Below are positions 1-64,000 of a stretch of 64,000 nucleotides of DNA, piece by piece. The translations under genes were made by a program, and so were the position numbers. The notes under the pieces are model-generated. The model was not told the DNA's origin, did no database searches, and was given only the letters and a program-made list of their open reading frames with translations. Each line of letters starts with the position of its first letter. Within the stretch, counting starts at the first letter, position 1. Source of the stretch: Tubulanus polymorphus (lineage: Eukaryota > Animalia > Nemertea); NCBI RefSeq assembly GCF_964204645.1, contig NC_134033.1:2004131-2068130 (forward strand). Reading direction: 5' to 3'.

Positions 1-84
1 AAGTGGTTGGTAAAACCCTGACAGGAGGAACCACCCCTAACGGAGAGGTGAAACATTTTTTGAACATTTTTTAGCATGAATTCA

Positions 85-240
85 GAATGAACCCAGGAAC
101 TGTAAGCCATGATAACCCAAAACAGTAAGCCCTGATAATGAACCCAGGAACTGTGAGCCCTGAGAATGAACCCAGGAACTGTAAGCCCTGATAATGAACC
201 CAGGAACTGTGAGCCCTGAGAATGAACCCAGGAACTGTTT
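85..240. repeat. 28-bp minisatellite (CCTGAKAATGAACCCAGGAACTGTRAGC), about 5 copies, plus an isolated copy near 381-415
   Basis: Visible tandem periodicity of 28 bp. Confidence 0.9.
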
Positions 241-721
241 GATCACCGTCAAATGTCACTGTAATTTCGATTATAATTGTAATTGCTTGTAATGTCCTCT
301 GGACCTTAGCATGTATTTATTTTGTATATAGGCCTACCATTGACTTGTTTAATAAAATTAATTTGTACTATAAAAAAAAAACTGTAGGCCCTGATAATGA
401 ACCCATGAACTGTGACAAGGATATTTGTTATAATTATTATTCTAATCTAATTAAACTAATGATTCCTCGTTGATCATCAGCTCTCAACTTGTTGATCTAT
501 TTATTCATCATAATGAAAGCATTTTAATTTTCGATAATGAGTGGTGATATAGCTACAGAGAGAACGAGGGGAGAGAGGGTGAGGGGAAAGGCGAGTGAAA
601 TGAGGGGAGGGAAGGTGAGAGGATAAAAGATTAAGGCTTTATCAAAAGGAATAAAGAATTTATCTAATTTGCAATAATGATCGGTTAATCAATGAGTTGT
701 GTACGAATCGTCTGCTCTCAG

Positions 722-910
722 ATGACGACAGACGGACGACTCGACCGGGAGTGATAACAACAACATCATCGCAGCAGCAGCAGCAGCAACCAGCATTCTA
801 GGCGTGGTTTCAATGACGATGTGTGCAACATCAGCAGGTTTCAGCATCCATTTCCATGCCAACCAGAAACAAGCCTACATATCTAACGCTACATACATGC
901 GTATTTCAAG
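722..910 (+). other. Probable 5'UTR exon of the 1138-aa gene
   Basis: CTCTCAG acceptor at 721 and strong CAAG|GTAAG donor at 910; no frame joins productively to the main ORF. Confidence 0.4.
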
Positions 911-1413
911 GTAAGAAGTTGCTTCTACGATTTTCTTTCTAAAATTTAATCGCCCTCATCGTCGTTCAACTTGGGCGAACTTTTCTAATCAGCAGTTCGT
1001 GATAAAACTTCGTATTTACTCGATTTTGACTTCCGAAATCAAACATATACTGAATCCAGCATTTCCACTCCTTTAGACGACAACTGTGGAACAGCTGAGA
1101 CATTGCTTGCGAAATTCCACATATTTGAAAAAAAAATTTTCACAAAAATTTTCGGCGAAATAAATTTCTTAAAGTAATAAATTTGAAATGAATCTCTGTT
1201 GAGTTTTTAGAATTTCTTATAAATAACAAATTTGGCAAATCATTCTATTCGCTTAGTACGATGCTAGTTCTAATGAATGTTCACGGGGAATCGATAAACA
1301 AAACTGCCAAATTTGGACCCTTCACACCCATGTATAAGTAAAAAAGTAAATTTTGTCAATTGGAACAGGGGTAGGGCCATATAGAATTCAATTCTTAAAT
1401 GAATTCATAGATA

Positions 1414-1576
1414 CAGCGGAACCTCGTTATAACGAACTCGGATTGGACCATTTTTCGGATATGACAAATATAGAATTTCGTCCCAAGCAAGAAAATTTAA
1501 TTAATTTCATACTGGATATAACGAACTATCGGTCATAACGAACAGATTTTCTGGGGCATGTAACGAGGTTCCGCTG
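1414..1576. mobile_element. Tc1/mariner-pogo-like MITE
   Basis: 16-bp TIR CAGCGGAACCTCGTTA...TAACGAGGTTCCGCTG, TA on both sides. Confidence 0.8.
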
Positions 1577-1886
1577 TAGTTTTAACAGATACATACTTGC
1601 GAGCGCTTTTTAAAACGTCATTATATATTCATCTTTTTCATAAGTCTTGAGAGCAGTTTTTTAAACCATCAAAATAAGCCATTTTCACGTCATTTTCACT
1701 AAGCAGTTTCTAACCCGTAAAAACAGTTTTTACTGTTGAGTAGGTGAGGCATTCCAAACATGAGGCGTGTATATATTCTAAGGTCTCTCAATACTTTGGT
1801 TTCGAATTCGTTGAATGATTTTCTCGAAAATATTTTTCCCTTTTATTCAACGTTATTCTTTTACCCGCTCGCAGCGCGTCTGCCGC

Positions 1887-1900
1887 GTAACCATGGTAAC
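1887..1900. promoter_or_regulatory. RFX X-box-like motif GTAACCATGGTAAC
   Basis: Fits GTNRCC-AT-RGYAAC; lies in a CpG-rich non-repetitive patch upstream of the 1138-aa ORF. Confidence 0.35.
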
Positions 1901-2004
1901 CGTTTACGGCGTTAAAGACAGGAAATTTCTGCTGAAACGCGACGCGTAGATTATATACATAACACATACCTGTGTAATCATTATTCACTTGAAAATTATA
2001 TTCT

Positions 2005-2816
2005 ACCCCATAGTCACCAGTGGGTTCCCCATAGCCAACAGTGGGTACCGCATAGTCACCAGTGGGTTCCCCATAGCCAACAGTCGGTACCCTATTGTCA
2101 CCAATGGGTACCCCGTAGCCAACAGTGGGTTCCCCATAGCCAACAGTGGGTACCGCATAGTCACCAGTCGGTACCCCATAGTCACCAGTGGGTTCCCCAT
2201 AGCCACCAGTGGGTACCCCATAGCCACCAGTCGGTACCCCATAGTCACCAGTGGGTTCCCCATAGCCAGCAGTGGCTACCCCCGGCCATAGGCACCAGTC
2301 GGTACCCCATAGCCACCAGTGGGTTCCCCATAGCCACCAGTGGGTACCCCATAGTCACCAGTGGGTTCCCCATAGCCACCAGTGGGTACCCCATAGCCAC
2401 CAGTGGTTACCCCATAGCCACCAGTCGGTACCCCATAGTCACCAGTCGGTACCTCACAGCCACCAGTGGGTACCCCATAGCCACCAGTCGTACCCCATAG
2501 CCACCAGTTGGCACCCCATAGCCACCAGTGGGTACCCCATAGTCACCAGTGGGTACCCCATAGTCACCAGTCGGTACCTCACAGCCACCAGTGAGTACCC
2601 CATAGCCACCAGTCGTACCCCATAGCCACCAGTTGGCACCCCATAGCCACCAGTGGGTTCCCCATAGCCACCAGTCGGTACCCCATAGCCACCAGTCGTA
2701 CCCCATAGCCACTAGTTGGCACCCCATAGCCACCAGTGGGTACCCCATAGCCACCAGTTGGCACCCCAGAGCCCATAGCCACCAGTCGGTACCCCATAGT
2801 CACCAGTGGGTACCCA
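2005..2816. repeat. 21-bp minisatellite (CCCATAGCCACCAGTGGGTAC), about 38 copies
   Basis: Clear tandem array; explains the overlapping ORFs at 1989-2894. Confidence 0.95.
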
Positions 2817-3342
2817 AATCAATTGGAGGGAAATAGTGACTCTGGACCAAGTTTCAGTTGTAGGGGCTTGATTTGACTCCAGATTCAGTTTCACAGTTAA
2901 GATCCAATCGTGCGTGTTCAGGTATCATTTTCAAAAATTTCTGAAAACTTTCATCAAGAAACCATTCGATAAAACCGTTTAAGCAACGAACAGACACTCG
3001 ACGACCCGCGAGTCAAATGCGGTTTACTCCATCAAAGCCGGGAACGACAAACGCGAACACTGCTCGATAATAATAAATTTGACTCATTCCACCCGAAACG
3101 AGGGAATATTTCCGCGGCGAAAGAAAAAAAATACAACAAACAAAACACAGAATCAACGCGGAATTGATTTCGACGTCGACACCCGAAGCTACGAACGATT
3201 AGCATATACGACAACAACATGGGAGCGATTACTCAAGGCAATCGGGTGTAACTGAACGACGGCCTCGTCAACTGACGACGTTTTGGGTGGAGTTTATATC
3301 ATAGCGATTGTTATATTCGGTTTCGCTTTATTGTTGTTGCAG

Positions 3343-3486
3343 ATAGATACACGTCGTCGAGCAGACAGGTTTTAACGGCAGACGGATTCTGAGACTGCAG
3401 ACGACTCTCGGGCGGTGCTGTAATGCCGGTATCATCAACTCCGAAACGTTTCTAACGCTTCAGAAAAGTTCTACTAGATAAATCCG
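3343..3486 (+). other. Probable 5'UTR exon of the 1138-aa gene
   Basis: TTGTTGCAG acceptor at 3342, CCG|GTAAG donor at 3486, stops in all frames; next acceptor TTTTCAG at 4250 lies 12 nt before the ATG. Confidence 0.5.
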
Positions 3487-3859
3487 GTAAGAATTATTTT
3501 CGGTAAAAAAAAAAAACAATTTCGATGTTCATTCGTAAGATACTTGAATTAGGAATATCAGTCAAGATGAAGCAGTTAACCCATTATCTGCTGATCCCGA
3601 GAATTCTAGGACAGACATCTCTGAAATGTTTTAAGTTCTACTCAAATCCCGGCAAGACAGATTTTCGGAAAAAATTTCATTTTTCATATTTGATTAAAAA
3701 AATATCTGTTCGAAATGTTCCTGTTAACCCTTTAACTGCCAAACCTAGAATTCTAGGATAGACACACCCTTAGTTTGAAGGACATTCATTAATGTGTGGT
3801 GGTGCCATCTACCAATTCATAATAGAACTACACAAACGCTAGAAGCTACAAACAATAAA

Positions 3860-4215
3860 TAAAAGATGGCATCTTCCATAAATCCACCTACGACATCATC
3901 AAATTGTTGAATGATATTAACTAGGTATTTCTAGAAAAGAAGGCTGCTCGCACATGACATCATCATAGAGACGTTCGTGCATTGATGACAAGATGTCTGT
4001 CTCAACGAATCCCCCTATGACATCATTGTTGACATCATACTCCGGGGACTTTTACACAGGGGACAAAAACGTCCGCATGGAAAATTTCGATCTTTAGACT
4101 CTTCTAGAAAAATGGCAGCCTTTATAAATCCCCCTATGACATCACAAAAGTTTAATCTACAGTCCCTTTCGGATAAAATGGCTGCATTTTCATATGTCCC
4201 CCTATGACATCACTC
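3860..4215 (+). repeat. Dispersed intronic repeat of alternating AAGATGGCTGCC / CCCCCTATGACATCA subunits (copy 1)
   Basis: Same family at 21460-21795, 32505-33010 (mostly reverse) and 38350-38750; long colinear similarity with the 38.4-38.7 kb copy. Confidence 0.8.
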
Positions 4216-4262
4216 GATTTGATGAATCATAAAACTGTTCTTATTTTCAGACATCAATCGAA

Positions 4263-7200
4263 ATGGTGGTGAAGAAGCCAGCGCCCCCTGTGATGAAAAA
4301 ACCATCATCGGGAACGAATCTCGAAGAGCTCGATACGATCTCGGCTACGATTCCCGGGCAGACGGACCACTGCACGCCGCCGGGATCAGTCCGCCGCGGT
4401 AAGACTAGTCCGTTGCTCGCGAAATGGACCGAGGCGACGGAAACGAAAGAGCGACCGACACCGGATAAACCGACACCGGGTAAACTAGCGATCAGTCCGC
4501 AGCTGGCCGGATTACTCGGGCAGGTCGGTAAACAACAGGAATCGACGGTGATTCATAACAAAAAGGAATCGACGCCGAAAAGGAATCCGAGTTTTACGGG
4601 AGCCGTCGACAAACTGCGACAAAACTCGAAAGACGAATCGACGCCGCATCTGGCGAAGATGGTCGCTGAATTACGAGAAAAATCCATCGACGAAAATGCA
4701 AATGATAATGATAAGGAGGAGGGGAAGGAGGAGCAGGAGGAAGAGAGGAAAGAGGAGCAGACGATAAAGAAGGAGGAGCAGACGGCTACGAATACCGGTC
4801 TAGCCGGAATGCTCGCTAAGATTCGACCGCCGAACGAGAACGCGTCGCAAAAACGAGGAGCCTTCGCGCGGATGGTCGAATCGGTGGAAACTATGACCGT
4901 CGATCGGGACGACGGGGACGTGGATAACGTCGGTGGAAGCGTTGATTCCACGCAGCAGACGGCGAAACCGAAAATGGCAGGAATGGCATCGAAAGTGATC
5001 GCCGGTTCACCGGCGGCGGCGGCGCCACGTCTCGCCGAGATGGTCGATAAGGCGCGTGCGTCGATCGACGCAGACGATGGCGAACAGCGGCAGACGGACG
5101 ATAAAAATATGACCGCCGACGCAGACGTGAAAAGTAAGCCACCCGCCCCGGAGAGGAAAAAGACGCTACAAGATATGATGACTAAAATGCGGTCGATGAC
5201 CTCGCAAGACGAGTCGCCTATAGAGGGAGCCACCGTTTCGGCGGGCGGAGGATTCGGGATGATGATAGAGAAGGTGCGATCGATTTCGGAGGATCGCGAG
5301 GAAGACGACGAACCGGCGAGCACGAACATCACGACCGAGGCGGAAATCGCCATTAACCGCGACGATGCGGACGAGTCGAAGAAGTCGACGGTCGGATTCG
5401 CCGGGATGGTCGCCAAAGTCCAAACGCCCGCGGCTGACGCCAAGGCTAAACCGCCGCGACTAGCCGAAATGGTCGATGAAGTGCGCACTTCGTTAGACGC
5501 CGGGAATAATAATCGCGGCGGCGATCCCGTCGACGCCATCGAAGAAATCGAAGACACGAAAAAAAAGTCGAAAAAGAAGTCGGCGCTGCCGGGTCTGTTC
5601 GCGAAAATACACCGACGAAAGTCTATCGACGAAGTCGAATCGAAGTCGCCGAAATTGGCGGATATGGTCGACGTAGTCAGGACATCGATGGACCAGAGCG
5701 ATGGGGATGTTCCGCCGAAGACCGACGATGCAGCGACGGATGATGCGAATGATGATGTAGATGAGGAGAGTAAGGAGGAAGTGAAGAAAAAGGAGGCGAA
5801 AGGAGGCGGTAAATTCGCGGGAATGTTCTCGAAAATTCGGAAAAAGTCGATCGACGAATTGGACGACAAAAAAGCGACGAAACCGAAATTAGCCGAGATG
5901 GTCGACGAGGTTCGTCTGTCGATGGAGCAAGAGAAGGAACCCTCCGGCGAACCGGAGCAGGAAGAATCGAGCCAGGAGTCGGAGACGAAAGAATCGTCGA
6001 AATCGTCGAAACTTTCGGGAATGCTGGCGAAAATTCGACGCAAATCGATCGACGAGTTGGAGAAGAAAGCGAAACCGAAATTAGCCGAGATGGTCGACGA
6101 GGTGAGGTTATCGATGGAGCAAGAAAAAGTGGAAGGTGGTGAGAGTAAAGAAGAAAAAGAAGACGGAACCAAAGAGTCGGAACCGAAAGAGTCAAAGTCG
6201 AAACTTTCGGGAATGCTCGCGAAAATTCGTGGAAAGTCGACCGACGAATTGGACAAGAAAGTGAAACCGAAATTAGCCGAGATGGTTGACGAGGTGAGGT
6301 TATCGATGGAGCAAGAGAACCCGCCGCCTCCACTTGCTGCTGCTGCTGCTGCTGCTGTTGCTGGTGCTGCTGTCGCTGCTGCCACGGATGAGCAACCACC
6401 GAAAGACGAAGAAGGAGAAAAGGATGATGAAACGAAGGAGAAAGAACCGTCGAAGTCTAAACTATCAGGGATGCTGGCGAAAATCCGACGCAAGTCGACG
6501 GACGGTTTGGACGACGACAAGAAAAAGACGTCGAAACCGAAGTTGGCCGAAATGGTCGACGAAGTTCGTATGTCCGCAGAAAAAGATGGCGGACAGGACG
6601 GCGGCGGACAAAATGGCGGACAAGACGGCGGCGGACAAGATGCCGGACAAGGCGCGGCAGACGGAAAAGACGAATCGGGTAAAACTATGCTGAAACGTTC
6701 GACGCTACCGCTCGGAGTGAGCGTGATGAAGAAAGACGAAATCGACGTCGGGGACGGGTTGAAAGAAAAGAGTCGGACGTCGCAGCCGAATCTGCTGGGC
6801 GGTCTCGTCGGCGAGGACGACACCGCCGCGAAACGCTCGAGCACGCTACCGCGCGTACTCGACGCCGAGAAAAAGAAAGCGCCACCCGCCACGCATCACA
6901 CGTTACCGCGCGCGAAAACGGTCAAGGACATGCCGCCGCTGGTTAAACCACCCGCGAACGTCGACGAACTTCTCGAGACTCTGCGCCAAGACGACGACCT
7001 ACGCACGCCGGCCCCGAACGCCTGCTGCCCCGGCCGTATACCCGGCTGCTCCGAGGAACTGCTGTTCGGCTCCGTGCAAATCGTCGTCGCCGTAATCATC
7101 GTCCTACTGGGAATCTCGGCGATCATCACCGAATCGACGTACGGACTGGTCGCGTATCGAATCTGGGGCGGAGTCGCGTTCGTCGTCGCCGGAGGCTTCA

Positions 7201-7679
7201 TTATCGGTATGCGCATACACTATCGATCGACCAATTACGCGTCGGCGTGTCTAGCGTTGGCCATGTTGTCGCTCGTGTTGGCCGGCGTCGGAATTACCGT
7301 CGATTATTTCGCGTATAAAATCGACGACCAGCGACCGGACAACCCGACGAAATGCGAAGGTTTCCGAATCGTCGACGGCGTCCGCGAGCCAAAGTGTTTT
7401 TCGGCGCCGCTCTGGGACAAGCGTATCTGGCACGTTGTCTGTCACGTTACGAGTATGGTGCTGTTCGCGTTGGAAGCGTTCGTCAGTTTCGTCACTACGG
7501 TGTTCAGTAGTCGACGCGTCTGCTGCGTCGAGCAGACGAACCCGACAGACGGCGACGACGAAGAGAAACTCGATTATTGCATGGACGTTACGCCGGATGA
7601 CAAACCGATAGACGCGACAAAACCGCCGACCGAGACTATACTCGAAGAGAAGGACGAACTTACGAAAAACGAAAACTGA
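4263..7679 (+). CDS. 1138-aa protein: long charged repetitive N-terminus plus C-terminal CD20/MS4A-like four-TM domain
   Basis: Uninterrupted 3.4-kb ORF just after a splice acceptor. Four hydrophobic segments (LLFGSVQIVVAVIIVLLGI; IWGGVAFVVAGGFIIG; CLALAMLSLVLAGVGI; MVLFALEAFVSFVTTVFS..VCC) match the CD20-like pattern G-x-x-Q, W-G-G, L-E, distal CC; Cys pair in the TM3-TM4 loop. Confidence 0.85.
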   Translation: MVVKKPAPPVMKKPSSGTNLEELDTISATIPGQTDHCTPPGSVRRGKTSPLLAKWTEATETKERPTPDKPTPGKLAISPQLAGLLGQVGKQQESTVIHNKKESTPKRNPSFTGAVDKLRQNSKDESTPHLAKMVAELREKSIDENANDNDKEEGKEEQEEERKEEQTIKKEEQTATNTGLAGMLAKIRPPNENASQKRGAFARMVESVETMTVDRDDGDVDNVGGSVDSTQQTAKPKMAGMASKVIAGSPAAAAPRLAEMVDKARASIDADDGEQRQTDDKNMTADADVKSKPPAPERKKTLQDMMTKMRSMTSQDESPIEGATVSAGGGFGMMIEKVRSISEDREEDDEPASTNITTEAEIAINRDDADESKKSTVGFAGMVAKVQTPAADAKAKPPRLAEMVDEVRTSLDAGNNNRGGDPVDAIEEIEDTKKKSKKKSALPGLFAKIHRRKSIDEVESKSPKLADMVDVVRTSMDQSDGDVPPKTDDAATDDANDDVDEESKEEVKKKEAKGGGKFAGMFSKIRKKSIDELDDKKATKPKLAEMVDEVRLSMEQEKEPSGEPEQEESSQESETKESSKSSKLSGMLAKIRRKSIDELEKKAKPKLAEMVDEVRLSMEQEKVEGGESKEEKEDGTKESEPKESKSKLSGMLAKIRGKSTDELDKKVKPKLAEMVDEVRLSMEQENPPPPLAAAAAAAVAGAAVAAATDEQPPKDEEGEKDDETKEKEPSKSKLSGMLAKIRRKSTDGLDDDKKKTSKPKLAEMVDEVRMSAEKDGGQDGGGQNGGQDGGGQDAGQGAADGKDESGKTMLKRSTLPLGVSVMKKDEIDVGDGLKEKSRTSQPNLLGGLVGEDDTAAKRSSTLPRVLDAEKKKAPPATHHTLPRAKTVKDMPPLVKPPANVDELLETLRQDDDLRTPAPNACCPGRIPGCSEELLFGSVQIVVAVIIVLLGISAIITESTYGLVAYRIWGGVAFVVAGGFIIGMRIHYRSTNYASACLALAMLSLVLAGVGITVDYFAYKIDDQRPDNPTKCEGFRIVDGVREPKCFSAPLWDKRIWHVVCHVTSMVLFALEAFVSFVTTVFSSRRVCCVEQTNPTDGDDEEKLDYCMDVTPDDKPIDATKPPTETILEEKDELTKNEN

Positions 7680-7750
7680 AAATATTGCCATCGTCGGTCG
7701 CGGGCAACCATAACAATCTTCAAACGAAATGACACCGAAAATCGAAAACT

Positions 7751-8075
7751 AGAGCTAAAAACATGGCACCTTGTTTCTCATTATCAGCCGGGCCACTTTG
7801 TAAACCGCAAAATTTTTTGTAATCAGTTCATTTCTACAGCTGCCGGGTCTGTTATTGTTAGCCTTGGGTCAGTTGCTGTCAAGTCTGTTCAAGATAACTG
7901 GCGGATAAATACCATAGAACTTTTGATAGTTACTTTACTATCCACTGGTTAACTCTGACCAACTGACCCCTGAACATGATTTTAAAAAGAGTAATGTACA
8001 GGGTAGATAGGCGGCCGCGGCTGGGTCGAATATTAAGCCAAGCAGAAATGAGAAACAAGGTATCGATTTTTTCAG
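7751..8075. mobile_element. Harbinger-like MITE (ACCTTGTTTCTC TIR family), degenerate, in the 3' region of the 1138-aa gene
   Basis: ACCTTGTTTCTCATT...AATGAGAAACAAGGT inverted repeat; same family as 10280-10495 and 27167-27377. Confidence 0.7.
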
Positions 8076-8322
8076 TAAAAAAAAACTTGTTTCGTGGCGC
8101 AATTCAGAACTGACGAGTTACCGACCGCAGTTGCGCAATCGACGAAATATCGGACGAATTTGAAAGATAATTGTCGTCATCATCACCGTGTGGGTGGATT
8201 ATTGGATTATTCTGATGTGTGTAGCGTCCATTGATGTACGCTGACTGCAGTGCTGCTCGTATTACTATCACCGCCGTTTATGATCTAACGGTAAAATCAA
8301 TGCGTCAATACTTTCGTTAGCT

Positions 8323-8424
8323 CTGGGCCCAGTTTCACAAAAAGGATTAAGGCCTAAATCGATCTAAGATAAACTGAATTAATGAAGATTTAAGAGTTAA
8401 ACCTTTTTGTGAAACTCGGCCCAG
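8323..8424. mobile_element. Short Harbinger-like MITE (GGGCCCAGTTTCACAAAAAGG TIR)
   Basis: About 20-bp inverted termini with CWG flanks; related copy at 52639-52775. Confidence 0.7.
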
Positions 8425-10279
8425 GCTCTGGGAAATAACGCCTCTTTATAAATACTCATTGTACCGATTTTTTTTTCGGTGAAAAATTTGAAAATTTAGA
8501 AAAAACAATATGAAAGACTAGAAAAGGGGAAGTTAGTATCTTTATTATATTCGGGTATTAATTGTTTATGAATCGCGAAAAAAACGCGCGGTCAACAGCA
8601 TTATCCGAATTCCCTGATGATGAGTTTTCCAGGTTTTTTAGGTAAAATTTGTCGAATTCCCCGAGATTTCCCCGATAGCTTCTAGATTTTTTTCTGAAAC
8701 CCGAGTTTTACAGGCCAGCGGTCACCCTGGCCCGAAACATGCGTATCGGTAAAGCGATTTAATTTCAGTGCGCTATAGGGCATCGAGGGTGTCGCGTTGC
8801 TACTACGTGTTTAGGGAAAAGACGAAACTCGATGCCCTGTTGGGTGGAGTTCACAATACGTGGCGAAATCTCATGGTTATATATATAGTGTATAATGTGT
8901 ATCGTGTGTTTATCTCTAACACTGAAAGGCAGGGGCGTGCTCGTTTCATCGCTAAAACAGCACACGCGCGTGCACATCGTCACAAAAATAAATCAAACGA
9001 ATTGTTTTACGAAGAGTTGAAACCAATTTTGACATTACACTAGACTCCGCGCTATGATCTCACGGGACCAATAAACGTTCGGCTCTGAAGCAAGCGAGTT
9101 CCGGTATAGTTTGAGTGACGATGGGTCGTCATCGACGAGAGTTAGGGATAATTTTGCCATTTTGAACATTTGTCACCAAAGGCAGTGTTCTCCACAACAG
9201 GTTTTCAAAGGGGCGACCAACCGTTAGATTATTTTTCATTTTTACTACTCTGAAAATCAGCCACCCCTTATAGAATATCTGCTGCCCCTACCAGAGCACA
9301 GACATCAATATTCTATCAATGCTGATAATTGCCTTGAAATATATTGAGCTCATATGAAAAATAGAAGATTACACCAAGATTAAACTTTAATTGTCAATAT
9401 ATTTTTTTCGGGGGGGGAGGATTGAAAGCCTTGCGCGATGTCATACACTTAACAATGAATTTAAGATTCCAGTATAGGCCTATACGGAAAACACTGAAGG
9501 CATGGCACATATTTTAAATGGTGCTATTCGGTTTAATAGTGGATGCGGAGTTTTAAAAAAATGGCTCGGAATCAGAATGAATCAAGTCGGATTCATTTCC
9601 GATTTAAATGAATCGCACCACCAGCCAAAAATGGTCAAACCCGTCAGCTCAATTAGTATCACTTCAGCTCAATTAGATTATATGGAAATAGGAAACTATT
9701 AAGTGGGTTAGGTCCAGGAATGTGACAGGCTTTCAGAATGTGGCAGCCTCTTGTAAATGTCTGTAGCAGGGACTGAAATTGTGGCAGGCTCTGGGAACAA
9801 TTACGTGGAAAAAATCGGCTGTGAAATCGTGCTCAAGAAATGTATTCATATTTTATGCATTCGTTTTCTCACTTTTTATGCAAATTATTATCGATATACG
9901 TAACAATCGTCCGTGTATAAAACCGCACCACTATTTCAGAGCATCGTCGAGTTCTATTTTCGTTAGATTTTCAAAAAAGACGACGAGAAAATATGATTTC
10001 TTTTTAAAACGTTTTACCAGGTGAAATCAACGGAAGGAGTATTTGTACAGCATATATACATATATATAAAAGTTTCTCTCTGTTTTTTTATTTCCTTTGA
10101 GCTTAGATTTTGTTTTGTGTCAAACAGAACGTCGTTTTTAGCGACAACTTTGGGAGTGAAATAATCAGAAAAAAAAAGTCATTCGGAGAGGATATCTTTC
10201 AGTCTGACCCGTATCCCGGCGGTGAAAGAAATACCCTTTTCTAGAATTCCCTTGCCTTATTATTATTTCTCTGTGATGA

Positions 10280-10495
10280 TTACAGCTCTTTTTGACATGA
10301 GGCTAAAAAACGGAATGCCTTGTTTCTCTCATAACCAGCCCGCTCATTTTCTAAAACTGCGATAGAATTAGTCCGTTATTGTTAGCTTGATCATGATTTT
10401 CTTAAAGTAATGTATAGGCTAGATAGGCGGTTCAACCTTTAAGCTGAGCAGAAATGAGACACAAGGTAGGCCTATCAATTTTTTTTTTCGCCTTT
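10280..10495. mobile_element. Harbinger-like MITE (ACCTTGTTTCTC family)
   Basis: GGCTAAAAAA..CCTTGTTTCTC and GAGACACAAGG..TTTTTTCGCC termini; internal similarity to 7751-8075 and 27167-27377. Confidence 0.7.
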
Positions 10496-12754
10496 TAAGT
10501 GCCTTCGATTTAGATATAGGAAGGGCTAGTCATAATTTCCAGGGTCGCAGAAGTCTTGAGATCTGTCGATTGCGTTTTTCTAATTTAACCCTTTGGCCCT
10601 AATGAACGACCAAATATGGTCGATTAAATCGATCCTCGAGGAACAACCTTGTTAAATGGGTCAACGTCAGTTACCAGCTTTGGATATTTCGCTTAATATT
10701 TTTATTAAATATCTCTATTGAAAAATTGTCAAAGGTCCTCTTTTTATTCAACTAGAATTAGAGAAAGGATCGGCCATTTTTGGGATGTCCTTCATTGTAA
10801 AACACATTGTTAAATGGATACAAATTTATCCTTAAATCAACAAGTGTTTTTAAGGTGGTGGTAAATGGCAAAAACGCTGAAATTAACCGGGCTGAAATTG
10901 ATTAAATTTTCAATTGAATGTCCGGACATTTCAAATGATTATCAATTTATAAACAGTCAAACTCGCTTTAAGTCGTAATTTCGATAAGTCGTCATATAAC
11001 CGAAGTCATCTCTATTTTTGAGTTTAAATTTAAAGTTAAATTTATATTTCATATTAAGTTTGCTAAATATATTAAACAGGTCATTTTGGATAGGTCATAA
11101 CATTACTGAAGTTGTCTTTTCGGGTCCCAATTTGTAGTAAGAATTCAATATACTAAGTGCAAGTAGTCACATTTATGTAAGTCATCTCTATTTCCAACAT
11201 TTCCATTTCTGAATCGATTTATTAACTGTCATGACCGTGCTGAGTGCCCTTCAAAGTCAGCGTAAAATATTTGGCTCAAGATTTTGCGAAATTTTGACAC
11301 AATTTTCATGCGTTTTTATTCTCGAATGATTTTTTCAGGTACCTGACTTGTATTCTAATTTAGGTACGTCCGTTTTCGATAGGAAAGCGGCCCTTTCATC
11401 TTGAAATAGAACTGCCCCTCAAAAAAGCTCGGCACCGGCCTAAGTGTTAGCTATCATTTGGATAAGTTGTCAACACAATTAACAATGTCCCGAGCGAATT
11501 TGAGTGTAGTTGATTTTTTTTCTAAACTTGATTCCTATATAACTGCTAATATTCTGCAAGACTGATTCTGAAAAAACATTTATGAGGAGTGAGTGAAAAA
11601 AATTGAAAACGTTTCATGTTTCATAAAAATGTATCTTAATAATATGTGATATGATTAATTACTAACTATTATTGTTAACTATTTATTGATAACTAAAAAT
11701 AAATTTCTGATGTTTAAAAAAAAAATTATTTGTTTTATTTGACAATCTTCGTGGTTTTTTGCCACCCTCTTTGAAATTTTAAGTTTTTCATTCGATTTAG
11801 TTGGAAATTGCGATTTTTTCAAAAATTGCATATCGAACTTCAGATTTGAAGTGAATGAACAGAGGCTCGTATCAGAGTTGATGTAGGTATCTGTAAAAAC
11901 GATATCTCCTAATCCTGGTTGAAAAAATTGTTTTTTTGAATAAAGACTCTTTTATATACATTAAGACACAGGGTTAACAGGTTATCGTATCAACAATACC
12001 TATATTTCAGATACAAGCCCCTGTGAGATGATAAGCAAATTTCACGCATTGGCGACCAGCAACCTGCTCGACGTGGCAAGCACGAGTTATGGTTTTAGAC
12101 GGTACGGCGGCCTAGGACGACCCGACAGCCGACGGCGTCCGAGGTGCCTCGGATGCCACTTCAGAAACCCATCTCTAAAGAATTAAGCGAAATTAAATTG
12201 AACATCGTCAAAATCAAAACGTTCTTCTGGTTGTATCGATTGTGTAATGATTTGAAATTGATTACCTTTAAGCGGACCGGTTATTCAATGACGGCTAGAT
12301 CGAAGTGGCGAGGCGTTCTCAAGCTCCACACTATCCAATCCACGAAGGGCAAGATATCATAAAATACAATTCGAAAACTCGAAACGACGGCTCCCGCGGG
12401 AATTTAATTTAAGCCTTATCGTCGGAGTCACGTCTAACTTATTTCTGATATGAGAAGCATTTCGCTGATTTAATCTTTCAGATACGTTATTTTCGAATGA
12501 ACACGTAGAAAAGGGATAATAATGTTTTCTCTGAGCGTCACCGGCACGAATCAAATCTACCAGATGGTGCTGCCACCTTCACGATCATAATCTTTTTATT
12601 TTGCTTTTCAAATGGGAAAATTTCTTGGATATATAAAAAAATAACTTTAATCAGAATTTTCTAACTAGAAATTTCATAGGCCCGCGCCAGGGCAGCTCGA
12701 ATATGGCTAGGGTGTAGCCCGGTTGGTGCTGCCACCTAACCGCAGCTGTTGTTT

Positions 12755-12767
12755 CAAAATGGCGGAC
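12755..12767 (+). promoter_or_regulatory. YY1-like motif CAAAATGGCGGAC in the LCMT1 promoter/5' leader
   Basis: Close to AANATGGCGGC, about 80-90 nt upstream of the LCMT1 ATG. Confidence 0.4.
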
Positions 12768-12844
12768 GTCATCAACGAGAAATCGAATTTTCCGAATTTC
12801 TAGAGTGATTTTTCACGATTTTCTGACTAGAAAGCGACCGAATA

Positions 12845-16097
<3,253 letters not shown>

Positions 16098-16359
16098 TGA
16101 GACTCTCTGAGAGTAAGAGGAGAGGGTGGGTTTCGTGCGTGCGACCCACTGCGGCAACAACGGCTTTAAACTGAGAAAATTGTGCTCGAAAAAAAAAAAA
16201 CCGTGATTTTTCGCCTTGTTCTTTACGTATGAATGCATCGTATTAACCGTGCTGTGAATCGTTCTCCGATATTTGTGCCATACCTGATTGACTTCGTGTT
16301 GACTTCGAAAACCGGACACTTATTTATGAGTCAAAAGCGCCGATGAATTAATATCTGAA

Positions 16360-16633
16360 CGTGCTGGTAATTTGAAAATTCTTAAAATATTCCACCTCAG
16401 TGCGGTGTATAGCGGGCGTACCGCTTTAGTGCATCTACACCGCAGTGCGGCGTATCGTTACTTACTATTTCACCGTTTGACAGATGCTGCAATTTATCAA
16501 TAGACATTAAAAACGAATAACGTGAATACACTGGTGCGGAGTACTAGCAAATTCCATCACTGATTTATACACCGTACTGCGATGTAGCCGTTGATACACT
16601 GCACTGCGGTGTAGGCACACTGAAAGGGTTTAA
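16360..16633 (+). mobile_element. piggyBac-like MITE (family of about 290 bp), left end degraded
   Basis: Ends CTGAAAGGGTTTAA; internal ACACCGCAGTGCGG palindrome shared with copies at 20030-20320, 22606-22904, 30085-30335, 36380-36570, 41531-41817, 62662-62944. Confidence 0.75.
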
Positions 16634-16929
16634 GTCTGAATCATCTAAAAAAAATCCTACAAAATCTGGATTATCGGGATACTAACACCATACCTTCACT
16701 AGTAGTAGACTTTGTGAACTGTGGATAATTTTTGCATATCAAATATTTATTACCGTAGCCCTGTACGTAATGTAGAAGTAGTTGTTACCCGAATAAGTCT
16801 TACAGTTTACAGTTACTTTTTCATCTCTTGAACTTTGAGAAAGTTTTTTCTCGGAAATTTTTGATTGAAATATTGCTGCTTAACTTAATAATAATAATAA
16901 ATGAATATTAATCCTATATAGATGTTAAG

Positions 16930-16996
16930 ATCGTCCTCACTTGCCACGGCGGTATACTCAGCCCGACGAAGCAGGCTGCTGGCAAGTGAGGACGAT
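16930..16996. other. 67-nt hairpin with perfect 17-bp stem
   Basis: ATCGTCCTCACTTGCCA (16930-16946) is the exact reverse complement of 16980-16996; inner CAGCC/GGCTG stem. Confidence 0.8.
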
Positions 16997-17255
16997 TTGT
17001 TAGTGTATTATATACGAGCAGGCTTTGTGAAGCTTTGTTTTTTTTGTTACGGCTGACGAAATAAATACAGTATTTTTTGTTGAAAATTAATAATCGTTTT
17101 ATCGCAATTCGAATTTTTGGTACGTGATTTGTCCGGTAGGTGGCGCTAAGCGAGAAAATGTAAAGAAGACTTCGAGAAGAACAAGGTGGCCGAATTGGGG
17201 AACTACAAATCATTCCTTACGCAATGATGTTAACAAAACAGAAAGTTATGTCCAG

Positions 17256-17392
17256 GGGCCGGTTCCATAGTCAAGGCTTAAGACCAAAAGTTGTCTTAAA
17301 TCTTAAGACTGGTCTTAGTTGTTAGATTGGCTATAGAACTAAGTTGCTTTTAGACTGGTCTTAAGTCTAAGCCCTCACTATGGAACCGGCCC
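17256..17392. mobile_element. PIF/Harbinger-like MITE
   Basis: Perfect 16-bp TIR GGGCCGGTTCCATAGT with CAG duplicated on both sides; related copy at 61215-61353. Confidence 0.85.
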
Positions 17393-17799
17393 CAGGAGCT
17401 GGATGCAGTATACATTTAAGACTAAAGGAGAAACTGCAATTAAAGTGTCCCAAACGGTTATGCGTCACCTAACACTAGCGCCACATTCAGGAGAGGTGAC
17501 CTAAAATGCAGCTGGACCCAATCTAAATATAGCGGCCTCAGATTGGCGTGATACCGTGTTGCATTCACTTTCACTGCTGAGTGACAAGCGCGGGTTTGAG
17601 TCCTGCTGGCTGCTTACAGCGAGCGGGCAACACTTCACTCCCTGGGTTCAGTCGTGATGTTAATTTATGAACAGTCCAATAGGGTTAGTCTCGGGAAAAC
17701 AAAGATAGCAAGTACGACTGGTCTTAAGATTAAGAGGACCACTTTCGAACCAGTTTTCAAAGATTAGTACTTCAGACATTTTGCGAGTGACATGTCCGG

Positions 17800-18163
17800 T
17801 ACATACAACACTAGAACCCCCCCCCCCTGTACATGCAACACTAGTACACCCACCCTGTACATGCAACACTAGTACACCCCCACCCCCCTGTACATACAAC
17901 ACTAGAACCCCCCCCCCCCCCCTGTACATGCAACACTAGTACACCCACCCTGTACATGCAACACTAGTACACCCCCCCCCCCCCTGTACATACAACACTA
18001 GTACACCCCCCCCCCCCTGTACATACAACACTAGTACACCCACCCTGTACATACAACACTAGTACACCCCCCCCCCCCTGTACATACAACACTAGTACAC
18101 CCACCCTGTACATACAACACTAGTACACCCCCCCCCCCCTGTACATACAACACTAGTACACCC
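17800..18163. repeat. Minisatellite CTGTACATRCAACACTAGTACA-C(n) with variable poly-C spacer
   Basis: About 11 tandem units, mostly alternating CCCACCC and long C runs. Confidence 0.9.
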
Positions 18164-18406
18164 AAAGCCTGTTATATATCAATCAATGTAATGCGCTATT
18201 CAAATAAACATTGTATAAAAATTTACGCTATTTCTCGTTTGAAGCACATGATAACCTAGTTTTACGCACAGCAGACGGTTACACAATATCCACAAAAAAA
18301 ACTATTGAATTCAGTTGTGATATGAACGGAGAGCGTGTGATCTGTAGAGGTTAGTGATTTAATAATACATATCTGTGAACTACTCATTCAGCGGGCATCA
18401 ATCTGT

Positions 18407-19150
18407 TGACTGAAACCTGCAGCCTGAAACCTGCAGCTCTGTAGACTGAAACCTGCAGCCCTGTAGACTGAAACCTGAACCCCTGTAGACTGAAACCTGA
18501 ACCCCTGTAGACTGAAACCTGCAGCCCTGTAGACTGAAACCTGAGAAGGGTACAGTGCCAGGCTGACGAGGCGCAGGGTTCAGGCTGAGAGGGGTACAGT
18601 GTCCAGGCTTGGAAAGTGCAGGGTCTAGGCTGAAGGGGTGAAGGGTCTAGGACGGGGGAACAGGCTAGCAGGGGTACAGTGTCCATGCTGAGAGGGGTAC
18701 AGTGTCCAGGCTTCAGGGAGGTGTACGGTCCAGGCCGAGGATGGTGAAGGGTCCAGGCCGAGGAGGTGCAGTGTCCAGGCCGAGGAGGTGCAGGGTACAG
18801 GCCGAGGACGGTGCAGGGTCAAGGCCGAGGATGGTGAAGGGTCCAGGCCGAGGAGGTGCAGTGTCCAGGCCGAGGAGGTGCAGGGTACAGGCCGAGGACG
18901 GTGCAGGGTCAAGGCTGAGGAGGGTGAAGGGTCCAGGCTGAGAAGGGTGAAGGGTCCAGGCCGAGGAGGTGCAGGGTACAGGCCGAGGACGGTGCAGGGT
19001 CAAGGCTGAGGAGGGTGAAGGGTCCAGGCTGAGGAAGGTGCAGGGTCCAGGCTGAGGAGGGTGCAGGGTCCAGGCCGAGGAGGTGCAGGGTACAGGCCGA
19101 GGACGGTGCAGGGTCAAGGCTGAGGAGGGGATGAAGGGTCCAGGCTGAGA
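18407..19150. repeat. Adjacent 22-bp minisatellite and G-rich compound array (units of about 20 bp)
   Basis: CTGTAGACTGAAACCTGAACCC units at 18407-18545, then (CAGGCYGAGGAGGTGCAGGGT)-like units; explains ORFs at 18384-19196. Confidence 0.9.
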
Positions 19151-19276
19151 GGGGATCATGTAGGGAACAGGCTGAGTGAATGAGTAAAGGGTTCACACAG
19201 CAGATTACTACATCTGTTTTTAGAGAGTGATCATCACGTTAATAGTTTATACAGTATTCTATACGAACACGCTGTG

Positions 19277-19284
19277 TATATAAG
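19277..19284 (+). promoter_or_regulatory. Candidate TATA box of the AADAC-like gene
   Basis: TATATAAG about 95 nt upstream of the ATG at 19373. Confidence 0.45.
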
Positions 19285-19372
19285 CTATAGGATCGTGGAA
19301 TGGAACGACTACATATTTCCAGGGTCGACCAGACACAAACCCTTACAACAATAGACCAGACGAGAGTCGGCA

Positions 19373-22300
19373 ATGATGTCTAAACTAGAATCCATTGTAG
19401 TTAGCGGCGTATTCATGATTTCGATGATCTGGTATTTGACGGCAGAATCAAAGGTAAATCAACGTGTAACTTCTTAAACACTACTTTGGCCCGGATCTCG
19501 GAATATCTTCACTTCTCTACGTCCTGCGTGGATATTGTGAAACTAAAGCGCAGTCCGATTTCTTATTTAGAGATTTAAGCAGTTCAATGATTTTCTAACA
19601 AGTCTAACTGGGTCAAGGAATAAATCCGCAAAACAGGCCCCGAAGACATCATAGATTTTAAAATGTAATTTCTTTCGCAGCAAACTGGATTTTTCGGTTT
19701 CGTTTATTCGTTGTTGTTGTTGCCGTCTGTATTGTTGTTGGTTGCCGCGGTTATCGTCTGCTGCCCGCGCGATTTACCGGCAGACGGACTGAAAGATCGG
19801 TGGAAAATACGAATAATACTGACGATTCGTAACATCATCAATCTTGTGGTAAGAATTGATCGAACAAAATTATGAATTCCCTTCCCTTTTAAGGGCACAT
19901 AGATTTAGGGGCTTCATTGATGGGGGGACAAAATAATCACTGGAAATATTTTGAAATTTGTCGGTTGTTACCACGGTTTCCATGCAGGGAAAAATAAATC
20001 CCGAATACCCAGATTACCTGATCTTTCCAATTTCAGTGCATCTACACCAAAGTGCAGTGTATAAATCGGTGATGCACTTTGCAAGTACACGGCACTGCCG
20101 TATACTGGTTTTATTCGCGATTAGTTATTCTCTCCATTGAAAGATGGCAGCACTTGTCAAACATAATACGTGCGAAATGTGAGTAACCTACAATACACTG
20201 CACCACGGCGTAGACACACTATAGTGAATAAATGATATAAAGATTCCAAGTCCAAACTCTAAAAATTTCAAATTATCTCCAGCACTTTCGGGTACAAATG
20301 AGGCAGCACTGTAAGGATTAACCCCTTTCCATCGATAACCTATTATAAACGGACGATTAGGTAGTTTTATATCTATAACAACAGGGCGGTGTTGTATGTT
20401 ATTTCGGATTTGCATGTTACACGACGTCTACGGCGCGTATGTACAACTATCTGCTGTCGATCGGCCAGTCGTACCTGGGAGTAATAGTGAGTACATGTAT
20501 CTTAAGTCCTTAAGATGTTAAAGTTAAGACTCACTGGTCTACGTTAAATCACAAGCCATATTCGAATTCGTTAATTTTTTCAGGAGTTCGACGACGCAAT
20601 CGAAGGTGTCAAAGTGAAGATTTTTAAGCCGACAGAAGTTGAAGATAGCGATGAGTTGATACCAGGAGTTGTGTACATTCACGGCGGAGGTTGGACTAGC
20701 ATGAGTACAGGTCAGTCATTTCAAAATCATGTCAGACATGACATTGAAATATTTCAACTTGGTTTTTAATTGAAAGGACATCCGATGGCCTAGCTCGGAC
20801 AGTTTTAGTAATGTCTATATTAACATTGCCTTAGAAGACGTCAGGTGGCATAGCTCGATCTGTTTTGGCAATGTCTATTTTAGTTCAATAGTAGTGACTA
20901 ATGATACACCGCGCTGTGGTTTAGATGCAATAAAGCGGTATGCCTGTAATACACCGCACTACGGTGGAATTGTCTAAATTTTCAAATTAGAACTTTCTGC
21001 ACTGAAACCCCTAGGTTTACGTCAAACCCAGTCGCGTTGTACCTTGCTAGTGTATTAATAATACGCCGCGCTGTGGTTTAGATGCAATAAAGCGGTATGC
21101 CCGTAATACACCGCACTGCGGTGGTCATCAAATGTAAATCATTTTCTGAAAACAGAAACGCACAGACGATTGACGAGTTTGTTGTGCAAACATCTGAACA
21201 AAATAGTCATCTCAATCAGGTAGGTGACATCGAGCAACTACGAGCAACTATTTCAGCACGGACGTTTTAAAGAAACGCTTGATGATGGATGAATCAGTTT
21301 TCATCGTTGTGTATTTCAGTTACAGCGTCGTACCCGAGGTACATTTTCCGCAACCGGTCGACGAATGTTTGAAAGTGACGAAATATCTACTGAATCACGG
21401 TGACCATAAATATCGGATCAAACGAGATGATATCATCATAGCCGGTGAGATATCTCAATAAATCCCCCCTATGACATCATAGTTATCTATTATTCAATCC
21501 TTCTGGAAAAGATCAGATTGCCTAATGGATCGACTATACCCTTCGAGAATAAATGACTGCCTTCCCCCTATGACATATCACTATGTTTATCAAAGAGATC
21601 CTCTCCTCGAATAGATGGCTGCTTCCATGAACTCCCCCTATGACATCATCAAATTGATCTAACAAATTGATCTAACACCCGATCCAGAATTATGGCTGCC
21701 ACCATCTAACCCCCTATGACATCATCAAATTGATCTAATGCCCCATCCACAATGGATTACTGCCTCCATCAATCCCCCTATGACATCATCAAAAGATTTT
21801 GAAACAAATATTGTCTGATAAGGAAATCTTGAATTGTGTATTTGATGTAGGAGATGACGTTGGAGCCAATATGGCCGCCGTGATTGCGCAAGAGTTACGA
21901 AACGTCGACGATGACACGCCGAGATTAACGAAACAGATTCTCATCGACCCTGTTCTGCAATTCTTCGATTTCGAACTGGCGTCGCACGTCGAGAACGATC
22001 GTTACGATTTGTTGGCGTCGTCGCGGTCGCTCGCGCACCGGTTCCTGTTCTACGTCGATCGCTCGCCGTTTTACGCCACTGAAATATTGCGCAATCGCCA
22101 CGTCGACGCGGCGGATCGCGAAAAATATGGATACCTCGTCGATCGCGGATTATCGACGACCACGCCCGAACCGCGAATTCACGAATATACCCCGCATTCT
22201 TATCAGGATTTAGTGTATTATTACCATGGCGATGCGACGCCGGGTCAGATCCGTCCGCCCGTTACGCGACGATTAACCGACCCGGTCGAAAACGATGCGA

Positions 22301-22575
22301 TCGTCGCCGCCGATTTACGCGCGGCGGTACTTGACCCGCGAGTCGCTCCGCTCATGCGCGACGACCTCGACGGCTTACCGCCGGCCGTTATCGTGACATC
22401 GCGGTACAGCATCACCCGCGACGACGGTTCGATCTACGGCAGACGGTTAGAATCGGCCGGTGTCAAGGTCGTTTCGACGGAATTCGAGCAGACGTTTCAC
22501 GGACACCTCGTTTACGCCCACGTTCTGGAAAGCGCTCGCGACAACGCGATGAAACTCATCGAATTAATTCGTTAA
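19373..22575 (+). CDS. Arylacetamide deacetylase-like (AADAC/NCEH1, HSL family) alpha/beta-hydrolase with non-canonical triad, 463 aa, N-terminal membrane anchor
   Basis: Exons 19373-19453, 19681-19848, 20385-20486, 20584-20710, 21156-21219, 21320-21444, 21851-22575 (1392 nt, phases consistent). Motifs VYIHGGGW, YSVVPEVHFP, IIIAGDDVGANMA, QILIDP, VAPLM..LDGLPP, RYSITRDDG, TFHG. Confidence 0.88.
21460..21795 (+). repeat. CCCCCTATGACATCA / ATGGCTGCC intronic repeat (copy 2)
   Basis: Five CCCCCTATGACAT subunits filling most of the last intron of the AADAC-like gene. Confidence 0.85.
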
Positions 22576-22605
22576 TTAATTCCGTTTCTTATCAATAACT
22601 ATGAA

Positions 22606-22904
22606 TTAACCCTCAACACGTCTCTACACCGCAGTGCGGTGTATAAATCAGTGGACTTCTGTAGTACACTATGTCATGGTGTATGGATTTTGTCAGTACG
22701 TAATTTGTCTTTATCTCTATTGAAAGATGGCAGCACCTGTCAAACAAAGTGAAATATTAGTAACTAACGATACACCACACCGCGGTGTAGACGCACTAAA
22801 GCGATATGCCCGTTATTCAACGCACTGAGATGGAATTTTTCAAAAATTCAAAATTATCTCCAGCACTTTTAAGGGTATGAATAAGTCGGCCCTGAAAGGG
22901 TTAA
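22606..22904 (-). mobile_element. piggyBac-like MITE just after the AADAC-like stop codon
   Basis: TTAA-CCCT...CTGAAAGGG-TTAA; reverse orientation relative to 41531-41817. Confidence 0.8.
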
Positions 22905-23659
22905 TAAAATCATATACTTTTAAGTTGATGATTAAATGAATATTGTCATGGTAACAATGTAGTTTTACATTGTCAACTCCTTTTTTTGAACTACAGACCC
23001 CAGACATTTGCTGAAAAGTTGGTTCGAGTCGCCGCATTTTGCACTCGCTCAAAAAAAATGCTGAACGACAGATTTTCTATGATACGAAAAAAAAAAATCA
23101 CAAATTACTTTCGTGTATTATTCCTAAAAACTGCGGAGAAGTCGGAAAAATGTCGGAAAATTTCCTGTGAATATATCGCGATGATTTCAGATGAAAAATA
23201 TATTTTAGCTTTTGTAAATGTAAGTATGACTTACAAAATTACGTTGGCTTTTTATTCAGCGTTTAAAAACGCGCAAATATTTTACTGAAAATAGAATCGA
23301 TTTCTAACCCAGAACTCCTTATCGTCCTGTCCTTTTTTTCCTTCACGGAGGAGAACACGCTTCCAAGAGGTGGCGCTTTTCAGCTTTAAAAATAATCCAT
23401 CCACATCGACGAGAATTTCAAGAATTCTTTATCCTTCGGTTTATTATAACTGTTTGTAAGAAATACCAGAATTAAACACTTTAAAGTACTTACACAGTCA
23501 CACATTGTCGGAGGTCGGCTTCGCAAACAGGAAAAATTATCCATTTCTCATTTGAAAGATAGTTTACGATTCTCCAGAACTGCTAGCTTTTTTAGAGACT
23601 AAATGCGAAAAACAAAACAGTTCCAGAATTCACCAACACGGCATTTCAGAGTCAACTGG

Positions 23660-24060
23660 TGACTATATTCGAACACAAATTTGTATGTTTTCCAGTCTCG
23701 ATTCGACTCAAACAATCCGCAATGGGATACGTTTAATAATTCCACAGTAAAGCGGTAGTCATTTGAGGACTTCAACTAAACACCAATTTGACCATTTTTC
23801 AGTCCAGATTCGACTCCATCAACCATCCACAGAACTCGCAGGTCAATCGCAATGAGACGTGTTCATTAATTCCACATATGATCAAAATGGATGGAGAGTC
23901 ATTCGATGAACACAAATTTCATAGTTTTTTCAGTCCGGAGTCGACTCAATCGCGTTGAGACGTGTTCATTAATTCACAGTAGCAAAATAGATGGAGAGTC
24001 ATTCGATGACTTCATCTGAACACAAATTTCATAGTTTTTTAGTCCGCAGTCGACTCCATA
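23660..24060. repeat. Degenerate tandem repeat of about 110-130 bp (3-4 copies) downstream of the MED11 stop
   Basis: Recurrent GTCATTCGATGA..AACACAAATTTCATAGTTTTT..AGTCC..CGACTC blocks. Confidence 0.7.
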
Positions 24061-24097
24061 TATGAGAATTTTACAGGTATACGTAATTCTGACACTG

Positions 24098-25382
24098 CTA
24101 TAATAATCCAGCTAGAGTTTGAGCTGGTTGTTGTTGTTGTTGTTGTTGAGAGGCGACCGTCTGCTGAGATGAAACACCCGTCTGCTGAGCTGTAACCCCT
24201 ATCTGCTGGGATTGCTGCTGCTGCGATTGTTGCTGTAATTGCTGCTGCTGCTGCTGTTGTTGCTGCGGTTGCGATTGTTGCTGTTGTCTCAAACGCAGCA
24301 GTTCGTGTTCGTTTTTTATCCGTTCCAGTTCGGTCAGACGACTTTTAACGTGTTCCAAACGATGGAACGCCATCTGCAGGTCTTTTTGCGCCGCGTAACT
24401 CGAACCCTCGTGAGGCTGACCTTCAAATTCGAGAAAACTTCATTATTAATTCGATTTTCAAATTGTCTTGCAGTGTTTCAAAATTTTACCACCTTTTAAC
24501 ACTGAACCTAAGTTAAAGTGGGGTGTTTTGGGGTGATAACTTAAATCCCTTTTACAAACTCCGTGAATCAGCGGTGAATGGAAAACATTTCTTGGTTCAA
24601 ATGTTACAATCTATTCATTTTTCATGAACCATGTATTCGATCAAATAACAACTACGCCTAAGACCTGAATTCAATGAGTTTTTCAGATTTTTGGCAAAAT
24701 TTGTCAAATTCCGAGTTTTCCCTGATTTTTTTTTTTGCTGATTCCCTGAGATTTCCAGGTTTCCGGGGTGACGACCAGAGACCCTCAGCGGGTCAGGCAA
24801 TATGGTACCAAGTGGTATGGCTACCAAGTGGAAAGCATTCTAGAAGATAAAAACATTTTCTCTATTTAGGTGAAGATTTACCAGTTGAGAATTGCGTAAG
24901 ATAGTTGATCTGATTCGTTAGACCTTTCTCGACGCTTTCCAACGTTTTCAGGAAATTGTGCGTGTGATTTTCGACTCCTTTCTGACTCGGTTTGTCCTTC
25001 GACATTTCCGTCATTGCTTGACCTGAAAAAAATTCAAAAAAAAATTTGATTTATTGTATTAAAAAAAATACATTTTCTGCTAAAAATTTCTATTATCCGA
25101 ATGAATTTAATTAATTTTCCATGATTTTAGAGCCGGTAAGTTATCCACCAGGAGGTGCTGCCCCCTGTTCGACGAAAGAGGCATTACACTCAAAATTTTA
25201 CAATTTATCGTTGATTTTGACGCCTTTATGAAATTCAAATTTTGAATTCTAAACCGTTCAACGGATTTCGAAAGTTTAACGTAAGCTATGGTGGATTTAG
25301 ACGTACCTGCATACTGCAGCGCGTTAGCAATGTCCCTTTCAATGTTGTCAAGTTGAACTATTCGTTCACTGGAGGCCGCCAT
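24098..25382 (-). CDS. MED11: Mediator subunit 11 with Gln-rich C-terminal extension, 179 aa
   Basis: Minus-strand exons 25382-25307, 25022-24882, 24420-24098 (540 nt). Spliced protein contains L..QINYLTQFSTGQPHEGSSYAAQKDLQMAFHRLEHVKSRL, the MED11 signature. Confidence 0.93.
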
Positions 25383-25861
25383 ATTAGATTCATGAGTCAT
25401 AGCGAGGCGGAACGCGATAGGTTTGGGATTCCGCCTTATGCAGGGAATCCCTCTTGCTAGACCTGCCTAATGAACTACCAAATCATTTGCCGAAACGTTG
25501 TTCTGTCAAACACAAACATTGTACGGTATTATCGCATGATTTAGAAGGTATTTATTTATTCAGGTTTAAAATTGCTTACATCTTCAAATAAAAAGTATCT
25601 TTTTATTAGAAAAGCTGAATTAAAAGATAAAATCTATGCGGTTTGGCGTCTTTTCGGCTAGTCACATTCTGGTTCATAGGTTTCGCCCGTTTTGTAGGGT
25701 GAACTCGACGCGGACCGGAATCCCGAATCGTGCCTCTAACTGTGACGTCATAATCTAATTAGGTAACTGGGTCATCCCTCACACACACACTCGCTCGTAG
25801 TTACGCAAGTCGGACATATACAACCAGTTAATCGCCGTTTGCGCCCGAATTATCATCGAAA
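25383..25861. promoter_or_regulatory. Bidirectional promoter region MED11 / ACADVL
   Basis: Divergent ATGs 480 bp apart; perfect CRE TGACGTCA at 25743-25750; AP-1-like TGAGTCA at 25393-25399. Confidence 0.75.
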
Positions 25862-28800
25862 ATGTTCCGAATCTCGACTTTGAAACACGTCTGGAATAAA
25901 GCGGCGCCGATTAGAACCGCTCAGAGGTAAAATAAACCCGAATATCTCGTCCGTGAGCGACTTGAAGCGATAGATTTTGTAGTCTGTGCCCAAATCGTTC
26001 GAAGCATACTTACGTAATACGAAAATCTACTCCGAAATGTTGACTAATTTTAAATCGTCAAACATCTTTCATTAACATCAGTTAACCGGTCTCCAGGTAG
26101 AATCGAAGACAAAATAGGGTGTGATTAATTAGGACGTACCTATTATACCAATTAATTACACTAATTAGTAGTAGGCCTAATTGGACTGGTAATTATGATT
26201 AGGTCAGAATAGAAATAGAGAAGTAATTATGTCAGGGTTTGTTTTGAAGGTTTTATGCCGTGGCAGCTGCAACAACGCCTCAACCACAGAAACAAACAGA
26301 ATCTAGGAAACCCAATGCTCCTAAGGTAAAAATAAAAGCTCAAATTGAAAATCCAATATGTTAGATTTTTTCTATTATGTAAAACACCATCTGCTTATTC
26401 ATATCGATACAATGTTGCTGTGTGTTGATTTTCCAGGAGTCGAAATCATTCGCGCTGAATCTGTTCCGCGGACAAGTGAAAACGGATCAGATCTTTCCAT
26501 TCCCGGAAGGTAGGCATCGTAACAGCGGTAGCATCAGACCTGTTCCGTCAGTTCTCTGTGGAAAGCCAGATCAGGCCATGACTTAAGACCAACTTAGTTT
26601 TGTGCCCAATCTAACAATTTAATCACACGTTTATATTATTGAAATATAACAATAATTCCTCATTGGTCTTGATCTTGATCCAATTTCACAGGGGTTGTAT
26701 AGGGTCAAATATTGAAGATAAACTTATCTTCGATATTAGAATAACCTGTTCCGACTGTTCTCTGTGGAGATCTGATTTTAAGCAGTGGAAATCAATGAAT
26801 TGTTTAAGTCAAACTTAACCTCTGCCAGGAGGATAAGCCAGATCAGGTCATGATTTAACACCAAGTTAGTTTTGTGCCCAATCTAACAATTTATGTCCAG
26901 ATTAGAAATATATTAACAATAAGACCTCTTTGGACTTGCGAGTCAAGTGGGATCTTAGATTCGATTTCATAGAGGTTGGTTTTTACCATCCGAGTTCAGG
27001 GCGTCAAATATATTGAAGATGACATTATCTTAACTCTAATTAGCCTCATATATCCTATCATATCAGGTTTAGGAACTGACGGGCCAGCTCAATACCGGGT
27101 AGGCCTTTCTCCTGATCGAAGCGCTCTTCAAAAATTTGCTAACCTTCAAACTAAACATTGCAGTTAGGCCGAAAAAAATTGATACCTTGTTTCTCCGCTC
27201 TGCTGAGCTTAAATGTTGACCCGGCCGGCCGCCTATCTACCCTATACATTACTTTTTTTTAAATCGTGATCAATTTCACCATAACAGACATAGAAATGAA
27301 CTGTTTATAAATTTTATCATATTTTACAAAAATGACCCGGTCGCTGCGGAGAAACAAGGTATCATTTTTGTTTAGCCTTAGTGGGTGGATCGAGTATTGG
27401 GGTGGTAAGATCATTATACGCTACTCCAGTCGTGCAACAAATTCGCGATATCTGACATATGATCTGTCGTATATCTGTCAATTCAGCTACTTAGTAAAAA
27501 AAAATAACGGACATAATACTAGTTAGTTTTATGCCAGGAGTGAATTCGCAACGCCTAAAATTTGTCTTTTCATAACTTGTTTTTTTTTTCTCTAATTTTC
27601 AGTGTTGAATTCTGAACAGAAGGACATGCTTCAAATGTTAGTCGACCCAGTGGCGAAATTTTTCGAGGTCAGTCACGATCGTCGGTGTCCGGATTTTCGG
27701 ACTTATCGCTTTATAAAGATTTCTACTTAGTAAAGATGTCCTTGTACTTAAGACTTTGGACTTACACTATCCTGTGATTAAATAACTTAATAAGTCATTA
27801 TTAAATCACGTTCGACGGATAATACTAGAACAAAATGCGCGAGATTCTTAGAATAGATTTTTATCATGCCCGACTAGACCTTAATGGGCCTATATTTTTA
27901 TAGACAATTTGAGTAGGCCTTAGTGCAGTTTTAATTCTCTGAATTAATGAAAAGATAATAAGGTTTGGTGATAACGATAATTAAACATTATGCAAGATCA
28001 AATAGATTTATTATTCAGAAACAACGAATGATTTAAGCGTTTGATTAGTTACTTAAAAAACATCCCATTTAGAATTTTAATTTTGAATATGAAAAAAATT
28101 TTTAATTTTTATTTTTTATTTTTTTATTCAATTTCTATTTCAGGAAGTTAATGATCCGGCTAAGAACGACGCGGCTGCAGAAATTGAGGCGCACACGTTG
28201 CAGGGTCTGAAAGAGATGGGAGCGTTTGGGCTGCAGGTTCCTCAGGAACTCAGTAAGTTTTCCGTAGCAATTTCTTTCTATAAAGTCTTATTTTAACCGA
28301 TCGCGTGACAATTACTTCCGGGAATGGTTAAAACATTGAAAATAAACCGCTTTTGACTCCTAGTAAACTAGCGAAATTGTTTCCATGTGAACTCAGTAAG
28401 TTTCCGCAGCAATCGCTATCTATGATTAATTAAAGCTAAATTTTAGTTGATTTCTGACTGAAATAAAGTCCCATTTTAGCCAATCGTGTGATAATTTGTT
28501 CCTGGAGTTGTTAAAACATTGAAAAAGAAATGACTTTTTCTCCTATTCAGACTTAATATTGGTTCTCTTAATTTGGTGATCGCAGTTTTAGTTTGAATTA
28601 GGTTGCATCTGATCCATGAAAAAATCCCCGAAAGAAGGATAAAATATTGATTTCGTTTTCATTTATTAGATGGGTTAGGTTTGACTAATACTCAGTACGC
28701 TCGGCTGGTCGAAATAGTCGGGGCCCACGACCTCGGAATCGGGATCGCTCTTGGGGCGCATCAGGTAACACCTACACCTCAAATTTTCCCCGAAATGTGA

Positions 28801-31800
28801 AAAACAAATTTTTTTTAAAACTGAAGAAACTTTTTTATCATGAAAATTCACGTTTTTTTTTTTTTTCTGTTTTGACAGTCGATCGGATTCAAGGGAATTC
28901 TGTTGTTCGGAACGGACGAACAAAAGCGGAAATATTTACCGAAACTAGCGACCGGTGAGCAGTTCGCCGCGTTCGCGTTGACGGAACCGAGCAGCGGCTC
29001 AGACGCTAGCGTAAGTTTTCATGAAATTTTTTAAAGTAAAATATTTCGGTTTCGGCGACCTCCCTGCAACTCCTTGATTCCTTTAAAACTCCTTCTAAAC
29101 TGAAAATGTTTTTGAAGGTTATTAAAACTCCTTCAATAGTACGATAACCGCACTCAAACGTGGTGAACAGATGATTAGATAAAAAGCCCACTATTTACAA
29201 ATTAACGACAATGATCTCTACTGTGAGATCAAAACGTCGTGTTTTTACATTTTAGATTGTTTCAAATAATAAATTCTCGATTTTAGATTTCTTTTAATTT
29301 GTAAATAGTGGGCTTTTTATCTTATCTTTTAAAAAAACTCCTTCAAGTTTGAGAAATAGGCAATAAGAAATTTTTGTCTATTTCGTAGTTGTACAGTAAA
29401 CTACACTTAAATTGGTACAGTTTGGATCTGTTTTTACCCCATTTGGCAGTTACTGAATTAGAAACTGAGTTTAGGTTGTGTTAAGGATAATCATTTGCTT
29501 ACGAAACCAACTGAATTAACAGTTTACTGAGATAAACACACTAGGCCTATAGTTCCGATTCAGGAGAATTCTGCAGACGCTTCCTCAATCTGAAAATTTT
29601 CGACTTGAAAACTCCTTATTTCCAGGAATGACTGATGCGGAGTTCCCTGCAAAATTTATTTCCCCATGTTTTGACAGTATAAGCCCCATTTCTATTTGGA
29701 AAAAAATAATCATTAAATACTTGGGAAAGGCTTGAGAATTTTGAATTCATATGAATATGTGTAGTTTTAAATAAAATATTTTTTAAAGTACAATCTCTCT
29801 GCTTCGTCGAACTGTGGATTATGTTATTCATGAATTTTTGTGGAGGGATTTGAATTCATGAATATAATTAAGAGACACCAGATTTTGAGTCTAGGATATA
29901 TACTATCAGTACTCGAAATAAGCTGCCATGCTTAATAAAGTGTATAAAGGCAATATATTTTTATCAATCTGCTTGGAACAATAAAATGCTGTAATATTGT
30001 CTATGAAAGTGATTTGAAATGGAATTTAAAATGTAGAACATAGTTGACATAACTGTGCCAGGGGTCGTTGCTTTCAATTCTGGTTAACCAATACCGGAAA
30101 GTGGTGGAGATAATTTAGAAATTTTTAAGAATTCCACCTCGGTGCGGCGCATAAAAGGCACGTACCGGTTTAGTGCGTCCTACACCACAGCGCAGTGTAT
30201 CATTCACTACGTTTGACAGGCGCTGCCATCTTTCAATAGAGATAAAAAGTCTAAAAAATTACTAAAATCATTGCGGTGTACTAGTGAAGTCCATCAACGA
30301 TTTGTACGTCGTACTGCGGTGTAGACGCAATGAAACTCCGTATTTAGACCCACTCAACTCGTGGTATCTCTTATCAGGGTTCTTTTACCACGATAAGGGA
30401 AGAAACTTGGACAAGTTCCCACTAAAGATCTGATCAGGGAGTATTTTGTCTGGGAAATGTCTGGGTATTTGCATACCCTGATCCGTGAGAACCCTTGAGA
30501 TTATCTTAAACATGAATCAAGGAATTTTCGGTTAAAGGTAAAAGTATTAGAGAGTTATGGATTCCTAGAAGAACTCTTTGCAGGGTCCGATCTAAGGAAT
30601 GAAAGCCACTTGCCCGGGGGGGGGGGGGGGGCAAGCATTTCTGAAATTTAGCTTGCCCCTTCAAAAGCTACTTGCCCTACACAGGCAGTCCGATTGGTGA
30701 CACTCTCATCCGTTGTATCGGGTTGGAAAAAAGCATTGTGACGTAAAATTGCACTAGCCCAGGGGACAAGGAATAATGATAAACTACCCCGGTACTTGCC
30801 CTGGTGAGAATATACTTATCCCGGGCAATCGGACAAGTGCTTAGATTGGACCCTGCTTTGTGTGACAAATTTGTTTTTTCCTCCATTTCGATAAGACTGA
30901 AGTATTTTCACCGTATTTTTTGTTGTTTTGCAGTCGATCCGTACTAGAGCCGTTCTGTCGGAAGACGGCAAACATTACGTGTTGAACGGCAGTAAAATCT
31001 GGATCAGTAACGGAGGAATCGCTGAAGTATTCACAGTATTCGCTCAGGTAACAAAAAAACACAGAAATTTAAATGGCACCAGGTTCCAGTTTTATGAAAA
31101 AAAGTTCAACTCGAAGTTTGAATTAAGAGTTACTCTTAATCTTTGCTTCTAGCTGCTATTTTTAGTTAGTGGATGTTTTCAATGACTTCGCCGTTTTTGA
31201 AAGCTTAAACTTTTTAACGAATCTGAACCCAGGGTCACCATTAGTAAACCACAATCCGTTTTGTGACAACAAAAGGCTTGATATGGAGAGAATACCACAA
31301 TGACTTAAGTCCAAAAATGTTTCCCAGAGCTGGTAGTGTTCACTATGTTTCGACTTCATTCTAAAAGTCATCTTCAGGAATACCGAACCTTGTGATAAGT
31401 CTTGAATTTTATACGTCGACGTTTTTCAGACACCGATGAAAGATCCGAAAACCGGCGAAACTAAGGACAAAGTAACGGCTTTCATTGTTGAGCGCGGGTT
31501 CGGTGGAGTGACCAGGTAGGTGTAGGAGATTTTTGATGGGAATTTGATCGGGGAGAGGGGGGCTCGTTGTAAGACAACCAGCTGTACCCGGTCACAGGCT
31601 TTAAAACCAAGCCTAAACCAGATGACACGTCAAGTACAATGCAAGGCCAGAAACTAGACTACAAGGGTTGATGATGGGGTAGCATGGATCTCAATGTGAA
31701 AAAACTTAATTTTTATTTTCAGCGGTCCTCCTGAGAATAAGATGGGCATCAAGTGTTCAAACACGGCCGAAGTCTATTTCGAAGATGCAAAAGTTCCCGT

Positions 31801-34800
31801 CGAAAATATCATAGCGGGTAAATTATATTTAAGTCATGTATCGTATTCTGAAGCTGGATGGTGGCCACACTGACCTGGAAAACCTGGATGGAATCATCTA
31901 AACAAGAAAAAAATCGGGGAAAGTTTGTTTAAAAAAAAACCCTCAAAAACTCCCTAGGGGTAAATCGTCAATCTGTGTAACAACCACCGTAGTAACAATG
32001 AGAAACCATGGTTACAACTGACGAATTTCAAAATATTCCCAGGGACTATTTTTCTTCCACATCTATGAAATCGAGCCCAGGAATTTGGATAATGCGATTG
32101 ACCATACATGATTCATTGAAAAATGAACGAATTGAAACATTTTAAACGACAAAATTTCTCTGATTTACTCTGCGGGAAATTTTTGTAATCACATGAAAAA
32201 AATCAGGGAAAAACTCTGGGAATTGTTGAATGGGCAGAAAGTGGCAGCACCTTGTCTGAACGGTTCGTCAATCAGGACCTAGAACTCTGGGACGGAGTCC
32301 TATATTAGCGTGACGCGGCCCCGGGTTCTGTTACATGCCGAGTTTCAATTGTGTTTTTTATGTTGTATCCTAGGTGAAGGTAATGGTTTTAAAGTAGCGA
32401 TGAATATTCTGAATAACGGAAGGTTTGGAATGGCCGGCGCTCTTTCCGGTACGATGAGAACTTGTATTAAAACAGCGGTAAGCTACGATATTCTAAAATC
32501 TCACGAATCCCCCTATGACATCATTAAGGCTGCCATCTTTTCTAGATGATCTTTTCTAGGTGTTTAGTTTAAATTACTAATTGGTAAATAATGATGTCAT
32601 AGGGAGATTTAAAAGGGCAGCCATATTTTCAAGAAATATCCATAGTTTAAAATCGTGTATTGGTTATTTGATGATGTCATAGGGGGAAAAACAAGTTGAA
32701 ATCGCTAGGCAGAATTTGGTGATGTCATAGAAGGATTAAACAGTGGTGATGTCATAGGGGGATATCTTTTCTGGAATTGTCCAGTTTAAATCACGAGGCA
32801 ATATATGATGATGTCATAGGGGGATTAAACAGTGGTGATGTCATAGGGGGATATCTTTTCTGGAAGTGTCCAGTTAAAATCACGAGGCAATGTGATGATG
32901 TCATAGGGGGATTAAACAGCGGTGATGTCATAGGGGGATATCATTTCTGGAAGTGTCTTTAGTTTGAAATCACTAGTAGGCAATTCGATGATGTCATAGG
33001 GGGATTAAACGGCGGTTTATTGTTATATATATACAGGTTGACCACGCCAGTCAGCGAGTTCAATTCGGACAGAAGATCGATTCCTTCGGCACGATTCAGG
33101 AAAAAATCTCGCGCATGGTTCTCAAACACTACGTTACAGAGGTACGTAATGATACACTAGGTGGCGCTACCGATCACCTATTACACCTATTATACACACC
33201 TATTATAAAAAAATTTTTTTTAAACCAAAAACCTGAAAATTCATATGTGTTATCTCTATTATTATTCTATTCTATGTGTATCTCTGTTTTCTTGTTTTTA
33301 AGTTTTGTAAATTATAAATTTTATTGTACAAATTCTTGTAACCTCTATGTACCAATGTTTGGTTAGAGCGAAATAAATAAACCTAAAACCTAAAACCTAC
33401 AATAGTAAATAGTATATTATGTACATAAGTGTGAGACTAGTTAATTAAGTTTTGTAGCTTTTATTACTGTTTATGTAATTATTGTAAACGCTGTTTTTCC
33501 TCCATATACCATGGAAATGGTTATGGGGTGTAATAAATATTCGTATTCGTACCTGTGCATAGATTTTCTAACCTTGATTCTAACCCGATTCACTTAAACT
33601 TCGCCGAAACATTCCCAATTTGAACACATTCGAAACTTTGACATGGTATTAAAAACTCCAAATTTCCATCGCAATTTTTTTATCAGAAACGGTTTGGATA
33701 TATGCGTAGATCCCTCATTCAGCATAGTACATGTATTTGTACGTATTCTAAATAAGTTTGTTAATGTTTTTGAAATGTTTTCTCTTGATTTGCAAATATT
33801 CGAAAAACAAAAAGATTTTTCCTCTGCGTAAATGCAGGAGAGTAATGAAATAATCTCGTCTATGTCGTTATATTCGGTGAAAAAAAAATTTGATATAATT
33901 TTTTTTTTCTAGTCAATGGCGTACATGTTGTCGGGTAACATGGATCTGGGCGCGACCGATTTCCAAATCGAAGCCGCCATTAGTAAAATCTACGCTTCGG
34001 TGAGTAAGAATTTTTAAAGAATTTCGGAAATCTTTGACGAAATTAGTGATTAGGCTATAATACCTGTGGTCGTCTGCTGTTTGGTTTTCTAGGAAGCCGC
34101 TTGGTTCTGCGCCGACGAAGCTATTCAAGTACTCGGTGGAATGGGTTACATGAAGGTAAAAATTGTCGGGTGTTTAAGCGTTAGGTCAGTGCCACCATTG
34201 ACCTAGAAAACCTGGAAATCGCAGGGAATCAGAAAAGCCAAGAATAAATCACAGAATTTGACTGGAAAAATTTTTTTTAAACCAAAAACCTGAAATTTCA
34301 AGTGTTTCTTTATCAATAAGTGATTCGATGAAAAATGCATGAATTGTAAACATTTTAAGCTTAGAAATTTCTCTGATTCACTCAGGGGGAATTGTATAAT
34401 CACATGGAAAAATCAAGGAAAACTCAGCGGATTTGTGAATTGCCAGAAGGTGGCGCCACCCTGTTGATGTTCTTCCAGTCCCTTAAATCTGGTCTTGAAT
34501 TGCATGTATTTCTTTTTTTCTATTTTCAAGGATTGCAGTTTGGAGCGAGTTATGAGGGATTTGAGAATCTTCCGTATTTTCGAGGGAACCAACGACATTT
34601 TACGTCTGTTCACGGCTCTCACCGGGATACAAGTAAGTTTTCCTACATTAACAGAATCATCGATCGTTTGATTAAAAAACCAGTCAGAAGTAAAACTGCT
34701 TGATAGAAACCAGTCACAAATAAAACTGTTTGATAGAAACCAGTCAGAAGTAAAACTGTTTGATAGAAACCAGTCACAAGTAAAACTGCTTGATAAAAAC

Positions 34801-37800
34801 CAGTCACAAGTAAAACTGTTTGATAGAAACCAGTCAGAAGTAAAACTGTTTGATAGAAACCAGTCACAAGTAAAACTGCTTGATAGAAACCAGTCAGAAG
34901 TAAAACTGTTTGATAGAAACCAGTCAGAAGTAAAACTGTTTGATAGAAACCAGTCGCAAGTAAAACTGCTTGATAGAAACCAGTCAGAAGTAAAACTGAT
35001 TGATAGAAACCAGTCAGAAGTAAAACTGATTGATAGAAACCAGTCACAAGTAAAACTGTTTGATAGAAACCAGTCAGAAGTAAAACTGCTTGATAAAAAC
35101 CAGTCAGAAGTAAAACTGCTTGATAAAAACCAGTCACAAGTAAAACTGCTTGATAGAAACCAGTCAGAAGTAAAACTGTTTGATAGAAACCAGTCAGAAG
35201 TAAAACTGCTTGATAGAAACCAGTCAGAAGTAAAACTGCTTGATAGAAACCAGTCAGAAGTAAAACTGTTTGATAGAAACCAGTCGCAAGTAAAACTGCT
35301 TGATAGAAACCAGTCAGAAGTAAAACTGTTTGATAGAAACCAGTCAGAAGTAAAACTGTTTGATAGAAACCAGTCGCAAGTAAAACTGCTTGATAGAAAC
35401 CAGTCAGAAGTAAAACTGATTGATAGAAACCAGTCAGAAGTAAAACTGATTGATAGAAACCAGTCACAAGTAAAACTGTTTGATAGAAACCAGTCAGAAG
35501 TAAAACTGCTTGATAAAAACCAGTCAGAAGTAAAACTGCTTGATAAAAACCAGTCAGAAGTAAAAACTGTTTGATAGAAACCAGTCAGAAGTAAAACTGC
35601 TTGATAGAAACCAGTCAGAAGTAAAACTGCTTGATAGAAACCAGTCAGAAGTAAAACTGCTTGATAGAAACCAGTCAGAAGTAAAACTGTTTGATAGAAA
35701 CCAGTCAGAAGTAAAACTGTTTGATAGAAACCAGTCAGAAGTAAAACTGATTGATTAAAACCAGTCACAAGTAAAACTGCTTGATAGAATCCAGTCAGAA
35801 GTAAAACTGTTTGATAGAAACCAGTCACAAGTAAAACTGCTTGATAGAAACCAGTTACAAGTAAAACTGTTTGATAGAAACCAGTCACAAGTAGTGATTG
35901 ATAGAAACCAGTCAGAAGTAAAACTGCTTGATAGAAACCAGTCAGAAGTAAAACTACATGATAGAAACCAGTCAGATGTAAACCAGATTAAGCATGTGGC
36001 TAATTTGCATACCAGGTGACCAGCTCTGACCAATCATAACCCAGGATAAGAATTATAGCCGTGTGACCTGTTTGTTTACATTAGGGAACCACTTTTGTAT
36101 ATATTAGTGAGGATGAGAATATGGGGATCTTTTCTGTTTCTGTTTTCCTGCATAAACAGAATCTTCTTTGATAAACCATATTTATAACTGATTTATATCG
36201 TGAGCCACAGTTAGAGTCGGGTTTCAATCACCTTCAGAAATTATCTCAATAACTGAGATCCCAATTAAGGGATCGCTATCATGCATAGATCAAATACCAC
36301 TCAATATCTATACAATTTGAAATGTTCTTACTACTATAAATGCAAGGGCGATGGAATCGAAAAGTTTGCAGTTCTAGGCTAATAGCACCCGTAGTTTACA
36401 CGGGATAGTAATTTTGTCCAAAAAAAGCTACAAATCGACAAACACTATAGCGGTGTTGACGCGCTCTAGTGGTATTCCTGTTATTCAACACACTAGGGTG
36501 GAATTTTTCAAAATTTTCAAATTATCTCCAGCACTATAGGCTATTGATCAGTCAGCGCTGAAAGGGTTAAAATGGATACATTGAATTTTTTATGGACTGT
36601 TCATAAAGTCTAGGTTAACCCAGGAGTTTGTCGGTTTTTCCAACTGAAGTGTTGTGGATTTCATGAAAAAAAGCCGCTTAATTTCTGGATCGATGATACA
36701 CAATGAACTGAATGAGACTGTATTGTCTTGTAGAAAGTCGTCTGCTAACAGTCCTGAATGTGTCTGGTCGTAGAGCTCGGTTGACTTAGTATACGACATA
36801 CAGAGATTCATCTTCGTCAAATCTGAATTTTCCAATGCTAGATGTATATAAGTATATAGTTTATATCCATCCGGTGAAAATAGTAAAAATTTCGCGTGGA
36901 GTAGTTTTTGATGAGAGGGTGAGACAAGGGAGTCAGAGACAGAGAGAGAGAGAGGTGTGTGTGTTACTGCATAGAGTCACTGATGAGTCTATGCGCTTCA
37001 ACATGAATTCTACCACAATCACTACGACTATACTTAATGCCTGTCCGGACGTGTATCCACCCGCTAGATGGGATTACGTTTTCAGCTATAGTATTTACTT
37101 GTACGGATATTTTCCGGCTTCAGTTTTCGGAATGATTCTCAACTCCGTTTCTATTGTAGTATTCAGAAAGATCGGTCGCGACATTTATCGAACTATAATC
37201 ATTCTCGCCTGGTTTGATTTACTGTTCGTATTTTCAGTGTTCCTACTTTATCCATTTCGAATACTCATTATCTTATATTTTCAATCCACCGAATTTCTCG
37301 GCAGTTACGACGACTGGTATTTTGGACACGAAATCATTATTTGGGTTCTACCGCTGTTTCATACGTTTCAAATGGCAAAAAATTGGGCCGTAGTCACAAT
37401 AAATTTTGAAAGACTTCTGGTCGTCGCGAGTCCGCTGTATTTCAGACGATTCTGGAACAAAAAACAAATCATTTTTCTATCGGTTTTAAATGCATTTTCT
37501 TCTGCCCTTTGTTTCTGGCCATATTATTTTCCACTGACGTTACCAGGAAGGACCACGCAACGCTGTTTTGAACATTTATTCACTATGGGAGCTTTTGGAG
37601 CGAAAACAATTCGAACACCTTTCACTTATGGCTTTGATTATGGAAACGACTATGTTAACAATATCTATATGACCATGACTGTTCTTGCGCCTTTTATTGT
37701 TCTAACCATGATTAATCTAACTTTGTTCGGAATTATGATATTTCGAAAACTAAATCGAAAGAAACAATTTCACGCGGACGCGGCGGCGCCCGTTGAAAAA

Positions 37801-40206
37801 TCTACCGAACTCAAAATATTAAAAGTGGTTCTTATAATTGTTCTTTTGTTCTTTATCTGTGAAATTCCCGCATCCATGGACCGTATGGTACATTACTTCT
37901 CATCGAAGTTCGGATTACATCACGGTCTATCGGGGGATGAAATGATGGTCATGCGTAAAGTCGGAATTCTGCTCAGTATTTTTGATTCAACCGCGAATTT
38001 CTTCGTTTACTGCGCGACAAACAGCTCCTTTAGAAAAAAAGCTAAACAGATTTTACTGATAAATTATCTTTGTGACTCGAAATAGAATCGAAAAACAATT
38101 TCTTGCAAGAATTCTTATGAATTGACGATATAAGAATAATGAAAATCAGTAAAAGTGGGAGTTTTGTAAGACTGAAGGAGTAAAACAATGTTTTTTTTTT
38201 CTTTTTTAATTAAATTTTCCAGTATGCTGGTGGGCATTTGAAGGAACTGCAGAAAGCGTTCAATAATCCAGCAGCGAATCTCGGTCTGATCATTTCTGAA
38301 GGGGCCACTCGCACTAAAAGGTACTTATGGATAGAGATAGGTCTACAGAGCCCCCGTAAATCCCCCTACGACACCATCCTATCAGTGGAGTCATCCGTAG
38401 ACTACTTCCAGAGAAGATGGCCGACTGCATAAATCCCTCAATGACATCATCGATGAATGAATAGATGGCAAACACCATAAATCCCCCTATGACATCATAA
38501 TTGTCATCATGCTTGTGATTCTAAATTTGCGCAGGGACAAAAAATGTCCCTGTAGAAAACTTTCATGTATGGGCCCTTCAAGAGACGATGGCTGCCTCTA
38601 TAAATCACCCTATGACATCATCAAATTGACCAAGACCCTATAGACTCTTTTTGGAAAGATGGCAGCCTTCGTAAATCCCCCTATGACATAACCGAAGTTT
38701 GATCTACAGTCCCCTCCAGATAAGATGGCTGCCTTGCTCAGACATCATCAAGAATTGATTCAAATTTATCGAAATTGCTCAAATATTGAAGATTATTCGG
38801 AATGAAGGAATGGAACCTGTATATGTAATTGTAGAATGTTGGGAATGGGAAGTGGACCGTCGTTACGAGAATTCGTACATCCCACTCTCTACACGTCTGC
38901 CGACCAATGCACGAAATGCGTCGAAGACTTCGGATCTTCCGTGGAGAATCTGCTCATCAAATACAACAAGAAAATCGTCGGTAAGTTTGCCGTAAGAGTC
39001 GGAGGAGTGACAAACTCACAATGAACAAGCAGCATTGAGAGATTTTCAGAAAGCTTCGAAATTGATGGATTGATAGGAAATTTCTTTGATCCAGGCGCCA
39101 GTTCTACAATTCACGGCTGAAATACGACTCAATGTTTTTAGCATCGGATTCTAATTTTTACTTAACTGCTCTTAACACAAAAAAGTCAAAATTATCCAAC
39201 AGTAACTAACTGATCTTAACACAAAAAAGTCAAGTTTTTTACGTTACTGTGGAATTTTGACCTGATTTACAGTCAATGGTCGGAATAATGTTTTACATAA
39301 GTAACCAATTGAAAATCTTTGAAGTTCCTCCGACCTGATTTTGTATATTTGCAATGTTTGACTTTCCGCGCTTGCCACACAGCAATTGTAGACAAAATAA
39401 TTAATATTTTATTATTCTTATATGTCGTTTACAGAACAACAGTTCCTGTTAAATCGTCTAGCCGACGCTGCTATTGATATTTACGCGATGGTCGCCGTGA
39501 TCTCGCGTTCGTCTCGATCTCTGACGCAGAATCAAACGACCGCTCAACACGAGGCGAATATCGCTAACGTTTTCTGCGACGAGGTACGTAGCACGTGAAG
39601 ACAGTTTCCTCGGGTTTTGAGTTGATTCATGTGAATATGGTTCAAATAATTCAACCTGACCCTGTTCCACAGTTCTGAACCCAGTTCCACAGTTCCTGAA
39701 CCCAGTTCCGCAGTTACTGGATCCACTTCCACAGTTACTGGACTCTGTTCCACTGTTACTGAATACAGTTCCACCACAGTTACTGGACTCAGGTCCACAG
39801 TTACTGGACTCGGTTCCACAGTGCTGAATCCAGTTCTCCATTTGCTGAACCCAGATCCACAGTAACTTGGCTTAGTTCCACAATTACTGGACTCAGTTCC
39901 ACACTTCTGAATCCAGCTTTACAGTAACTGAACACATTTCCACAGTTACTGAATACAGTTACTGGACTCAGTTCCACAGTTCTGAATCCAGTTCCAACTG
40001 TGAAACTGTTTTCGTGTTCCACCCATAAAGCTCTGATTCTATTGCGATATTTTCTCTCTAAATTGCAGGCGAGAATTCGAGTGAAGTCGAATCTGGGAAT
40101 TCTCACGAGCGGCATGTACAAACGCAACTTCGAGAAACTGGCGCTGATTTCCAAGGACGTTGTGGAGAACGGCGGCGTCGTGCAGCAACACCCGCTCGGA
40201 TTTTAA
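25862..40206 (+). CDS. ACADVL: Very-long-chain acyl-CoA dehydrogenase, mitochondrial, 633 aa
   Basis: 19 exons: 25862-25926, 26250-26325, 26437-26509, 27603-27667, 28144-28252, 28670-28764, 28879-29010, 30934-31047, 31430-31515, 31723-31817, 32374-32477, 33037-33141, 33913-33999, 34093-34155, 34531-34632, 38223-38320, 38835-38980, 39435-39583, 40069-40206 (1902 nt). Basic transit-peptide-like N-terminus, [38 protein letters not shown] (catalytic Glu), C-terminal HPLGF, which fits VLCAD better than ACAD9. Confidence 0.95.
27167..27377. mobile_element. PIF/Harbinger-like MITE with TTA target duplication
   Basis: TTA|GGCCGAAAAAAATTGATACCTTGTTTCTCCGC...GCGGAGAAACAAGGTATCATTTTTGTTTAGCC|TTA. Confidence 0.85.
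30581..30855. mobile_element. hAT-like MITE with apparent 5-bp TSD
   Basis: TIR CAGGGTCCRATCTAAG; CTTTG immediately on both flanks; multiple internal ACTTGCCC subterminal motifs. Confidence 0.7.
32505..33010 (-). repeat. TGATGTCATAGGGGG intronic repeat (copy 3, mostly reverse)
   Basis: About 9 reverse subunits plus one forward subunit filling ACADVL intron 11. Confidence 0.85.
33240..33552 (+). mobile_element. Two tandem 3' ends of a non-LTR retroposon/SINE family (stem-loop, AATAAA, short-repeat tail)
   Basis: Hairpins at 33343-33368 and 33500-33528, each followed by AATAAA and (CCTAAAA)n or (TATTCG)n; third relative at 48386-48545. Confidence 0.6.
34675..35985. repeat. 30-bp minisatellite (CCAGTCAGAAGTAAAACTGYTTGATAGAAA), about 43 copies, ACADVL intron 15
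   Basis: Highly homogeneous tandem array; explains the 491-aa and 274-aa minus-strand ORFs. Confidence 0.97.
36991..38085 (+). CDS. Intronless rhodopsin-class GPCR (FMRFamide-receptor-like / chemoreceptor-like), nested in ACADVL intron 15
   Basis: Seven hydrophobic segments; N-glycosylation site NST; G..LN in TM1, LA..D in TM2, NFERL at the DRY position, FFICEIP in TM6, NFFVY..NSSFR in TM7/H8. Start probably 36991 or 37003 rather than 36835. Confidence 0.88.
   Translation: MRFNMNSTTITTTILNACPDVYPPARWDYVFSYSIYLYGYFPASVFGMILNSVSIVVFRKIGRDIYRTIIILAWFDLLFVFSVFLLYPFRILIILYFQSTEFLGSYDDWYFGHEIIIWVLPLFHTFQMAKNWAVVTINFERLLVVASPLYFRRFWNKKQIIFLSVLNAFSSALCFWPYYFPLTLPGRTTQRCFEHLFTMGAFGAKTIRTPFTYGFDYGNDYVNNIYMTMTVLAPFIVLTMINLTLFGIMIFRKLNRKKQFHADAAAPVEKSTELKILKVVLIIVLLFFICEIPASMDRMVHYFSSKFGLHHGLSGDEMMVMRKVGILLSIFDSTANFFVYCATNSSFRKKAKQILLINYLCDSK
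38350..38750 (+). repeat. CCCCCTATGACATCA / AAGATGGCTGCC intronic repeat (copy 4)
   Basis: Fills most of ACADVL intron 16; colinear with 3860-4215. Confidence 0.85.
39660..40005. repeat. Degenerate array of about 21 bp (CAGTTCCACAGTTACTGGACT), ACADVL intron 18
   Basis: Reverse-complement relative of the LCMT1 intron-2 minisatellite. Confidence 0.85.
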
Positions 40207-41530
40207 TGAAAAATGTAAAAAAAATTTCGACTGAAAGTGTGCGACAGCAGCTGATAGATGATATATTGACATAGTGTGTTCTTTTTTTTATATGAAAAAC
40301 GAATTTTTGACGCAGATAGAAAAAACGTCTGGAAAAAATGTTTTCGAAAAAATGATCTGTGTTGAGTGTGTGTGAATTCGAACGGAATTTTTCTATTAAT
40401 CTGTGTTCCATGCATTCATAGCAGCACCTCTTATGAATTACCGGGTATTTGTAAATTAGATTTACTGATTTTTATAATTAATGGCAAAATGATTATTAGA
40501 CGAATAGTTGATTAAATGTATGATTTAAGATGATTAATATAGTAGACCTGTGGTAAAGATGGCTGCCTCTTCGTGATGTCCACCAATGATGTATTGGAAT
40601 TACCTGCTTGTTTTCCGATTTGTAGAGCCTCCTTTTCGAAAAGGGTGATTTTTATGGAGGCAGCCATCTTCATCTGGGTAGGGTTTCATGAATAATAAAT
40701 CACTAATTTAATAAATCACGATCAGGGCTCGGTTTCATAGTTATGGAAGAAAAATAGTCTCTGGGAACATTTTGAAATTTGTCAGTTATATCCATGGTTT
40801 CTCATTGTTACTATGGTGGTTGTCACCCAGGTTGAGTATTTAACCCTAGGGATAAATTTGATACCCAGTCTATGAAACCGGGTCCTGTAGTTCAATTTTC
40901 GCTTGAAGTTGATTTGATGACGTAAAGTGGGATTTATGCCAACGGGTATCTTTTATGAATGTGTCTCGGATGATGGTGTTCAGCTAGAATTCTTGAGCAA
41001 TTTCAGATTTTCATGGATTGATTTTAGATTTGTTCTTAGAGAATGATTAATTATGTAAGATATTCATATTGTTCAAACAGTTTAAAAAATCATGTTTAAT
41101 TTCGTACAAAAATTCATAGCTTTCTCGACAAATTGGCGAATGAAATTGTCGGATTTTTTACAGCTTGAAAAATGGTTATTCTAAAATATTCTCATTTTAA
41201 CTCTCTATCAAGAGAGAGAGAGATAGAAAGTTCTGAGACGCCAGGAGATCACAGATTTCATATGTGTACATATATTATATATAGGACTGTGATGGGCTTA
41301 GACCATATCACATATTCTACGGGTCAGGGGCCAGTTGCACGACCATGGCCAAGATCTAAAACCAGTCTAACGACACTATAAACACCCCACGTGGACTTAC
41401 GTCGCGAATGCGCAACTGGGCCCAGGGTACAAAATATTGTTTTTTCAGAGATACTAAATTCGAGTTCTGAAATAGAGATAAATTCATTATTACAACATAA
41501 GATTGCTTATAATGTAGAACAGACAAAGGC

Positions 41531-41817
41531 TTAACCCTTTCAGTTCTGACTGATACCCTTAAAGTGCTGGAGATAATTAGAAAATTTTTGAGAATTTTTT
41601 TGAAATTTTGAAGAAAAAACTTACACATCTATGCATCTATGCACCCCAGCATATCGCTAGTTACTGATATATAACCGTGTTTTGACAGGTGCGGCATATT
41701 TCATCATAGATAAAAACTAACTACCAATTATATCATACACTGCAGTGCGGCGTACTAATAAAGTCCATCACTGGTTCATACATCGCACTACAGTGTAGAC
41801 GCACTGAAAGGGTTTAA
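41531..41817 (+). mobile_element. piggyBac-like MITE, near full length
   Basis: TTAA-CCCTTTCAGT...ACTGAAAGGG-T-TTAA. Confidence 0.85.
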
Positions 41818-42250
41818 ACTGGTCTTATATTGTGTCCTGCGTCACTTTTTCAGGAATTGGGTGAATCTTCATGAATGAAAGAGGTCCCCACTGTTATATC
41901 AGAGCAATATTCACTAAATTTACTATATATATGTTCAGCACAAAACAATGCAACGAAATTACGAGTTATTTATGTCTCTCAGAGTCACAGAACCTGGTCA
42001 AATTCAGCTCCGAATCGTGGAACTCAATCCAGGACGTGAAATCAGGTCATACACCGATATCTTTAAGGAGATTCCAGAATGTAACTCACAACTGTGGAAT
42101 CGGGTGAAGTCTTAGTTTAAAGACTCCAGAGTCTAATATAACCCACAACTGTATATAAAGCGTGTTCCATGACTCAAATGTGACTATAATTTTTACTGAG
42201 TGTCAAAAGTCTATATTTACCACAGTTTATATCATTTTATGTTTAACTTT

Positions 42251-42283
<33 letters not shown>

Positions 42284-43487
42284 GTTTCTTCTTTGTATAG
42301 AAAGCACTGTTTGAGGCGGATTGAGTGTGTGTGAAATAGATATTCATCTTATTTATCTTAATATCAGCTTTTCTTTTCTTTTCTTACTGATTTTCTTTCG
42401 GCAGTCGAACCTCGAGGAAACTTGTACGCCTTACGATCGCCTGTGGGGATTGACAGCTACTACGCGGGTCTTGTTGTCCCGAAAACGACGTGTCGGGGAT
42501 AGTATGCCGACAGGGATGAGATGCGTGTGAAAAATGTTTAAGAATATGAAAATTTCTTTTAAAAAATAAATTTTGGTGTGAAAAATGTGAAACTTGGAAA
42601 ATAGTGATTATCAGAAAATTTCAGTGTAGGTTTGCTTTGTATATGTGCCACTGGTAGGTTTTTCCAGCTACGTGAAAATGACTTCAGCGGCACTTTTCAC
42701 GTACCTGGTCCCAGCCAGCAATTTCCAGCTGAGAAATTTGGCAGTAGCTTTTCCCAGCGGCAGTATATATTACAGACTATAAGGTACTAAATAAATTCGA
42801 TCATGCGTACTAAACAAAAACGACTCGATGCGTTCGCCATCTAACGGTAGAAAATGTACACAAAAACGACTACTAGTCAGTCCCGGTTACTCATATCACT
42901 AACACGACACACTCGCCATCTAGCGGTAGTAAACGCAGGAGAATCAGGCATTTTGACCAAAAAACCAATGCAAGGGGTATTATAGGCTAGCAATGCGCCA
43001 TCAATCTGACATTGTATGCTTCGTTAAAATATAAATAGTTTGACATACCTGGCGGGATATTTTCAAATATGAAACTTTTTTTGATCTTAAAATAGGGATT
43101 GTCCCTGTTATGTATTTGGTTGGTAAATTTCGTTTGATTTTTTGATTGGGTGTCCCTTACAGACCTGCCACACCTGCCGGGAGCGAAGAAAGCGGTTGAT
43201 GTTAATCGCGGGTTAATTGTGGGTTAAGGGGGTTGGGTTTCTCCGCACATTTTTTTTGCAGGGCTATACGTACCACTGTGACCAAAGTAAAGCGACGCCA
43301 TCAGGTTTGAATCCCTGTCGAAGGAGGATGCATTGGGTAAAATGGGCCCAACGTAGGTGCCACACAATACGCATATACGATATTTACAAATGTTGCATTC
43401 ACTGATGATTTAGACTTCAAGACACCTGTTGGTCGCGCTAGTGCAGCGTTTATAGAGTGTGAAGTCGTATGAATTATTATAATCATT

Positions 43488-43995
43488 AGGGTTTTCTGAC
43501 TTTCGTCGAAAACCCTCTTGAAATTCTGTTGATTATTATTATTATTATATATTTTCCGCCGATTTCGTCAAATAAAATTCATCTTCATTCAGATTCGGCA
43601 ACTGACAGCTTCGAAACGAAATGTATAAATTGATACTGTAATAACGGTCTCTCTGAACCAACAGATTGTCTGAATGTACTTTCCATCCTATTTGAAACTT
43701 AAAATTACTTATTATTTAGGATACTGTAAATAAAGAATTGAATTGAATTGTTAGACAACAAGCACCGGCGAAATAACAGTTTGTGACGTCATTTAGTAAG
43801 TAAATTAAAGGAGGGCTCCGAGAATTTCCAAATCACGGGGGACTATACTGGGGTTAGACCATTCAACCAAAAAGAGGATTGCTCTGATAATATCCAAATC
43901 ATCTCATTTTATTTTTTCCATCGAATACCCGGTAATTAATTTTTCCTTTCGATCACATGCATCCAGAAAACCCGTTATCGCTGCTTTGCAGCTAT
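43488..43995 (+). mobile_element. Helentron/HINE-like non-autonomous element
   Basis: 5' hairpin AGGGTTTTC-TGAC-TTTC-GTC-GAAAACCCT, (ATT)n microsatellite, 3' subterminal GAAAACCC followed by short hairpin GCTGC-TTT-GCAGC. Confidence 0.6.
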
Positions 43996-44353
43996 CATTA
44001 TTATTATTATACAATTTATATAGCGCCTTAATCCAAAAATGGCTCTAAAGCGCTTTACAAATAAAAAACATTAAGCTAAAAACATCTTACAAAACGTTTA
44101 AAACATGCATTAGAAGCATTTAGTTAAAATGTCTGGTGAAAAGTTCAGTTTTAAGATGAGTTTCAAAACATTGTAGTGATTTGGCAGATCTGATGTGGAT
44201 AGGTAAAGCATTCCATAAAACTGGCGCAGAGCAAGTCAAAGAACGTAAACCATAGCGCTTAGTTCTAAAACGAAGTACATCAAGTAAAAATTGATTAGAT
44301 GACCGTAAATTACGTGCTGGAACATAGACAGATATCATTGATTTTATGTACAT
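43996..44353 (-). mobile_element. L2/CR1-group LINE 3' fragment
   Basis: ORF end YVPARNLRSS..RYGLRS..APVLWNALP..IR..F..HLKTELF, typical of the L2/CR1 ORF2 C-terminus; 3'UTR GTAAAGCGCTT..GGCGCTATATAAAT and (TAA)n tail. Confidence 0.85.
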
Positions 44354-44639
44354 GAAGTGTATAAGTCATTTGCAGTAGCGTCTGAAGTGTGTAAGACTTG
44401 TGAAATATTCGTCGGAGTGTGTGAGACTTGTTAAGTGTTTGGAGTGTTTCACTATCGACAACCTATCGAATGAGTTCACATCTGTCGCTACATGATGTTT
44501 TTAGTTCGTGTACGACGTATAGTGTTTGCCAGTTGTAGTTTCGCCAACTTAATTGTATCCTGTAGATTTTAGTAATTTCTCAAAGCCCGAATTCGATTCC
44601 AATAAAGCTGCGTAGTATAGCCGAGGCAAACTTCTGTAC

Positions 44640-45025
44640 AACTAAATTGACCTATTCTTACCGCGACTGATCCAATTCTTACTGTAACTGACCCGTTCCT
44701 ACTTCCTACTATAACTGACCCATTCGTACTGTAACTGACCCATTCATACTTCCTACTATAACTGACCCATTCGTACTGTAACTGACCCATTCCTACTTCC
44801 TACTATAACTGACCCATTCGTACTGTAACTGACCCATTCATACTTCCTACTATAACTGACCCATTCGTACTGTAACTGCATTATGATTACTGTTACTGGC
44901 CCATTCCTACTTCCTAACTGACCCATTCTTACTTAAACCGACCCACTCTTACTTAAACCGACCCATTCTTACTGTGACTGACCTATTCCCACTATAACTG
45001 ACCCATTCTTACTGTAACTGACGAC
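44640..45025. repeat. ACTGACCCATTC-based compound minisatellite (resumes at 46225-46260)
   Basis: Alternating 20/24-bp units; same unit reappears beyond the BEL fragment. Confidence 0.85.
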
Positions 45026-45201
45026 TATAAGCCCACCACTCGGCGGTGTATCGGGTGTAGACGTGAGCGCGCCGCACGTCCAGTCGTTACGACTGATAGC
45101 AACTGATCGGCGATTATCGCTGAATTCGAACTGAGTGCAATCTACGATAGTCGCCGACAGTCAGTTGAGTCGCATCGTAAGGTCGATCTGAGCCCGGCTT
45201 A

Positions 45202-46220
45202 AGAATGATGTTTCTCTAAGATGGCAGCCGAAGCGAACGGACTGGATGTATTTCCGAAGGTCACGGTATTACAACAATACGGCACAAAGTCCTTATTTAC
45301 ATCATTATCCCGATACCAGAGAAATCCAACGAATTTTCTGTCAGGTTCAACGAGCTTGATATTCAAGAAAGCCTCGGCTATATCGGCAGTAATCCGGCTA
45401 TCCGCCGAACTCGAAACAGTATTAACAGCTCGGCGAGATTCCTGATCAAGAATTCAAGGAAGGATTTCGGCTACTCACGTCGATAACGATTCGTTGAGGA
45501 ATTGTGGAACTCTGCCTCAAAACCGGAAAATGTGGCATGTCGAGGACGTCATTCTCATTGCACTCTTTCAATTTAAATATGACCAATTTTTAATCTTTAA
45601 CAATTTAATTCTCTCTTCGCTCATCCTTCTAGTGCTGATTTTGGCGACCTACGCGGTTTACTCATCGGCGGCATCTATCTTCAAGTGATGATTCCCCGGC
45701 TGGTCGTTTAGTGTCCGACTAGTATGATCATGATTATTGCGCATTTCATGCAGTCTCACCTCTACCTCTGTTCTATCGTCGGACGATGGCGTTTCTTTCC
45801 TGATGATGTCTTCAACGGTCTGCCATTCTTTGTTGAAGTTCGTTTGTAGCGCCTGGAGTTTGAGGCGGATTGTCTCCGGTGATTTTCTGATGTGTAGTAA
45901 GCAGACGGACGATCAAATTTTCAGTTGCGCTGTGTTTCTCTCTAAAACGTATATTTAACGACAGAATCCTGGTCACGGCACTATGTCGCAAATCCGTCTA
46001 GATGGATGAAAAATGAAACCAGATCCCGTCGCAGTTAGTGTCTGTCTCAGAGGAAAAATTGACGTCTCAACTCTCTGATTACTTGAACTGAATGAACTAA
46101 CTGTATTATACTTTATACGACTACAGCCTGTGAGACTTGCCGAGGCGCACATCTGTGTAAGCTAGAGTCCGTGAGAAATAAACATTCTCACGAATCGGTA
46201 ATAACCGACACTACTTCACC
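45202..46220 (-). mobile_element. Degenerate, internally deleted BEL/Pao LTR retrotransposon (LTR, PBS, possible gag remnant, RT remnant)
   Basis: Minus translation near 45202-45400, ITADIAEAFLNIKLVEPDRKFVGFLW..YCCNTVTFGNTSSPF, matches BEL RT. PBS-like TAGTGCCGTGACCAGGATT (45983-45965) resembles the complement of tRNA-His and directly follows ...CA at 45984. Confidence 0.75.
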
Positions 46221-46673
46221 GTCCTGACCCATTCCTACTGTAACTGACCCATTCAACCGATTCTGACTAATACAAATTATTCAAAATATAGATGTAACAA
46301 TTGTTACTAAAAATGGAGACTTGATGTTTTAGCGACATAAACAACTGTCGACAAGATCTCTTCTATCATATCAATATTGTGTCGAGATGAGAGCTGTTAA
46401 AAGCTGTTATATAAATGCATCATTATGCGTTCAGATAAACTGTAGCCACTCGAACCTGTTAGAAATAGAATTCAAAGCAACCAATCCATTTAGTAATTCT
46501 GTAAGGTAGGTAGGTTCATATCAAACCTGTTAATCCGTTAGTTTAGCCAGCCTGTTAGTTGCATAGTTAGCCTGTTAGTTGAATAGCATAGTTAGTTACA
46601 TTGTTAGCCTGTTAGTTGTATAAAGTTAGCCCGTTTTCGATGTATTATTCAGGTTTGAAGCTGCGCTGTCATA

Positions 46674-48716
46674 ATGAAGTTGATGTTTAGTTTGATGACT
46701 GTGTTATTTGTAAACCTGCAGCTCTGTAAGACCGCAGCCGGAGGTAGTTAACTGATATCGTACGTACGGTCGACGAAATTTCAGTTTTCATATTATATTT
46801 TCATATTTTCACATATTTTCATTCAGGCTGGGAGTTGGTATTTCTAGCCGATCAAGGAACAGGGGATCGTGTCTATAATAAATGGGTAGACCCACCGAGT
46901 AACCCTCGGTGTGAGGACACATCGTGCGCATGCGCCTGGAGGCAACAACTACCATGCACGAACTGCACGTGGAAAAGTGATAAAGTCGACGCTTGGGCGA
47001 ACGTGAAAGAGGTGAGGGAAAACCCAAAACTATAGACAAATCGGGTACCGGCAATGCTTCTCTGGCAAGCGGAATTCCAACATAATCCGCCAGGTGTCGC
47101 TAGTGTACAATACGACGCTGACGCTGTTTCTTCTCAAACTCAATTAAAATCTAATAATTTCTCAAATTCTATGCATGATGTTCGAAAATTGTGGCACATA
47201 TGAACTCTAAAGACTGGTCAGAGTTTATTTCGATGCGTGATTTGCCCAATTTTTGGATTGGAAGACCGAAAAGTAAGATCAAAGTTGCTTGAAAATGAAC
47301 TTATTTTGATCGAGTCTGTCTGATATCTCAGTGGCGCCATCTGACGGGATAGCTGGTGTGCCGGTTCCCCATTGAAAAAAAAATGATTTTTCATTTTGAA
47401 ATTGTACATTTTTTACCCTGTGAAAATGAAATGAATCATGTTTTTTTTTTCATTAAAATGTCGATTCAGGTAAAAGTAGTTTATTATGTGAACTGCACTG
47501 AAGTTGCGTTCGTCCAGTTTAATGCCTCGGGTACAGATAAAATGAACTGGTTCGACGTCAAGAAGATCACGAAAAGTTCCTGGCTTCACCTCAATTATTT
47601 TTCTTCCGCGTATCCGCAGTACTTTAGTGTAGCAGGGCAGTAAGTGAACGAATTAACTCCCAACCCTAAATCGATAGATAACTCTAACCTAAATCACGTC
47701 TCTGAAATTAATATCAGTTCAGGATTAATTCTAGATTAGATCAATGCGATTTGCTTTTGTTAATGAAACAATTATTAGTTTATAAATCCCACATTTAACA
47801 AACAAAATCGCTAATTAATTAATGAGGTACAAGCGAGACTACCGGGGACTAGCATGGACTAGCGAGACTAACAGGACTAGCAGGAGTAACGGAGAGTATT
47901 GGCACTACAGTGGACTAGCGGGAATAAGCTAGACTAACGGGGTGATTTACTCCTGAAATCTATTTCTACAGCGCAAATGTTTCTAGAAGATTCTTCGCAG
48001 TCGCAAGCTACGGTGGATGTTCAAACCAAGGATTATGGATGGTGTTGATAGATCCCGGTACCGTACACCCGTGCTATTACGATAAGAACCCCGATGTTTT
48101 TCCTCATTTCATCTACAACCCGACAGGCGGCGCACCACTCGACTGTAAGTATCCATTTAGGTTTAAGTTTATACAAATCCCTCCAGTGAATTGTGTATAT
48201 ACGTGTGATATATCTTGCTGTATATAATTCAATCTCTGTACATGCTTTGTCTGTAAATAGTTTTACTGAAAATTAGATTTTAAATTTTGTTAATTCCTAT
48301 TTTGTTTTGTCTATATGTATATATGTATATAATTCTGTTCGTGTTTTGTAAATTATTACATTTCATATTTTGTATTCAATCTTGCCTCCACGTACCATTC
48401 TTATGGTTGGAGTGAAATAAATATCTTATCTTATCTAAGTATCATTAAAGACCTCCTTATACTATCGATTTTAGTCAGGAGAATAAAGTTATATCTTATC
48501 TTATCTTATCTTAAAGTTATATCTTATCTAAAATATTATCTTATCATTCACGGTTGAGTATATAGTACTACTCGTCTAGTTATTTATTTTCAACCAGGTT
48601 AACACGGCTACTCTGCGAATCTTCATATGATGAATTAATTCTGTGATCATATGTCATCATTTTCAGTCGCTGATCAACTGTTGGTCGCCGATACGTTTAC
48701 GGTTTATATCAGATAA
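46674..48716 (+). CDS. Uncharacterised secreted Cys-containing protein, 215 aa
   Basis: Exons 46674-46743, 46827-47011, 47470-47639, 47972-48144, 48667-48716, all GT-AG and phase-consistent (648 nt). Signal peptide MKLMFSLMTVLFVNLQLCKTAAG; upstream TATATAAA near 46408 and a likely non-coding exon ending at 46500. Confidence 0.85.
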
Positions 48717-48834
48717 ATGAAATATCATGGAAATTTCTGTCGATGGCGAATAAAAAATCGATCGAATCATTATTCATTCGTTCATCGTCATATTCTCAAT
48801 CTCACTCGCATCGTCACACTTTTACAGAGTTTAT

Positions 48835-48940
48835 CCGCTAGATGGCAGACGAGTCGAATAGTCTGCTTACACTCCTCCAGAAGAAATATATGTATATTGT
48901 TCGAGCATTATTGGAAGATGACTCATCTGCCATCTAGCGG
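48835..48940. mobile_element. 106-bp inverted-repeat element with CTCF-like arms
   Basis: CCGCTAGATGGCAGAYGAGTC arms (21 bp, one mismatch). Confidence 0.6.
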
Positions 48941-50479
48941 GATTAATATCTTCCAATAACAACCATATGACACATTACCGAGCGAATCCAAGACCGTTGT
49001 CGATTGTGCGTTTCCTGAAGAGGAATTATCTTATTTTCGTGGAGTTAGGATTTCCCCTGGTACTGCGGGCCAGTCGATGTAGGCCGTCCTTTTCACCGAA
49101 CGGCTCCGATTTCAACAATGCATAGTGAAAATTCGATGCGAGAAAGGATAACTTTTCTCGTCGATATTATGAATAATCGGTGCCTCTCCCAGTAGCGGAA
49201 CCTTGTCAGCCCTTCTTGATTTCAAATATAATCAAATATTGTATGAATTACATTTCAAGCGAGCATTTCAGGCCGGGTGGCCTAGCTCAATCATTTTTTT
49301 GTGGTAGATACCTGATAGAAGTTTTCAGAAAGGACTGGCAGTTGAACTAACTTTGGTTTTTTAATCCATTCTAGCAGATGATCTAATTCGCCCTGAGAGG
49401 CGAATTTAGCTTCTGTAGATAGTGACCTGCCCTGAGAAGCGAATTTAGCTTCTGCAGATATCAACCTGCCCTGAGGCGAATTTAATCTTCTGCAGTTATC
49501 GACCTACAATTATCAAAATGCCAAGAACATAAAAACACCGAATCTGTAGACATTTTTCAATGAATGGTAAAAAGCTTTCCCAAAACGATGTTTAGATGTA
49601 TGCGTTCAAAAGTATCAACGGATTCCCGAATAGAGTAAAACATTCCATCTTAGCGGGCGCTCTTCATTTAGAAAGTAGACCAGCCTCTTCAGTAGTCTAC
49701 CAACTGCATTCATCATTTGAGGAAATTTACGTTCATTTTATATACGGTTATTAAGTTAGTTGATGTTTTTTTAAAATTTTATTACGTGTTATAACCGACG
49801 GTAAATTGTAAACAAACTTCGTTGCAACCAAGGGTCTGAAAACGACCAGTTTATTTTTATGGCGGCATCAGTGGGGATTCAAATTGTTTGCTATTAGTTT
49901 TCGATCAAGTTTATTCCATATGCTGGGTGTATAAAGGTAGACGTCGCGACAGTGTTTTATCATGCGGTAACTTCGCACAATTCAAAATGTTCAGAGATAT
50001 TTCTATAGATCAATATTCAATGGTACCGGCGGTGCCCGGTCTATATGCTGGATGTATTACAGAGGTGACATCGCGATCGCCTGGCGTGTGTATCAGCGGA
50101 ACGTTCTATAAACTTCAACGTAAAACCCTTTCAACAGTAGAGACAATAGCGCGGCCGCCGATTGATCAATATTGAAATATGCCACCGGTCGACAGTAAGT
50201 GGAAATCGCAAGGCCAGTCATTCACCTCAGGCTGTTCACACCGTGCAGACACTATGCTGACGTGGATTCTCCTCCTGGCGTTCTTCTTCGCGATTACGCT
50301 GCGCTCTACAAGCTGGTTCCTTCATGAGGAACGACGTCTTTATGTTTTATGTGATACTGTTCGTCTCCGTGCTGTCCTGTGCTATTCTGTGTTCATTAAC
50401 CCGTTCTATTTTTCAGGTTCTAATCCGTTTTATTTTTCAGGGCCGATTTCTCTGTCGATTTTCAATGTTTTCTGGAACA

Positions 50480-51120
50480 AAACTAACGTCCGACAGCGTC
50501 GGCTCTCCTTCGCCTGTCATGTGTGGAGGATGCCAGAAAAGAGTCGGTCAGGAAATGCTGCCCTCTACACGCCCTCATACGGAACACGAAAACCAGGACG
50601 ACAACTGCTTCACGTTCATCATCTAACTGCAGAGTGTGCTGGGTGACGTTAATAACGGTCAGATCTGTCGGATTGCGCGCGATACAAATGGAGTGGTTAT
50701 ACTGGACTGTCACGCTACTAGCATTCATTGTGTCCTTGTGACCACTCGGATGAGGGATGATTCTACTGTCACGCCTTTGATTTCTGGTATTCATTGAGTC
50801 GGGTGAGGGATTGAGTCTACTGTCTCGCCCTTTGATTTCTAGTTTGAGTGCTAGTTTTCATTGTGTCCTTGTGACAACCTCGGTCAGTGGATGAAGTCTC
50901 TTGTCACGCCTTTGAGTGCTAGTTGAGATCCTGAATCTCAATTCGGGCAATCTGGTTGTACTGCGCTATTTTTGTTTCGAGCAATCTTACAGGTTTGTCA
51001 GTTACTGACGTCGCCCAGTACATCATGTGGTTAGATGGGAAATGTGAGGTGTTGTCATCCTGGTTTTCGCATTCTGTGTGAGGGCGTGTAGAGGGCAGCA
51101 TATCCCTGACCGACTTATGC
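50480..51120. mobile_element. RTE-like LINE 3' fragment present as two inverted diverged copies
   Basis: RQRRLSFACHVWRMPE..LYTPSYGTRKPGR resembles the RTE ORF C-terminus; about 50541-50700 is mirrored by about 51115-50950. Confidence 0.65.
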
Positions 51121-52329
51121 CTGAACCTTAAGTAGTCACATGATTTTAAAGAGTTGTATATGCGAAAATATGTCGACATAAAATTTTAGACTTTTAGACG
51201 CAATAAAAAAGTTAATATGCGTAATACTCTCGTTTTTGGATTTTAATGATGTTTTAAAAATCATGACTTTGCCAAAGAATTATCGATGGATTTGTTAATC
51301 TTAAGCTTTTTAGAGTGAGTAGTTTTATCTCTCAGATAAATTCTGATAATAGTTGTCATAAGAATAAAACGACATACATGTTCGTCATCTCAATTGTTAA
51401 TTGTTTAGTTTATAATAACTTTTTCACCGTTGTTTAGAATTCAGTGGTTCATGTGATAGCGATTTAATTAAGGTCCTATCGTAAAATAGAGTAGAGTTTC
51501 TTGAAAAATGAAGATATATGAACATTAGTGTAATCTGGCATTTTCTATAATTGTTGTATGAAAATAAATATGATTCACGTTAAAACCTTGCAACAATCAA
51601 AGGTTGATTCAAATGAAGCCCTGCTTTGTTTTATTTCATCATTGTTTCTTTTATCATGGGTTTTCTTCAAATAGATAATATTGACTTTTATCACTTGTGG
51701 TGACTCTTTCTCATATTCGATTTGCAATGGTGAATCCATTATAGTCTCACTCAAAACGATGTATATCGTTCTCATGTTCGAAAAGTTTTAATTGGTCAGT
51801 AATGGTCAATTCATGAATTTGCAGAATCATTTAATTCTACATTTTTTTCGCAGGCGTCAAATGATTTACTCGAAATTGATTTTCTTGTTTACCTTGATTT
51901 TCGATTGGCGAACTGAAAACTGAAAAGTTTCTGCGCTCAATTTTTCGGCGACTGCGACGCCGGACGTATTATACTGACTAGGAGAACAGACGTGTCTAAA
52001 TGTGATTTTCTGCTGCACGGAGATCGTACCCACATTGCCTTTCCTTTGTAGAAAATAAGATTTCGTTTTATTAAAGAGATAAAATCGATTTATTTACTTT
52101 ACAATATCCTGATATAAATGTACAAACAATTTTCAAAAGTTTTAAAAGCTAGTTTTTATTTAAAAAAAAAACAAGAATTAAGACGCTTCATCGTCAGGTA
52201 TAGGTCACACGATGATTTCTAGTGAGAATTCGAGACGTTGCGTCACTTAAATTGATTCTTGGTTTAAATACTTTTTAATCGGCATTTAGCGGGCTTTTGA
52301 TCTCAGTCAAAGGAAAGGTTGATAATTTC

Positions 52330-52980
52330 GGGACCACGACCTCTGGTTTTAACGAAGCTCGATTTCATAAGTCTGGTTAGAATTAGTCCAATTCGAATGT
52401 TGAAACCGCTTAAGAGACAGATGTTCACCGAGACTTTGTTAAACCGGACGAGCTTCACCATCCGGTCTTAACTTGGAATCCAGAACGGTTCTATTCAAAT
52501 CAGTTAACTCCCGGATTAAGTTAAAACCAGTCTCTCAAACTGCAGTTGCTCAAAAGGTGACTAGTGGTTGGATGATATGGTGACGATTGAAATTGGATTT
52601 TTAAGTAGGATTGGTCACCGTTTGAGCAACTGCAGCTCCTGGACCCAGTTTCACGAAAAAGTGTAAGCAAAAATCAGTAAAGTTTAAACTGTTGTCCTCA
52701 TTGAAGATATGAAGTAACTAATATTGAAATTAAACCAAATTTCTGAGTTAAACCTTTTTGTGAAACTGGGCCCTGCTGATTTATCTTGGTTATTTTATCT
52801 CAAGCAGAACGATGATGAAGCGAACGGAGTCACGTGGACATACATCAGTCGTCTGTGTGTCAGTGATGGGTGAGGGCGCGGTTCCGCGGTTATGAGTCAA
52901 AATTCAACTCAGAGAGTTTAATTCAGTTCATAAACCCTCGAGTTCAACTTAAAATCAGGACCGCGGAACCGCGTCCGGGA
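52330..52980. mobile_element. Cluster of four closely spaced short foldback MITEs
   Basis: Inverted termini at about 52343-52531, 52543-52632, 52639-52775 and 52874-52977. Confidence 0.65.
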
Positions 52981-53409
52981 TGCCACAACTAGAGTGAGTG
53001 CTGCTGGTCCTGGTAGTCCGGGATGATGCTGGTCCTGTTAGTCCGGGATGATGCTGGTCCTGTTAGTCCGGGATGATGCTGGTCCTGTCAATCTGGAATA
53101 CTGGTGCGCTGTTCGACGCCAAACTGCAAAATCAAAAATACAACAATAAAACTTGATAAGAGAGTATATTAAGAGATATTGTGTAATAATTCGACCTGTA
53201 TTTGAAACTGACCTCCAGTAAAACACGATTGTACTGAACCTCTGTCTCTGGTATAGTTGAGTTCAAACATTACTTTGATTGATGTGGTGAATGACACTGT
53301 TCGCGGTGTCGTCTGCGGACAGCGTTTATCAGTTCACAACACAGCGGCTTTCAACATGGAAACCACCAATATCAAAACTACTTACACCATTGTGTCTGAA
53401 TCTCCAGTT

Positions 53410-54790
53410 TAGCGGTGTTTGGGGGCCCCGGGTCGACGTGACGCGTATGTCCAGACAGAATTCCGCGTCAAAATATTGCAACACTATAAATACACAATAC
53501 ATGACGAACGGTTGTTACATAAAAAGCACAGTTTTAATAGTCAGATGATTTAGAATATTTCACCCCTAGTTTTCAGCATCCATTTCACTGTGGTATATTT
53601 AACATGAACCTCGCGATGTTAGTTAGGTCCCCACAATACCAGTGATATACCAGTCTCCAAAATACCAGCGACACCATTTAGCTCCCTATAAAGACAAAAT
53701 CAGTAAAACCTACCCCACATCCTATATCCTTCCTTCAAAATAAAATGGCGCGTAATGACTTCGAAATGAAACCGGCGCGAAATGACTTCAAAACGAAACG
53801 GCGCGAAATGACTTCGAATAAAATGGCGCGAAATGACTTCAAAATAAAATGGCACGCTAGTTGATCTGTCCAGTAAAATGGCGCGAGATTTATTTATTTC
53901 TAATGATTCGAATCTTCGTCAAGCTTAAAAACCTTTTCGGGAGTTTAATGATAATGCTATTGTTAATCACGCCCTCTATTGTTTAAGTGTTTCCAGCCAT
54001 TTTTGCAAAAGTTGTGTTACCTTCGAATTTGTGAATGAAAGTAAAGGTTTTAGAAGATGATCGGATGAAACGACGCGAAATGACCTCAAAAGGTGCGAGA
54101 TCATTTCAAATATGAAATGGCAGGAGTTGAACCTGTACTGAAAATGATAGGAGTTGAACCTGTACTAAAAATGGCAGCAGGAGTTGAACCTGTACTGAAA
54201 ATGGCAGGAGTTGAACCTATACTGAATATGGCGCGAGAATGTTCATTGTCACCCCGCAGAATAAACAGGTCACCTATCACTTACACTGTTCTATCTGTTT
54301 GTCCAGTCAGGTGTTTGGAAGCCCGGGTCGACGTGACGCGTGTTCAGTCAGGTGTTTGGAAGCCCGGGTCGACGTGACGCGTGTCCAGTCAGGTGTTCGG
54401 GGGCCCGGGTCGGCGTGATGCGTGTTCAGTCTGGTGTTTGGGCCTCGGGTCGACGTGACACGTGTCCAGTCAGGTGTTCGGGGGCCCGGGTCGGCGTGAT
54501 GCGTGTTCAGTCTGGTGTTTGGGCCTCGGGTCGACGTGACGCGTGTCCAGTCAGGTGTTTGGAAGCCCGGGTCGACGTGACGCGTGTCCGCTCAGAATTC
54601 CGCAAATTACAAAACTATAAATACACAATACATAACAAACAGTTATTACAATATAAAACACAGTTTGAATATTCTGATAGAATATTTTACCTCAGCATCC
54701 ATTTCACTGCGGTATATTTCATGTGAACCTCGCGATGTCGTCAGTGATAAAATCGCGCGAAATTACTTCAAAAATAAAATGGCGCGAGTT
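53410..54790 (+). repeat. Direct duplication of about 200 bp (53410-53620 vs 54555-54740) with internal 41-bp (x7) and about 27-bp (x4) arrays and AAAATGGCGCG runs
   Basis: Shared CCCGGGTCGACGTGACGCGT...TATAAATACACAATACAT...CAGCATCCATTTCACTG...GAACCTCGCGATGT block. Confidence 0.8.
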
Positions 54791-57700
54791 GACCCGTACC
54801 GTACAGGGTTCTAGCCGTCTACTGATGCGAATTTACAATTAAACCAAATTTCATCGCTAAACCGCAAAAATAAACGCGAAAAATATCGACATCAAAACAA
54901 ACAGCGCGCGCCCAAAATCAGCTCAAATATCAATTAATTAATTCAACCAAATAAACCAGAAACCCTGGAACCACAGGAACAGGGACCTACCGGGTGGGGT
55001 GGGTGCTGTCTGAACCTGAAACCAGTTGTACGTAAGTAAATGTCATTTGTATTTCATAAGAAGTAGAGTTCAACTGTTCAACTCTTCATCTTACTCAAAT
55101 CACACTTAACTCACAAACTGTCAAACATTTTCAAACCAGTTCAATTGTAAATAAATGCAACTTTTACTGTTAAAAAGTTCCACTTGAAATTACAACTGTA
55201 TTCTATATCAACAGCTGAAATTATGTTCTAATTTAAAGATGTATCAACTAACTATTCTAACCTAACCTATATATTCGGCCTACCTATTCAGGCTATAGGG
55301 TTTGGGGGGTTAGGGAGGGGATACTGAAATAGAGACATGTTATACAGGTCGCACCGTTATTCTTCAGTCACTTTGTCATCATCATTCAACTTCAGGTTCA
55401 ATCTTCTGTGACTAGGGGGTCTTGTTCTTCACACTGAAATAGAACATACAGGTCGCACCTGAATCGGGCCACTCTGTTGTGTGCTGGGGGTGAAGACACG
55501 TACTCTGTGGCCTAGTCTTCTGGGGTCTTGTCTCAGCGATGACCCTGAAATTGTCATGTTTATTTCAACTAAACGTTTTTACAGAAAAGTCGTTGTCTTA
55601 TAAAACAATCAATCTCAAAAAGCGAAATAAAAGGAAAACACCTGAAAATAGAGAGAAACCCTGGAAATACAAGCATGAAATACAGGATCCTGAAACAAAG
55701 ATATTAGGCATCAAAATAAACAGACTGCTTCTCATTATGACCCAGAGACCCACAGGACCCTGACGCAAATAGCACCCAAATTTCGTTACTTTAACTTACA
55801 CATTTCGTTGGAAATTTTACTAATTTTCATGCATTTCTATAACTTACTAACTCACCGAGTAAGTTCCTAATTACTAACTAAACCTATAAAACATAATTTC
55901 AGCTGTGAATGTTTTTCTAACTCACAGTTTATCCAATCCTGTAATGTATGAATCCAGTGATAATCCGGAGATTTAAAGTCAGTTTTTATCCTCGTGTTTT
56001 TAGATAACAGTTCACAGTTTTTTATGAGCGCAGTTTAACGTTATAATACACAATAATCCTGATTTAGTTTGAACTCCGATTGAATCGATTCCATTCCGAA
56101 TTCCGTGACGCCTGAAAAATAAAAACAAAGAAGAAAATTAAACAACCATATAGTCGAAATACCATTTGATTAGTTGTTTTCTGGGCTCCTGAACCCCCCA
56201 CAACTTCGCGCCTCACTGCGCTCGCTTTACTGGGGGTGCCCCTAGTAATACGAAAAGGTGCCTTGCGTATGTTACCCCCCCCCCCCCTATACAATTAACC
56301 CTACATCTACCCTTGTATCTAAATAGTCTAAAAGTAACAAGTTGAGGTTTATATACCGTTTACATTTCCGGGTTTTACAGGTGTGGAAATCAAATCACTT
56401 TTTCACGTAAATATCTTACAATTTGCGATGCGAAAACCTCGACAAACTTACCTTACAATCGCGTTCATGTTATCGTGTATCAGTTTTATCGTTTCTGAAT
56501 TGATTTTTATCGTTTAATATCGTGTTTTATGATGTAGTTTTAAGCGCGATGGTGACGGATTCTTATTTTGCGGGTTTCTTGCTCGCTTTGCACTCGGCTC
56601 GTGCGCGACTGGTCATCGCGGCCGGCGATTGGCCGCATAATTGATGCGGGACGCAATAAGTAATTCTGATTGGTCAAGGGGCGCGCATAGCTAATGATGA
56701 CCTGAACTGGACAGAACCGGTTTCGGTGACCCTGATGGTGATACATGTACAACTGAATTCTATATTGCGCAATACAGCCAGGCTAACCTGTTATTTATCT
56801 ATTTGACCGAGACATTAGTGAAACCAGTGTCCAACTGGAATCGGACGACGGGAATTCCTCGTAATTCAACGCGGATTCAGATTCTAAGTCGTTAGATTTT
56901 CTACCAAACCCAAACATATTCCAATGTGTTACCATACGAATTCTAAACGTCTCTCCTGACTCGATGGCGTTAGATTGTCCGTACACCAAACCCAATATAA
57001 ATCTCAGACCAAATTTCAATGCGTTTCCGTGAAGCCCAGTGGTGGGTGTCTCCCCTGAGACCAAGTATGAAATATAGTCTCCGAAAAATAAACCAGACAC
57101 GAAAATATAAATGGTTCTTAAGCCGCATTGAAATAATGAATAAATGGAATATGTGAAAAATAAGTTAGTTCGGTTTGAATTACTTTTATACGAGCATTGT
57201 CAAAAAACTGTTGAATGCGTGATGTGACATTTCAAAAATGTAAAAATTTTCAACTTACAAATTATGTTATTTCATGTTGGCAGTATCCACTCGACTTGCA
57301 GCGAATAACCGAGGTCTCTCACCCGATATCAGGTTGTTGTAATAATATGGTCACTGGATCAGTGATTTATTTGTAAGGTCCTTGTGTAACTGTGTGAAGA
57401 AATGAATACGATTTTCTGGTGACCTGAAACCTGTGAATGCCGTCCCGCCAGCACAATTTGTATTGATATTTAGGCCTTTTTTCTAATAGCTTGGTTTACG
57501 GGGTAGACCTATTGAAATATCATTTCGGAGGAGGAAATAAAAATTTCCTAACTGTGGAACTGGGTTCAGAACTGTGGTATTGGGATCCATGAAATCAGTT
57601 TTTGAAGGAAGAGGGAACTGTCTAACTTTTCTAGAAACAATATAGAATTTTTCACTGAAGATTTTGTTTTATCTGAGGATTTTGTTGATACTGCATTCAT

Positions 57701-58803
57701 AGAAACGCGCGTGGCCACCGGTTGAGTCAAGCGCAAAGCGCGCGCGAGTGGATGACCGTCATACGCAGATTACGCTTATTTCATGGAAATGTTCAAAATG
57801 TTTAAGATTTTTTTTTGGATTAAAATCATCGTTTAATTGTATTCAAATGTGTCACATCCGAAGCCAAGACGAGAGATAAAGGGGTTATTGAGTTTAGAGT
57901 TGCGATTAACATGAAACCCAAATAATAATCAAGAGTCAATTATCTTCACGCCCGGAATCGGTTGTTAAGGGGTAATTTTCTGCATCTATGCAGCCGAACG
58001 GCTATTTTCTGACGACTGTCTCCTGCTGTGACGAAGGCTCGGAAAATTATCATACGCCCAATTATCTTTTTATCGGTACAGAGACCTTAGTTCAAATCGA
58101 TACCGATCGATCTGGCCGCCGATTCGTACATTCGAACCCCGAGGCACAGAAAACGTGCAAAGTAGGTGCGTTATCTTCTTATTTCGAATTTAACGAAATC
58201 ATTTACTCAATTTGTCGTTATCGTCGCGTTTGTTATATTTGGAGCTTCTTGGCAATAACTTCGGATCGGTGCGCGAATATCAATGTGGAGATGCAGAATT
58301 AAAGCACACGGTATCAGTAAATCATTAATCTGATCAAATCGAGGCAAGTTTTTGACTCCCCTCAAGTTTTTGATCCTTCAGCTTGGCGACCGAGGAGTGT
58401 TTCCCCAGGAGTGCGAGCACTGCGCAATCTCTTAATTCAACGACTGCGCAGACAAACACGGAATCAATACCTCGTTTACATCTTCGATCGTGATTTTGAT
58501 AAAGAATCAAGACTCCGTTTATAGTCGTTTTACCAGACGGATACGACAGCGACGACAGCGCCTGGCGACCGAGAACAGTCCCAGACGCCCGAGGAGAAGC
58601 ACGACGAAACTGCGTTGTATATCGGAGTTCTGTTTGCCCGGGAGTAGCGCCGCTATTAAGAGGAGAAACGGTATATTCTGTTGTCTAAACGTTGACGAAA
58701 CGAATTCTGGTAAACAGTCAACGGTTCAGAAAAGGGCAAGAAGTGTCTTAAGAAAGCGAACAGACGATTGCAGCTGACACGAGCATCTGTCGCACAGACG
58801 AAC

Positions 58804-59778
58804 ATGAACTTTTCGAACGAAACTGCAGCGACGCGGTACGTCATGCCGTGGTACACGAGCGTCATGTTCGACTCTCCGAGACTCTGTTCTCCGATGCTCC
58901 GTTACGCGCAGGTCATCATCTTACCGATCATGACACTCACCGGTCTGTTCGGTAACGTGGCCAGTTTCATCATCATGACCAGTGAGAAATTCCGCGTCTG
59001 CTCCTACGCGTCGTATTTAGCGGCTTTGGCCGTTTTCGATACGCTGCTGATGTTCGCCTACACGGCGCCCGTTCTTAACTACGCTTTCTACCCGCGAATG
59101 GTCATCAAGTCGACGAGCGATTTCGCCTGTCAATTCTACGAATATTTTTTCGGAGTAACGGACATGATCAGTTCGGGTTTGATCGTGTTACTGACGGTCG
59201 AACGCTTCGCCATTGTCGTCTGGCCGTTCTCCGCCAGAACCATAGCAACGCCGTCCGTCTCGCGGACGCTGGTCGTCTTGTTAACGGTCACCTGGTTAAC
59301 CGCCTATGGTTACGCATTCGCGGCCGTGGAATACAGCCCGGAATACGACGGTTGCGTGTTCGTATCGGAATACTGGGCGGACTTTTATTTTCGAGTTTCG
59401 CCCACGTTCACGTCCTATATCCCTGTGACGGCTGTGGTCATTCTCAACGTGGTTCTGATCTTGATGCTCCGTCGTTCGGAGCAATTCGGCGGAGCAGGTG
59501 GCAAGAAGGCCAGCTCGACGAGAAAAGCGACGTTTTTAGTGATCACGGTCTCGATAATGTTCGCCGCATTCATAATCCCGACCGATATGTTCGTGTTAAT
59601 CTCCACGTTCGTCGTCATTCCGGATCAGCTCCTCATCGACGTTACGCTGATCGTGGCCGATTTTTACGCCACGAATAGCGTCATCAATTTCTACGTTTAT
59701 CTCCTCACCGGCGACGAGGTGAAAAACTACGTGAAGAAAAATTGGCTCCGCCGGCCGAAAAAAAGTGAGAAACCGTAG
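58804..59778 (+). CDS. Intronless rhodopsin-class GPCR (peptide-receptor-like orphan), 324 aa
   Basis: First ATG at 58804; NFS and NET glycosylation sites; GLFGN, YLAALAVFD, TM3 Cys, LTVERF..V.WP, ECL2 Cys, NSVINFYVY. Confidence 0.9.
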   Translation: MNFSNETAATRYVMPWYTSVMFDSPRLCSPMLRYAQVIILPIMTLTGLFGNVASFIIMTSEKFRVCSYASYLAALAVFDTLLMFAYTAPVLNYAFYPRMVIKSTSDFACQFYEYFFGVTDMISSGLIVLLTVERFAIVVWPFSARTIATPSVSRTLVVLLTVTWLTAYGYAFAAVEYSPEYDGCVFVSEYWADFYFRVSPTFTSYIPVTAVVILNVVLILMLRRSEQFGGAGGKKASSTRKATFLVITVSIMFAAFIIPTDMFVLISTFVVIPDQLLIDVTLIVADFYATNSVINFYVYLLTGDEVKNYVKKNWLRRPKKSEKP

Positions 59779-59869
59779 CGGAAAAAGTATAACTTAGTAT
59801 CTTGGGAATTTGATGAGAAACGAATCTATAGGATTTAAGATTTCCCAGACATAATAATAATAATAATTC

Positions 59870-60150
59870 AATAAAGCCGCAAAGCAGCGATAACAAGTTT
59901 TCTATATAGCTGCAAAGCAGCGATTACAGGTTATCTGTCCCACCAGTAATTAATAAACTTCAACAAGATGTATTCAATATAGCTGCAAAGCAGCGATAAC
60001 AGGTCTTCTCTTCAACCTTTATTGAATAATATTTCAACAAGTAAAAAGATATATTCAATATAGCTGCAAAGCGGCTATAAACAATACTTCAATACTTCAA
60101 TAAACAAATCAATATTCAATATAGCTGCGAGGCAGCAATAACAGCGATTT
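59870..60150 (-). repeat. Stack of five Helentron-like 3' termini (TATAGCTGCAAAGCAGCGATAAC)
   Basis: Reverse complement of the 3' end at 43966-43995, repeated five times with variable spacers. Confidence 0.6.
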
Positions 60151-61214
60151 CTGCAGCCATTCTCTGTGACAGCATTTTCTAAGTCGGGAGTCTGGAGTCA
60201 AATCCTACTGATGACAACTATGAAACTGGACTCCAGGATGGCGGATGAGGGATAGAAAGAGATTAGACCTATTAGTCATAAAAGAGGTGTTCACTGGTTT
60301 TAATACAACCAAGAAGCTACAGGAGTTGATAGTCAGTCAGTCAGTCGGGGTATGTGGGAATTCATAAAACCTGCAAGACGATAATCACGCGCGGAAAGAG
60401 AATGAGTTGGTCTTGTTATATTTCTATTAATTTCTAGCTAGCGACTGCGATACTGCAGGACTCCCGAGTTTCCGCCGACGTCGAGTCGAGGTGTCCATCT
60501 CTGCCGTTTCGGGGCATCCTCGCTTGCTAGGCGGTTTGATCGCCTTCTGCCGAAGCTCTTACCAACACAAACCATGGCCGCAGACCCTTCTTTGGTTTAT
60601 TACACTATTGCGCGACGTAGACCGTCTATAGAGGGATGACGTGACCACGAAGCTGCCGACAGAGGAGACAGGAATTCCGGACGACGCAGGAATGAACAGT
60701 CAGCGCCCCCTCTGTCGACGGCGTCCTCGTCACGCGTGACTGAACCCGAAACAGGCAGCGCCTGCCATCTACCGACGGCGTAGAGAAACAGCCGGAGATA
60801 ATAAAACACCAATCGATATTCCATTTCTTTAAAATCTTTTATTTTCAAATAATTTCTTGGCTGTTTATCATGATATATAGCGTTTGTAAGGCGTTGTACA
60901 GCGATCAGCAATTCAAATATCCAATATACGTTTTATATTTTACTCTTTGAGATAAGTTTCATGTGTTTTAAAACAGTTCGAAACATCGAGAATAAATTGA
61001 ACAAACATCGATTCCCGTGTTTAAGTTAGGCCTATATCTAATCAGTTTTTCACCAAAGCTTAAGCTAGCTCAGGTCGACTTACGACCCGATCATCTCGTC
61101 GTCGGAACGGTCTGCGATTTTCTAATCGGGAACCCGAGTTTACTCACGACCGCGTAGCCAATCAGCGACGAGTTATGCGTCACATGACCTTTAGAGTCGT
61201 TGTCGACCCTAGTG

Positions 61215-61353
61215 ACCAGTTGTACAGTCATGACTTGAGTCCAAAAGTGGTCTTAAATCTTAAGACTGATCTTAAGTTGTTAGATCGAGTATAGAACAAA
61301 GTCGGTCTTAGACCAGTCTTAAATCTAAGCCATGACTATGCAACTGGCCCCAG
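61215..61353. mobile_element. Harbinger-like MITE, same family as 17256-17392
   Basis: Colinear internal sequence (CCAAAAGT.GTCTTAAATCTTAAGACTG..GTTGTTAGAT); right end CAACTGGCCCCAG. Confidence 0.75.
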
Positions 61354-61411
61354 ATGATCGGGTCCGACCTGAGCTTAACTTTTAGGGAGCACGGATAACA
61401 TGGCATCAAAC

Positions 61412-61653
<242 letters not shown>

Positions 61654-61699
61654 GTTTTAAATATCAATAGGCAGCCTTAAAACCGGCCCCTCAAGACTG

Positions 61700-62270
61700 T
61701 GCGTGAAGTGTGGACGATCAGTTTTTGAAAGTGAGCTGATAAAATGTCTAATGTCTGGTGTTTGTAGTTCATTTTCAATTAGAAATGTTTCAGGTGAAGC
61801 CCTGAACACATGTGAAGTGTGGCCGATCAGTTTTTGAAAGTGTGCTGATAAAATGTCTAATATCTGGTGTTTGTAGTTCATTTTCAATTAGAAATGTTTC
61901 AGGTGAAGCCCTGAACACATGTGAAGTGTGGCCGATCAGTTTTTGAAAGTGTGCTGATAAAATGTCTAATATCTGGTGTCTGTAGTTCATTTGCAATTAA
62001 AAATGTCTCAGGTGAAGCACTGAACACATGTGAAGTGTGGACGATCAGTTTTTGAAAGTGTGCTGATAAAATGTTTAATGTCTAGTGTTTGTAGTTCATT
62101 TTCAATTAGAAATGTCTCAGGTGAAGCACTGAACACATGTGAATTGTGGACGATCAGTTTTTGGAAATAAAATGTCTAAATATTCTGGTGTTTGTAGTTA
62201 CAGGTAATTTTCAATCAAAAAAAGTCTGAAGTGAAGTTATGAACTGTATGTGAAGTGTGGTTTTTGAAAG
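61700..62270. repeat. 109-bp tandem repeat, about 5 copies
   Basis: GTGAAGTGTGG anchor (one variant) at 61703, 61812, 61921, 62030, 62139. Confidence 0.92.
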
Positions 62271-62603
62271 TGACGATAAAAAAATGTCGGAATGGTAACG
62301 ACAGTCTGGAGGGGTACACAGTCCCGGTATAGAAGGCTGCTAATTGATATTATCGTCTATAAGCGGAGATTTTCTGGAATTGAACAGTTTGCCGGAGTGA
62401 ACCTCCGAGGGGGAGGAGAATTGTGAACAGAACTCCAAGCAGCCCGAGGCCGGAATTGATAAATTACAGAAATAAAACAGAAAGATTTGATACATCTACT
62501 ACACCTACTACATGTCTACAGACCCTGATTAAATTCGTACAAGAATAAATAATAACCTAATTAATATTCAACGTGTGCTAATTACATCGATCAAAAAGTG
62601 CTC

Positions 62604-63272
62604 GGGGCCACAGTCGCTCAAAGGTTGGTTGAACCAGCATGTCAATTTGATCATTTATCAGTTAACTCTTTTAGTGGTAATTAAAACCCGAAAGTGCTGG
62701 AGATAATTCAAAATTTCAAAAAATTTCACCCCAGTGCGTTGAATAACAGCATACCACAATAGTGTGTCTACACCGTGGTGCGGTGTATCATTAGTTACTA
62801 TTATTTCAATATGTTTGACAGGTGCTGACATTTTTTAATAGAGGTGAAAACTAATAACATCAATACACCACAATGCAGTGTATTAGCAAAGTCCATTATT
62901 GATTTATACACCGCACTGCGGTGTAGATGCACTGAAAGGGTTAAGCATCATCCAGTTTCATGAGTTAGGGTTAACTATGAGCTGAATATTCAATGAGTTA
63001 ACTATGATTCACATCCAAGTTAACTCTTAACTCACAACTGTGGAACTGGATACAGGGTAATACTGAAACCCTGCAGCCAATCCGCTAGTTTCACAGTTGT
63101 GAATTTAAATTTGAGTTAACACATGAACTGATTTCAGCCTAACCTCACAACTGTGGAACCAGATTCAGAGTAGCATTATTGATTTGTGAATAGTTAAATC
63201 AAAAATGCATCGTAACCTTGCAATTTCGATTCAACATATTATGCACTACCAACTTTTGAGCGACTGACCCCC
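62604..63272. mobile_element. Nested MITEs: Harbinger-like host containing a piggyBac-like MITE (62662-62944) and two small foldbacks
   Basis: Outer TIR CAGTCGCTCAAAGGTTGGT / ACCAACTTTTGAGCGACTG; inner element bounded by TTAA on both sides. Confidence 0.75.
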
Positions 63273-64000
63273 GGGCGACTATTTACATGAGCAAATTTGG
63301 CGATAATAATAATAATAATAATAATAAAACTAAATATCATTAAACAAAAACAGTGGTGAAAAATAGTAAATAAATTATTTTGTACAGTATCGATACAAGA
63401 TATGGAAAATTTGTGGCATTTTAAAGAAATTGAAATTCGATGACACTTACGAAGTTTATATTTGAATTCAAATCGATAACTAAAGTTATGACGACGATTA
63501 AATTTCGACAGTTAAGAAATTCAAATTCAAAATAGATGACAGTTAAGAAATTCAAATTCAAAATAGATGACAGTTAAGAAGTTTAGATTTGATATGACAG
63601 TTAAGAGTGCCTGGTGCTAGCTGTGCGAAATGTTGACCCAATACATTTCAGCACCAGCGAAACCTTTTCCGATCTGGAGGTTGACACTTTTACCTCGAAT
63701 TCAATTCAGATTCCGACTCAGCAATATTTGACTTCTAACAGAATTAAACTAATTAATCTTAACTATTTCGTACTCTGGATCCAGTTCCATAGTTTTGAGC
63801 CGAGATTTGGCTGTTCAATCAAAATAAGTTCCATTTTTCAACTAACAACAATTAAACCGTTCAAACTGTTTCTTGACTTTAATCTCAGCTCTAATCAACG
63901 AACACCTTCTAAAAACTAAGGTTTTATCTTCTTCATTACAAATCAAATTTTTTCAATGACTAAAATTAAACCACCAAATTCAATTACTAATAATTAGTTA

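Follow-up and report, generated by a model that had tools for sequence, protein, structure and literature searches.

A protein-coding gene of the ribbon worm (nemertean) Tubulanus polymorphus is genuine and belongs, as a paralogue, to the animal AADAC/NCEH1 branch of the family IV (hormone-sensitive-lipase) esterases, yet two of the three residues of its catalytic triad are altered: the nucleophile position is occupied by Asp and the canonical acid position by Ser. The reading that we favor, at a probability of roughly 0.55, is that of a selectively maintained, membrane-anchored non-esterase, i.e. a pseudoenzyme. The gene covers positions 19373-22575 of the window, the stretch of 64,000 nucleotides that was analysed, and consists of seven exons (Table 1). 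It corresponds to RefSeq entry XP_074657520 (stored protein P0001), a 463 aa-long protein annotated as "arylacetamide deacetylase-like".

Table 1. Exons and active-site features of the T. polymorphus gene (positions are those of the window)
Feature	Positions	Strand	Residues	Description
Exon 1	19373..19453	+	1-27	Start codon and extra N-terminal hydrophobic helix; GT donor; matches P0001
Exon 2	19681..19848	+	28-83	Canonical AADAC-type membrane anchor (helix 30-54), then P-x-D-L-P...W-K
Exon 3	20385..20486	+	84-117	AG/GT borders; matches P0001
Exon 4	20584..20710	+	118-160	Contains the HGGG oxyanion motif
HGGG oxyanion motif	20680..20691	+		Within IHGGGW, residues 149-154
Exon 5	21156..21219	+	160-181	AG/GT borders; matches P0001
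Exon 6	21320..21444	+	181-223	Ends within the elbow Gly codon; PF07859 profile positions 37-76
Exon 7	21851..22575	+	223-463	Elbow, strand β6, cap, acid loop, His loop, stop codon
Asp225 (GAC)	21856..21858	+	225	Nucleophile position, GDDVG; aligned on the catalytic Ser of 5LK6, 3WJ1, 1JJI and 8W98
Asp255 (GAC)	21946..21948	+	255	C-terminus of strand β6, "position IV", family Tyr replaced; candidate relocated catalytic acid
Tyr/Pro-rich insertion	22150..22254	+	323-357	Cap region between β6 and β7
Ser409 (AGC)	22408..22410	+	409	Canonical catalytic-acid position after β7, YSITRDDG (TAC AGC); aligned on the Asp of YDPLRD
His439 (CAC)	22498..22500	+	439	Catalytic base position, TFHG; aligned on the catalytic His of solved esterases

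The original prediction, made from the DNA letters, described an uninterrupted seven-exon open reading frame, and this description is accurate. The exon lengths total 1392 nt (463 codons and a stop), GT/AG dinucleotides are present at all six pairs of intron borders, and P0001 is collinear with the translations of the seven exons, which form consecutive pieces of it. Searches were performed with each exon separately, and P0001 was employed for the full-length work. The terminal exon, exon 7, has a GC content of 0.56 and a CpG observed/expected ratio of 2.1. The intron that interrupts the elbow Gly codon is in phase 1, and the same acceptor phase is found in all six paralogous terminal exons of this genome.

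Assignment to the AADAC/HSL family, also part of that prediction, is supported by profile and structural comparisons. By itself, exon 7 reaches 61.3 bits with Pfam PF07859 (Abhydrolase_3), for which the gathering cutoff is 25, and the precomputed Pfam assignments of P0001 are PF07859 and PF20434. The AlphaFold2 model of P0001 (pLDDT 86.6, pTM 0.85) displays the family IV esterase fold, the top Foldseek matches all being family IV esterases (3WJ1, 2C7B, 1JJI and 1EVQ) with target-length-normalised TM values of 0.75-0.84. The two N-terminal hydrophobic segments that had been noticed are seen in the model as helices 2-24 and 30-54. The former, encoded by exon 1, is of low pLDDT (47-57), while the latter, followed by PRDLPADGLKDRWK, conforms to the AADAC/NCEH1-type anchor; the paralogue P0003 possesses the same anchor plus PLPDDLEEPWK. 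Exon 6 encodes YSVVPE where the family has YRLAPE. Finally, the Tyr/Pro-rich insertion is indeed present, but not as a structured element: the pLDDT is below 50 for residues 323-351 and 355-357, the only secondary structure is a three-residue helical turn (340-342), and the model suggests that the insertion is probably a disordered loop. The idea that it could act as an epoxide-hydrolase-like Tyr clamp is unsupported at this pLDDT.

Residue equivalences were derived from HMMER alignments to the solved family IV esterases 5LK6, 3WJ1, 1JJI and 8W98. The elbow, with codons GGA GAT GAC GTT GGA, reads GDDVG in place of the GDSAG that harbors the catalytic Ser in the family, and the D-x-L-R-D turn after β7, where the family has its catalytic Asp, carries Ser409. 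The HGGG loop, Asp224 (immediately before the elbow residue) and the catalytic His after β8, His439, are retained. The changes in the two loops comprise Ser225→Asp, Ala226→Val, Gly228→Ala, Leu230→Met, Asp409→Ser and Leu411→Thr. At the end of β6, the counterpart of Asp255 is Tyr177 in 3WJ1 and, in 5LK6 and 1JJI, the Tyr within LIYP; the Asp255-Pro256 pair aligns on Tyr177-Pro178 of SshEstI (3WJ1). The elbow, acid-site, His and HGGG residues had all been correctly named beforehand, the codons of the first three being located at the positions given.

The earlier expectation that each catalytic change needs two substitutions also holds. In all six paralogous terminal exons of the same genome the Ser codon is AGC or AGT and the Asp codon GAC or GAT, so each change amounts to two transitions, via GGC or AAC. 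This, together with the departure of the elbow from the family motif at four of its seven residues, counts against an assembly or base-calling error. A wrong splice hiding a canonical elbow had been named as a point to check: no alternative exon with a G-x-S-x-G or GDS coding stretch occurs in any of the six frames of positions 18000-24000, and a splice restoring GDSAG is rejected for this interval. Furthermore, the junction lies at the same phase-1 Gly-codon position as in the six paralogous terminal exons, and the RefSeq model is identical. An artefact of either kind is, in our opinion, very improbable.

A survey of homologues places these changes in a family where loss of the nucleophile is not unusual. 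The elbow residue is Ser in 187 of 234 homologues; non-serine members occur regularly, and one conserved Gly clade, GDG(S/A)G, keeps its Asp and His across several clusters. Replacement of Ser by Asp has four to five separate origins by parsimony (five among 182 animal homologues), and replacement by Ala, Cys, Thr or Asn was never seen among these 182. The other Asp-bearing proteins, all GDDAG, are P0192, which is isoform X1 of a neighbouring AADAC/NCEH1-like gene of T. polymorphus, and P0095, P0101 and P0047 from other animals. All four keep the β7 Asp and none has an Asp at position IV. The HGGG loop and the His are likewise present in P0095 and P0192; P0101 (partial, with the HGGG region outside its coverage) has the His, and P0047 has lost it. 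P0095 is located on an intron-less contig and is probably a transcript.

In the neighbouring gene, P0192 and the GDSAG-bearing P0003 (X2) are RefSeq-predicted isoforms with alternative last exons. Terminal exon C of this gene groups with exons A and B in a clade with an SH-aLRT value of 98, and the target falls outside it; along with the parsimony result, this led us to reject a single Asp origin shared with exon C. That Asp, and not a random residue, replaced Ser in five lineages hints, at the level of sequence comparison, that Asp itself may be selected, and the recurrence of GDDxG in animals, with an alternative last exon modelled by RefSeq beside a GDSAG isoform, suggests the same. Literature searches on GDDAG, AADAC pseudoenzymes and non-catalytic elbows returned nothing relevant.

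The acid site behaves differently from the elbow, Ser409 being the only non-acidic residue in the β7 acid column (1 of 234 homologues). This bears on the reciprocal swap that had been put forward, an inverted triad in which Ser409 would be the nucleophile, activated via His439, itself polarised by Asp225. Ser, His and Asp are formally present at the three positions, and the case for this arrangement is limited to that. Against it, Ser→Asp arises four other times without any acid-site change; the substitutions at the elbow and at the acid site therefore do not form a linked pair. Moreover, in the α/β-hydrolase architecture both the substrate pocket and the oxyanion hole, formed by HGGG and the backbone NH that follows the elbow, are located on the side of the His turned towards the elbow, and the buried β7 turn has neither (PMC7034887). 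The swap was not borne out, and we consider an inverted triad to be scarcely credible.

The gene has evolved rapidly. Its terminal branch measures 1.45 substitutions per site (median 0.47), the second longest of 112 relatives, and its root-to-tip distance ranks 5 of 112. Among the 54 columns with a conservation of 80% or more, the target deviates at 12, compared with a median of 4; the other top deviators, P0067, P0047, P0179 and P0082, are likewise broken-triad proteins. The alterations cluster around the two catalytic positions: of the 15 conserved columns in the elbow and acid loops, 7 are altered, versus 5 of 39 elsewhere (Fisher p=0.012). The best non-self match among 1.84 billion representatives is 39% identical, matches at 50-90% identity to the target are absent, and its cluster has a single member; the paralogues are 38-40% identical and dS is saturated. 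The check proposed earlier, for orthologues keeping GDDxG plus YS, consequently yielded none: among the 1.8 billion representatives, no orthologue exceeded 40% identity. Transcript-derived fragments across the exon 4-7 junctions (P0001:140-300) were not found, a result that is uninformative since transcript-derived T. polymorphus proteins are absent for the paralogues too.

Such a history could reflect a gene that was recently inactivated and is decaying, functionless after the loss of its catalytic residues and with a reading frame not yet disrupted. The very long branch, the isolation of the protein in the representative set and the lack of a transcript-derived fragment in the protein collections are all compatible with this view. 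However, the 463-codon frame and all six GT/AG pairs are intact, and the target keeps 42 of the 54 highly conserved columns (78%) at an overall identity of 37% to the consensus, a pattern that would not survive neutral drift over 1.45 substitutions per site. In addition, the terminal exon retains the GC3 and CpG-rich composition of the functional paralogues, unlike its own introns, and RefSeq models the target as coding. The intact frame and splice sites and the retained columns indicate that coding constraint persisted, and decay is improbable. As far as can be judged from the sequence, evolution is accelerated yet constrained.

The substitutions at the elbow and at position IV also raise the question as to whether the protein could be an Asp-nucleophile hydrolase, as was suggested originally. 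Asp-nucleophile enzymes of the α/β-hydrolase fold are characterized by an HGxP oxyanion motif, a Trp after the nucleophile, and a cap Tyr pair or halide-binding residues. According to this explanation, Asp225 would attack, His439 would activate water, and Asp255 would replace the lost β7 acid, the substrates being epoxides, alkyl halides or comparable electrophiles. The resulting Asp225-His439-Asp255 triad would share the topology of LinB-type haloalkane dehalogenases (Asp108-His272-Glu132) and have its acid located as in pancreatic lipase (Asp176-Pro177).

Position IV (Tyr177 in 3WJ1) contacts the nucleophile and the His, serves as the catalytic acid in four α/β-hydrolase families, and is the catalytic acid of pancreatic lipase (PMC7034887); Asp255 lies at this alternative acid site. 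An acidic residue is rare there: the column contains Tyr in 159 and Asn in 30 homologues, and Asp or Glu in only 3 of 234, and the sole protein without a β7 acid is one of these three. The oxyanion loop, Asp224 and the His are all kept, and of the five Ser→Asp cases at least two others (P0095 and the RefSeq-predicted P0192) retain HGGG and an otherwise intact Asp/His pair. On the other hand, P0108 and P0147 also carry Asp or Glu at position IV, the triad of P0147 being canonical and that of P0108 not among the listed deviants. An Asp side chain may be too short at this position to reach His N-δ1, and a chance Tyr→Asp replacement (one transversion) is plausible on so long a branch.

Apart from the Asp at the elbow, the hallmarks of the known Asp-nucleophile enzymes are absent: the loop is HGGG instead of HGxP, Val226 follows the nucleophile in place of Trp, an ordered cap Tyr pair is wanting, and the Tyr-rich cap insertion is of low confidence and probably disordered. 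The early suggestion of an independently evolved Asp-nucleophile enzyme has gained a point in Asp255, at the alternative acid position of β6, and the missing hallmarks count against it. We view such an enzyme, the main rival of the reading favored above, as possible but doubtful. It is with equal reserve that we entertain the thought that a serine esterase scaffold has been caught converting to Asp-nucleophile chemistry, the acid having moved from β7 to the end of β6 and the HGGG scaffold now bearing an Asp-His-Asp triad like that of LinB.

A membrane-anchored non-esterase remains the reading that we prefer. With the fold, the HGGG loop, Asp224, His439 and the membrane anchor retained and the nucleophile and acid loops remodelled, the protein, devoid of both the serine nucleophile and the β7 acid, would have no serine esterase or amidase function. 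The preserved pocket, predicted to be more negative through Asp225 and Asp255 beside His439, may bind a ligand or partner rather than hydrolyse it. Both the loss of esterase activity and the binding role are inferred. Of the three functional readings first proposed, the non-catalytic, membrane-anchored binder fits best, given the very long branch, the 12 of 54 deviations, as in broken-triad members, and the missing catalytic acid, while the inverted triad does not hold. Loss of triad residues in a fold maintained by purifying selection (two of three residues altered, 42 of 54 columns kept) is also among the features expected of a pseudoenzyme, alongside a lack of hydrolytic activity and a binding function. 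Nonetheless, the retained HGGG, Asp224, His439 and pocket scaffold are what a still-catalytic enzyme would show, and the recurrence of Asp in five lineages and the location of Asp255 at an alternative acid site likewise speak against this reading.

The annotation of XP_074657520 as "arylacetamide deacetylase-like" should not be read as a sign that the protein is an esterase. The gene bears on the question as to how Asp-nucleophile α/β hydrolases (dehalogenases and epoxide hydrolases) arose from or alongside Ser-nucleophile esterases, for which we know of no natural intermediates within one family. With the target, five GDDxG proteins of independent origin are available for experiments within the well-studied AADAC/NCEH1 family. 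Activity of these proteins would mean new chemistry for this family; inactivity would mark Asp as the residue at which dead elbows are preferentially "parked", and would add a membrane-anchored invertebrate class to the pseudoenzymes.

Comparison with known systems highlights the mixed character of the protein. With animal AADAC and NCEH1 (AADACL1) it shares the fold, the HGGGW loop, the pre-elbow Asp, the His, an anchor followed by P-x-x-L-P...W-K, a cap insertion between β6 and β7, and the intron within the elbow Gly codon. It departs from them in the Asp at the nucleophile position, the Ser in place of the β7 acid, the Asp at position IV, the YSVVPE motif, an additional hydrophobic helix at the N-terminus, and a cap loop that is longer and of low confidence. 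Non-catalytic proteins of the α/β-hydrolase fold include the plant receptor GID1, a member of the HSL family that has lost its His, and the neuroligins, where Ser is replaced by Gly. Like these and the animal GDG(S/A)G clade, the target combines a conserved fold and pocket with a broken triad and with accelerated yet constrained evolution; however, in those proteins a single triad residue has been lost, being replaced as a rule by Gly or a hydrophobic one, whereas the target has lost two, to Asp and Ser.

The LinB/DhaA-type dehalogenases and epoxide hydrolases resemble it in the elbow Asp, the His after β8 and the acidic position IV (Glu132 in LinB), but the target does not belong to these groups by sequence, has HGGG instead of HGxP, and possesses neither a post-nucleophile Trp nor an ordered cap Tyr pair. 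Pancreatic lipase, a member of another family, has the same Asp-Pro at positions IV and IV+1 and a non-acid or vestigial β7 site, yet it keeps its Ser nucleophile. Finally, P0192, P0095, P0101 and P0047 share the elbow Asp within the same family, but they are of independent origin and, in contrast to the target, keep the β7 Asp and have no Asp at position IV.

The exons of the hydrolase gene under study, an AADAC/NCEH1-like member of the HSL (family IV) α/β-hydrolases, total 1392 nt, enough for 463 codons and the stop. Used as query in an exhaustive HMMER search, exon 7 retrieved P0001, the RefSeq protein of the gene (463 aa; XP_074657520/21/22, "arylacetamide deacetylase-like [Tubulanus polymorphus]", on a 16.5-Mb chromosome record), which is identical across the entire exon. 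With P0001 as full-length reference, the exons were searched individually and all of them, each translated in its own phase, matched consecutive pieces of it; together with the intron borders, this bears out the seven-exon, uninterrupted reading frame originally predicted. Exon 7 is assigned by Pfam to PF07859 (Abhydrolase_3) with a score of 61.3 bits, well over the cutoff of 25. Around the gene, a MITE-like element containing TTGAAAGATGGCAGCAC, its ends inverted and related, occurs in several copies, and intron 6 holds a tandem repeat plus further CCCCCTATGACATCAT copies. A GC-rich minisatellite, which explains the long repetitive ORFs present there on either strand, stops about 220 bp before the start codon. 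An additional open frame may resemble the first exon of a leucine carboxyl methyltransferase (LCMT1-like).

Features of the hydrolase gene, its surroundings and a neighbouring family member (window positions, except the G000:C9 entry, which lies elsewhere in the T. polymorphus genome)
Feature	Position	Strand	Details
Open frame	12845-13327	+	
Minisatellite	18541-19153		23/45/91-bp
Exon 1	19373-19453	+	GT/AG intron borders
Exon 2	19681-19848	+	GT/AG intron borders
MITE-like copy	20040-20220		~180 bp; intron 2
Exon 3	20385-20486	+	GT/AG intron borders
Exon 4	20584-20710	+	GT/AG intron borders
HGGG	20680-91		intact
MITE-related fragments	around 20890-21130		intron 4
Exon 5	21156-21219	+	GT/AG intron borders
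Exon 6	21320-21444	+	GT/AG intron borders
Tandem repeat	21663-21793		intron 6; 64 bp, 2.1 copies
Exon 7	21851-22575	+	GT/AG intron borders
Asp225 (GAC), in GDDVG	21856-58		aligned on catalytic Ser of GDSAG
Asp255 (GAC), in QILIDP	21946-48		family residue Tyr
Tyr/Pro-rich stretch	22150-22254		residues 323-357
Ser409 (AGC), in YSITRDDG	22408-10		aligned on catalytic Asp of YDPLRD
His439, in TFHG	22498-500		aligned on catalytic His
MITE-like copy	22610-22800		directly past stop codon
MITE-like copy	near 30220	-	
Neighbouring AADAC/NCEH1-like gene	G000:C9:2304410-2314434	-	L002-L004, L006, L008, L010
Its terminal exon C			GDDAG/YDVVADDA/FHQD; RefSeq isoform X1 (P0192)
Its terminal exon B			GDSAG/YDVLRDDA/FHDD; ORF intact; no annotated protein found
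Its terminal exon A			GDSAG/HDCLRDEG/YHGD; isoform X2 (P0003)

Residue equivalences were taken from HMMER alignments to the solved family IV esterases 5LK6, 3WJ1, 1JJI and 8W98, which confirm the predicted positions of the altered elbow and acid site and of the intact His and HGGG. In six further terminal exons of the family in this genome, all sharing with our gene a phase-1 acceptor within the elbow Gly codon, the Ser is AGC/AGT and the Asp GAC/GAT; hence Ser to Asp and Asp to Ser each need two transitions (via GGC or AAC), in agreement with the two substitutions claimed. No second elbow-coding stretch was found within 18000-24000, so the observation survives the suggestion that another splice might restore GDSAG. 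We regard it as highly improbable that these residues are an artefact.

Across the 234 homologues aligned, the nucleophile column holds S (187), G (27), D (5), Q (2) and W (1), and the acid column D (231), E (2) and a single S, that of the present protein. Mapped onto a tree of 182 non-redundant sequences, the elbow shows five origins of Asp and four of Gly; Ala, Cys, Thr and Asn were not found there. Other homologues with an elbow Asp are P0095 (GDDAG; HGGG, Asp and His all retained; its 1.8-kb contig lacks introns and is probably a transcript), the partial P0101, P0047, in which the His is lost too, and P0192. The last derives from the neighbouring gene, which lies downstream of the window at a distance of about 280 kb. 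Its exons 1-6 are shared, and each of its three alternative terminal exons, arranged in tandem, has an elbow, acid, His and stop of its own; this one gene is predicted to yield both Ser- and Asp-elbow isoforms. Since its terminal exons form a clade without our gene (SH-aLRT 98), the elbow Asp studied here arose independently, and, the elbow change having arisen repeatedly, the two residue changes are not coupled. The "reciprocal swap" of the original prediction is thus not upheld as a coupled event: elbow Ser to Asp is a recurrent theme, whereas acid loss, confined to this protein, is on the aligned sequences its truly unusual feature.

In the family members on chromosome 9, the terminal exons (exon 7 and those in L002-L004) are GC-rich (0.56-0.61; GC3 0.64-0.77), with CpG observed/expected near 2; GC is 0.40 in the window and 0.38-0.49 in exons 1-6 of our gene, and paralogues located on other chromosomes show no such GC richness. 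Separately, a well-supported clade of animal AADAC-like proteins with a GDG(S/A)G elbow (P0061, P0066, P0074, P0179, P0180 and clusters; SH-aLRT 100) conserves HGGG, Asp and His, has Asn at position IV (see below) and is represented by many contigs from Logan, ENA and JGI; it has the look of a conserved Gly-elbow pseudoenzyme lineage.

No orthologue was found among 1.84 billion representatives (best non-self match 39% identical), and a word-index search gave no match in the range from 31% to 100% identity. The terminal branch of our protein, in a tree built from 112 full-length animal homologues, is the second longest at 1.45 substitutions per site (median 0.47), and its root-to-tip rank is 5/112. 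The protein departs from consensus at 12 of 54 columns conserved in at least 80% (median 4), and the remaining strongest deviators likewise have broken triads. A decaying gene would account for the long branch and for the lack of any orthologue or transcript-derived match, but 42 of the 54 columns are kept, at an overall identity to consensus of just 37%, the changes cluster in the elbow and acid loops (7/15 versus 5/39 elsewhere; Fisher p=0.012), and ORF and splice sites are intact. These features favour a protein kept under selection during specific remodelling of its catalytic loops, and speak against a pseudogene; we consider decay quite improbable. Our preferred reading, at a probability of roughly 55%, is a pseudoenzyme: a membrane-anchored non-esterase maintained by selection, whose preserved and now more acidic pocket would serve binding in place of hydrolysis.

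The AlphaFold2 model, for which 112 homologues were used, is confident (pLDDT 86.6, pTM 0.85), and its best Foldseek matches are family IV esterases throughout. An inverted triad with Ser409 as nucleophile is very hard to credit, as oxyanion hole and pocket are absent on the Ser409 side of the His. The two predicted N-terminal hydrophobic segments are recovered as two helices, one at residues 2-24 with low confidence and one at 30-54; the latter, followed by PRDLPADGLKDRWK, is the counterpart of the paralogues' single anchor, so exon 1 contributes an additional helix. The Tyr/Pro-rich insertion is present as a lengthened, probably disordered cap loop (pLDDT < 50) and not as an ordered element.

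SshEstI (3WJ1), whose Tyr177-Pro178 aligns with Asp255-Pro256, serves to define "position IV", a site at the C-terminus of strand β6 that contacts both nucleophile and His (PMC7034887); the equivalent Tyr182 of EstE1 forms part of the active-site wall and touches the His loop (PMC12502808). In the 234 homologues this column holds Y 159, N 30 and V 17, with D/E in just 3; of the two besides our protein, one (P0147) has a canonical triad. Asp255 could be a relocated acid, giving an Asp225-His439-Asp255 triad, a notion made conceivable by the fact that the sole member without the β7 acid is acidic, as few homologues are, at the alternative acid position. It could also be a chance change on a long branch, since Tyr to Asp needs one transversion. 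An Asp-nucleophile hydrolase with relocated acid, to which Asp255 would point, is in our view a rather unlikely but serious alternative to the binding pseudoenzyme. In four families position IV itself supplies the catalytic acid; LinB (Asp108/Glu132/His272) and pancreatic lipase (Asp176-Pro177) are examples (PMC7034887).
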